From Carcharhinus longimanus (lineage: Eukaryota), in the NCBI GenBank assembly GCA_030264375.1, contig JASCQW010000001.1:110058445-110122444 (forward strand): DNA of 64,000 nucleotides, in the 5' to 3' direction. Below are positions 1 to 64,000 of this stretch, in pieces; the stretch's first letter is position 1, and the number at the start of each line of letters is the position of its first letter. The position numbers were made by a program, and so were the translations under genes. The notes under the pieces were generated by a model, which was not told where the DNA came from, did no database searches, and saw only the letters and a program-made list of their open reading frames with translations.

Positions 1-1039
1 GAACTAGGATATTGAGGCTATATAGTTAAACAAACCATTGACTCGAGCAGTCCATTGAGGTGTTAATGTCCCATGTGAGCATCTGTCCATCTTCCCTCAT
101 GTGGCTCCCCCATTATCACCCTCTATTCCCTTCTCTCTCACATGGAAGATGAACTGCCTAAATACTATTTGTTTCAAGCACTCCCTGTGATTACAGGCCC
201 TACATACTCTCCAGTCCTTGGGTAAAGAATTCCTTGTTGGATTCCTTGGTGACGATCATATATCGATGCCTCTAATTATGTTCTTCCCCAGTTGCAGGAG
301 AAACATTGTCTAAATTCACTCTATCAAAACCTTTCCTAATTTTAAAGGCCTCCAATAGGTCCATTAGGAATGCTGGAGTGTTTAATTATGGATCCTGAAG
401 TATCAATGTGTGTAGTCATCACACCTCAGGTGTCAGTACACCTCTATTTTCTGTACTTCATGAGCAAGTCTTTATGCCCAACAGACGTGTGAGCCAAGTT
501 AGAGCTCGTGGAATAAAGCAGCATGGATGCAAAATTGGCTGAATGTCAGGAAACAGAGGGTAATGATGAACGGTTATTTTTTGGAATGGAGGAAGGTTTA
601 TCACACAGGGCTCATTGTTCCAGCCACTGCTCCTGAAAACCAAACACATCCAGAAAAAAACACACTTCCTTTGAACCTCATTGATGTTTAGATCAGTAAG
701 TCTTTCTAACCTGAACCGGCACGACCTGAGCTGACACAAACCTCGCTGACCACAACCAACACTTAGCACGGGAAATCTGGCTGTTTGTCTGCACTGTTTA
801 CCTCGCAAAATCTCTCCCACAAGCAGAATTGCAGATGGCACCACGTGTCAGAACATTTAACAGGTACCTTGCATTTATTATTCAGTGATGCATCTTACCT
901 TTATTGGCCATTTTATTTACTTTGGACTATAGCTAGCTTAGGCTTTGGCTTTTGTAAGTAAGCCTAGACCCATTCGCGGTATCCAAAACCCAAACTTGTA
1001 TAAAACTCAAAATACAATAAGCCCTGACAGTTGCAGATA

Positions 1040-1714
1040 AAGGGTGCTCGAGTTATGGACATATTGACCTCGGCTTTAGTGTGCAGGGCACCATTTCAAT
1101 ATTTGTGGATAACATAAAACTTCAAAGTATTATGAACTATGGGAAAGATAGTGTAAGACCTTCAACAGGACGTAGGCCAGTTTGTGGAATGGGGGAACAA
1201 GTGGCATCAGGGCAGTTTGAGAGCAAGATTAATAAAGTTTATGGGATCCTGGTCTTTATAAATAGGAGAAAAGACTGGAAAAGCAAGGAATTTATTATAA
1301 ACCTGTGTAGAACAGTGGTAAGGCTTTAACTGGAACATAGTATTCAGTTTCGGGAACCACAATTCCAGAAGGCACATGATTTACGAGAAGTATTCTTAGC
1401 CACCATTGTTCCTATTAGTGGAGGGAGTTCAAAATAGAAGGCACAGATTTAAGGCAAGTGGCAAAAGACACAATGGCGACATGAGTGAAATCATTTTTAC
1501 ACCGTGAATGGATAGGATCTGAAATACACTGCTGGGAGCAGATACAATCATGGTATTCAAAAGGGAATTGGATCGTTAATTGAAAAGGAAAATTTTGAAG
1601 GGGCATGGGGAAAAAACAGTGGAGTGGTACAAGGGGACTTGCTCTTGCAGAGAGCTAGTATAGATACAAAAGGCCAAATAGCCTCCTTCTGTGCTGTAAT
1701 CATTCTATGATTCT
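1040..1714 (+). mobile_element. CR1-clade LINE 3' fragment, decayed
   Basis: Degenerate RT C-terminal coding sequence (ISIFVDNIKL, resembling SKFADDTKL) ending in ggccaaatagcctccttctgtgctgtaatcattctatgattct, the tail shared with the V-SINEs. Confidence 0.7.
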
Positions 1715-2227
1715 GAATTGGGAAGATAGGAAGGACTCCAAAAGGAAATTCCATTCTCTGCAACTTGTTTACCGTAACTTCAATTACAAAATATCAAGTA
1801 ACAGTGCCAGAATAATTGAATTTGAGAACAAAATGGTCTATGTAGTGAGAAAAACCTCTGCAGAGAGACAACAGGTAGCATAAGGTCAATGCTTGCTAAA
1901 AAATAAACACCAACATTGTCTGAACCTTTAGTATGCAAACTCAGCTTTAAGAATCCAATTTCAGCCATCCAGGCAAATTAATTAGTCACACAATTAATTT
2001 TTATAGGTGAGGCACTGCTTCTGGAGGGGAATGTGAAAGCTTGTCTTCGGAGTTTGAGTTTTCTTTCCCCCCCCCGAACATGGGACCCAATATAAAGTTG
2101 ACAGGTCTTACAGCTGCCATTTTACTTTGCTGCATTCATCATTACCGCAGCAGTCAGGTCCCGTGCAAAATCAGAACAACAGTACAATGTAACATTTCAC
2201 CCCTTCACTAAACTTGTATAAACTTAC

Positions 2228-2337
2228 GTGAGGGCCTGAGAATAATTGTAGTACTGGGAAACGCCAAGGAATTTCTGCACACCATCCATTACAGCAGCAG
2301 GGTCAGTTCTCAGCTTGTGCCCATCTATAATGTGTAA
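2228..2337 (-). CDS. NDST3: NDST exon (110 nt): [36 protein letters not shown](T)
   Basis: Not in the ORF track; translated by hand. Acceptor ttttag|TTA, donor AC|gtaagt; IIDG..LR.DP..VMD.VQKFLG motif. Confidence 0.96.
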
Positions 2338-4994
2338 CTAAAACCAGTTTCAGTCAGATAATGTTACAGGACAATCAATCCATTAAAATACAAACACAAG
2401 CTCAAAGTAAGAACAGAAATAAAATATAACCATCAACACCTGCCCGGTTGCCAATTTGGCAGCATAGGAATTTAGATGCCTGTTTCACACTTGTGGTGAG
2501 GGGGAAGTGAAATAGTGTGGCTGCAAGACATGAGTTGATTTTCTATCTTAGGCTAGACTTCCTTTGGCAGGTAGCAGTGAATTTACTGCCATCGGTTTGA
2601 CAAAAAAAATCTCCTGCTCTCAATTCCACAACGATTTCCCAGATGGCCAGGAATAGCGAATCTATATTTATTAAATCCTGAGGAGCAGGTAGGATTTGAT
2701 ATTGCAACTGTGTGTGGGCTGGCAAAAAATAGTCTTGGCTGTCAAAAGTTATAATTAATACTGATGTAACTTTTTAATTGCTTCATAATAATTGGTAAAA
2801 GGATTCAAAAGCTATTAAGGAGACAATTGCATTGTCTCCTTGCCAACGATAATGTTATACTGCTTTTGCCCCATTGATGTGGAACAGGTTTTACTTCCCA
2901 GTGCAAAAACTAAAACCTGACTGCAGCAAACCTGGTGGTCAAGGTCAGGCGTGAAGAGTTGCTGCCATGGCACTTTGTGCCAGGGACATGGGTAAGAGGC
3001 AAAACTTCTCAAATTTCACAATCAAAACTTAGAAAATACAAAAGTGATCCACCCAATTGATCTGCACCTTTTCTTAAAATTCAAAACAACAATTTTTTGA
3101 GAATAGAAAGATCCCAGGTTTGTGAGCAGAACTCCACCACGTCACTCATGGCAATAGGATCAGATGGTGCGATTATGTCAGTGCAAGTTTATTTGGCCTT
3201 CTTTTGCAGCAGCTATCAAAAATCACACAGGTATAAATTAGTCCCTGTTTTGTAACCTGTGCGATAAAGACCATGTGATTCATTGCAAGTTCTCCACACA
3301 CAGAGGCATTGGATCGACATCAATTTTACCCTGTCTCTCTCAGTACAGGCAATGGGGCAGATCAGGTGGTGTGACATTGCGAATGCTGATTCTTCCTTTA
3401 TAAATAGGCTTAACTTCTTTCTCAATCCGCAGTGGTAACATCCCCAGTGATACTTTGTGAGACAAAATTCTTAGGAGGCAGCTCTCAAACTAAGAGGAAT
3501 GCCAGTGATAAGTGTGAGAGAAAGGGCTACAATAAATAATGGGGGAGGGGGGAATTGGGGAGTTGGAGATGCAATACAGCACCTCCTAGCTGCAGAGGAA
3601 GGTTTCTTCAGATGTTTATTTTTTAAGGCCTTTTTGAGGTGTTTCGTCCTTGTGCAATAGAGGCTGGAATTCTGTTCTGTTCATCACAAGCCAATTTGGT
3701 AGATAGGGTCACAAACAACTGGCAGGTCTCTTCTGTACACATATAAGGGATCTACCATCTAAAAAATGACTAGCCCTAACAGATCAATGCCTTGGGGCCC
3801 AGAGCATTGCCAGCCTATTTTACATCCATAAGAAAAGAATAAGGAGGATCAATTTCTCCCGACATGTTCATCAGAGTACATAACCAGAGCAAATTGCTTG
3901 CAAGAGTAAATGTTGCCTGACAGGACAGCGGAAATAAAGGCCTTGATATTCACCCCAAACATGGATCAATGAGGGTCAGATGGGTCCAAAGCGTTAAACA
4001 CCTAAAGTGTGTTCTCCACACTTTATCAATCCACGCTCGCCTGCTACCTTTTGTTCTGGCAGATGTTAAAGCGTCCAAGTATCCCACATTGAGAGGTGGA
4101 ATAACTAATATAGCAGACTACTCCTCTCAGGCCTCTAGGAACTCTTTGATCTCCTCCAGCCTTGATTGCCAATCTTCCCCAGCCTCCAGCCTTCCCGACG
4201 ACCGATCTCCCTGACTAAAAAGATCACAACCTCTCCCTCTACCCATGTACAGCCTCAACCTCCCATTCTGATGGTGTGATCATTTTCCCTCATGATTGCC
4301 AGGGAGTGCATTCAAGGCTCCTTGGTCGTGACTTTCTTCCTTCCCACCTGCAGGTCAGGCTGCTGGACAAGAACAAAACATTTATTAATGAGGTCTGGCT
4401 GCCTAGTTTGCCTAACTCTGCATTACAGGTAACACCAGTTGCTGTCTTTAGCCTCCTTACACCTTCTCCTAATTCTGTAATTACCGGAGCCATAGAATCT
4501 ACAATATCGTAAAGAGGTGCCAGCTGCTATTCTGATTCTAGAAGATGTATTACATTAAGACTACATAGAAAAAGCTACTGCACATTCCTTACACAGATGA
4601 AGGCAGTGATATTGCAAGTTGTCAAGTGTCTGACTCTCAAGCAGAAAATCATATAGTTGGGTTCTAGGGCAACTGGTCACTAAACACCCTATTTCTCACC
4701 AGCTCTCAGATGGCTTACTAGCTAAAATGCCACCCAAGAGGCTAGGAACACAATGGGGACTGCGAAAAAAAAAGATCAGTCAGACTTCTTTTAATCATGC
4801 TTAACATGAGCAGTGTGGATGGCCATCATAAGCACTTTTGTGAATTAACTGTATCGTCCTTCCAGACAGTGAGGAGGATATAGGATAGTGCAAAGGCATT
4901 GAAAAATGCAGCGTCAATTAAGACATTATTGAGAGAGAAATAACATATCACTTGTAATTAAAGCAGATGCTTCTTGCCTACTTAAAGTGCTCAC

Positions 4995-5165
4995 CTGTCT
5001 AGTCGGGTAGTACGTTAGCCACCTTTCGATATGAGCTGCATACCAGCCAGGCACCAGGCATCGATTGTGCAGGGCCCGAAGCTCAGGAACAGCCCGCCGA
5101 CCTGCTGTGATCACCTCATAAAAACTATATCGAAGGGCAGCAGGATCTTCGTGAGCTCGCTGGTG
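4995..5165 (-). CDS. NDST3: NDST exon (171 nt): [57 protein letters not shown]
   Basis: Acceptor ccacag|CAC, donor CAG|gtgagc; RCLVPGWY motif. Confidence 0.97.
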
Positions 5166-5267
5166 CTGTGGGCATCAGAAAAGATGGAAAATTCAATTGT
5201 GATCTTGCATAAGTTAAAAGAGAGGGTGTTAAACATTGGCCTGAGGAAGCAGAATGGTCAAGGTTAC

Positions 5268-5442
5268 CTGGTACCAGGAGTAGGCCCGATCTGAAGGGTT
5301 GATGAGAATGGTGATTATTTTCACCTTTGGCAAGAGGGCTGCGGCTCGTTTTGGAGCGTCCTCGGAGTGGAAGTAGTTTGCACTTTTCTCAAACAAGAAG
5401 TCGGTGGTCACATTGGAAGGGATAGGAAAAAAATTCATATAC
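5268..5442 (-). CDS. NDST3: NDST exon (175 nt): (W)[58 protein letters not shown]
   Basis: Acceptor ttgtag|G, donor CAG|gtaacc; FEKSANYF and 3'-PB motifs. Confidence 0.97.
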
Positions 5443-7250
5443 CTACAAAATTAGAAGAGTAAATTTTCATTATTATGATCGCATTATCTAGAGATTGCAG
5501 TACTGCAAACTAGAACTATAATGCTTTGTCTCAGAATTGCTAGCACAATACGATCTTTAATCTCTCCTGTGTCGGTTGGCTGAACTGCCTGCCCTTCATC
5601 ACATCCAGGGAATGTTATATAAAGATAGGAAAGATTTGTATTTGTATAATGCTCTTGATAATCAGGGGACATCTCAAAGTGCTTTGCAGCCCATGGTACT
5701 TTTGAAGTGCAGTCACTGCTGTAATGCAGGAAATTCAATAGGCAGGGGGAGAATTAAAATAAGTATAAAAATGTCCATGTATCTTCCAGAAAGTTTTGAG
5801 TACAATATGATTCTTGTATGGACTGATGGTTCCTTACTTACTTGGAAAAACTAGACAAAAATATGCTGGTGGGGTTCTCTGGTCCTGCCAGCAGTGGTCC
5901 CCACCTGTGGGTTTCCCACATGCGTGGGGTGACATCAATGGGAATTCCCATTGACAGTAGTGCGACCAGAGAATCCTGCCACTAGCAAACAGTGCGCCAC
6001 CTCCCACTGGCAAGAAGCATGCAGCTGGGAGGCTGGAGAATCTCACCCAGTTTCTGACAATTGGAAACCTGATTTCAAATAATGAAGAATTTATTGTAAA
6101 TTTTTGGTGACTGTCAGTGAGGAGAGAGCTCACAGTATCCAGAGACTGAGCTCCAAAGAGAAGGAAAGTGAAGGCGTCATTCTAGTTAGGAAAGACATAA
6201 TCATAGTTGTTTGCTCACTAAGTAATTATGAATGTTAACATACACTTGAGAACAATGTAGTCCGAAATCTCCTTGACAACATAGGTATAGTAATAGGGTC
6301 CGTTGGCTGATAGAAAGAAAACTAAAATGGGACCCAGATTTGCTGGGCCCCCAATCCATACAGCCAGTCCCTGATGGCAGCTTGGAGTAAGTGGAAACTC
6401 TGTCCATCCCATCCATACCCTATTACATCAGAGGAGGTGAGTCACGGGAAGGAATATCCCACACTACAAATGTCTTCAGCTCTGGAACTAATTTATCACT
6501 GGAGGTTAATATTCCTTCCGCACACATTGATTTAGATGGCCAGAATTCCTGGAAATTGGCAGGGCCTCATTTATGCACGTTACTCTGGTTACAAACGAAA
6601 GTCCCTGATATCATTTTTGGCTCTACCCACGTAGCTATTCCCGGTTTCTCACCCCACCCACAAACTTTGGGCTGGGGCACAGCTGTCTCCTCTGGTATGA
6701 AAAAGGATCCGTAGTTGCAGTCAGGGCAAGCTGACTGAAGTTCCATATTACTGCAGCTGCTAGTGTGTTTTGACACTTAAAGGCTGCCATAGTTGCAAAA
6801 AGTACTTCCCTAATGGTAAATGCGCTGCTTTGTCTAACTCCCATACTCTTTATTCGAAGGCACAATGTATGTCAACTGCCCTGTTGGTTTGCCTGCCTTT
6901 CTGACTGATGAGCTGCCTGTAAGGAGCATGATCAGCACTGGCATCTATTCAATGCAAGTTAGGCCCATTCATGAAAACTGATCAGGCCTCCTGCTAACCT
7001 TATTGAGCATTAGGATCCTGCTGACCTCATTGGTGTTACGTGTGAACAGTATTCAAGTCAATGCAATTGAAAATTGGGATAGTTGGAAAATGGGCTGACA
7101 TTTCACAATTGACTGTTTCACACTTTGTCCAAAGTTAATCTTACCCCCAGTGTAACTTTGAGTTTCAAGTTAGATTGAAAGGGTTGAGTACCCCCACCTC
7201 AGGGGATACAGAAACTGGTTGAATTTCCATGGGTTTTCCCTCGCCAAGTA

Positions 7251-7325
7251 TGGCAGAAGATCCATGAAAACTTCAGGGAAATGGGGTTGGTGGCATTCCC
7301 TGAGTTTTCCATGGAACTTTTGCCA
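7251..7325. repeat. Imperfect inverted repeat (about 32-bp arms, 12-nt loop), probable MITE core
   Basis: tggcagaagatccatgaaaacttcagggaaat at 7251-7282 versus the reverse complement of 7295-7325, tggcaaaaagttccatggaaaactcagggaat. Confidence 0.75.
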
Positions 7326-8634
7326 AAGCTATGATAGATAATCAGGAGAGCCACAGCTGAATATTATTGGTGACCTTCTTAAAGAATATCTACTAAAATT
7401 AAGCTTTAGGAATAGACGGTCACCAAGTACTTTATTGAAACACCCATAAGAGCATAAGAATATGCTTAAAAGTACAGTCTATTCCACAAAACCTATTTCA
7501 ATCTATTAAGGAAACATACTACAAAGTTTTTTTTTGATGACCCCAACATTAATAAATGAAATGCCAGACTATCTTTTCATTCCACATTTATGTCATTCAA
7601 CCCTGGTCAAAGCTACCACTGCATTCCATGTACTATTTGATTATCTGTGCTGTTCTTATCCCTACAGCCATCAATTCTATTCTAACCACATATTTTTTCC
7701 ATTTCGTTTCTGAGGAAGGATTACTTGACACAGGGCCAACTCATTTTGCTGCTAGTGCATTCCACTATGCTGAAAGGATTTCTTTTACTCACAATACCGC
7801 GTCTTATTTGAGGCTTATTAATTTTGTATGAGTCCTTTAGTTCTGAGGTCGCAGTCAAAGTTAAATGGCTTGTATAAATCTTCACCATTTATGCTCCTCA
7901 TCATTTTTGCTACAATTCCTTCCTGTTAATTATCCCCAATGAAAATAAGTTTAATCAGTATCTCTGAAAAATTTTGACTTTTGAGTCTGGTATCACCTTT
8001 GTTGCTTTCCTCTGAACCGTTACAAATGCAGCAATATTATTGTGAAGATTCAGGGGCTGGATTTTCAAAGCAGGATCAGGAACCTGTAACCCAGATAATG
8101 TGCAAGCCAAAACCCTGCGATGCAACAGCATCACTCATGCAATGCTATTCTAAAATGTAAATGTTCTAACTGGGCCAAGGCAAGCTCAGTGCCGAATTAG
8201 TGGCACTGAGCATCTCCAGAAAGTAGGAGGAGTTACTTGCAGAGTGTGAACAGTAAACAAAGATGACACCATAATGGAGCCTGCCATGGCCTTGCTGAAG
8301 AGAAGAGGTAGCATCTCAAAGCGTCAGCAGCATAGACGTTCATGAGTGGCCACATGACAAAATGGAAGGTAACGTGTACAATCTGGCACAAGATTCCACA
8401 AGGTTCGATACTTTCCACTGTACAAAATAAACTTTCACCTCTCCCTGCTTTGAACACAAGAACTATGTAGTAACATGCCCCAGACTGTGCAGGTTGGTGC
8501 GTTCACATTTGAAAACTGCATTCCCACCCTCCCCAACCCATTAACAAATTCCTCGATGATCTTAATGGGCCTTTAATTGGGGGTGAGAGGGTGCCCACTC
8601 AAACCCTCCCTTTATAAATCAGAGTCCATTGTAG

Positions 8635-8895
8635 AATAGAATTCCTGCAGTGCAGGAGGCCATTTGGCCCCTCAAGTCTGCACCGACTCTCTGATAGAGC
8701 ATTTTATCCATCCCCGTAACATATTGACCCCATTAATTCCCCTAACCTACACATCTTGGGACTGTGGGAGGAAACTAAAGCACCTAGAGGAAACGCACAC
8801 AGGCACGGGGAGAATGTGCAAACTTCACACAGTCATCTAAGGCTGGAATCAAACTCTGGTCTCTTGTGCTATGAGGCAACAGTGCCATCGTGCTC
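8635..8895 (-). mobile_element. HE1-type tRNA-derived V-SINE (shark), internally deleted
   Basis: Reverse complement matches the family consensus seen in more than ten copies in this window. Confidence 0.8.
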
Positions 8896-9764
8896 CCCAT
8901 CAGAATGCAAACATGCCCTTTGGCAATGTGCTCCATCAATCCAGCCTCCATCCATTCTCAAACCCACTATCAATTGAAAATTCACCTTAAGTTTTCAAAA
9001 CGGCACACAAAATTCTAAATGCAAGAATCACATTGAGTTGCTTTCAATACATTTTAAGGAAATTGAGTTGATTTTGTCTCTGCAAGTTCTGTGGCAAACA
9101 CCAATACTTAAAAATTACACAACAGAATCATATTTCATCACTGCTGCCACCCCACCTCCCCCCTCCACCCACACACACCCACACTTTCTTTTGCTTGTCT
9201 CAGGCCCATGGCAATCAACAAGTAATCACCTCCTCGACTAACAGAGATGACGCAGATGTGAATGTGACTACTACGCTTGAGAATGTTACAGAGCCTGAAA
9301 TCCCAGCTGAAGGTAACAGATCACAAAGTCCAATGATCTTCATCTCTGAGATGTCAGAATTGGAAAGATCCCTCAGTGTCAACATTGGAATGGCTCATTT
9401 GAGAATTCAAAACAATCATTCAAGAAACAAAACAAGTTCCAAGAGTCTGTTTCATTCAATGCAAGATAATATTGACAAATTCGGTAGAGAATAGTTCATA
9501 TACTTGCCAACAACCAATTGCGTTTACTGTTTTGTTCTCAAACTCTTCTCAATATCAGCAACAGCACTGGCTAGTGATGACCTTAATGATTAGCAAAACC
9601 TTGCTAGAATTCAAAATCATGAGAATTCTGAGGATCAGAGAAAAGCTTTGTTTACATATCTGACAAGGCAATGTGGTCTAACCTTCAATTCACATCAGAA
9701 GGAACAGGGAAAAAGGGGGCAAGAGTACTGGAGGTATTATGTATTTTGAACATGATTATGTATC

Positions 9765-10095
9765 AGGACAGCAAGGTTGCACAGTGGTTAGCACTGCTGT
9801 TTCACAATGTGGGTATGCCGGCGTTGGACTGGCGTAAACACAGTAAAAAGTCTGACAACACCAGGTTTTAGTCCAACNNNNNNNNNNNNNNNNNNNNNNN
9901 NNNNNNNNNNNNNNNNNNNNNNNNNNNNNNNNNNNNNNNNNNNNNNNNNNNNNNNNNNNNNNNNNNNNNNNNNNNNNCTCAGGTAAATGCATAGGGTTAT
10001 GGGGTAGGGCCTGGGTGGGATTGTGGTCACTGCAATCTTGATGGGCCAAATGGCCTCCTTCTGCACTGTAGTATTCTATGATTCTATTCTATGAT
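9765..10095 (+). mobile_element. HE1-type V-SINE interrupted by a Penelope terminal fragment (about 9810-9877) and an assembly gap
   Basis: A-box head cagtggttagcactgctg, then gccggcgttggactggcgtaaacacagtaa matching 11005-11066, 100 N, then the SINE tail with attctatg repeats. Confidence 0.8.
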
Positions 10096-10990
10096 TTTAT
10101 GTACACCTGGATTAATTATCAGGAGGCAATGAAAAATTTTGCTTGCTACGTAAGGGAGCTTTTTTGGCTTGATAGAACTCACTGCTAAGCTTGGTCTATT
10201 TCTTTCCAGTCACATAAAACATTATAGAAGCAATGGATCTGTGAGGCCTTCATACTTGTCTGAAACAATGGCAGAATTCTCCCTAAAAATAACGAAGTGC
10301 TGCTGCAAGCAGGGAAGCTGGAATTTTAGTGCTGACAGCGATTGTCAAGTGGCATTTAACCACTTTTAGTTTTTAAAATATGCACAGTGTGAAGCATGCC
10401 AGCTCACCCATCTTCACAGAAATCACAGTGCCATATTAAAAGGGCACCCCGATCTCAGAGACATGGAACATGCCCTTACCCTGTCCCCATGGAAACATCA
10501 ACCCCCCCCTCCCTTCCCACCCCCTGCTGTTAAGAGCATCAACCCCAGCCCATCATCACCGAGGGGCCATCTCCTTCCTACCCCTGAATGAACAAGTTCC
10601 GCTTCCCTCACACACCATGCAGGCAAAAGGCTGGTCTCCTCCAGTAACAGGCCCGACCCTTCAACCTCTCCCCCACCGCTCCACCCCATCAGAGTTACAC
10701 ACCGACATAAGGTCACCAAATACTCAGCCCCCCTCAGGCCATCCTTCAGGCTCCATACTTTGACAGTGCCATCCTGGAGAGAAATAAGCACATATATTCC
10801 ATGTGCTGGACATTCACTGAATCTTGTTGATCATGCTGCAAGTTATTGCTGCCTAGCCACAGTAAATCCTTTTGCTGTTGTAAACAAATACACTCATTCT
10901 TCTCTGCCTCGACAAAACACTGGACAGCACTCCAGTCATTCTTGGGTCCTGAGTCCACTGCACCAAAAGATCTCTCTGACACCAGGTGGG

Positions 10991-11175
10991 AAATGATACG
11001 GAGATGCCGGCGTTGGACCGGGGTAAACACAGTAAGAAGTCTCACAATACAAGGTTAAAGTCCAACAGGTTTATTTGGTAGCAAATGCCACTAGCTTTCA
11101 GAGCGCAGCTCCTTCTTCAGGTAACTTACCTGACGAAGGAGCAGCGCTCTGAATGCTAGTGGCGTTTGCTTACCA
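10991..11175. mobile_element. Short Penelope-derived fold-back element with two inverted hammerhead-ribozyme motifs
   Basis: Arms 11076-11124 and 11126-11175 are reverse complements (4 mismatches, 1 indel); ctgacga-aggagc-agc-gctc-tgaat on +, ctgaaga-aggagc-tgc-gctc-tgaaagcta on -; flanked by a direct repeat accaggtggg at 10981-10990 and 11172-11181. Confidence 0.8.
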
Positions 11176-11619
11176 GGTGGGGAACACATACATAAAGTTT
11201 AAAGTTTATTTATTAGTGTCACAAGTAGGTTTACATTAACATTGCAATGAAGTTACTGTGGAAATCCTCTAGTAGGCTCATTCAGTCATAGCTGAGAGTT
11301 ATGGTTCAATTATCGATTCTCTTACTCATCTTCATAACGATGACAATGAAAAAAGGTGCTACAAGGAGACAAACTGCCATTCTACAGGAGAAAGGGGAGA
11401 AATTTAGAGTTTGTGTTTATGTTAGAACTTTGGAATCGTTTGTTAGATCGGTCCCACAAAACCAGCCAGTCTCTACAGGATCCAAAGTACATGCACAAAG
11501 ATTTACAGGTCACTTTCTCACTTCTTGAAAGAAACCCAAGAAAGTTTTGATGAAATTGAACTCAAAGCAAAAGAAAACTTGCCTGATGCGGGTTGTCAAG
11601 ATGTGATGAGTAGAGTCAT

Positions 11620-12880
11620 GCAGAAGTCTGTGCTGGGGCCTTAACTTGTTACAACTTATGTCAATGACTTAGTTAAGGAAGGAAAAACATGGTGGCAAAT
11701 TTTTTTGATTTGACTTATTGTTGTTGCATGTATTAGTATACAGTGAAATGTACTGTTTTTATACTGTACACAGAGAAGGAAAGGAGAGATTGCAGAATGT
11801 AGTGTTACAGTCATAGCTAGTGTGTAGAGAAACGTGAATTTAAGACGAGTTAATTGGAAAACTTAAAGAGTTAGATTAGAGTTTTAGAAGCATAGAACAA
11901 GAGTAAAATGTAGAATTAGAGAGTATGCTGGGCACAGCTTGCAAGATGTTGCCACGCTCCAGAGCCATCTTGAATTTACAGGTGACACAAAGATAGATAG
12001 GAAAGTATGTTGTGAAGAAGACATGAGGTTACAGGCTGATACAGATAGGTTGAGTGACTGGGCAAAAATCTGGAGGACGGAATACAATGTGGAAAAATAT
12101 GAAGTTGCTCACTTTGACAAGAAGAATAAAAAAAGAATACAACTTAAATTCTGTGGTGGAAAAGGATCAAGGTGATCTAGTGCTTGAGTTATAACAAGTT
12201 ATTATGCAGGTTCAGCAAGTAATCAATAAGGTTAATTGAATGCTATCTTCTATTACTAGAAGAATTGAACATAGTAAGGGTGTTACGTTTCAGTTATACA
12301 GGACATCAGTGAAACCACAACTTGAGTAGTGTGTGCAGTTTATGTCTCATTATTTAAAGAAGGATGTAAATGAGTTGGACGTGGTTCAGAGGAAATAGAC
12401 CAGGTTGATGCATGGAATGAGCATGTTGTCTTATGAGGAGAGTTTAGACATACTGGGTTTGCTTCCTCTGGAGTTTAGAAGAGTGATGGGTGACTTGATT
12501 GCAATATATAAGATCCTGAACGGTCTTGACCAGTTGTATAGGAAAGGATACTTCCTCTTGCGGGTGAACCAGAACTAGGGAGCACTATTTGAAAATTAGG
12601 GGTTGTCCTTTTAAGAGAGAGGAGGAGAATTTTTTTCTTTGTGGGTCGTGCAACTTTGGAACTCTGTTTCAGAAGATGATGGAAGCGAGGTCACTGAATA
12701 TTCTGAATTATTGAAAGTGGAGGTAGATTGATTCCCTTGCTTAGCAAGAATCGAAGGTTACTCGGGGTAGATGGGGAATGTGGAATGTGAGACATAAACA
12801 AGTCAGTCATGATCTTATCGAATGGCCTATTTCTTGCAGGCTCAAGGGGCTGAATGGCCTAAATTAACTCTCATTGCACA
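11620..12880 (+). mobile_element. CR1-clade LINE 3' portion inserted in the hAT fossil; contains a Rex1-type tail fragment (about 11705-11850, minus)
   Basis: GDTKIDRKVCCEEDMRLQADTDRLSDWAKIWRTEYNVEKYEVAHF is CR1 RT downstream of the FADD motif; ends with caggctcaaggggctgaatggcct. Confidence 0.85.
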
Positions 12881-13004
12881 CGTAGGCCTCAAGTGCGTGA
12901 ATAAAAGGAGAAAAATGAAAAAAAAAGTCAATGATGGTAATGCATCAAATGATGTTGAAATGTTTTCATCAATAGACAAGCGTTGAATTAAACTAGGGCG
13001 AATT

Positions 13005-13320
13005 AGGGCGGCATGGTGACACTGCTGCCTCACAGCGCCAGGAGTCCGGATTCAATTCCGGCCTCTGATCTCTGTCTGTGTGAAGTTTGCACATTCTCCC
13101 GTGTTTGTTTGGGTTTCCTCCGAATACTCAGGTTTCCTCCCACACTCCAAAGATATGTAGGTTAGGTAGATAGGCCATGCTAAATTGTCCTTTCGTGTTA
13201 AAAATGTGTAGGTTGGGGGGTTAATGGAATAAATAATGTGGCATTTCGGGGATAGGGTGCAGGTTGGGATTGTTGTCAGTACAGGCATGATGGGCTGAAT
13301 GGTCTCCTTTATTCCTATGA
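13005..13320 (+). mobile_element. HE1-type V-SINE inside the hAT fossil
   Basis: cactgctgcctcacagcgccagg...gtttgcacattctccc...ggtttcctcccaca V-domain consensus. Confidence 0.88.
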
Positions 13321-14344
13321 AGGATGCACTTGAAACTAACTTGAAGAAAAGAGAAAATAACATGCAAAAATGTTTCAAATAATTTTTCATTTTTGGTTCA
13401 TTTAGATGCCCCAGAAAAATAGCTGTGTGATGATGTAAAGCTTCTGATGAAAAGTTATCCTGACAACGTTGGTGATAACCTCACTGGAGAAATAAAACAT
13501 TTTCAGGATTATTGCAAGGAAAATTATCCAGATAAAGGGACTTTATGCCACCAGGATCCATATCAAGTCATCATCTAAGGTAAAATTCAGTTAGCTTTCC
13601 ATAATGTTGAAGCAATATTGCAGCTCCTTTTGATCTAATGGTAACAAACTGCTGAGGGGAAAGGTCATTTTTACAGCTGAAAAACATCAAGAATGAGCTG
13701 TGTACAACAACGCTGCGAGCTATCTGCACTCAGCATAATGTATCTGCTGATTTTAACTTTTAGAATATGGAACGGAAGAATGTGCCTAATACTCATTATA
13801 AATCGGTAAGCACAACTTTGATCACAGGCCTTATTACATCAAGCACGGTGATGGAGCTGGCTAAATTGAGGCCTCCCAGTCATGGTCAATAATGGCCAGA
13901 ATCGAATTGAGTGAAGTGGGATGTTATGGCAGCAGTGGCCCAGCTGATCATTTTAGGAATTGAAAACCATCCTTCGTCAGAGTCTCTTTGACTTCGTCAG
14001 CATCAAATTGGTTGGAGCGTGTGTGCACTCCAATCAGTTAAGATCTCAAAAGGCAATTATGGTCTGTGGATTCAACTTTGCAGGGTGAAAGGAGCCCATT
14101 GTGTGAGGCAGAAAGAATTGAACACCTAATGTTAGGTATTCAGAATGTGTCTGGTTTCTTTATCAGTATTGATGACGTGGTTAGGCAACTAAGCTCGTTT
14201 CAAGACAATACTGCTCCGTTACTGCTGAATAAAAGAAGTGAACATTGAACCATAGCCTGGGGTAATTTTAGAGAGAGCTTATAAATATTTGAAAGAGTGG
14301 GCATTTGAGAGTGATTCACTTTTCCGATCAGCTTGATGGACTGC

Positions 14345-15130
14345 GGCTTGGCTTAGTTGGCAGGAGCCTTGTCTCAAGTGAGAAGGTCATGGGTTCAAGT
14401 TCCATTTCAGGAATTTGAGAATATAATCTTGGCTATATAACTAGGTGGGAAAGTGGTGAGCAAAACTGCCTCACGGTGTCAGGGACCTGGGTTCCATTCC
14501 CAGCTTGGGTCACTGTCTGTGTGGAGTTTGCACGTTCTCCCTATGCCTGTGTGGGTTTCCTCCCAGTGCTCCGGTTTCCTCCCACAAGCCAAAGATTTGC
14601 GGGTTAGATAGATTGGCCATGCTAAATTCCCCCTAAGTGTTAGGTGGACTAGCTAGGGTAAATGCATGGGGCTATGGGGTTAGGGCCTGGGTGGGATTGT
14701 GGTCAGTGCAGACTCGATGGGCTGAATGGCTTCCTTCTGCACTGTATAATTTTATAGTTCTATAATTCTACAGTGTGGTACTGATGGAGTATGACACTAG
14801 AAGAGGTACCTTCTTTTGGATGAGATGGTAACAGAAGGCTCATCTGTCCTCTCAGATAGATGTATTGTAAAAGATCCCATAATATTACTCAAAGAAGAAC
14901 AGGGGAGTTCTCTCTGATGTGCTGACCAATTTTGGCTTCAGCCAAAATTGCGAAAAGACATGTGATTTGGTCATTATCGCATTGCTGTTGATGAATTTGC
15001 AAAGCACAATTTGGCTATTGTGTTCCCTACATTATAGCAATGACCACACTTTAAAAATAACATAAAAGTGATTGCAGGGTGCTTTGGGATATTCTAAGAA
15101 TGTGAACAACACTATATAAATGCACAAGCT
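14345..15130 (+). mobile_element. DeuSINE (SacSINE1-like) interrupted by an HE1-type V-SINE at about 14440-14770
   Basis: tRNA-like head ggcttagttgg...gggttcaagttcc; Deu-domain-like gtaaaagatcccat...gaagaacaggggagttctc; L2-type tail ctatataaatgca. Matches copies at 63130-63545 and 63725-63940. Confidence 0.7.
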
Positions 15131-15607
15131 TGATTTATCTTTCTTTCTATTTCTGTATTTCCCAACGCTTCATACGTGTGACAATGTCACTTTTAAATTG
15201 GCTGCTAACTTGCACAACACTCCACAGGTTGATTGGTTTGCTAATTTACAGAGTCGTCCTGGTCACATTCAAAAACTGACCTGGCATAATCACAGACAGA
15301 CATTGTTGACTTACTGGGCCATGTCATTACATATTAACACGTCAAAACATTTATTTTGCTGCCTAGCTGTTTAGTTACATTACAGAACTGCATAATCTTA
15401 TGGTTGCACGTTAATGTGCCTTTGCAAATTAATTTGAAAATCTCAGGGATTCACAGAAAATTTCCATCATCGCTGAGACCCAACATAGAATTCAGACTTT
15501 TAAAACAAACAATTAACTTCTATGCATAATACGAACACAGGGCTCCTAATTTTAATAAAGATCTTCTTGTATACAAAATATACATTTTGTTTGATCTCTT
15601 ATCTTAC

Positions 15608-15731
15608 CAATCAATTCCCTTGTGATAGGCATTCCCATTGAAGAACTGCACTTCTTCAAAGGTCTTTGGGTTGGGGAAATTACTGGTGATAGCTGGATGC
15701 ATAATTAGGAACAAGTACAAAGCCGTGGTGC
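15608..15731 (-). CDS. NDST3: NDST exon (124 nt): (G)[40 protein letters not shown](W)
   Basis: Not in the ORF track; translated by hand. Acceptor tctcag|GC, donor TG|gtaaga; contains the FEEVQFF motif. Confidence 0.96.
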
Positions 15732-16674
15732 CTGAGAACAGAAAATATTAGAAAACTTATTGATGTGCTTGTGCAGAAATTGCTGCCCTTCTATCCGTGG
15801 CACTTTATCAGTGGAGCTTCTTCCTGCAAGCAATTTTTTTTTGAAAGAACTGCAAAAACACTGTTCTGTGAAATAATAGATTACTTAATTAGGACACAGT
15901 AATTATGGAATATTAGCATAATTCAATTTTCACCATTATTACCGTGTACATGGTAGAATGACATAAAACAATTTGCAGTGACAAATTAAAATACAAAATT
16001 ATTTACCATTTCGGGCAGATATGGACTGCTAATGTAGTCAACATATTTAAGTCAATGGCTATTAATGGATATTTGCACTTGAATAGAAATTGATAATTTA
16101 AAACAAAAATTTACAGCCATTATGTTTGACGCTACTAACTAAATAATCTTAGCTATGTCCTACTGCTTTCTACTCTTCTTTGTTCCTTTAAAGATTGTGC
16201 TCAGTTAGTCTTTCTACCAAATCTAATACTTCTACATTTTTGACAGCCTTCTATTGTAATTAAAAGCTTCCCATATATCACGCCACGCAAAACAATTACA
16301 AATGATTTGCAGTGTGCTTCTGAGAAATGAATAAAAATATTGTTTGAAAAGAACTTATTCTCTAAATAGAAATAGAATGCATTTTTTTGGGAATTGTCTA
16401 ACATCATCCAAACTACAGAAAAAATTTCAGTGAAATGCTTTATATGATTAATGAAAAATAAACACAAAACCTTCATGCAAGATGGGTTATTCATTGTCAC
16501 AGGTCCATCTCAAAAGGCCAACTGTCTTATCAAATGTGAGGGGCAATATTAACTTAGCCTACTTAGTGGGAAATTGACAAGATTGGATCAAACGATTTTG
16601 CTTTCCATTTCAGTAAATAATCAATCACCTGTTTCAGCTGGGTGCTCCATGGGCATCTACAGACATATCCTGGG

Positions 16675-17225
16675 TGATTTGATTTATTACTGTCACATGT
16701 ATTGGGATACCGTGAGAAGTATTGTTTCATGTGCACTGTATAGACAAAGCATACCATTCATAGAGAAACGAGACAGTGCAGAATGTAATATTACAGTTAT
16801 AGCTAAGGTGTAGACAAAGATCAATTTAATGCAAGCTAGGGCCATTTAAAATTCTGATGGCAGCAGGGAAGAAGCTGTCCTTGTGTCGATTGGTACGTGA
16901 CTTCAGACTTCTGTGTTTTCTTCCCAATGGAAGAAGTGGAAAAGAGAATGCCCGAGGTGTGTGGGGTCCTTAATTACGCTGGCTGCTATTCCGAGGTGGC
17001 GGGAAGTGTAGACAGAGTCAATGGATGGGAGGCTGGTTTGTGTGATGGATTGGGCTACATTCACAACCTTTTGTAGTTCTTTGTAGTCTTGGACAGAGCA
17101 AGAGACATACCAAGCTGTGATACAATCAGAAGGAATGCTTTCTACAGTGCATCTATAAAGATTGGTGAGAGTCGCAGCTGACATGCCAAATTTCCTTAGT
17201 CGTCTGAGAGAATAAAGGCGTTGGT
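16675..17225 (-). mobile_element. Rex1/Babar-clade LINE 3' end
   Basis: QRLYSLRRLRKFGMSAATLTNLYRCTVESI..CITAWY..C...YKELQKVV..AQSI...LPSIDSVY...A.SVIKDPTHLGHSLF is the Rex1-type RT C-terminus; tail ends in aataaatcaaatca. Confidence 0.85.
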
Positions 17226-17704
17226 AGTGATTGGAAAAGGCAAGACTTGTGAGCTGCATGTGGAAAATGCTGATGGAAACTATTAAATATTGTGTGTTTT
17301 TTGTGGGAATCAATCCTCTTAAAAAAGAGGAATGATTTCATTATGAGAGCCCATAATGCTAACAGTGTGACAGTGAAATCCAGTTAATTTAGCTCATCCA
17401 ATATTGCCTTAGTGTATTTCTAAGAACACTGAATTCAATTTGTTGTCGAGAACTGATTCAATCCCTTCCTGAAATTTATTGAGGTTTCTTGTTCTACTGC
17501 TTGATTGGCAGTCTGCTCTGGGATGTTCCTGATTAGAGCCATGGCTGCCAATACACTTCCTGCATCAGCTGAAACATCATAACTTTGCCAGAATTGAAAT
17601 TACTTGGGATAGGAGCAGAATTCACTGCTGCCTCACTGCTCCAAATTGCTTCATGGTGCTCAGTCCTCAATAGGTCAGACAGAACGTCTGCCCCACACAA
17701 CAGG

Positions 17705-18012
17705 CCAGCAAGGTGGCAGAGAGGTTAGCACTACTGCCTAATAGCGCCAAGGACCTGGCTTTGATTCCTGGCTTGGGTCACTGTCTGCATGTTCTCCCTG
17801 TGCAATGGGGGTGGGTTTCCTCCCACAGTCCAAAGGATGTGCTTGTTAGGTGGACTGAATTTGCTAAATTCTCCTTCAGTGTCCCTGAACAGGCGTTGGA
17901 GTGTGGTGACTTGGGGATTTTCACAGTAACTTCATTGCAGTGTTAATATATGCCTACTTGTGACACTAATAAACAAACTTCAAACTCTAAAAATTTTAAA
18001 CTTTATAAACTT
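17705..18012 (+). mobile_element. V-SINE subfamily with an alternative 3' tail (taaactt repeats)
   Basis: HE1-like head and body, then ggattttcacagtaacttcattgcagtgttaat...gtgacactaataaa; the same tail occurs inverted at about 11195-11270. Confidence 0.75.
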
Positions 18013-19394
18013 TAACTCCTACCAGTCAGAGTTCCATGCTATGGCCTCCAGCGCTGAGACATGGCAGAGGAGTTCGGATATTGTGATGCGCTGGGATTAG
18101 GAGGGCGTGGCGATTGGGGGTAACCCAGAAGTCTTGGTTTTAACGCATGTGTCCTTTGTCAGTTGACAGGTTTCCTACCCAGAGGTCAGCCTGGTCAACA
18201 GGTTTGGCCTCCAAGATGTGGCACACACTCCACAGGAGGTCACAGGATAACGTCAAACCCTGACTCATGAGTGTGGGCTCTGATCATAATAGGAGCCCGA
18301 ACTCCGATCACAGAGGGTGGATAGATGCCAGATTCCTTGATGGGGACAGCTTTGATCTCTGGCCTAGGGTGGGGATGGGGCTGGGTCTGATCTTGGGAGG
18401 GGTACCATGGTGGATGGGAGGGAGTAAAAGGAGGTGGGATCTAGCCCACAAGATGGAGCATCCCTGATTATGGAACAGCGTTAGGAGGATTGCTGTGCCT
18501 GAGAGTTATGGTGATGATGATGAAGCTTGGGGGTGGGTAGGCATGAGGGGCAGGTACCCCTGTCTCCTCTTGCCCACATGCTATACAGTGAAGGCATTTA
18601 CCTTCTCCCTGAAGCTGTGCTCACTTCACTGCAGCAGCTGGAATTTCAAAAGGCAAACCTGTAAGGTCACTGTTAAACCCATATAACAGGGAGATTCAAG
18701 ACTTCCAACCTTACTAACATATTGAAAATGCAAAACTGCATCCTGGGAGTAGATTGGCTACCCTCCCTGGTCCTACCTCAGTAAAATATGGAATTCAGTA
18801 AGTTGGATCCAGCTTCCTCACATGCACCTGTTTATCCACTTTACCCATCACTCACACACAATCTATCCTCTCCCTCATGTTAAAATTTCCCCCAGCATTT
18901 CCAAATCCTGTTTGAATTCTTGCCTTAACTTGCCTCTGCACTTTAACAGCCATATTCTGCCCTAAGGAAATATTGGACTTTATCATTTCACAAAGCAAAG
19001 TACTTCAAATGAAGAGTGAGTTTTCTGAAGCTACATACCCCATGCCTAGACTGAATATCTGGGATTTTGATATGGACATCCACAGGCTCAGAAGGAATTC
19101 CCACTTGTCCATCGGGGTTGACTGATCTCTGTCTCTGAATTCTCAATAAGCAGAAATCCAGGGGCACAGATTTGTAAACTCGACTAAATTGCTCTAACTC
19201 ATGCTATCTTCAGATAAAGCTCATGGGACAAATTTCTGTGGAGTTTTTCACACTCATCCTTCTTAACTTTGATATGACAACTGCAGAAATTCCCTCCAAA
19301 AATGGCTCAAACAGAGTTTTTGCCTTTTTCTCCAGGGTTTCCAAATTTCTTTGCCAGTTATGATAGACAACTGAGCAACCCATTCATCCATATG

Positions 19395-19718
19395 TGGCAT
19401 GGTAGCTCAGTGGTTAGCACTGCTGCTTCACAGTGCCAGGGACCTGGGTTCGATTCCAGCCTTGGGTCAATGTCTGTGTGGAGTCTGCATGTTCTCTCCA
19501 TGTCTGCATGCATTTCCTCTGGTTTCCTCCCACAGTCCCAAAGATGTGCGGGTTAGATGAATTGGCCATGGTAAATTGTACCTTATTGTCAGGGGAGCTA
19601 GCAGGGTAAATATGTGGGGCTATGGGGAGAGGGGCTGGATGGGGTTGTGGTTGGTGCAGACTTGATGGGCTGAATGGCCTCCTTCTACACTGTATGTATT
19701 CTATGATTCTATTCTATG
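19395..19718 (+). mobile_element. HE1-type V-SINE, near full length
   Basis: A box ggtagctcagtggttag, B box gggttcgattcc, V-domain, attctatg tail. Confidence 0.9.
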
Positions 19719-20780
19719 AATAATATATCAAAAATAAAAGGTAAATTTCACTTCAAGTAGTCAATACAGTAAAGATACATCTTATACAACTGCAAGCATT
19801 TGTATCACTCCCCACACCAGTGTGGCATTGCGTTGACACACAGTTCCACAATTTGCTCTTCTTTATTCTTGGTTGGCCCAAGGGTTAGTTCCTGTGCTTT
19901 ACTGTTTTTTGTTCTTTTGTCCTTCATTCATGCCAGGTAGGTCAGGAGACCTCCTACAACAGTTTTCACCTTTGAGTTTGATAGGTGTGATTACCCTCAG
20001 CAAGACAAACCTCTGTGAATTCTCCCTCGCTTGGGTCTGATAGTTCTGATGATGTGCATTCCAGAATTCCTTTTCAACTGATCATTCAATAACACACCAG
20101 TCATGATTTAGCCATTTCTGGGAAAATAGCTGCCAACTCCTTAGAATCCCCAAGACATTCACACAGATTTCTTATGGTTTTAGACCTTTTTAGACAGCTC
20201 ACACAGCACTGTGTGAGACAGCAGCTGTCTCCTTTTCTGCCAAACAGAAAATCTGATCAGTGATTTATTTCTTCTCACAAGAATTGTTGGTGTTTCTATT
20301 TCCATCTCTGTCTGCTTTCTCTTTGTGCTTGGATCTGTGTGCTGATCCTTTCACCCTCCAATTTCTCTGCTTGAAGTTGTCCTTTGAATCTGCCAGTCCG
20401 ATTTCTTTTTTCCTGTTGGTACTGCTTCCAGGTCAACGGTCAATAGGTCACATTGACAAGTATTTCTTATTATGCAGCGAAAGTACTCTTTACAATTGAT
20501 GCAACTCATAAAAAGCCATTTTAACCATTTTCAAAAACAACTGAAGATTCCACAGACCTTTAAACAAATTACAAATTTTTCTTACTGTACATATTCCATG
20601 TCAAAGGTTACCACATCATAAAGTAAATTAATGCGGAGCTACATGAGAGTTGATATCACCTGAAAATATACTATTAGAATGTGCTTGATAGAACAGTTTG
20701 TATGAATAACTGTTTTCCATGTAACCCATTTAGGCAGTATGGGAGAACCAAATCATTCATACCTCGTGATTAAAACTCAC

Positions 20781-20877
20781 CTGTTTTTTGAGGTCCAATA
20801 ACCAGGAATTTTGGTAAACGATCACAGGTTTTCTCTTTAGACCAGATGTCCTTATGTCGCTTATCATCACATGGATT
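20781..20877 (-). CDS. NDST3: NDST exon (97 nt): [32 protein letters not shown](G)
   Basis: Acceptor ggcag|AAT, donor G|gtgagt; start of sulfotransferase domain with the PAPS 5'-PSB lysine. Confidence 0.97.
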
Positions 20878-21294
20878 CTGCCAGAAAAGGTGGAAATTGG
20901 ACACTGTATTAAAATGGCAGAGTTCCTCAGAGTTTAATGCAGCGTGAACGCTCATTGTTCTGAAAGGAATAGACACTGAACCCTATAATTAGGGTGAGCC
21001 ACTATAATGGGGGAAATGGCCTGACTGTGATTTCGTAATTACATGGAAATTAACTTGTGCCTTCATTTGGAATGACATTTCTTGCTGAAATCGCAACCAT
21101 GTCCAATAACAAGATAAAATATTCCAAGCTTTGTCCAGTAGTCGTGGGGTTGGTCTGAATCTAAAATCCAAACAACGGTGTGGCAGAAAGGAGATGTTCT
21201 ACACACCACCGTGGATTGCTTTCAGTATACCTACCTACTAGTCACTGTTCCCAGGAAGAGAAAGATATGACCACGAGAACGAAATGCTTTTTTA

Positions 21295-21635
21295 AAAAAT
21301 TAATTTATGGGATATGAGTGTCGCTGGCTCGGCCAGCATTTATTGCCCATCCCTAACTGTCCTCTATTTCAGAGGGAATTTGAGAGTCAACCACATTTCT
21401 GTAGACCTGGAGTCACATGTATGCCAGGTCAGATAAGGACAGCAGATTTCCTTCCCTGAAGGGGCAATTGACAATGGGTTTATGGCCAGTATTAGACATT
21501 TTAATCCCAGATTTTTATTCAGTTCAAACTTCACCATCTGCCATGGTAGGATTCATACCCGGGTCCTCAGATCCTGACTTGGGTCTCTGGGTTACTAGTC
21601 CAGTGACAATACCATTCGACTGCTGCCTCCCCTTG
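21295..21635 (-). mobile_element. tRNA-derived SINE of a second family; partial copy at about 23280-23495
   Basis: Minus strand has ctggactagtaacccagagaccc...ccgggtatgaatcctaccatggcagatgg and tail gggatgggcaataaatgctggcc; the tail is shared with the LINE end at about 40440-40480. Confidence 0.7.
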
Positions 21636-22321
21636 AGATAGTTTGATCTGTTCATGCTCTACATAAATAGATGTTTAAATTTGCCATGGACATTGAGACT
21701 CACATGCCTGTCCCACCCTTCCTCTGAATCACAAGCTTCATGGTTCTTGAACAGAATATTGAAGCCACTATAAATCGAATACCCATTTTCTGACAGTCAT
21801 CACATCAACAACAAACCAGCTAAAGTTTTCACAGTACGATTGGATCCATATAGGAGGGATATGGCAAAAACACTTGACCAATTATGCTTCCAGTTCTAAA
21901 ATGGCCCGATTGCCAATGCCAAATAACATCTGAATTTTCCCCTTAGGCTGACTTGGAATAAGAATTTAGCTTTAGCACTCATTCCTGCCATGCTGGCATT
22001 GCGACAATCTGTTTAACAATGCAAGTGGTCTTCAATAATCATACATGTTGTGAATTAAAGGCAAAGATTCAGAAAAAATATATAATAAGAGTGGCAGATA
22101 GGTTTTGGTGATCAGTTTGATGGCAACCATGTTCTTGGTTGTTAAAATCAGCCTACTTATCAAAACCAGGTAGAGTTATCAACAACATAATGGGAACCCT
22201 GGAAGTGCAGTCAATTCAAAGGAGATTAGTACACTAAGTAGGGGTGGGTGGCAGGGAATGGTTGTGGGTCTGTTATCTGCAGAGTTCGCTGTGCCTGTTT
22301 TAAAAAGGACTTGATGCACAC

Positions 22322-22504
22322 CTGCCAGAGCGGGTCCTTTTGTTCTGGAAAAAGCTCAAAGTATTTGTGTGCCAACTGCACAGGGGGCATCGTTTGCAAC
22401 TTCAGGTTGGTCCAGCAATGCACAAAATTAGCCAGGTTCACAAACGTGTAGAGGCCCAGTCGATCATTCCCATAGTTGGATAAATGTGTCATGAAGATGC
22501 TGAT
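22322..22504 (-). CDS. NDST3: NDST exon (183 nt): [61 protein letters not shown]
   Basis: Acceptor tttcag|ATC at 22505-22506, donor CAG|gtgtgc at 22320-22321; hallmark NDST motif [15 protein letters not shown]. Confidence 0.97.
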
Positions 22505-25500
22505 CTGAAAGAGAGAAACAGGTCACACTCAGGGAGGTCCTCAATTAAAGAGATTTAGTTAAATAATGTCTTAAGTAAGGAGACGTCATTTATAATACAG
22601 TTGTTTTCAGGTTAACTTTTTCTTTCCACCCTCCTGTGGATCATGTGATTTTAGATCTAAAATTTCTCACCTCATTGCTGGCTGGGTGGGACAGAAAAAT
22701 TGTCAGGCAGGCAAAAACTCCAGTGGAGCAAAATGGGAATTTTGGGGCCAGAAAATCCTGGCCACTGATTCATTTTGGATGAATGATTTGGGATAACAAA
22801 TCTCTGTTGTTATGAAATCTACACTTACCTTGTTGGATAGCAGGAGGTCGGAACTTCAAGGCCAGAATTTTACTGCAGATTCTGGGGTAGGCAAGGCTCA
22901 CAGAATAGCATCCTCTGTTGGCCTCAGGCAGGATCTTACGAGCTTTGTGTGGGCAAGGCGGTAAAATTCTGGCACAAGTCTCGACAAAGTTCAAAGTTTC
23001 TACACACGCGCAGACAAGGTAAGGCTGCACATACACAGTTTTGCATTTTTAAGTTCCTTGGATCCAATGCACCTATGCGCAAAGAGAATGGCATGAAAAC
23101 CTGGGTCAGGTGACCTGAAGCGGAGCACCATTCAACAGAACAGTCCGAGACAGGGTACAAGGAGAGGTCCTAAAAGGAGAGTCCTAGACTTGAGACAGGG
23201 AGCGAGAAAAGGTCTCTCCCTAAGTTAGAAAGTTGTAAGGAGCTCAGGAAAAGCCCTGAAGATCCAGGAGGATTGATGACAGATTGCCTTCCTTAAAGAA
23301 CATTCGTAAACCGGATGAGTTTTTACGACAATCAGCAATGCTTTCATGGTCATCAGTGACTTTTAATTCCAGGCTTTTTATTGAATTAAAATTTGACCAT
23401 TTGCCATAGTGGGATTTGAACCTGGGCCCCCAGATCTTGCTCTGAGTCTCCAGATTACTAGCCCAGTGACAAACACACTGTGCAACTGCCTACCCTAACA
23501 TGCTGCAGATTGTTGGAATGATCATATCACTTTGGAGCAGGAGCATTTTACTACGTGCAGTCAAGGAACTAAAGTCGTGTTTGTGAGTTGGTGCCCGAGT
23601 GAATATTCAGGAATCCAGGGGAATGGAATCTCGGGAACTAAGACGGGAAGGTGGAGCGCTGTTGATGTCATCCAAGTTGGAATGACCTGAGAGAATTCTA
23701 AAGTTAGATCTTCAAAGGTGAAGACTGGAATTTTTAGTGACAGAGATGCAACTTCAGTGAGTTTGGATGACTCACAGTATTAATGATGTCTGGATTGGTG
23801 TTGAGAATCCATGAACTCTGCTTGGTCGCATTTGCTATTTATTATGCAATGTGGTGAGTTCGACCACAGTTTGCCTGTTAATTCACATGTACCTCGTATT
23901 AACCCTGAATAGCAGAGTACCATGCTAGCATCCAGACAAAAGACAGTTAGAGAATGGGTATCACTGGAGCAGGGGAAAGGGAGGAGATAGGAAGGGTTAG
24001 GGACAAGTGGAAGAGGGCAGGTTGAGTTTCAAGGATTTACTAATGATCTCCAGTCATCAACTGTCCCATTCAGTCAAACAGCCTTTTGTATCACATTTCC
24101 AATATTTTTATTACTAATAAACAAAAGTGCTGAACAAAAATAAAAATAATCTCTTCTCCAAGTTTACTTGCAGCAGTCTCGCAGAAATTAGAGTTAATCC
24201 TGGAAGATTAACAATTCTAGGACCAACGTTTGCCTAAGTGGTTGCTTGCAGGGGGTAATTTTGACTCAGTGGTAGAGGGAGATGGGAAGGATCCTGTAAA
24301 AGCAGCAGCAATGGGGTTCCGAAATATCCCATAATACACAACTGGGAGTTTCCTGGAATCAGAAGTTCTTCTCCAGAGAGCAGCCAATTTAAATTTCCTG
24401 CCTCATTGCACCCCCATGAATGATGGGCACTTACATTATGTGTTGCAAATTATGACTAATGTTTAGGCACTGGATGCCAGAGCAACAATTTGTACTTGAA
24501 AATGCCTTTAATGTAATAAATTTCCAAAGGTGCTACACAGAAGCCATTATAAAATGAAATGTGGTTCCAAGCCGCATAAGGAGACATTGGGGAAGAAGAC
24601 TGAAAGCTTAGCTTTTAAGAAATGTCTTATTTGTATATTTTATATCTTGGATCAGATGACACACCTGCTCTGTGTGCGCAGGAACTTTCTCTACAAGAAT
24701 TTTATAATTTAAAATGTCAACTTCATGTTTTAAGCTCTGGCTTCCAGCTCTTTTTACAGCTATGTTTACTTTTACCTGAGTCCACACCCTGGCTTCAGCA
24801 ATCAAGGACAGTGAGCACCAGTAGTAAACAGACTCACATATTCAAACAAGGAAGAATCGAACCATACAGTGCTGAAGGAGAAAGGCAAGGTAAAGGCGCA
24901 GAGTTTGCGGAGAGAATTCCACAATTTAGGGCCTATGCAGCTGAAGGCAGGGCCACTAATACTGGAGCAATTATGATCAGAAAGAGGCCAGAATTAGGGT
25001 AGTACAAGTCATTCAGAGGGTTGAGTAGGAGAAGAATATTATAGGAGAGAGATAGGGAGGGGAAGGCCATGGAGGGATTTGAATTCAAGGATGAGAATTT
25101 AACAAACAAGACATTGTTTAATCTACAGCCAGTGAGGGTCAGCTGCGCTAACCTTAAACAAGATTATTTCCTGCCTTTTCCAGTGAACTCAGCAGCTATA
25201 TAAAATGATGGTCGTTCTTGGAGGGGTGGGGTGTGGGTAATAATGGAATGATAAGGAGAGCTCCTGAAATCAGGAAGCAAAAGGAGAGATATTCAAACTG
25301 AAGAATGGAAGTTTGGGGGGTTTGGGGGCAGGGGGAGGGTGGGGGTTTGGGGCAGGGTGGGGATGGGAGGAATTGACTGTGGTGGGGCAGAGATGGAACC
25401 TGGGGAATGACAGCTCTTGGGGGTGGGAGGGATGGAGACTGGGCTCAGTCTCATCTTTTTACTGACTCACGGGGGGCCTCCAGGTTCTTGGGACATTTCA

Positions 25501-26080
25501 TAAAACAGCATTTTTTAAAAAATGACATTAGTGTGNNNNNNNNNNNNNNNNNNNNNNNNNNNNNNNNNNNNNNNNNNNNNNNNNNNNNNNNNNNNNNNNN
25601 NNNNNNNNNNNNNNNNNNNNNNNNNNNNNNNNNNNNNNNNNNNNNNNNNNNNNNNNNNNNNNNNNNNNNNNNNNNNNNNNNNNNNNNNNNNNNNNNNNNN
25701 NNNNNNNNNNNNNNNNNNNNNNNNNNNNNNNNNNNNNNNNNNNNNNNNNNNNNNNNNNNNNNNNNNNGTGTGGATTAAAACAGTTCAACGGGTGAAAATA
25801 GCCCACACGATCACTAAAAAATAAATCTCTCCTTAAAGTCATTAGCTGCTGACAGCATTTCTGCTATTATTAACAGCAGTGATCAAAAGCAGGAACCCAG
25901 CTTATTCTCTACAGCTATAAATCCAGTGGTGCTAAAGTTAATAATAGCATCTCCATTGTAGTTGTGGCTGTGATCAAGCCAGGGTTCAAACCCAGGGCCT
26001 TTCTATTGTGTGCAGTTCATTGCCATTGCAAATTGTGCATTTGTCTACCAGACCATCGCAAAGAGCATAGATTATACTAT

Positions 26081-26900
26081 AACATGGAAAATGCTGGAAA
26101 TACTCAGCAGGTCAGGCAGCATCTGTGGAAAGAGAATTAGTTAAAGTTTCCGGGGACTTCAAATAGTGGTGGTATTTTGGGTGATGTTAAACTGATAAGA
26201 TCTGAATCCTAACCCTGAGCCACCAAGACAGTTTGGCAATTTAAATGTTACGATGAGGTTGCATGTCTCATATGCACCTGCTATTTTAAATTTAATCCTG
26301 ACTTGCTAAGTTTTTTTGCAATGGTTAAAAAGATGAGGCTATTGGACCCAGGAGGTAAATGCCTCTCCTCCTACCTGCTGCATACAGTTAATCTGCTTCA
26401 TCAGATAAATTCTACCCGCACCGCCACAACTGGAAATGCCCCCTGATCTTTCCAATCTCCCACTCCCATCCCCAACTTCCAATTTTCCCCGACCCTTTAG
26501 ATCTCCTGTGTAAGGCTCCCAAACTTCCTCTGACTCCCGACCTCCAGATTTTCTTCTGGCTTCTGATTACCCCCATCGCCCCAGCCTCTCTGACCCATCT
26601 CTTCCCCCTTTCTGTTCCACAGCTTTGGTACCTCATGGTCTAATAGCCAGCTGGCCTCCTCTCAATCTGGCTGGCTGTGGCCAGAAAGCAGAGATAAAAC
26701 TGCGCAGCAGATTTTATTAAATTCAGCAGAACCTGCAGGAAACCTGTTGTCCCGGCCTCAAAGCAGCCCTGAGCTCTACTGCTCACTCTACACCTCCTGG
26801 TTCATGTCCAGCCCTTTAGCTCTGTTTGTTTCTTTGTAGATGGCACCTGGGCATTTCCAGCATGTTCTTGTTTGGTTTTGGATTTCCAGCACCAACAGCA
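26081..26900. mobile_element. Two separated arms of a second Penelope-derived fold-back family (26081-26152 and about 26815-26900) with about 660 bp inserted between them
   Basis: aaatgctggaaatactcagcaggtcaggcagcatctgtgga on the left; degenerate reverse complement tctttgtagatggcacctgggcatttccagcat on the right. Confidence 0.55.
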
Positions 26901-27109
26901 CTTAACCTTAGTATAAATAAGGGTTAACGCTTAATGTACAGCAAGGGGTTTGTAACGGCAAACTATCCAAGCCAAAACAATTGGATATCAAGATACAGCT
27001 CCAAAAAATCATTAACTTCAATTTAATAAACACCTGTAAGCTATAAAGAAAAACAAGCTTCTCTGCTCACTTTACTGCTGTGCCGAGGCAAGCAGCAATT
27101 TTAACTGAT

Positions 27110-27382
27110 CTCAAAATATTCCGTCTGCGACTCGGGATATTCCGTCTGCGACTCGGGATATTCCGTCTGCGACTCGGGATATTCCGCCTGCGACTCGGGA
27201 TATTCTGACTGTGACTTGGGATATTCCGTCTGCAACTCGGGATATTCCACCCGCGTCTCAGGATATTCCGCCTGCGTCTCGGGATATTCTGTCTGCGACT
27301 CGGGATATTCTGTCTGCATTTCGGAATATTCTCTCTGCGTCTCGAAACATAATGTCTGTATCTCAGAGTAACCTGTCTGTAT
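27110..27382. repeat. 21-bp minisatellite, 13 units, consensus ctcgggatattccgtctgcga
   Basis: Counted directly: units start at 27110, 27131, 27152 and so on to 27362, with no indels and increasing divergence to the right. Confidence 0.97.
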
Positions 27383-27734
27383 TGCAGGATGCGTGATCTG
27401 TGCAAGCTCATCAAAATGTTTAGACATTACCAATCTCAGTTTAAACAAATAATAACACCTTTGTGTATTTAGGGTCAAAGCCAAGGCAGACTGAAAGCAT
27501 GCTCGCATTTTTGTTTATCAGTCTGATCATAGCTATTGCCTTTTATTCAATTAGAATGCAAAATAACGTCAATCATCAAATATTTGGCCTTGCTTCTATC
27601 GTGGGTATTTGAGATATTTGGTTTCTGCTGTGTGCTTTATCCTTATTTGAAGCTTAGCTCTTCTCCAGCGTGGGGAAGGATGATCCAAACACAATGAAGC
27701 ACACAGTGCTTTGATCCTGAAGTATTATTACAGC

Positions 27735-27753
27735 AAGCCACTAGAGGGTGCTA
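27735..27753 (+). promoter_or_regulatory. CTCF-like motif AAGCCACTAGAGGGTGCTA
   Basis: Close match to the CTCF core consensus CCAC(C/T)AG(A/G)GGGCGC; sequence match only. Confidence 0.55.
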
Positions 27754-28264
27754 AGTGTACTCTGACTACTTCAAACCTCAGCAGTTGCAAGATACCATTT
27801 TACGGAAGAAAAACAGTACGTTTCACAGCCATTAGATTTTGAAAACAAATCTATACAAATATATTTAACAGTGACTGAAGAAACCAAGCTTTAGGCCAAG
27901 TAGTTAGTAACCTAGATATGGGTGACAGGCTCCTTCCGCCATTCCCACTCCACAATCAGAGATATGTCACAAAACCATTGCACCGGGGGTTGTGGTGGTG
28001 TTACTGCAAGAAAAACTATCCACCGCTGAACTTGCTCTGGCTTTGCTCTTGAACATTACAATGTAAAATAGCTAACATTAAGAACTGCACTGGAACCATC
28101 AGGGTTTGTTCTATGTAAATAATTATGGGCAATTTTGACTTGCTATCCAGTTGTTTTTAGACTGAGTTCTTCACATGAGACACTTGAACTATTCCAAGAG
28201 AGGAGATGTTGTAATGGTTTGTGGCAGCTGATCTTTTTTTAATTGGTTAAAGTTCACATAAGAA

Positions 28265-28580
28265 GCCCCAGACCTGGCCAAGTGGGCCATCAACAGATCC
28301 AGGCAACGGGTGGCCGAGAGGGTCGTCTGACCCGACTGTCTGCCCTTTTATTGTGGTTACGTTCAGGGCCGAGTGGCCTTGTACAGGGAGTACACGGTAC
28401 ACACCAATATTCTTCACGCCGTCCGTGATCGGCGAACACCACAGGGCAGTGCTGCACCATCACTGCTGGGAAACACTCTTTAATCTGAATAATACCTTTT
28501 AACATTCTATTTTTAGTTATAGTGTCTCCCTCTCATTTGTTAAATTTACTATTTATCAGTTTTATTTTGAAAAGAGTATA
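28265..28580 (+). mobile_element. Tx1 (L1-clade) LINE, extreme 3' end of ORF2 plus T-rich UTR
   Basis: DLAKWAINRSRQRVAERVV*PDCLPFYCGYVQGRVALYREY...RRTPQG resembles the Tx1 ORF2 C-terminus (LAK.AI..SR...DCL..F...V..RV.LE.E); GC-rich coding remnant then T-rich tail ending in aaaagag. Confidence 0.7.
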
Positions 28581-28893
28581 AACAGAGGATTGCCCCACCA
28601 GGGGGTGTCACCTCACCACTGTGTTTGTGTGTAATATTTTGATTTTTAAGAGATTCAGCCCCATGAATGACATTTTACTTTGATTTTGTATTTTGTTTTC
28701 TTTGAAGTTTTGATGTTTTGCTACAGGGTCCCACCAAGGGCTTCACTTGCTCTTGTTTATTTATTTTTGTGTTGATTGCTTGTTTTATATTTTTAAAAAA
28801 GAGTATGAAAAGGTCCATAATGAGAGGCGGATGGTCAGTTTCCCCTTGCCTGGGGGGTTGACACTGACTTCATTAGTTGCTACCTTGCTTGGT

Positions 28894-28964
28894 GGCAATT
28901 TAGCTCGAGTGGTTTGAATATGGTCATAGTAATAATGTTGTGGGTTCCATCCCTATCCTGGCCA
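28894..28964 (+). tRNA. tRNA-Ile(AAT)-like pseudogene
   Basis: GGCAATTTAGCTCGAGTGGTTTGAATATGGTCATAGTAAT---AATGTTGTGGGTTCCATCCCTATCCTGGCCA aligns end to end with vertebrate tRNA-Ile GGCCGGTTAGCTCAGTTGGTTAGAGCGTGGTGCTAATAACGCCAAGGTCGCGGGTTCGATCCCCGTACTGGCCA (recalled); anticodon arm damaged; short T-run follows. Confidence 0.65.
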
Positions 28965-28984
28965 GCTGGAAGACATTTTGTAGG

Positions 28985-29059
28985 AATGAGCTGGCTGAGA
29001 AATGATGGACTGCGAATCCATTAAGCTCTGTGTGATGGTTTCAAATCCCACCCTTGTTG
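28985..29059 (+). tRNA. tRNA-Ser(GCT)-like pseudogene
   Basis: AATGAGCTGGCTGAG...TGATGGACTGCGAATCCATTAAGCTCTG...TGGTTTCAAATCCCACCCTTGTTG matches tRNA-Ser GACGAGGTGGCCGAG...CGATGGACTGCTAATCCATTGTGCTCTG...TGGGTTCGAATCCCACCCTCGTCG (recalled); many differences are CpG decay; D-arm deletion; T-rich tract follows. Confidence 0.8.
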
Positions 29060-31429
29060 TTTGTTTGTTTAATATATTGCTTCTTTGTATTTTAAGAGGC
29101 TGTTAACTTTATAATTTGACATACTCAAAAGAGTCTAAAAGAGGCCCATCCCATCTGTGAATCCCACAAACCACTGTGCTTGTGTTTTTAAGCACCACTT
29201 AAGTAATATTACCTTTTCATCGAAACTATCAATCATATTGTGGTGATTGCCCCTTTAAGGACTCAACTGCAGAGTAAGAGTCACATGACCTGGGGAACCT
29301 TCTTGCTGGCTAACTGAGGCCACAAGCCTTTGTAATAAGTAAATAAATGTTGTGGTTATTATTTACCTGGTGAAGTGAAATTATTACATTGGTGATGAGG
29401 ATTAAAGAAAAACACAGCGGTCCCAAGATTGTGAGTATAAAGTCATGTTGAAGTTCAGTTCAAGTTGAGAAACAGATGAGTGTTTGCAGATATGCCCCTA
29501 TTTGGATGGATAGATCCTTCTGGTGATCGATGGAGGATTGGACACAATGTATTGAATGTTTGAGCTATTATTTTTAGGCCAACTGAACAGAGGAGGAGTG
29601 GAAATGGAAGGCAATCCTTCTGAGTGTCTGTGGGACTCAGGCCTACAGTTTATTATGCAGCTTCACATCCCCAAATGTGCCTGACTCCAAGTCATTCACT
29701 GAGATCGCTGAAAACACACCACCAACCAAAAACATACTGCAATGATTTAAGTTTACCTTAATCAGGGGACCCCTGGGGAATCTACTGCAACATATATCCC
29801 AAATTAAGACAGATGTCAGAGCATTGTGACCTTGGAACCACTCTCAATGAAATGCTGCGTTTAGCCTGTGGTATAAGTAAGGCCATCCAGAGGAAGCTAT
29901 TAGCAGAGACAGTCACAATGTTAAGGCGGCGATGGAGATGGTGTTGGCAATGGAGACCGCTGAGAAAGGTGTACAGGAGTTTCAGAGCTGGCAAAATGAC
30001 GCAGTTCACAGTTAGAGTGAGAAGCTGCAGTCAGCAGTGGCTCCAAAAATGAAGATGTATTTTAAAAGAGGAAGCAAATGCAGCCATGAATAGAGTGAGA
30101 AGACTTTTAAAAAGCCAATCAATCACCTAGGATTGAAGCAGAGAGTTACCAGTGTGGGGGTAATCGCTCCCCTGAAACCTGCAGGTTTAAAGAGGCTGAA
30201 TGTTTTTATTTGCTGCAGGAAAGGTCACTAAAGGAACTGGTGTAAAGTAATACATTGCAAGTGCATAGAATGGAAGTGACCAGAGAATGAAAGAGATTTG
30301 AATATTCACTCATTGTTCAACGTAAAAGTGAATAAGGTTGCCTTCATCACTGTGATGCTTTTGGTAAATGACAGCCCCTTAAAGATGGAAGTTAATATGG
30401 GAGCCTCTGCCACGGTGACAGAATACCACACATTTTGATATTTACAAGGACGAGTCCAGCCATTGAGTTTGAAGATACCATAGCAAAACTAACAACTTAC
30501 ACAGGGGAAGCTATCAAGATTAAGGCTACTACCACAGTACCTGTAAGCTGTAAGCAGTAGTCCACTCAACGTCCAGTAATAATAGTGTCAGGCCAATGGC
30601 CATGTATTTTAGGTCGTGATTGGCTCAAGGTAATCAAGTTAAACTGGATGGAAATCTTCCATACTGAGAAGGGGGAGTGCCTGAATTAATGAAGAAGAAT
30701 GACAATATTTTCTGTGACACATTGGGTAAAATAAAGGGCCTTGAGGGGAAGATCTGGAAGCAATCTTATGACCAGGAGCATGTGCCTCGCAAAAACATTG
30801 GATGTGGAATTGAAGAGATTGGAAGAAGTGGGTACTATCCAACCAGTTCAATTTGCAGAGTGGGCAGCACTCATAGTCCTTGTGATTAGGCCTGACAAGA
30901 CATTTGTGGAGTGGGCAGCGCTCATAGTCCCTGTGATAAAGCTTGATAAAACCATCCGCATCAAATTAACAGTTAATCAGGCTGCCAAGTTAGGTAAATA
31001 TCTAATCTCGAAGATTAAAGACCTGAATGCAAAGCTGACTAGAAGCCAATCTTATTCAAAACTGGAAATGAGTCACACATATCAGCAACTTGAATTAGAC
31101 GACACTTCCCGAAGTTATGTCATGAGAAACACACACAAAACTTTGCACTTACTCTTTTGTGTGTCATCAGCATGTGCTATTTTTTATAGAACAACAAAAA
31201 GTTTATTGCCAGGACTGCCACAAGTTGCACTGTACTTGGATAATGTTCTGATAACTGGATTGACAGAAGCTGAGCACTTAGCTAACTTAGACGAGGTACT
31301 AAAGACATTTCAAGAAGCTAGAGTTTGCCTCAAAGGGAAATATATTTTTCAAGCTACTGAGACAGCCTATCTGGGATATCTTAGTTGCACTAGGATTACA
31401 CCCCATGGAAGACAATCGTTTGAATGGCA

Positions 31430-33433
31430 CCTCAACTTTTTGTTGGCCATAAGTGAAAGCTGGGCTTTAAAAAATGTAAGCATTAATTCATGGTTCACAT
31501 AAATTTTGGCCTTATCTCCTCGTATGCATACCAGCTCCCTCTGAAATGGTTCTTGATACTTACACAAGAGCTCCTGGAAAACCTCATCCTTGATGCTGAA
31601 TATTTCCAGTCAATTCAACTTGCTTTGCTCAGCCAGTCTCATCCCATAAGGCTAGGCTTCTGTTCCTTCGCTGCTATCAGGGTTAGCTAGGCAGACTGGT
31701 GCTGGTAAAATGCCTGTGTGGATGACATGCCCAATTCCTTCAGTTCCTCCCAGTATAGGTTGCCAACTTGGCCATTGTACTTCTAAGCCTCACAGACTGC
31801 ACCCCTCCCTGCAAATACCTGTAGGTTTCCTCTCCCATTGCTGGAGCGCCTGTATTGACTTCCAAAGTTAATGGACATCCTTTTAAAGGATGTTTTCAAT
31901 GGTGGCAAGGGGAGAGGTGTGTTTTATTTAACTTTACAATGTTGAACTCATAAACTTTGGACTTCTTTTCCAAATCTTCCTCAGTCTTGTTTACTGGGGT
32001 CCTCGTTTTATTTTCTTGGGAACTAGGTGCCATTTGTTTGATTCTGCATCTGGCTTGTCTGTGGCCTTTCCAAATTCATCTGAAACAAATGACATCTTTA
32101 CATCTGCATCTGTCTCGGGGATGGCATCTGCAACAACGGTAACATTTGTCAAACCCTTGTGGCTGATGACTTCTCTTCCTTCCCTCGGGTATATCGAGCT
32201 GCCACTATTTCCTGCCAAGTTTTATTCACCTCGCCCTGCATGCCTTGCAGTTCAAACACACTCCGTTCAGAGCTTTCAGTCACTTGAGCCAGTTCAACTA
32301 TTTTACCCAGGGATATTTTAGTTCCCGCCAGCAACTTCTTCTGAATGTTCAAATTATTGCTACTTGGTGGCACAGTGGTTAGCACTGCTGCCTTACAGTG
32401 CCAGCTGGGTTCAATTCTGGCCTCGGNNNNNNNNNNNNNNNNNNNNNNNNNNNNNNNNNCTCCATGTCTGCATGGGTTTCCTCTGGGTGCTCCGGTTTCC
32501 TCGCACAGTCCAAAGATGTGTGGGTTAGGTTGATTGACCGTAGTGTCAGGGGATTAGCAGGATAAATGGGAAGGGTTCTGGGAATAGGGCCTGGGGGGGG
32601 ATTGTGGTTGGAGCAGACTCGATGGGCTGAATGGCCTCCTTTTGCACTTTAGGGATTTGATGATTCTAAGAACATCACATAACATATCATTTAGAGACGG
32701 GCCAAACTCTCAGTGTTCAACCATTTGGCAAAGCCTGGTGACTAAAGCAGAAACCTGGCTCCCTAATGGCTGAATGGAATTTATATCGCTGCTAATAATG
32801 GAGGGTTGGGGATTGTGGTCGTGTCTTATTAGGGCAACTAGCTGGTCAAAGGATTTTGTATCTGGTGCCTCCAGAGACGTTAGGCTTCTTACGAGGTTAG
32901 ATGTCTGCGGGCTACACAACATGAGAAAAATAACTTTCTGCTTTTCATCGGAAGTTATTTTGTCAGCTGCAAAAAATATGGAAGTCTTTCACTGTACTGG
33001 CTCCAATTTTCAATCTCCAATGGACGGATTTTCCTGAACATTGGCTTAGCAACTCTACTATGGTTGGGACAATAAATTTCTACCTTCCCTACAGTTCTTC
33101 AGGGAATCACCCTCTCCCCTCCAAATGTTGACTTTTTTTGCAGCTGTTGGCCAATTTATTCTTATTGCCAATATTGCAGTGTGAGGTAAAATGACAAGAA
33201 AGTCTGAAATCACAATAGTGATTTGTTGAATGATAGTTATAATTGTTTACAGACAAGCTGAGTACAGATACAGATCCAGCCCCACTGACTCCTGGGCTTA
33301 GGCTGCAGGTTTCACCTTCCTGGACCCAAGCCCTAAGACTCAATAGGCTAAGGTTCGCACGCTCCATTCCAATAGGCTCCAGGAGTCATGTGACCATTGA
33401 ACGATCACCCCTTAAAGGGGTCATGCTACCATA
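31430..33433 (-). mobile_element. Second Gypsy element (5' LTR, PBS, gag, protease; truncated before RT) nested in inverted orientation
   Basis: LTR about 33172-33433 with cccctttaagg and gtcacatgac motifs, PBS tggcaataag, gag LVRSLTSLEAPDTKSFDQLVALIRHDHNPQPSII and IQKKLLA, protease LEVNTGA, AKIYVNHELMLTFFKA. Confidence 0.85.
32365..32668 (+). mobile_element. HE1-type V-SINE inside the inner Gypsy gag
   Basis: ggtggcacagtggttagcactgctgcc head; family body and tail; short N gap. Confidence 0.88.
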
Positions 33434-33640
33434 TTTCCCAAGCAGAGGAATTATGTTGCTGCACAGCATTTGGAAACCCCCTGAAGGACGTGATTTATAA
33501 TTGACTACATTCATATAATAAATATTTAATTATCTGAAAGTTTCTAAATTGATATTGATATTTGTATCAAAAGGACTTAGAGAGGAAGGATGTAGTGATT
33601 ATCACTTTAAGGATAAAGGATTTGCAGAGGAAGGATCACT

Positions 33641-34005
33641 TGGGGGGTGGCATGGTGACACAGTGGTTAGCACTGCTGCCCCACAGTGCCAGAGATCTGG
33701 GTTCAATTGCGGCCTTGGGCCACTGTCTGTGTGGAATTTGCATGTTTGCCTCATGTCTGCATGAGTTTCCTCCGGGTGCTCCAGTTTTCTCCCACAGTCC
33801 AAAGATGTGCAACTTAGGTTGATTGGGCATGCTAAATTTCCCCCTAGAGTCCAAAGATATGTAGGTTAGGGGGATTAGCAGGTTGGGGTTATAGGGATAG
33901 GGCGAGGTTTGGGCCTGAGTAAAATGCTCTTTCAGAGAGACAATGCAGAATCAATGGGCTGAATGGCCTCCTTCTGCACTGTAGAGATTCTATGAATTCT
34001 ACGAT
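33641..34005 (+). mobile_element. HE1-type V-SINE inside the outer Gypsy 3' LTR
   Basis: Full consensus head, V-domain and tail; LTR homology to 29239-29388 resumes on both sides. Confidence 0.9.
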
Positions 34006-34699
34006 CCGAAGAACCTTCTCGGGCTGATTGGCTGCAAGCCTCTGTATTATAGCGTATAATAGTTATATGTAAATAAATATTGCAGTTGATATTTAGTTAA
34101 CTGGTGAACTGGAATTATTACGCACATTTTTGATTTATCACTGCATTTATACAAAAAGAATATTTGTTTTTCAGTTCTTTTCTTGCATGAGTCAGGTATT
34201 ATTCTTTAGTAAAGTATTATAAATTATTTTTGAAAACAAATTTCTCAAACTGAAATTGACAGTATACATGATGCAAGCAAAGCTGACATGAAATCAAACA
34301 CACACCACCAGGATTCATTCCTGTAGATAGGACTAGGCAACACATCCTCTCCTGCTCTATAATTAGGGTATTTTTGGATATGATTACTTACCAGGTTGGC
34401 TTGGAGATTTGTGTAGCCTTTCAGTCTAACTGCAGCAGAGTTGCAGTTTCTGAAGAAATCCCTTCACTGCTGAACTATGCTGAAACATTGTTATGTATGG
34501 ATTTCTCAATCATTCACTGCTTTAAAGGAACGTCTGCCAAATCTCTCTGCCACTCATGTATACAGCACTGTCCCCATGCAAAAGATGAGCTGGTGGGGAT
34601 TTTCTGGGTTTACATCAGTAGGCTCTGGAGTGGCCTTAAAGCACTGATGCATCATGTCTTGCAGTCACCTGATATCACCATACCTGAGATTTCCAGAAT

Positions 34700-35005
34700 T
34701 TAGAATCATAGAAGCCCTATATTGCAGAAGGAGGCCATTCGGTCTATCAAGCCTGCACCGACTACAATTCCACTCAGGTCCTATCCTCATAACCCCTCAT
34801 ATTTACCCTGCTACCTCCTCTGACATTAAGGGGCAATTTAACATGGACAATCAACGTAACCTGCACATCTTTGGATTGTGGGAGGAAACTGGAGCACTCA
34901 GAGGAAACCCATGCAGACATGGGGAGAATGTGCAAACTCCACACAGACATGACTCAAGACTGGAGTCGAACCTGTGAGGCTAACCACTATGCCATCATGC
35001 CACCC
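34700..35005 (-). mobile_element. HE1-type V-SINE
   Basis: Reverse complement of the family consensus. Confidence 0.88.
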
Positions 35006-36744
35006 ATCAACTTTTTATGTGGTTTAGGAAACAGACTCCTTATCAGGACCAGCACTGCTTAACAAAGATGTTGTTAGTTTCAAGAACCTAGAATTTATCA
35101 GATATTGTCAAACTGACATTTGCAGTCAGACGAAATGGCTGGAATGCCCTTCCCACTAAGCAAATATTCAAGATGGAGTTAGCTGGATGTTTGATGGGCA
35201 AGCGAGTCCAGGGGACAGGCAAGAAAATGGTGTTAATCGATTCGCCCTGAGCTTTTTGAATGGCAGAGCAGGCTCGATGGGCTGAATGGCATACTCCTAC
35301 TCACGATTCTTATGACCTTATATGTGTTCCGTAGAGTAACGGAAGGGAAAGAGGAGCAACAGAAGTGGAAAGCTCCGAGAGTGAGGCACCGGGGTAAAAT
35401 ACAGCAGCCACGTATATTTTTTCTATTGGTGGATCTGTGTTTGTGCTCTTTTTATGCTAGTTTTTTCGGCATATGAACTCAGCAGGTGGAGGCTGCTTTG
35501 GGACTTCACAGTCAATCGCTTGCATAAGGACCCAGGCAGTGGCTGCAACTTGATCCAGTAACCATCCTCCACAGGCAGGCTGAAACCTCAGTGCAATGTA
35601 TTCCATTTCTGCACAACTGGTGTGTGTGCATCATTCTAGCCCTGGAGAGAGCCCTGATTGATGGATGGGGTTGTGAGCAATGTCCATGCCCTCAGAGTTA
35701 TGGTCCTGGTTAAGTTTTGTTAGCATAAAAGGAATATAGGAATCTATCGGGATGAAGTTAGAATTCCCTCAACTACACATGAAAGATAGTGTGTAATATA
35801 AGGACAGGAAAAGACCAGGAATTTAAAAGTGAATCAAAGTAAAGATTCCAATGAACAAAGCAAGACACTGGAAGAAACAGAAATTAAATACGACAGATCC
35901 TGGCTGAAATACAAACAGGAAATGCTGGTAAACACAACAGGTTGGATAATATCAATGAAACGAGAAACAGAATTAATGGGCAAAGATTTATTTTTCAGCA
36001 ATAAGGACTATTTTCAGCTCTCGACCCTGCCTGCAGTAGCAATACGCCATCTGTATCAATCTTCTAGAAGGTGGACAACTAAGAATCCATCTATGGGATT
36101 TATGCCTGATTAGGGAGAGTGGGTATCCTGAGGAGGCAGGAGGTCCATTCAGCAGGCCCCGTTGTAAGGCCTGCCTTTGCTGAGCCTGCAGTGAGAGAGC
36201 TGCTTCAGAGAATGCAGCAGGCACAGGAGAGACATGATAAAGGTGCAGTCAGTCTGATGGGAGAGGTGTTCACTGCATCGCAGCCCAGCATAAACAAAGT
36301 CTCCAGCAGTTCCTCACGTCATGGCAAAACGGTAGCCAGCGGGAGATATCAGCCTTGCTATTATTTTGTTACTAAAGGTTATTGTCAAGGCGCTGACGCA
36401 GTGCGGAGCTAGTGTGACTCTCGGAATATTGCGAAGTTGGTGAAAGATTGCAATAACTTGCTGAATTACGTATTGCAATAGGCTTTCTGATACCATGGGG
36501 CAGGCTGCTGACATCAGTCTCGGCCCATCTAACATGGCTGAATGGGGGAAAGTGGTCAGCCCATCAGCCCAAAGCATTTTTCTCTAACTCACCTGGAAGG
36601 GCTTGGTAAAATTTTCCCCAGTGTTTTAGATAAATGGCCTTCACTGTTTATCTGCAATTTCTGATTTCGCTGCAAGAATATACAGGGACCGGCACTGGGG
36701 CCATGCAATTGCAGAGCCTGAGGCTCCCAGTATTTTCAGACTTC

Positions 36745-37145
36745 AAATCAGGGGATCTCATACAAACTTATAAAATTCTAACAGGGTTAGACAAGGTAGA
36801 TTCAGAAAGAGTGTTCCCAGTGGCGGGGGAGTCGAGAACTAGGGGTCATACTTTAAGGATAAGGGGTAAACCTTTTCGAACTGAGGTGAGGAGAAATTTC
36901 TTCACCCGGAGGATGGTGAGTGTGTGGCATTCACTACCACAGAAAGTAGTTGAGGCTAAAACGTTGTATGATTTCAAGGAGAAATTGGATATAGCTCTTG
37001 GAGCTAAAGTGATCAAGGGATCGGGGGAGGGGGGAGAGGACATCAGGATATTGAATTTGATGATCGGTCATGATCAAAATGAATGATGGAGCAGGCTCAA
37101 AGGGCCAAATGGCCAACTCCTGCTTCTCGTTTCCAAGCTTCTATG
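36745..37145 (+). mobile_element. CR1-clade LINE 3' end, relatively young (frame intact)
   Basis: GDLIQTYKILTGLDKVDSERVFPVAGESRTRGHTLRIRGKPFRTEVRRNFFTRRMVSVWHSLP, the canonical CR1 ORF2 C-terminus. Confidence 0.92.
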
Positions 37146-37159
37146 TAAACTTTTATATA

Positions 37160-37585
37160 CAATCAAGGAGCAGGAGCAGGCCATTCAGCCCCTTGAGCCT
37201 GCCCCCCCCCCATTTAATTTGATTTGATAGTAACCTCAAATATGTGTCCGGCCACCTCCCTGTAACCTATCACCTCTTGCTTACCAAAAATCTCTCCACC
37301 TCTGCCTTAAAAATATTCAAACACTCTGCTTCCACCACCTTTTCTGACAGACAATTTCAAAGACTCACAACTCTCTGAGTGAAAAAAGCTTGCTTCATCT
37401 CCATTTGAAGTAGGCTCATTTTGTTTTTAAACAGTCCTAGCTCTAGATTCTCCCACAAGTGGAAACATCCTCTCCACATCCATCCTGTCAAGACCCCACA
37501 GGATCTTATAAGCTTCACTCAAATTGCCTCTTCAAAACTCTAGTGGATACAAGGCTAGTCCCTCTAAGCCTTCGTCATAAGACAC
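37160..37585 (-). mobile_element. CR1-clade LINE 3' fragment, tail-to-tail with the preceding copy
   Basis: ggagcaggccattcagccccttgagcctgc end followed by reverse-complement CR1 ORF2 sequence. Confidence 0.75.
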
Positions 37586-38690
37586 TGTAACAAGCCTCAC
37601 CACACCAGATTAAGGTCCACCGGGTTTATTTGATAGCAAGAGCATTCAAAGTGCTGCTGCTTTATCAGGTGAGTGGAGGATTGGGTTCACAAACAGGGCA
37701 TATATAGATACAGACTCAATTTACAAGATAATGGCTGGAATGTGAGTCCTAACTGGTAATCAAGTCGTTACAGGTACAGACAACACGAGTGGAGAGAGGG
37801 TTAAGCACAGGTTAAAGAAGTGTGAATTGTCTCAAGCCAGGACAGTTAGTGAGATTTGTTGTGGAGGTTACAAGTAGTGTGACATGGATCCAAGATCCCA
37901 GTTGAGGCCATCCTCACGTGTGCAGAACTTAGCTATCAATTTCTCTCAGTGATTCTGTGTTGTGTGTCTTGAAGGCCACCTTGGAGAACACTTATTCGAA
38001 GATCAGAGACTGAATGCCCTTGACTGCTGTAGTCTTCCTCGACAGGAAAGGAACATTCCTGCTTGATGATTGTTGAGTGGTGTTCATTCATATGTTGTAT
38101 CTGCATGGTTTCGCCAATGTACCATGCCTCAGGACGTCCTTTCCTGCAGTGTATCAGGCAGACAATGTTGGCCGAGTCGTAAGAGTATGTAACGTGTACC
38201 TAGTGGATGGTGTTCTCACGTGAGATGATGGCATCCATGTCAATGATCCAGTACATCTTGCAGAGGTTGCTGTAGCAAGGTTGTGTGGTGTCGTGGTCAC
38301 TGTTCTTCTAAAGGATGAGTAGTTTGCTGCAAACAATGGTCTGTCTGAGGTTGTGCGGTTGTTTGAAGGCAAGTAATGGCGGTGGCCTTGGCGAGATGTT
38401 GATCTTCATCAGTGACATGTTGAAGGCTCTGAAGAAGATGAAGCAAATAAGAAGGAGCTTCTCTGCTCCAGGAAAGTACTGGACGATGAAGGGTACTCTG
38501 TCTGTTGTATCTTGTATTTGTCTTCTAGGAGGTTGGTGCGGTTTTTCGCTGTGGTGCATCGGAAGTGTTGATTGATAAATCGAGCGCCATATCCTGTTCT
38601 TATAAGGGCATCTTTCAGTGTCTGTAGGTGTCCTTTGCAACCCTTCCCATCTGAGCAGATCTTGTGTATATGGAGGGCTTCAAACTCAAC
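37586..38690 (-). mobile_element. Penelope-like element 3' part (RT thumb/linker, GIY-YIG endonuclease, terminal repeat with decayed hammerhead motif)
   Basis: ALHIHKICSD, HLQTLKDALIRTGY, TDRVPFIVQYFPGAEKL, PPLLAFKQPHNLRQTIVCSKL, and SANIV...EAWYIGETMQ (GIY-YIG); terminal region 37586-37675 matches 11030-11124. Confidence 0.9.
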
Positions 38691-39599
38691 TCTGGGTCTA
38701 ACAGAGCACAACCTGGGAATTGACTAGAATCAGTAACAATAGAGTGTGCAAGCTATGCTGAGGACTGAAAATGATGGCTTTGGACTTGCAACACAATAAC
38801 CTCATATCGGGAGAGGCTGCCATTCACTCATCACTTGATTTTGGGCAAGCAGTCTTATAGCATTGAACTCATACTGCTGTTGAGTGAGATGGAGAAAATG
38901 TAAGGCTAGGTCTCACCAGCACACCTTCTGAAATTGCTCCCATGCCTGTGTAACGCTGTCAGCAAAGGATAGCATATGACTGAGGATGAAAAAGGTCAAG
39001 GACAAAATGTTTGACCCTTCTGCCTTCTTTATCCTTTTTCAAGCAATAGGTTCCCTTTTAGAACTATTTATGGACCAGGGTTTTACAGGGTGACTTGGTC
39101 CCGTTCATTATCCGGAAGGTCAGGGGCAATCTTGCTTTGATCAGTCGCAAGAAACCTGACATGATTTTGTATGTATCAGGCAACTAACTGCCTGAGATTG
39201 GTGCTCCCGTTCCTTCAAAGGATAATGTCTCAACTCCAAGAGCTTCCATTCAATTGAAGGGCTAGCAACTCTTCAGTCTAAATAACCCCATAGCGAGTGG
39301 TAATCACTCCCAGGACTGCAACAAGGTAGGAGCAGCAAATGGAGCAGCACAACCAGTATGAAGGAAAGAATGAGTTTGGGGTCATCAGAGTCTTCAGGTT
39401 GGACTTTGAGAGGTCAGTGGGGATAGTTGGAAGGGGCAGGGGACAATCTTTCCCTGGGAAAACCCTTGCTGTTGTGAGATAATGGCAGGGGCCTTTCATA
39501 TGTCACAGGTTGCCTGATTATGAGGTCCTCCCCAAGACTGCATGGTAGCTGCCAGAAAATACCTAGTCATTGCCCTATGTGGTGGAGTTCCCACCCACT

Positions 39600-40490
39600 G
39601 TTGGTTAAATCCCAGTGGCAACAGGGAAGTGATCTCTACAGCAGCTCACCAACACTCCTTCGACAACAACTTCCAAACCATGACCACTACCCAACAGAAA
39701 AGACAACGGCAGCAGATCGTAGAATCATAGAATCCTACAGTGCAGAAGGAGGTCATTCGGCCAATCGACTCTGCACCGATCACAATCCCACCTATTCCTG
39801 TAATCTCACATGTTTACCCTAGCTAATCCCCCTGATCAATTTAGCATGGCCAATCTACCTAACCTGCACATCTTTGGACTGTGGGACGAAACCAGAGTAC
39901 CCGGAGGAAACCCATGTAGACAAGGGAAGAACAGTGACCCGCGGCCAGAATTGAACCCGGGTCCCAGGCAGCAGTGCTAACCACTGTGGGGCCATCTCCA
40001 TCTGCACGTTCCACTTCAAGTCACTCACTATCCTGACTTGGAACTATGTTGCCATTCGTTCATGGTCGCGAGGTCAAAATCCTGGAATTTCCTTCCTAAC
40101 AGCATTGATGGTGTACCCACACCCCATGGACTGCATTCATAGAATCCCTATAGTGCAGAAGACGACCATTTGGCTCATCAAGCCTGTATTGGCAACAATC
40201 CGACCCAGATCCTATCCCCGTAACTCCACATATTTACCCAACAAATGACAACTTAGCATGGCCAATCTACCTAACTCGCACATCGTTGAACTGTGGGAGG
40301 AAACCCATGCAGACACGGGGAGAATGTGCAAACTCCACAGACAGTTACCCAGGGCTGGAATTGAACTTGGGTCCCTAGCACTGTGAGGCAGCAGTGCTAA
40401 CCATTATGCCATTGTGTCGCCCAATGGTTCAATGGGTCAAGAAAGCAGCTCATCATACCAAGGGCAGTTAGCTATGGGCAGNNNNNNNNN
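39600..40490 (+). mobile_element. LINE 3' end (CR1/L2 group) carrying two HE1-type V-SINE insertions (39720-39990 and 40138-40422, both minus)
   Basis: ctatcctgacttggaactat...gtcaaaatcctggaatttccttcctaacagca (SWNSLP-like) and aagaaagcagctcatc...gggca tail; both SINEs match the family consensus. Confidence 0.7.
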
Positions 40491-41569
40491 NTATCCCTCG
40501 GCTTAAAAAAAATTCAGACTCAGAATGCAGACAGTTTGTTTCATGTCTTATCCTATCTATTGGAAGAATGGAAGAAGACACTAAGAGGAAGAGCATTGTC
40601 ACTGGCATTGCAAGCTCATACAAACAACAAAGTGTACAATTATTCATTAATTAAATCAAATTAAATTGATATTACTCTCTACTGAACATATCTATACACA
40701 TAAGTCTAACACTTCAACACGGTTGGGGGGGTGGGGGGAGGTGTAGGTTTTTCAATTAGCTATTAATCTGGTACCCACCCTTATTGAATGTTCAAGATTC
40801 ATTGTGTGAGCCCACCAAAGTTAGTTTTATACTTGTCCTTCAGGACCTCCACTTTACCCCTGGTAGGTTTTACTGGTCAGTTTTACTGGTCAGGTTTCAC
40901 TGACCAGTCTTGACCACTAGATGATCAAAGTTTTCTTGGGTCCAACTTGATCAAAAGGTCACCAACTGACCTATATTTATGAAGCATTTGTTTCAGTCTT
41001 TCTTTGAAGGGGGATATTGCAAAGATTATGTTAAAAATTACACCCTAATATGTGGCATAAAGCAAATATTTTTCTATGGCTTGGTGTAATAACTTCAGAA
41101 CTGATTTTCTTATAAGGTGCACACAACAGTATAATCTCAAATATCCTAAAGAATATTTTTTCATTTCTATTAATACACGATTCCACACTCAACACTCTTG
41201 CCTATGGGATTGTCACTCTGGCTGAGAGAGATAACATGGAAAACCTTAAACGCAAGAAATAATTAAGGAATATCTTTTAAAGATGCCCTGAAGAGGCTTG
41301 ACTCTTTTCAGAAATCCCTCCTTAGTTCCGAAATGGGAATTTAGTTAGGATGGTTCCAAAGTATATTGATAAATTGTTAGAATACAAGTAATTTCTGGCA
41401 CTGCTATAAATTTAGCACTTGATATCACAAACAGGTTTTATGTACATAACAGCATGAGACAGGAAGAACCCTCCTAACTTTTTATTTAAGTTATGCCAAT
41501 AAACCATGATCATAATTCTGGACCAACGTTACACAGGAAAAAGATCCTTGTCCTCAATGTTTATTTTGT

Positions 41570-42565
41570 ATAGGAATTAGGAGCTGCAGTAGGCAAATTC
41601 AGCCTTTCAAGTCTGCTCCCCCATTCAATCAGCTCATGTCTGGCTGATCTCTCCCTGGTCTCAAATCCACCTCCCCACCTATTCGCCATACCACTTTTTT
41701 TTTTAATTAGAAAAAATATCTATCTCCTTTTTAAAACCATTCAAAGATTCAGATTCCATTGTGCTACAGGGCAGTGAGTGCCACAAATTCACCACTCTCT
41801 GCGAGGAGCAGTTCCTCCTCACCTCAGATTCAAATCTACCTCAACCTATATCTGTGACATCTTGCTCAAGATTGCCCCATAAGAAAAATTTGGGGTGGGC
41901 CTCGCTCGTCCCGGATCATAAAATCCCACCAAAGGTCATGGATCTTTCCATGGTCCACCCGTCACCCACTCTGATTCTAGTGGTGGGCGGGATGGTAAAA
42001 TTCCAGCTTTGGTCTGCATTTACTTATCAATCACTTTAAAATTTTATATACCCCGATCCAATCCCCTCTCCTCCTTCTAAACTCCACAGAGTATAAGCTC
42101 AATCTGTTTAATCTCTCCTCATAGTCTACCCCTTCATCCCTGGAATCAAACTAGGGAACCTCCTCTGAACTTCCTCCAATGCAACCACACCCTTCCTCAA
42201 GTAAGGAGATCAAAACTGGGCACAATACTCCAGATGTGGTCTCACCAACACCTGATACAATTGCAACAACACTTCTCTACTCTTATACCCCAGTCCCTTT
42301 GCAACAAATGCCAATATCCCATTTTTGCCAAAATGGACAACCTCACACTTATCTACATTAAACTCCATCTGCCAAATTTTGGCTCATACACCTAGCCTAT
42401 CTATATCCATCTGTATAAACTTTATATCCTCTTAACTGCCTGTTTTCCCACCTATTTTAATGTCATCTGCAAATTTTGCTATGTCACCCTCTGTTCCTGC
42501 TTGCAGATCATATATGTAGATTATAAACAGTTGAGTTCCGAGGACTGACTTCTGTGGCACCCCGA
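41570..42565 (-). mobile_element. CR1-clade LINE 3' portion with a small GC-rich insertion (about 41890-42010)
   Basis: Reverse strand gives AKFADDIKIGGK (aaatttgcagatgacattaaaataggtggg) and the CR1 tail. Confidence 0.85.
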
Positions 42566-45049
42566 GGTAAAATTGAATATTTTACAGATGGCACTCGGGC
42601 ATAAAGGTTCAAATTCATGGGGTTATTCCCCATCAAGTTTCCACCCAATTTACCATCAGGTTAAAGTACTGGTTCATGGAGTGGGGATAATGGCTTCTGC
42701 TCCCCTTTGTCTTGATAACTGCTTTTAGCCCCAGAATCTCTGCACTCCTCCAATTCTGTCTTCTTGTGCATTCACAATTTTCATTTCTCACCATTGAGCC
42801 ATTTAACTACCCAGGAATTCATTGTATAAATCTCTTCAAGTCACTCTTTTTAATCTAACTCACTGACCCCGTCTTAGGTCTGGACTGTTGCAGATTTGTG
42901 GAACCTACAGGAATCTTTGAAAATGAAAGGCTGGACCCACATCCAGAAGTCCACCCCAATTTCCCACAGATTCTATGGGAGGAGGGGTAAGGTGTGGTGG
43001 TGGCTTGATTCACATGAAGGAGAGCCGAACTTGGCAGGGCCATTTGAACTCAGCGCTGAGTTCAAACAGACTCCATTTTTCCTGGTATCTGGGCCTTATC
43101 CCAGTGTGCATTTATGAATTTTTAGAGAGAAATAAATATGCGTGATGGACAGAAAAGGTCTGTAGAAGTGTCAAGCTGATGAGTCATTTGAAAATTGTAA
43201 AATAAACTGCCTAACTATGTCTGTGAGAATGGAAAAATATCTGTTCTAGTCATTCCAATAGCTGTTTCTTGATATAATGTAAATACTATTGTAGCATTAT
43301 TAATGTTTGACTGCATCCTGCAACTATTTATCATTGTCATTGTGAGGGTTGTAAGTTCATGGTTTGATTGACAGCTTGAAAAGGTTACTGAAGGATCAAC
43401 TGTCTTTGATGCTTGTTTTTAAAATGGATTAAATACTTGAGGGGATTTAAATGTGTTGAGTAGATTTCTATGAACGAGAGTGTAGTTTTTTTATATATAG
43501 CAAAGTTATCAATAGATGTTTCAAACTGTATTTTATTTAATCTCAGATTGGTTTCTGAGACTTGTCCATGGTGAATACTAAGGGAATGTAAGGGCACAGT
43601 GTAGTGGGTGGGGGTTCATGAATTGGCATTAGTTGGNNNNNNNNNNNNNNNNNNNNNNNNNNNNNNNNNNNNNTGGAGGGGGAGGAGGGTGGGGGGAGGT
43701 GGTGTGAAGGGCTCTGAATGATGAGGATTAGAGTATCTAATATTTAATAACATAGCTGGAACAAAAGTCCCAGAGAACCAAGGCAGCACTTGTCAGCTTG
43801 TGGACATGTCTGATCTTCATCCAGCAGTAGCAGGCCTCACTCCATCCCAGCCATGTTCCCATTCCCCCTAGATGGTGCAGCTGGCTGGAAGATCTTCTGG
43901 CTCTGTACACCTGTCTCTGGAGTGAAAATCCAGGTTGTAAAACATCCTCGGTGGTTTGATGTTGAATGTTTTCTGCTCCAATGAGTGACCTTGAGTCATT
44001 TTTCCTAAGATAAAGGAACCACTTAAATGCAAGTTGCTATCATTTAATGTCATACATATGGCTTCAACAATTTGATGGCACATCTTCACTGTATCTTTGG
44101 GCTAATTCAGAAATTCCACACAAGCTCCTGTTTAATAATTAGCCATTTATTTCAGTTCAGAGGAGGTTCTCTCTGTAGTGGACCCACAATATCCTTAAAT
44201 GTGTAAATCAACAAAAGTAATTAATCCCAGAGGGATCAATTAACATCATTCCCAAAAAAAGGCACCACTTTCAATACTGGACACAGGTGTTGTTTAAATT
44301 ACGGACCTGCAAATCCTTGGTTTACAGAAGTATACCAAAGTACATAATGGTGACCTCTGTCCCTGACCTGCTGGGGTCTGGGTAAGTTCACAAAATTTAA
44401 ATACCACTCATCCGCATATCAATTTGTCTTTGGCAGAGAGTGCACAGCCAGCAACGCAGCAATATTGATTTGGCAATGTTTGCGAGTGATGAGCTGGAGA
44501 GATGCATAACAGAGAGTTGAATTAATATCGGCCAGTATATACTAATAGTCAGAATCAAAATGATCCCCTCTACCACCAGCATTCAGGTTGTTTTGGAAGA
44601 ATAGGAATTTTCAGCTGCACCAGGCCTCTGTATCTAGTGGGAACTTGAGCAGATTTTTCGCCTCTGATACACCTCCTGAGCTTAACGTGCATGATGAGAG
44701 AAGAGGATTTGTGGCCTATTGTGGGATTTGCTGCCACAGCCATCTTTTAGATAGACAAAGCTGACAGGAAAAAGGGAGGCCTTGAAAAGTGGTGAGATTT
44801 CAAATCAAATACTGTTACAAAGTAGATATCAGAGACAAGAAAACAAAAGGGTCAATTCCCCATCTGGGTTTTCCTATCAGGGAGTGCTGTGGAATATCGA
44901 GGACCCAATGCTTTATTTTTTATCCATTTGAAACAGGCAATGACGTTTCTCCTCAGGTGCACCATTCCTCATGGAGAATGCTAGTTAGGAATACAAACAA
45001 ACAATTTTTGAAATACTGGAGAACATTTTTTTTCCTTGAGCGTTGCATT

Positions 45050-45810
45050 CCTTAAGAGTCTTGCGATCAATTCTAGTAGCTACATTACAGAAAGGATGTG
45101 GAGGCTTTGGAGAGGATGCAGAAGAGATTTATCAGGATGTTCCCTGGATTAGAAGTTATGAGCTATAAGGAGGCTGGGCAAACTAGGGATGTTTTCTCTG
45201 GACAGTGGAAGCTGAGGAGAGACCTGATAGAAATCTATAAAATTAAGAGCGGCATAGATAGGTTTGACAATCAGAATCTTTTTCCGAGAGTTGAAATGTC
45301 TTATACCGGGAGGCATGCACTTAAAGTAAAAGAGGGAAGTTCAAAGGAATTGTGAGGGGCATGTTCTTTTTTACACAGAGAATGGTAGGTGTCTGGAATG
45401 TGTTGCCAAGGATGGTAGAACATAGAACATANNNNNNNNNNNNNNNNNNNNNNNNNNNNNNNNNNNNNNNNNNNNNNNNNNNNNNNNNNNNNNNNNNNNN
45501 NNNNNNNNNNNNNNNNNNNNNNNNNNNNNNNCTACTGACCCGAGGTTCATGCCTATCCCTTCCCATCACTAAGGTGAACGTAACCGAATTGTGGTCACTA
45601 TCACCAAAGCAGATATGAAAGCAGATATTGGTGAAAGCAGATATGAAAGGGGTGTTTAAGGGGTTTTTACATAAACACATGAATATGCAAGGAGTAGAGG
45701 GATATGGACCAAGGGCAGACAGAAGGGATTAGTTTACTTTGGCTTCATGTTCAGCACAACATTGTGGGTGAAAGGGCCTGTTCCTGTGCTTCATTGTTCT
45801 ATGTTCTAAA
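45050..45810 (+). mobile_element. CR1-clade LINE 3' portion spanning an N gap
   Basis: ALERMQKRFIRMFPGLEVMSYKE...LRRDLIEIYKI; FFTQRMVGVWNVLP; tail tgttctatgttct. Confidence 0.88.
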
Positions 45811-46619
45811 ATATGTACAAACAAGAGATCTGGGCGGCAATTTTCCGATATGGCATATATTAGAATGGGGGCACAGGGGAAATCATCCAAATTCCTGACA
45901 TGTCCTCCCAGTGTGGGAAGCTCGGAGTAGGGAGCATCAATTTGGAAAATGATCAGGGTCATTATAAAACTAACTTATGACACCGAGACACACAAGGAGA
46001 TATTAGGTCAGATGACCAAAAGCTTGGTCAAAGAGGAAAAGGTTTTAAGGGGTGTCTTAGTGGAGTAAACTGAGATGGAAGGGTGGAGGTGCAAGGTGCA
46101 GGGATAGTATTCCAGAGCTTAAGGGCCTTTAAAATTGTTTGTCGCAATTATGGAACAATTATGCAGGGTAACGTAACATTGTTAGAATCTAACAGACATT
46201 ATTTGATTGAAACAGTAATGCATGCACATCAACGTGTAGCAAGAAGAGTCAGGTATTAAATTTTATGTATGTTTCTATGGATGAAGAATGCATAAAGAAT
46301 CACGAGGTAGACTTGATAACTTGAACACTGGGAGCTCTGTATTGAAGGTGAGCACTCATTCACAGCCAGGTCTAAGACTGGCCACCAGAGTCCCACACTG
46401 TGAGGAGCTAATTGCCCACGGGGTCACTTGACCCCTTTTAATGGGGCAGTCCACGCCCCAAATCCCAACATACAATATATCCTATTAATTTTCAATTGGT
46501 CGCACCAAAACTGCAAGACTGAATGTTTCTGCTTATTATCTTGCTACTACCTCAGCCTAGGTTTTTTGAAGAATGAAGTAAAAATACAACTAACATGTCC
46601 AGCAATTTATATTCCCTAT

Positions 46620-46900
46620 TAACTTCAGTGGATTGTAAGTTATGAAGCTACATGCCTTCAATTTCCCAAGCTGCACTGTCAGATTATAGAATTACTGCTG
46701 TATTTTCACCTCCAGGTCTGGGTTCACATCTAGGCTGCACTAATGCATTAACGACTGCATGTCTCCACTCATCATCAGGCAAAAGGATCAGAAGTTTCAT
46801 ACAATAGGGCAGGCGGACTGCAAAACCGCCCCATAGTTTGATACTAATTGATGATTCCCTTCAGGAACGACAGTAAATATGGTATAGAGAAATAACCCAC
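46620..46900 (+). mobile_element. Possible ancient LF-SINE-like element
   Basis: tttcacctccaggtctgggttcacatc and caaaaccgccccatagtttgatactaattg resemble two blocks of the LF-SINE consensus as I recall it. Confidence 0.35.
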
Positions 46901-47684
46901 TAATCCAACGGACGCAGTGTTCTAAAGTTGCAGCTCCTACACCATTGAAAGTATAAAGTGCAAACATCTTTCATATTCCTCACCCTGATGAACAGACTTT
47001 TTTCACATCACTTTTTTCATAGTATGTGGTCTTAACTGACATAAAATTATTGGCAACACTCCAGAAAAAAAAACTAAAGCTAACCACTGTTGGAAATTAA
47101 AAATGGATTTGAAAAAAGAATCTATGTCGGTCTGCTGTGCCACACGTGTACACTTCTATCTGTCAACCTGTCAAGCCCTTTTCTATGCAAGGTTGAATGA
47201 TTTAACTATTAATGACAAACTGTTTTTGCAATTATTTAGCATGCTTTCCTTATTTTGCAGTTTGGCAATTATTGCTTTTAGGCATTTGACAATATTTCAC
47301 TCGATACCAGATATGCTATAAAAGGATATGGCACTTGGCACGCACATTTGCTGCTTCTTCATATGATAGTGCATACAGCTTGGTAACAGTGAATATCCTT
47401 CAAGAATTTGACATAATAGTTCACATAAATGGAATGCTGAAATAGAATGTCTTTTTTCCACTAGAATAATTTTTTTGATAATTACAAGTTATCACGCACA
47501 GATTTAACAACCTTTCTATGCACAGTCCCTTCCCCACAAGATGTTCCATTGGTGCTCATGCATGCAAATTTAAGAAGCAAGATCTTTCATACCATCCACA
47601 GTTCTGACGATAAGCATTTTGTGGAAGACAAATCTTGGCCTTCCCAAACGTTTCCAACTAGAATCTCAAACTGACCGAACTGCA

Positions 47685-48025
47685 CTAGAAATCAGAGAAA
47701 CCCTACAGTGCAGACGGAGGCCATTCAGCCCATTGATCTACACTGACAACAATCCCACCCCATGCCCTAACTCCACAATCCCACACATTTACCCCTCTAA
47801 TCTCTCTAACTACAAATCCTAGGGCACTTAGGGGCAATTTAGCATGACCAATTAACCTAACCCGCACATCTTTGGACTGAGAGAGGAAACCGGAGCACCC
47901 AGAGAAACCCACGCACACGGGGAGAATGTGCAGGCTCCACAAAGACAGTGACCGAAGCCCGGAATTGAACTCAGCTCCCTGGAGCTGTGAGGCAGCAGTG
48001 CTAATCACTTTGCCACCGTGCCGCT
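47685..48025 (-). mobile_element. HE1-type V-SINE
   Basis: Reverse complement of the family consensus, near full length. Confidence 0.9.
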
Positions 48026-48040
48026 CATTACTTACAGACA

Positions 48041-48212
48041 TATAAAACAGAAAATGCTGGATAAAGTCAGCAGGTTTGTGGAGAGAGAAAGAGAGAGGGA
48101 GAGAGAGAAAGAGAGATAGGTAACGTTTCAAGTCCATATAAGCCTCCTAGAAGAGACATACGGACTCGAAAAATTAACTGTGTTTCTCTCTGCAGATGCA
48201 GTATTTGCTTTT
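48041..48212. mobile_element. Fold-back element of the second Penelope-derived family, with an expanded (GA)n tract at about 48080-48118
   Basis: ggtaacgtttcaagtccatat (48119-48139) pairs with catacggactcgaaaaattaac (48157-48178); outer arms tgtggagagagaaa and tttctctctgcagatgc. Confidence 0.7.
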
Positions 48213-48387
48213 AGGAAAATTGTGGCAGCTCAATGATGTGTATCATCTTCTACGGTCACATAGAACATTTTTTTTTAACTGATGATCAGGAAATGTATCA
48301 TTCAGCTTTTGAAACCCCAACAAGACGATCTGGCTCAGTTTAATACTCATTTGTTTATTTGATTTCTCATGTCGAAATAATAAAAGT

Positions 48388-48720
48388 AGGCGACATTGTA
48401 GCACATTGGTTAGCACCGCTGCCTCACAGTATCAGGGACCCGGGTTCAATTCCGATCTCGGAAGACTGTGTAAAGTTTGCATGTTCTCTTCATGTCTGCA
48501 TGGGTTTCCTCCGGGTGCTCCAGTTTCCTCCCAAAGTCCAAAAATGAGCGGGTTAGGTGGATTGGCCAGATGAAATGCCCCTTAGTGCCCAAAGATATGT
48601 AGGTTAGGTGGATTAGCCATGGCAAATGTGTGGGGTTACAGGGGTGGGCCTGGATAAGATGCTCTATCAGAGAGTCGGTGCAGATTTGATGGGTCTTCTG
48701 TACCTTTAGATTCTATGGAT
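48388..48720 (+). mobile_element. HE1-type V-SINE
   Basis: Head ggttagcaccgctgcctcacag...cccgggttcaattcc, V-domain, internal duplication of ggttaggtggatt. Confidence 0.88.
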
Positions 48721-49019
48721 TCCAGTCCAACATACAGCAGTTGAAATGCTTCCTTGATGTCTGTGAAACTTAAGACAACGTTAGAGTAAATATTCTAATC
48801 AGTGCCCATGTATGTGTCATGTTTCAGAAGGAGTGCCAGTAAAATAACAGAACCAGCAAGAACACCGTGAATAAGCACTGAACCAAACTAAAAAGCCAGA
48901 AGAATGCAGGTGTTAGTGTTTCGGGCCAAGTTGCAAAAAAAGCAAATTTAGCCTAAAATAGAAGTTGAAGAATTGATTAATATTGACCCTCATTAGATAT
49001 ACCAGTACAAACATGCGAA

Positions 49020-49960
49020 GGTGCGTTAATTCCAGTCCAAAAGAATCCAAAGAGATGCTGAAACAGTAATTCAGCACCAGGGCAGAAACTTCTCTTCTTC
49101 ATTGAGTGAATGGCCAGGAAGCGAGATGCTGTAAAACATTAAAACCACCATGTTGTCTCCAGGATCTGACTGCCCGAAGAAAGAGATTTAATGACCTGAG
49201 CAGGATTGCGTGGCCCTGTAGATTCATACTTTGCTTCAGCTGTGTCAAACTTTCTCTCTCCCACTTACTGTGACTCTCTACAAGCGATCAGGGAACATTT
49301 AACTTCACCTTCTTTCTTACTATACAGACACCCTATGAAGGTGCTATTGCACATAAAACTCTCTCTCTCCCCCGTGTTCTCACTTGCTGTTTTATTTTTT
49401 GCTACAAAACACACAATGACAGGCTGCCTGAAGTATTTCAAAAGGCCTGGCATGGGGCACACATTAATCCACTTCCGCTCTTCGTGTAGGAGAAATTGCC
49501 CCAGAACAGGAGGGAGCGCATCATCACAGGAAGGGGTGCTGCCAGGCATTGCAAACCATCAAGAGCATTGGAAAAACAACACACTGCCTCAGGGATGGCG
49601 AGACTGGAGGTGTTTTGACATCTTCTCTTCCTTTTCACTTTCTCACTCTCAGCCACACATCCAGCATGACAAGTGTGTGATGCATTATGCCACATGGTAA
49701 TGTTTATCTGCTGGTCACTCCAGTCAGACAAACTGAGGAGACCTGAGCAGACGATGTCTCGCCACTTAATCTGAGCTGTCCAAGCACAACCCCAGAAAAT
49801 GGCACTGCACAATGTCAGACGTAATGAGTTCAAAGGGTCAGCACATGAGGATGACCAGACACAACCAGGCAGGGATTGACAGAGGAGTCGAGGACTCCCC
49901 AGGAAAGAGTTTACCAGAGGACCAACTCATATCATGGCTCTGCTTAAGAGGACAGAAGTA
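49020..49960 (+). mobile_element. Possible PIF/Harbinger remnant (Myb/SANT-like accessory ORF)
   Basis: gttgtctccaggatctgactg...aagagatttaatgacctgagcagg reads VVSRI*L..KRFNDLSR, like the RTWxQCRKRFNDL helix of Harbinger Myb/SANT proteins; extent is a guess. Confidence 0.35.
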
Positions 49961-50189
49961 CAGAAACTACGGGCAAAGAAGAAAATTTATCTGCACAAGC
50001 AATTGATGAATTAATTGGAGTGATTACCAAGAAACTTCTGGTCTCGCTGTGTCAACAGGATTTCCCACTGTAGCCACCCCACACCATCAGGGTGCACCGC
50101 CAGTGGGACCAGACAATCTGCCACTAGCAAACAGCTGGAGTGTTCCAGCCTGGGCCTTGGTATACATTCCAGTGTTCTCAGACACAGTG

Positions 50190-50695
50190 CAGATAAATTG
50201 GGGCTATTTGCCTTGGAGAAGAGACAGTTAAGGGGAGTTTAGATGGAGGTTTCCAAAATCATGAAGGGTCATTGGCAGTAGATTGGGGAACTAGGGGACA
50301 CTGATTAAGGTGGCTGGTTTAAAAAAAGCAGTAGTGACATAAGGAAAGGCGGGACTTTGCAGCCTCACTCAGGCGAAATTGGAAACTCCCGCCTGAGGTC
50401 AACAGAGATTTCTGTTGTCGGACCCTCGCCTGCTCCGATTCTGTGGCGGGCGAGCTGGTCGCGTTCCGGCCAGTATGTAATTAAATTCTGGAAGATAATA
50501 ACTTTGGTGTGCTGGAGTCAGTTTGAATTGAGGACTTCAAAAGAGAAGTGAATAATTTCTGAAGCAAAACATTTGCAGGGCTAGGGGGAAAAGGCAAGGG
50601 AGTGGGACTCGGTGAGTTACACTTCTAGGGAGCTAGCAGGGGCATGATCGGCCAAATGGCCTCCTCCTGCACTGTAACTATTCTATGATTGTATA
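50190..50695 (+). mobile_element. CR1-clade LINE 3' fragment, old, with a GC-rich insertion at about 50346-50470
   Basis: ccttggagaagagacagttaaggggagtttagatggagg (LEKRQLRG) and tail ggccaaatggcctcctcctgcactgtaactattctatgatt. Confidence 0.7.
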
Positions 50696-52624
50696 ATTTA
50701 CATGGCCATATAGTTGTTTGCAAGCCTTGCAGGATGTGACACAAACACTGTTGCAATCTACTTACAGAACTGAACCCACTTTATGCATTATTATTCTGCA
50801 GGTATATTGTACAGGGTTTATACACACAGTTGTGAGGGAGAAGCACAACACAATGTTTCATTTGTTCTCCTTCCATTCACAGCACTGATTGCTCCCTCCT
50901 CCAACCCTTATTTCTCTTCCCAAAGTGTGATTCCCAGAAAGACCACCATAAAGAAGTGTGCAATGCCAGTAGCCTCCTTAAGACTTCAGAATCTGCAGCA
51001 ACGACTACAAGCACTTTCAGTTTAAGCTACTAAAAACCACAAAATAATGGAAAGGGTCCGTCTAAATTTTTGAGAAAAGACACATGAGGAATAATAGACA
51101 ACCATTCAGCATGTCAGGTCTGTTCTGTACATGGGCTTCTCTGCTATAGAATTTACAAAAAGCTTGACATTTCTCCATGTTCTCTGGACTTTTTGTGGCA
51201 CATACATCGACTGTGATCAAAATGACAGGTGATCAAGCTGATACTATACTTAAGCTAATGATAACCTGATCCAACACAGATTAAGTAATCAATCACAGAG
51301 GTCAGAGTGCCCACTTATTGCTGCTTCTGATTTTCCAGTCTTAAAAAATCATTGCTGGAAAATCCAAGATCTAAAGAGATAGGAACAGAGGTTTCTGCAT
51401 CCAGTTCTCGGATCTGCATTCCCTTTCACCAAGACTGAATAGGAGTCAACTTTAAAGCTATATAGCCAGTAACTGCAGTGTTAAATTTATACTATTGAAG
51501 ACAATTTATACATTGTTGAAATGAATGCCTCGAGGCCACTGTTAACCTATAGTTTTGCACGGGTTATATAATATGATTAGTTTGTTCACTTCAAGGCAAT
51601 GGAATTGCAGCTGTCTCATGGGCCTGTGTGAGTCACAAAATCAAATTAATTGTAGTAATGGATGTGAATGTGTGATGTGTCTCTGTAGGGTGGTTGATTT
51701 TGTGGCAACTGGGGATGATCAATTTTCCGGCAGTTTGCCAGAAAATTGTGCACATTATAATCACGTCAGGGTATGCAGCAAAAGAATATAAATGGATAGA
51801 AAGTTAGATGGGTTTCTTGACAAGTATGTGATCCTCGCTTTTAGACTTTGTTCTATGAAGGATGATCAGCTGATCCAATATCTCAAGGGCAGGAACAGAA
51901 AAATCTACAGCCAGGTCTCAAAATTGTTTTCAATGCTAAAGTACTTCAATGCAATGCCAGTCATCATTGCGTATTGCTGCACCTAAAAAAGTATGGGCAA
52001 AGTGGATTTAAACCTCATTTTTGCTCAATAGAGTGACATGGAATGACAGCACCTGCGACAGGAAAGGAGAAGTAGGAAGGCTAACTGTGCCTGAAAAACA
52101 TTATTCCCTTCCTTTCCAGATAATCACAGGGTGTATTAGTAATAACCTGGGAGTTTGGTATATGCCTGCATTGTAAAATCAGTCAGTTGACTGGAATATT
52201 AACAGGAAGTTCACCTGGACTTTCCCATAAAATAGTATTGCTCAGTATTCATCAGTTTATTAATTTTATAAAGCCAAGTTACCCCACATGGATTCCAACT
52301 GAAGACTCATCCTGGAATCCACCCAAGATCACAGATCTCTGAGACATAAAACATTTTTTGCACTGCTGTCCTCACTGCATCCTGAGACCCAATGCTATGA
52401 ATCTCCATATGTACACACTCCAGCAACACTAACTCACCCTATCTCAAAGTTGTCCTTGTCCCCAGTTGCATTTCATTCTTCATCTGATTGACGGTTCTTT
52501 GACAAAACTTTTTTCTCTTCTTTTTAAGTATTAAAGAAAGAAAGCTGAGACAACCTACAACTATCAGCACCCCTCCTTCCTCCCCCTTCCCTTCCCTCTG
52601 ATCCCAGCTCTTCTTATAATTCCA

Positions 52625-53385
52625 GCTCTTGCCTTGTATTCACTTACTCTCTGTCCTTCCCTTCTCCGATGGTGAACGGTCTGTGCTCAGCAAAAGATGC
52701 CATTTTATCCTGTTACGCTCCCACATCAATGAATTGCAGAATTGGCATGGTGCTGAACTCTTCTTCTGTCACCTTCGCCCCCATGCTTACCTCTTTGTGC
52801 AGAAGTCTTCCACCATTCAATGGACCCTTTCACCCACCTCAAGTATTCTCCCTTCACCTGGACCCCTCCCTCTGGTCTCTTACCCACTCTTGACTTTTTC
52901 ATTGAGAACTGTCAGCGTAACATCAGCTGTCTTAATTTCTCTGCTCTCTTCAACCACTCTAACCTGTCTCCCTCAAAACTTGCTGTGCTCTGTTCTCTTT
53001 ATCAAACCTTCTGATAAGGTGCTGTTGTTGTCTGGCATACCAACCTCTATCTTGCTGAGGCTGATTGCCAACTATTAGACACATCTTTCTACCTACCCCA
53101 AACTATAGCCCCACCACCAAATATCAAGCTGTTGTTTCCAGGATGATCACTGACCCCATCTCCTCTGCAAACTTCCATCCACATCCTAAATCCTCATAGC
53201 CCTCCAACTCCATATAGACTGTTTCAACTTCCTCCCTAAAAATCAAACAAGACTCTCCTGGTAGACTCATCATTTCAGCCTATCGCTGTCCAACTGGACT
53301 TATTCCTTCCTATAGTGAGTCTTTTTTTTCCTTCTTGTCCAGTCTCTCCCCATCTACATTTATGATTCTTCTGGTGTAACATTTC
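52625..53385 (+). mobile_element. Penelope-like element, N-terminal/RT-proximal ORF fragment
   Basis: LPFSDGERSVLSK, HINE...AELFF..LR, WTPPSGLLPTLDFFIENC, HSNLSPSKLA.L.SL, IKPSDK.AVVVW, F..LPK..KQDSPGRLIIS: the typical PLE IKPADKG and LPKIHK..PGRPI motifs, frameshifted. Confidence 0.85.
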
Positions 53386-56300
53386 CAACAACTTGTTGAG
53401 AATGTTGGGCAGTGAACAATTGTGTTTTAAACTGACCATTAAATTCCAAGATGAAAGACAGTTGGGCTCTCAAAGATAGTCATTTTTTCTATTTAAACAC
53501 AAGGCCCATTGTGCTGGGGAAGTATGTAAAGGAAATCATTGTAAGGATCAGGTTATAGGCTTTCCTAGAATTATCACAGGCAGTGTTTTCAGTCTGCCTG
53601 GAGCCAGGGAAGGGAGATCAACTAGAGATCAATTGTTTGCCATGAAGGAGTGTGGGTGGAAGCATGAACTTGGAATGAAAAGAATACATTTGTTGGTACT
53701 TAAAACAAGGCTGCAAAAGTAAATTAACTTGGGCTAGAGGGAGAGTCCCTGGGAAAACAAAACCTTACTGTGCAAGGCAGTTCTAAAATTGAAAGTTACC
53801 ATTCTGAGAAAAGAATAGGAATAAACCCTTAGGAGTGAAAAATCATTTTGGATTGATTCTGGGAAAATGAAAGTTCTACATAAAGGACAATGTGACGTAA
53901 ACCTGTGATGTGCATTTTCTTGGACTAAGAAGGGAGGGAATCCCATTCTGTGGTTTAAAATACAAATTGCCTCCAAAAATGGTATTTATTTAAAAGCATT
54001 TTTAATTACTTTTATTTTAACAATCTTCAAGTATGAAACCTTGCTTTTCAGCTATTAACTGAAAGTTCACATTTCTTTTTAAAAGTTATCAGCATCTAAT
54101 GAGATCAAAACAATGAACATTAATTTCATGGGAGCGCTTAATATTTTCCTTAATAACCAAGGAGAATATTTCAAACAAGTAAAATGGAAAAAAAATTGCA
54201 TGCCTGTGATTTTAAAATAACTCTAAATATTGAGAACATTATTGAGATAATTTTCCATTTTTTGCATTCCCAGTGCAGAGCGTCCCACAGCAGGAATGCA
54301 TCTCAGAATACTGAGTGTCGATGATGACATGCCTGTTAAGTGGGCCATCTGATTTTTCATCCATTAATTTACATTCCAACAAGGGCTCCCAGCATACAGT
54401 AGGCAAAAGGAGAACATACAATCATGTAATCTTGACTGCTGTGTGAGTTGTGTCCTCTAACAATGCAGAACGTGAATGAATGATCCCTACCCCGAACCAA
54501 CAGAGCACACAGAATATACAAGATATCACACTGCATGGTCGTCTGCTGGCTGAAATTATGTTAGCTGTCCTGGTTTGAGAAAAGCCCTTGTTTGGATCAA
54601 TGCTGCTTTGACTGATTAAGCTACATTGTCAATACCTTGTCGCTCCCTGACAGGGAAAGCAGAAATACCTATCTACATGGTTATAAACATGTACAAAGCA
54701 TCTCGACAAACATGCACAGAATTACATTCACTCAGGTTCCGAAGAAAGTTTTATTCTTGATGTGAACAAATGGCATTTTTTGCAGTTGAAGATTGGTTTG
54801 CACCAGGTACACTTTTACCAACCACTGCAAAGGAAATCCAATGTGAATGGAATACCTCGCAATGGACTTCAAACCTTTTGCTAGAGTTCAGTTTGACCCC
54901 AGTCCCAGCCACTAACTTTGAATCTAAAGCTACCTCACGATGCAAGCAGTGTGATATAAATGGCCTATTAGTAATTTCATTTCATCTCCGCAGAAAGACC
55001 TTTCGGACTCATTCATGCCTGCAGCTTTCGTTCGTTATGGGCCATTAACAGTTTGGCAGACCATGTGTAATGTAGCAGTTCGTTTACAGTTTGATCTGTC
55101 GTTTAATTAAGGATTGTTTCAGCACTATGTTGTTTGTAACCCACATAGAATAAAAGGCAAAATCACCACCCCGCACCCCCCCCCCTCCCCCCGCCATGCC
55201 TTTCAAAAGCAAACATGTATCAAGAGCCGGTGATATTGCATAACCATTTATTCCAAGACTGTTGGCAGTATACATGCGTTGGAATTCCATAGTCTTTTCT
55301 GTTTCAGATTTAATTGGAAACTGTACCACAATTATTTACTGGAACAGTTTCTTACAACAAATATAATTGTCCCAACACCAATGAGTAATTTCATCTAATA
55401 TTCTGTTCTACAAAGTGCAGCAGAAAACCCAAGACAAATAACCCTGTTGCATTATTTTGAAAAAGAAAACTGTCCAGAAATATTTGAAAATAACAAGTTT
55501 CACTCTGACTGCTATTTGCTTCACGTATTTTCTTTACCTTTTACACAATGCACACTTTTTCTACCCTTGAAAACATTGACATTTCCCAAAATTACAAATA
55601 TTTAATAATTTTATATTATTTTCCTTAATGGTTTTAAGAGCCAGCATTAATAAGCTGGCTTCTCTACTTAATTATGGATCAAGGAACAAAGGGGTTTCCT
55701 CCATGCTTTTTTCAATGTTTACCAGTTTAAAACAAACCCTGGTTAAATATGTGCTGCATCCAAACACAGTCTTGTTATTCTGGCTTGCCCCCTCTATTTA
55801 GATGCACTGACCCAAAAGTAAAACTGATGCATATCCTATGATCTAGGAATTGATGCAATTGTGCTAAACTAGGGTCAGCAGTACATTACTGCAGGATTTC
55901 AGATTGCTTTTTTATCTGCTAACTCAATCATGTCTCAATTGTGATCGAGTTCCAGCCCACTTAGAGAACTGATCAATCAAGCATTTGTACCTATAAAGCT
56001 GCAAAGCGATGTGTAAATTATTTATCGGCTATTTAAGTCAACAACAGTAACTTCCATTTATATAGTGACTGTAATGTACAATATATCCCTAAACATTTTA
56101 CAGAGAAATGGGGCATCAAATTATGGGGGAAAGATAGCTATGTTTTGAATAAGTTGGATTTTATGAGTAGTAGCCTGTGTACACCTCAGATGTGACTTTT
56201 TGGTCCTTTATACCAGTGGGAGATTCCAGTCTCAACAAAGTCAACCCCACAGCACGATTGATGAACCATATAAAATATTGTCGACTTTGGTGGAACCGGA

Positions 56301-58179
56301 AGATCCTATTGACGGTCAATGGGTGAGCCCCCTCCACCAGCAGAAATCCCCAGTCCCTTGTATCTATATTGCATTTTGAATGTTAAATATTTCAGTGTTT
56401 CACAGGACCATTATTAAACACAATTTGACATTGAGGCTCAGAAGGTCTTATAAGAGCGGATGACTAAAAATTTAGTCAGAGAGTGATGGTGGAATTTTCC
56501 CAAAATCTGACAGTATATCAGGTTCAAACTGAAAACCGGTATGCATCTTTGCAGATACACAGCCAGGTTTTCACTGCAGATCTTTTGGCGCTCAGTGCAC
56601 ACAAAATCTAAGTGTATAATCTGTGCTGTCACTCTGGTGGGGCAGGGTCTGATAGAGCTGGTAAGACCAATTCCACGGAGATCTCTAAAGGGAACCCCAA
56701 TCTGCAATAAAAGTAAATGCCCTCCCACCCCCCTTTGGCAATGGCACTGTTTAACCCATAATGTACAATTATCTACATGCCATTCAATGGCTATCTTCAG
56801 GACACTACTGAAGAGAAGATCACTTAAAATATTTGACAAACAGGCTGAAATTTTCCAACTGCTCACACCAATGGGATTCTCAGATCCCACTCAGTGAGCA
56901 GAGATTTGACAGAGTGCCAAACCTTCCGTGCTTATTTGCAGCAGCGGCGAGGTGTGAATGGCCTGAAAATTCCAGCCACAGAATCCCATCTCCAGTGTTT
57001 CCATGAAAACCAGCATTTTAGCAATCAGAAAAGCCTCTCTTTTGTTTAGTTTTTTTCAAGCTAAGGGCCAACATTTCCAAATTGCACTCAGAAAGAGTAC
57101 TACAAAACCACTTGCACAAGAATGGCCATCAGGAAGTGTAGTGTGATGCACCACTAAAAAGATGAGTTTCATGTTCTCCAGGTAACCTAAGGTTGGAGCT
57201 AAGTACACGTTTAGCTACATTTAATTTTCCTAATGTCATATTTCTTTTCTAAGTATTTTCTACTTCAGTATGTTTCCTCATAATACTTAACTCCAGTACA
57301 TCAAGAGTAGCATCTTATCTAGTTTGAGTGTGTAACCAGTTCAACTGAACATTCAAGCTTCACAACTGCTCTGCCTTTTCCTTAGGTATAACATGATTTC
57401 TCTGCGATGATCTAGTATGATTAACTGGGATGGAAATATCTCTCTCTGAATTGAATTGCTGTTTCAAAGTTATACCAGACCTACTTTACTTAATATCTAA
57501 ATCGATATATTTAAAATTTCCACAAGTTTGACTCTCAATTGTAAATTCTACTCCAATCTTGTTCGTATCACATTTCTCAAATTCCATAGAACTATCCCAT
57601 AAGAAATCATCAACATGCACTGTGAATATGCCTGAAGGTTTTCCAGTAGGTTACCTGTAAAATGTTACGGTATCTGCTTTCAGTTAAACACATCCTATTT
57701 TCTGCAAAACAGATCTCACCGAAACATGTATCTTGGAAATATCAGTCAGGCCTATGAATCATTTGTTTCCTCTCTGTAGTTTCTCTATTGCATCAGCTAT
57801 ATGTGGCCAAAAGAGTGAAACAATTTTTAATATTCATTTTTCAGCAAGTAGAGAATCCACTCCAATATCTGTATACCCTTCACACTCTGAAAGTCTAGAC
57901 TAGAAAGTCTCCTCATCTTAAAAGGTCCCATCCACAAGGAATTTTATAGTACAATTTCACCTGTGCAACAAAATCGGTTCATCCTTATCTTGTACCTTTC
58001 AATAAACTCTAAACTCTCTCCAACTAATTCCTTTGTTTTGCCCTACTTATTAATTGACCTTCGAGTTTATTGGCAACCATCCAAAATTCATAACTAAGAA
58101 CATTTTGTAATACCATAAATCTCCTGAATTAGATTCCATCTCAGATAGTCAGACATATTTTACTATTACTATTATGATT

Positions 58180-59040
58180 CTAAGTACTGGGCGGACTTGA
58201 AACTGGGAGTATTTCAGATCTGACTTTTAGGCCCATTCTCAGGCACCCCCATACGCAGTCTGCCTGCAAAAATATCAGCAATTCTGAATCACAATGCAGA
58301 AGCTTGTGCCCGGGGCTTATCATGCCCAAAATCCTACAGCTGTGATCGGCACCTTTAATTGCGTGTGCGCAGAAAAATAAATGATAGAATGCGACTCCCC
58401 TGCCTCCGCTTCCAGGCTGGATAATGCCTCTCTCTGGTCCCCACAGACATTGCACCATCGCCTCAACTTTACTGACCCCTTATTCCCCCCACCCCTGTCA
58501 CTTAGATTTATTGTGGGCCCTTCCCCTTCCCCCCTCACTGATCTCAGGCAGACAGGCAGCAGAACCCCCCCCTTCTTTCTCCACCAATCTNNNNNNNNNN
58601 NNNNNNNNNNNNNNNNNNNNNNNNNNNNNNNNNNNNNNNNNNNNNNNNNNNNNNNNGGACCCCACCTCCCTCTGACCCCCACCCCACTGATCTCAAGCAG
58701 AGAGCTGTCAGACACTTGGCACTTACCTCCTCACTAACTGGAGTGCCCGAATCAGACTTTTGTACAGCATATCTGTTTCGCGCTGACTTTGGATAGCCAA
58801 ATACGGTGGAAAAGGGGGAGTTGCTGGTAAGATTGGGTGAGCGGCCCATTAAGCAAATTTAAATACATGCAAATGCAGTTAAATGGCCATCACACCCGTT
58901 TTGGGTGCAGTCCCGACCGTGGCCATTTTTGGGTCTTCGTGAAGTGGGAACAGGCGCGGAGGCGGGTGTGGATTTGACTACTCGACTCATGCCCGACTTT
59001 ACCAAGTTTTTGCACCCAAATTGATAAAATTGGGCCCATA
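58180..59040. mobile_element. GC/CpG-rich non-autonomous insertion within the Copia element, probably a DNA-transposon derivative
   Basis: Sharp compositional switch; ends in gataaaattgggccc, like other gggc..aatttt-terminated elements in the window; internal ctgatctcaggcagacag / ctgatctcaagcagagag repeat around an N gap. Confidence 0.45.
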
Positions 59041-59839
59041 ATGTCTCAGCATTCTGTGAATTTTCTCTGTGACCTTAGCCATTGATAAAAGCCCATACTT
59101 TCTGCTTGTAGAACAGTCAAATGTGCAACAAAAATGGAACCAATCCTAATCACTGCTAGAGAAGGAAGACCATCACAATGAATCAAAAACAATGAGGGGT
59201 TTCACCCACAAACTAATTGATAAGGATGATACCCTCCAACCATTTGGAGAGATTATTTACATGAACTGTCACTGCCAGAGTGAATGTCAATTTCTAGCCT
59301 GGTTGATCAACTAAAATTTTATGTACTATTTTGTTGATCACAGTATGCTTCTTTTTGAAAACTATTACTAAAAGGACACACAGCTGCTGTATTTACGACA
59401 TTGATATTTGTGCTTTCACTGAACTCCTCATTAAAATTCACCTCCATTATCAGCCAGAAACCTTGCTGGTGTTCCATGTCACTGTTACTATCCATTTCTC
59501 CATAATTTTGTCTGTAATAAAACTCTTGCCCTTTTTATATATTAGTGCAGCAACACTAAAAATGTTTCCAGGTTAATAAAATGTAAGATGAAAACATTTC
59601 TGTCTCTGTTACACTCCTTTAGGTCCATGGCAACTATCTCGTTGCTGTCACGTGCCAGTGAAAGGCATATCATTGGACATGGCAATATCCTTCGATATTT
59701 TCTACAGATTTCACAATTCTCACTAATCTCTTTGATTAGCCTTGCCGTACTTCTAATCAACTAACCCTGTATCATTTAGCAGAGTGAGCAAATTATCTCT
59801 GCGACTTATCACCCAATGCCATCGAAGCGTGTCTAATAC

Positions 59840-60450
59840 TCAGAATCGTGGAATGGTTACAACACAGAACGAGGTCATTTGATCCATTAAGCCCATGCTG
59901 GCTCTTTGCAAGAGTAACTTAGCTAATTCCACTGTGAACCTGCAATTTCATTCCACTCGACTGCTCATCCTATCTTCTTTTGAATGTTATGATTAAGTCC
60001 GCCTCCACAACCTTTCAAGCAACCCATTCTAGTCTGTAGGCCCTAGTTGCATAAAAAGCTTTCCCTCATCCCTTTGGCTTCTCAACCATTTTGCCCATGG
60101 GAAGAATTTTTCTTTATACACTTTGACTGGCCTCCTCACAATTTTGAGCACTTTTTATCAAATCTCCACTCAACTTTCTCTTCACAAAAGAGAACAAGCC
60201 CAGGTTCTCTAATCCATCCACATAACTGAAATCCCTCATCCCTGTAATCATTCTCATAAATCTTTCCTGTAACCTCTCTAATGCCTTTGCAGGCTTCCTA
60301 AACTGTGCTACCCGGAATTAGTCACAATATTCCATTTAAATTTTTTACAAAGGTTTGTCATAGCTCCTTGATTTTGTATTCCATGTCTCTAGCTATAAAA
60401 CTCATGCCTTTCTATAAAACATATACCTTTTTAACCCACTTTCTAAGCCT
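59840..60450 (-). mobile_element. CR1-clade LINE 3' fragment inside the Copia element
   Basis: agaatcgtggaatggttacaacacagaacgaggtcattt tail plus reverse-complement ORF2 remnants. Confidence 0.65.
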
Positions 60451-61117
60451 ATCATCATCAAACTTTGTTAAGTGGAAACTGACTGGGTAAACTATAGTTC
60501 AGCCGATGTTCTAAAATAATTGCGTTATCATACTCCATGTCAAGATGCATTTGTGCATTCTTCATAAAATGTTTATTCAACAACACAAGTATCTCACCAG
60601 AGACCACATCTGTATGTATAAAATGGTTTACTCCAGTTAACTCACAGGGAATTAAAACTCTCTACAGTTACCTCAAGGTGTCATCACCAAACTTAAAGCA
60701 AGCAGTTTTTTTTATTTCTGAACCTTGCATCAATCCTCATTACTTTATGAATCATGATAACATTTTGACTAATCTGTCCCACAGGCTATTGAAGTATTAG
60801 TACTATCCAGTACAGTTAAAGAAATACACAACTAATGTATTCAAAAGAGGCCTTGATATTTGAAGTTATACCTCAGGTAACTATTAACTGTATCTTGGAC
60901 TTTCCTAGGATTTGTTTGCCTATTATTCCAGTTCCAGTTCTATCCTCTGTACATCTCCTAAAGCTGCTTTCATCTTCATTTTATCTGCCCTTACTCTTTC
61001 CTTTGTATTGACATCTATATCCAATATTAGACAATATTGAAATATGGAAATGATTAAACCTTCCAATCTTTGTGCCACAGAGGTTCCATGAGATCACAGT
61101 GTCCACAAGTATTTTCA

Positions 61118-61450
61118 CAGAATCCCTACAGTGTGGAAGGAGGTCATTCAGCCCATCGGGTCTGCACAGACTCTCTCTGACAGTATACCTTATCCAGGTC
61201 CTTCCCCCTCCCCCCCATCCCTGCATCCCTACACATTTACTATAGCTAATCCATCTAACCTACACATCTTTGGACATTAAGGAGCAATTTAGCATGACCA
61301 ATCTACCTAACCTGCGTATCTTGGAGTGTGGGTGGACACCCATGCAGAAATGGGAAAAATGCGCAGACTCCACACAAACAGTCACCCAGAGCTGGAATTG
61401 AACCTGGGTCCTGGATGCTGTAAGGTAGCAGCGCTAACCACTATGCCACA
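61118..61450 (-). mobile_element. HE1-type V-SINE inside the Copia element
   Basis: Reverse complement of the family consensus. Confidence 0.88.
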
Positions 61451-63129
61451 TTTCATCCAATAGCCTTCTTCTTCAAGAACCAAACACAAGCTAATAGTAC
61501 CTGCTCATATGAGATTCTTTAGCACAATCCAGCAACTTAAAATACAGTACATACCTACAGACCCCAAACTGAACTTAGTCAATCTTTCATACAATCTGTT
61601 AAAGTCCATGATCTATCCTTACATGGAATGACTATATGCTTTCTGAAAGCTATCAAGTTCAGACCATGCTGATGGGCATTTAACATATCATCTTTCTTGT
61701 AGATAGCATTCAGGAATTATTTTAATAAGTGCATATCTTCATCAGCATCCAACTTATGGATATTTATTTCACAAAATACTTTGTTTCTGATTTTACTTCT
61801 TGTCAGAAGTGATGGCCCCAAGGCCATAACCTGTTTTCTATTTGGTATTGTGTTAACCCATGGCCACATATCAACTTCATTCTTCACTGATAATACAGTT
61901 TAGAGTGTTAAATCATCAGACCGTGATCATTTAAACTTTCCATTTCCATAATGACCGCTAGGATTTTCATTTTGTGTTTGGAAATTGTCTTTGTAGTTTC
62001 CATACTTTACCTTTAGTCTACCATGTTCTATTTCAGATATCCAGGTGAAGGTTAAAATTGGACCTAATCATTACATACACGTTGCTTTATAGTTATTGAT
62101 ACATGGCTGTGCATAATGATTGTGCATTACATTGCATAATGATTGTACATTGACGAAACTGTTCCCATTGATTCATACACTTTCCTGTGCATTCTGCTAT
62201 GAGCACTCATTGGGAGACACAACGTTTCACGCAATGACTGACCGTGTGCCGAGTGATCTATCCGGGGATTGATACAGATGTTGCAGTGACTAATACAATT
62301 GTTCATAGTGACTACTGTGTACAATCAGCAACTCGTACAGATTGTGATCCAGTGCTTAGTACACACCCCGGGAAACAATACACGGAATGGCACACCTTCC
62401 ACCGCCCACCGCCTCCCCCCCAAAAGAATATCAAACAGATTTGTAGAAACTGAAGCACTAATTATCTTGCTCAGAATTACGAGTTCTCCCTGACAATACC
62501 ATTCCCTCCACAACCGTAAGGATGTTTTAGACTGAGGCATTTCGAATTTAATTCCAATGTTGTGGCAATGCCACAGAAACACTTGACTAGAATAACAGAC
62601 AGAATTTACCTTCCGACTCAGCACTGGGTTCCTCAGCAGCCGTGTTCCCTCCTCTCCTGCTCTCAAACCAGCTATCAGCTCCCACTCCTTCACTCTGCCT
62701 TCTCCTCACTTAGCACAAATCTTCAAATCCTTGGGGCTGGAGTGTCAGAGACAGTTAGCGGACTCCACCTATTTAACAGCCCTGTGTAATTTACATCACG
62801 TCCTACCGGATCCCAACCTTCCTGATACAGGAATTGCGAGAGGTCGCCCCGAGACTGGTCCAGTTACAATTTAGTCTCACACAGCCGAAAATATCATTGC
62901 TCCAGAGAGACCTCGCTGGCTGACTAACATTGGGATATTTGCAAACTTTGGTGTTTTGGGCTGACAAGAACATACAGCAGCCCTGTGCACACTAGGTTCT
63001 GGGGCTGGCGGTATAGGGGTATGAGTCCAGGGGCACAGTGCCCAAGTACACAGAAAGCAGAGAGCCTGTGAGCGGCCAGGGGATACAGGATGCAATGATC
63101 AAGGACACATCAACCAGGCACCCACTGGC

Positions 63130-63545
63130 CAGAGCACATTGACCAAAAGAAATGTATACAGCATCATTCTAAAGCACTTCACCAATGAAATGTGGTTACT
63201 ATGGCAATGAAGGAAATGCAGCTGCCAATTTGCAGACAGCAAGCTCCCACAAACAGCAAAGTGATAATGATAATAATTTCTCTGTTGTTGACTGAGGAAT
63301 AAATATTGGTCAGGATACAAGGGATAATCAAACTACTCACTCTGGTTAAATACTGCATTAAGGCTTTTTATATTAAGCAGATGTGAGTGGTTTAATTTCT
63401 CATCTGAAAGATTTGGAAGAGAAGCATGTCTTCAGTACAACACTGGAGCATCAGCCTAGAGTTTATTGCTCAAATCCAGGAGTGGAATTTAAACCCTCCA
63501 GTGACTCAGTGACAAAAGTGCCATTCACTGAGCCATGAGTGACCA
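63130..63545 (-). mobile_element. DeuSINE (SacSINE1-like)
   Basis: Minus strand tggctcagtgaatggcactttt...gggtttaaattccactcc head; ttgctgtttgtgggagcttgctgtctgcaaattggcagctgcatttcc Deu-domain-like block. Confidence 0.7.
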
Positions 63546-63724
63546 TGTGGGACACACTAGCAAGTATATATTGGCCAGGGATAAGTAACTAGGGGATCAG
63601 TGACCAGAGATACATTGGAACAAGAGTAGGCTATAAGGCCCTGTTTAAGTATATCCATGATTCATTTGGTATTACACTCATCCATTAATCACAGCGTTCT
63701 GGAATAAAATCCTAATCACAAAGA

Positions 63725-63940
63725 ATTAAGGCTGACACTCCAGTGAGTACTGAGGGTGTGCTGCAACTTTGGAGATGCTGTCTTTCAGATGAGGCCCATC
63801 TGCCTGCTTGGGTCATGGTAAAATTGTTCATGGAACTATTTCAAAGAGAAGTAGGGAAGTTTTCCCAGTGTCCTGCCCAATAATTATCCATCAACCAACA
63901 TCACACACAAAATAAAACAAATAATCCGGTCATTATCATA
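63725..63940 (+). mobile_element. DeuSINE (SacSINE1-like) fragment, cut by a CR1 tail starting at about 63941
   Basis: ggctgacactccagtgagtactgagggtgtgctgc...tctttcagatgag...agttttcccagtgtcctgcccaata...ggtcattatca matches 14770-14985. Confidence 0.7.
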
Positions 63941-64000
63941 AGAACATAAGAAATAGGAGCAGGAGTAGGCCATCTAGCCCTTCAAGCCTGCCCCGCCATT

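Follow-up and report, generated by a model that had tools for sequence, protein, structure and literature searches.

In our study, a stretch of 64,000 nucleotides from Carcharhinus longimanus, referred to as the window, was analysed. It raised the question of how a short palindrome, which carries hammerhead ribozyme motifs on both of its strands, came to lie in it. The original prediction took this palindrome to be a minimal non-autonomous derivative of a Penelope-like element (PLE), moving as a unit. We found that the palindrome is real and ordinary, and is explained by the known biology of PLEs.

The insert, its host sequence and its family

The insert was found to be 181 bp long (10991–11171) and to lie between two identical 10-mers (accaggtggg), as had been predicted for about 180 bp. 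The host repeat has nine other matches in the genome; seven carry the equivalent site once and uninterrupted, one stops at the site and one is deleted across it. The 10-bp target site duplication (TSD) was judged to be real because seven of the nine paralogues have a single-copy empty site. The features are listed in Table 1, where signed positions are counted from the hammerhead nucleotide C3, taken as 0.

Table 1. Positions in the window of the insert, its parts and the flanking host sequence.
Feature	Positions	Strand	Remarks
Host sequence, left part of decayed hAT-like transposase	10760..10990	+	Paralogue comparison
Target site duplication, left copy	10981..10990	.	Identical 10-mer; single-copy empty site in 7/9 paralogues
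PLE pseudo-LTR (pLTR) forward arm, 5'-truncated	10991..11124	-	-4 to about +127 (hammerhead C3 = 0)
Approximate tail, about +91 to about +127	10991..11029	-	Two 3'-end classes and ORF junction
pLTR AATAAA hexamer	11070..11075	-	NDST sense strand
Minimal type I hammerhead motif, intact core	11088..11124	-	Descriptor match and family conservation
Head-to-head junction	11125..11125	.	Forward arm from -4, inverted arm from -5/-6
Inverted arm, short, from about -5 to +40/+44	11126..11171	+	Hammerhead copy with A15.1 mutated
Target site duplication, right copy	11172..11181	.	Identical 10-mer

The right half of the insert was confirmed as palindromic, and the predicted arm length of 49 nt was not: the arms (11080–11124 and 11126–11170) are 45 nt long, 91% complementary and separated by 1 nt, and a length of 49 nt requires both a gap and the inclusion of 4 nt from the right-hand duplication. 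The folding z was -10.2 and -10.5 on the two strands, and none of 200 shuffles was equally stable. The tail of the forward arm ends at the first bases of the ATG start codon of the element, and at the end of the inverted arm 4 nt are microhomologous to the target duplication. When 35 family copies are aligned, the window copy departs from the majority base of the column at 10 of 132 positions, and its two arms have diverged from each other at 4 of 45. On the minus strand the junction reads CAG/GTAAGT (11132–11124), a consensus-like splice donor in the hairpin tip on the NDST sense strand, with the AATAAA (11075–11070) about 50 nt downstream. Two further copies of the same pLTR end were present in the window, one at 9815–9877 (63 nt with 87% identity, cut off by an assembly gap) and an older one of the short-spacer type at 37582–37674 (73%).

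The insert sits inside a hAT-like fossil within an intron of NDST. The NDST context was confirmed by deacetylase-domain exons on one side, upstream on the minus strand and past the window end, and by a minus-strand sulfotransferase exon on the other (4980–5126; NDST1 residues 729–775, E 1.5e-15). The hAT-like sequence continues at 11182–11192 and about 11274–11590. The fragments of it in the window gave no Pfam match and no protein-search match; a paralogous fragment matched DUF4371/ZBED8/FAM200-like clusters at 0.95. The predicted hAT host is thus upheld through the paralogue and not through the window itself, and the assignment is supported only indirectly. Right after the insert the fossil is broken by some 80 bp from a different dispersed repeat (11193–11272), which has matches of 76–89% at other loci and may resemble a SINE 3' end.

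The family is abundant. A 23-mer from the non-palindromic part of the insert had 30,120 exact matches in the 2.68-Gb genome, whereas its reversed control had none, and 21 pLTR arms were counted in 40 random stretches, which together held 347 kb of N-free sequence. In long copies the end of an ORF lies upstream of the pLTR. Its homologues were shark proteins with RVT_1 and PF26215 (E down to 1e-96); RVT_1 was confirmed, and the GIY-YIG Pfam match of the ORF end itself was weak and under the cut-off (E 0.0016). The N-terminus of a full-length homologue, P0006, was used as a genome query and 30 loci were examined; at no fewer than 17 of them (at least 17/30) the pLTR or tail runs into the ORF ATG (about +125). 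One locus (L206) spans residues 1–880 of the 881-aa RT + GIY-YIG protein, and in the family the pLTR was found on both sides of the ORF, after its end and, at L193 and L206, before its ATG. The combination of RT and C-terminal GIY-YIG in one ORF is a family-level result, drawn from homologues and from broken copies. An ORF is absent from the window copy, and 12 stretches retrieved in search of an intact one, many of them N-rich, yielded none. The insert is very probably the pLTR end of a truncated endonuclease-positive (EN+) PLE, and the PLE origin proposed at the outset is well borne out.

A C-x4-C-x2-C motif before the endonuclease in homologues P0003 and P0006 suggests the Neptune/Nematis type as described in PMC8557442 (Craig et al., 2021). 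In a literature search with most subscription papers and repeat databases outside its reach, the shark family was not found described; it may already be catalogued somewhere, and the supplements of PMC4209133 and 10.64898/2026.07.22.740005 may list shark motifs. Six of the 15 homologues (P0005, P0007, P0010, P0012, P0013, and P0015) are annotated shark host-gene isoforms carrying the endonuclease end of the element (NOXP20-like, CYP2C31-like, septin 5a, XRCC5, PPP1R12A-like, and USP8), which is either exonisation or an annotation artefact. A tandem array of about 68-bp units, derived from the pLTR segment +58 to +103, was observed beside a head-to-head unit at L147:500–960.

Hammerhead motifs and their predicted folding

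A hammerhead with a palindromic stem III had been predicted on each strand, with the better-preserved copy on the NDST sense strand. The minus-strand motif contains CUGAAGA at 11120 (C3), followed by an unpaired A, a 5-bp stem II (pairs GU, GC, AU, GC, CG) and GAAA-GCUA. Its stem I is 4 bp long and includes two G-U pairs, and cleavage is predicted 3' of 11092. The core, stem II, palindromic 15.2/16.2 and NUH triplet of a minimal type I hammerhead are all present in this arm. The plus copy carries GAAU, which breaks A15.1, and falls outside the minimal type I definition. The motif thus stands intact on the minus strand, which is the NDST sense strand, and in broken form on the other.

In a covariance-model search, as had been suggested for checking the motif, no Rfam hammerhead model matched the insert at E <= 10; the scan returned just weak miRNA and snoRNA matches under gathering scores, which arise because the insert forms a hairpin. 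The putative hammerhead identity rests on the descriptor match and on conservation across the family. Among 67 strict-core motifs, at least four of the five stem II pairs are formed in 59 (a count made without a shuffle control), pair 3 is A-U in 34, G-U in 15 and G-C in 12, and GAAA is followed by GCU and then A, U or C in 60. Judged from these sequences, the motif looks maintained in the family. The stem II variants diverge widely among copies (L036, L051, L028, and L039) and are mostly still paired; this variety suggests many source elements.

The motif resembles the min-HHRs of metazoan PLEs (Cervera and De la Pena, 2014; PMC4209133) in its type I core, short helix I, unpaired base 5' of stem II, palindromic 15.2/16.2 and variable stem II. 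Stem II is 5 bp in the shark copy, in contrast to 7–8 bp in Schistosoma. The same paper reports mostly single motifs, from truncated PLEs, and also dual motifs 100–700 bp apart on opposite strands, whereas the two motifs of the window adjoin each other directly, back to back. Its abstract, Results and Discussion make no mention of sharks.

The competition between ribozyme and antisense hairpin that had been proposed for the pre-mRNA is predicted to be one-sided, in favour of the hairpin. The pairing probability of stem II rounded to 0 in all five minus-strand transcript prefixes tested and was 0.33 for the arm alone. The constrained hammerhead fold had -30.1 kcal/mol as against -77.5 kcal/mol, a cost of about 47 kcal/mol for the hammerhead stems. 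The ribozyme of the window copy is predicted to be inert, because the antisense arm always precedes the hammerhead arm in transcription, in either direction, and because the insert holds no same-strand partner for dimer cleavage. Such a partner is needed by minimal hammerheads (PMC4209133), and the published self-cleavage of dimers is low (PMC4209133) or protein-assisted (PMC11167929). The 45-bp duplex is a plausible ADAR substrate.

Co-option of the insert for control of the NDST pre-mRNA, whether through ribozyme cleavage, through editing, through a cryptic splice donor or through polyadenylation within the intron, would draw on the intact core, the consensus-like donor (11132–11124) and the AATAAA (11075–11070) of the sense strand. 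We consider it very improbable: the drift between the arms (4/45) and the differences from the family (10/132) are what neutral decay would produce, the model predicts that the hammerhead fold is unpopulated, and with 21 arms per 347 kb of random sequence the pLTR copies are ubiquitous. One copy in a long intron is expected, since such copies are everywhere.

Junctions across the family and the origin of the inverted arm

The main sample consisted of the first 100 exact 23-mer matches on contig C1 and was blind to junctions. The arms were mapped to natural reference copies. The window copy, L082 (which duplicates L081) and a short arm at L109 that proved spurious were dropped, 18 of 146 arms with N on the 5' side were treated as censored, and two L135 copies, apparently one duplicated insertion, were both counted. 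The first genome search had used the whole palindrome, which biased it to similar junctions, and it was excluded from the counts. Assembly gaps often start right at these elements (e.g., L040, L041, L044, L054, and L059), and the inversion counts are lower bounds because palindromes break short-read assemblies.

The 141 usable 3' ends were found to fall mainly in two classes, with 65 at +117 or beyond and 66 at +83 to +100. Head-to-head pairs numbered 34, of which 31 consist of one arm with a tail and one inverted arm that lacks it, in agreement with the inverted 5' terminal piece expected of PLEs. An exact TSD of at least 7 nt (7–11 bp) was present in 13 of the 34 pairs, one of 5–6 nt in 6, and none in 15.

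If the palindrome were a discrete non-autonomous element, transcribed and reinserted whole with a hammerhead on both strands, its copies would be recognisable by a common inversion point and length. Many of the pairs are indeed of similar size (150–734 bp overall, with 27/34 at 150–238 bp), the junctions cluster just 5' of the core, and some identical junction strings, few in number, were met at several loci. All 34 pairs of junction coordinates in the junction-blind sample were distinct, and 11 further pairs from other samples also differed from one another. The exact 17-nt junction centre of the window copy occurs seven times in the genome, and the other six loci all have different arms, one of them (L259) with the tail on the opposite arm. 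None of 29 other loci from the whole-palindrome search had the short-arm layout of the window copy, which is atypical for the family. A degenerate junction pattern was uninformative (201 matches, 109 for the control). For the window copy the palindromic-element reading is, on these sequence comparisons, largely refuted, and we give such an element hardly any credence; the inversion point proved to differ from copy to copy, the very finding that the original prediction had named as fatal to it. Each insertion event likely generates its inverted half afresh, as an ordinary by-product and not as a new mobile family. The identity as a non-LTR retrozyme (Li et al., 2026; 10.64898/2026.07.22.740005) was also rejected: the insert is likewise non-coding, hammerhead-bearing and related to PLE pLTRs, but retrozymes are head-to-tail tandem repeats with same-strand motifs, whereas the insert is a single head-to-head unit with no same-strand tandem.

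The layout is that of the insertion units of EN+ PLEs (Arkhipova et al., 2013; PMC3846280; and PMC8557442). PMC3846280 describes the same layout with a TSD of 9–10 bp and a 31-bp tail, and PMC8557442 a tail of 30–40 bp and an adjacent inverted copy. Common to those units and the shark insertions are the 5' truncation, the adjacent, inverted and truncated pLTR in head-to-head position, the 30–40 nt tail on one arm, the 9–10 bp TSD, the pLTR abutting the ORF start, and, within the pLTR, a TATA-like and a TCACT-like motif spaced by about 20 nt. Unlike such units, the window copy has no ORF, and its inverted arm stops at about +44 instead of about +91 and joins the target through microhomology. 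The PLE Poseidon PAc of Anolis carolinensis (Frangieh et al., 2024; PMC11167929) is alike in having two reverse-transcription start sites bounding the tail and in inserted copies that do not end at the ribozyme cut site. Its ORF begins within the hammerhead, whereas some 125 nt separate the core from the downstream ATG in the shark element, and the shark ORF has the C-x4-C-x2-C motif before the endonuclease, closer to the Neptune/Nematis description.

We infer the steps of cutting, priming and joining from the observed family identity, ORF link, TSD, 3'-end classes and per-copy junctions. It is somewhat probable that the palindrome was made in one insertion, in which both target ends primed reverse transcription on the element RNA. 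A staggered cut of the target would leave 10-nt 3' overhangs. The left target end would prime antisense cDNA at the tail end (+127), and the last 4 nt of the right end, complementary to RNA +41 to +44, would prime a second cDNA there, in place of the usual second start at about +91; after one extra base, this cDNA would continue antisense from +40. Both cDNAs would stop at -4/-5, likely near the 5' end of the RNA, and would be joined head to head. Both arms of the window copy carry the minority T at -3 and +20 and so come from a single template. In PMC11167929 a purified PLE protein is reported to cut each of the two strands and to extend it, with starts at two sites that delimit the tail, and such twin priming would explain both the two 3'-end classes and the layout of the window copy.

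By sequence alone, twin priming is indistinguishable from fold-back self-priming, in which one cDNA from the tail end folds back, copies itself and joins the other target end via the 4-nt microhomology. Fold-back has been proposed for junction palindromes of PLEs (PMC3846280) and would account for the layout of the window copy too. The very short inverted stubs at L258 (about 8 nt, fitting a snap-back better) and L255 agree with it, and near-zero-loop junctions and short overlaps are common in the sampled pairs. On its own it leaves the regular ends of inverted arms at +83 to +100 (66/141 3' ends) unexplained, which fit a second reverse-transcription start site (PMC11167929), and no pre-existing hairpin is evident at -4/-5 in the sequence. 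We regard fold-back as possible but rather unlikely; the identity as a truncated PLE insertion is very probable with either mechanism. The preferred reading as a whole, with twin priming, is weakened by the clear exact TSD in just 13 of the 34 pairs, by the lack of an intact ORF in the 12 stretches, many of them N-rich, and by the atypical short inverted arm of the window copy.

5' ends of the copies and their significance

The 5' ends were found to pile up 0–12 nt before the hammerhead core. Among 110 subfamily-classified arms reaching the core, 50 stop there, where about 12% is expected. In the first sample the stop rate was 0.061 per nt at 0 to -12 and about 0.01 elsewhere, and 46 of the 81 arms reaching 0 stopped at 0 to -12. 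The replicates were weaker, with 4 of 16 (p 0.02) for arms from the random stretches and 5 of 21 (p 0.16) for those from L032–L060. By subfamily, and with both this split and the 0 to -12 bin picked post hoc, the counts were 32/48 for the short spacer (p 7e-19) and 18/62 for the long spacer (p 2e-4), as against 11.8% expected; arms unclassified by spacer gave 5/8. The window copy is of the long-spacer type. A single universal and sharp hotspot is weakened by the replicates, and the difference tracks the subfamily.

Ribozyme cleavage was rejected as the source of the 5' ends, since only 4 ends fall at +28 to +30 over 536 nt at risk, a rate at the predicted cleavage site of 0.0075 per nt against a baseline of 0.0096. 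The lack of an excess at this site is in line with uncleaved RNA as the dominant substrate, as reported in PMC11167929. The pile-up possibly marks the 5' start of the template RNA. The reference copy has a TATA-like motif at about -37 to -31 and an initiator-like CCACT at -8 to -4, which resemble the TATA and TCACT pair of rotifer pLTRs (PMC3846280), and a transcription start at CCACT would explain the pile-up. Just one of nine ORF-bearing copies that keep the hammerhead starts at -7, which counts against this reading. The pile-up was not found described in a literature search with most subscription papers outside its reach, and it is a modest new point.

A wider proposal is put forward only tentatively, as we doubt it more than we believe it. 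PLE transcripts might start about 6 nt before the core, at the initiator-like motif some 22 nt behind the TATA-like box. The tens of thousands of stumps might then record the mechanism, with both target ends priming internally just downstream and running off the 5' end; each event of this sort might leave a head-to-head unit whose ribozyme is silenced on both strands, hence the tolerance of such units in introns.

The window locus matters little, being one old stump among tens of thousands. For annotation, such palindromes mimic miRNA precursors and should not be named as new families. The family is a large natural data set on how PLEs build inverted ends, and what value remains lies in the hotspot of 5' ends, dependent on subfamily, through which inverted-end formation can be tested. 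If the pile-up marks the RNA start, the promoter would be placed, a testable model of twin priming would be gained, and ribozyme cleavage would not define the inserted template in vivo.
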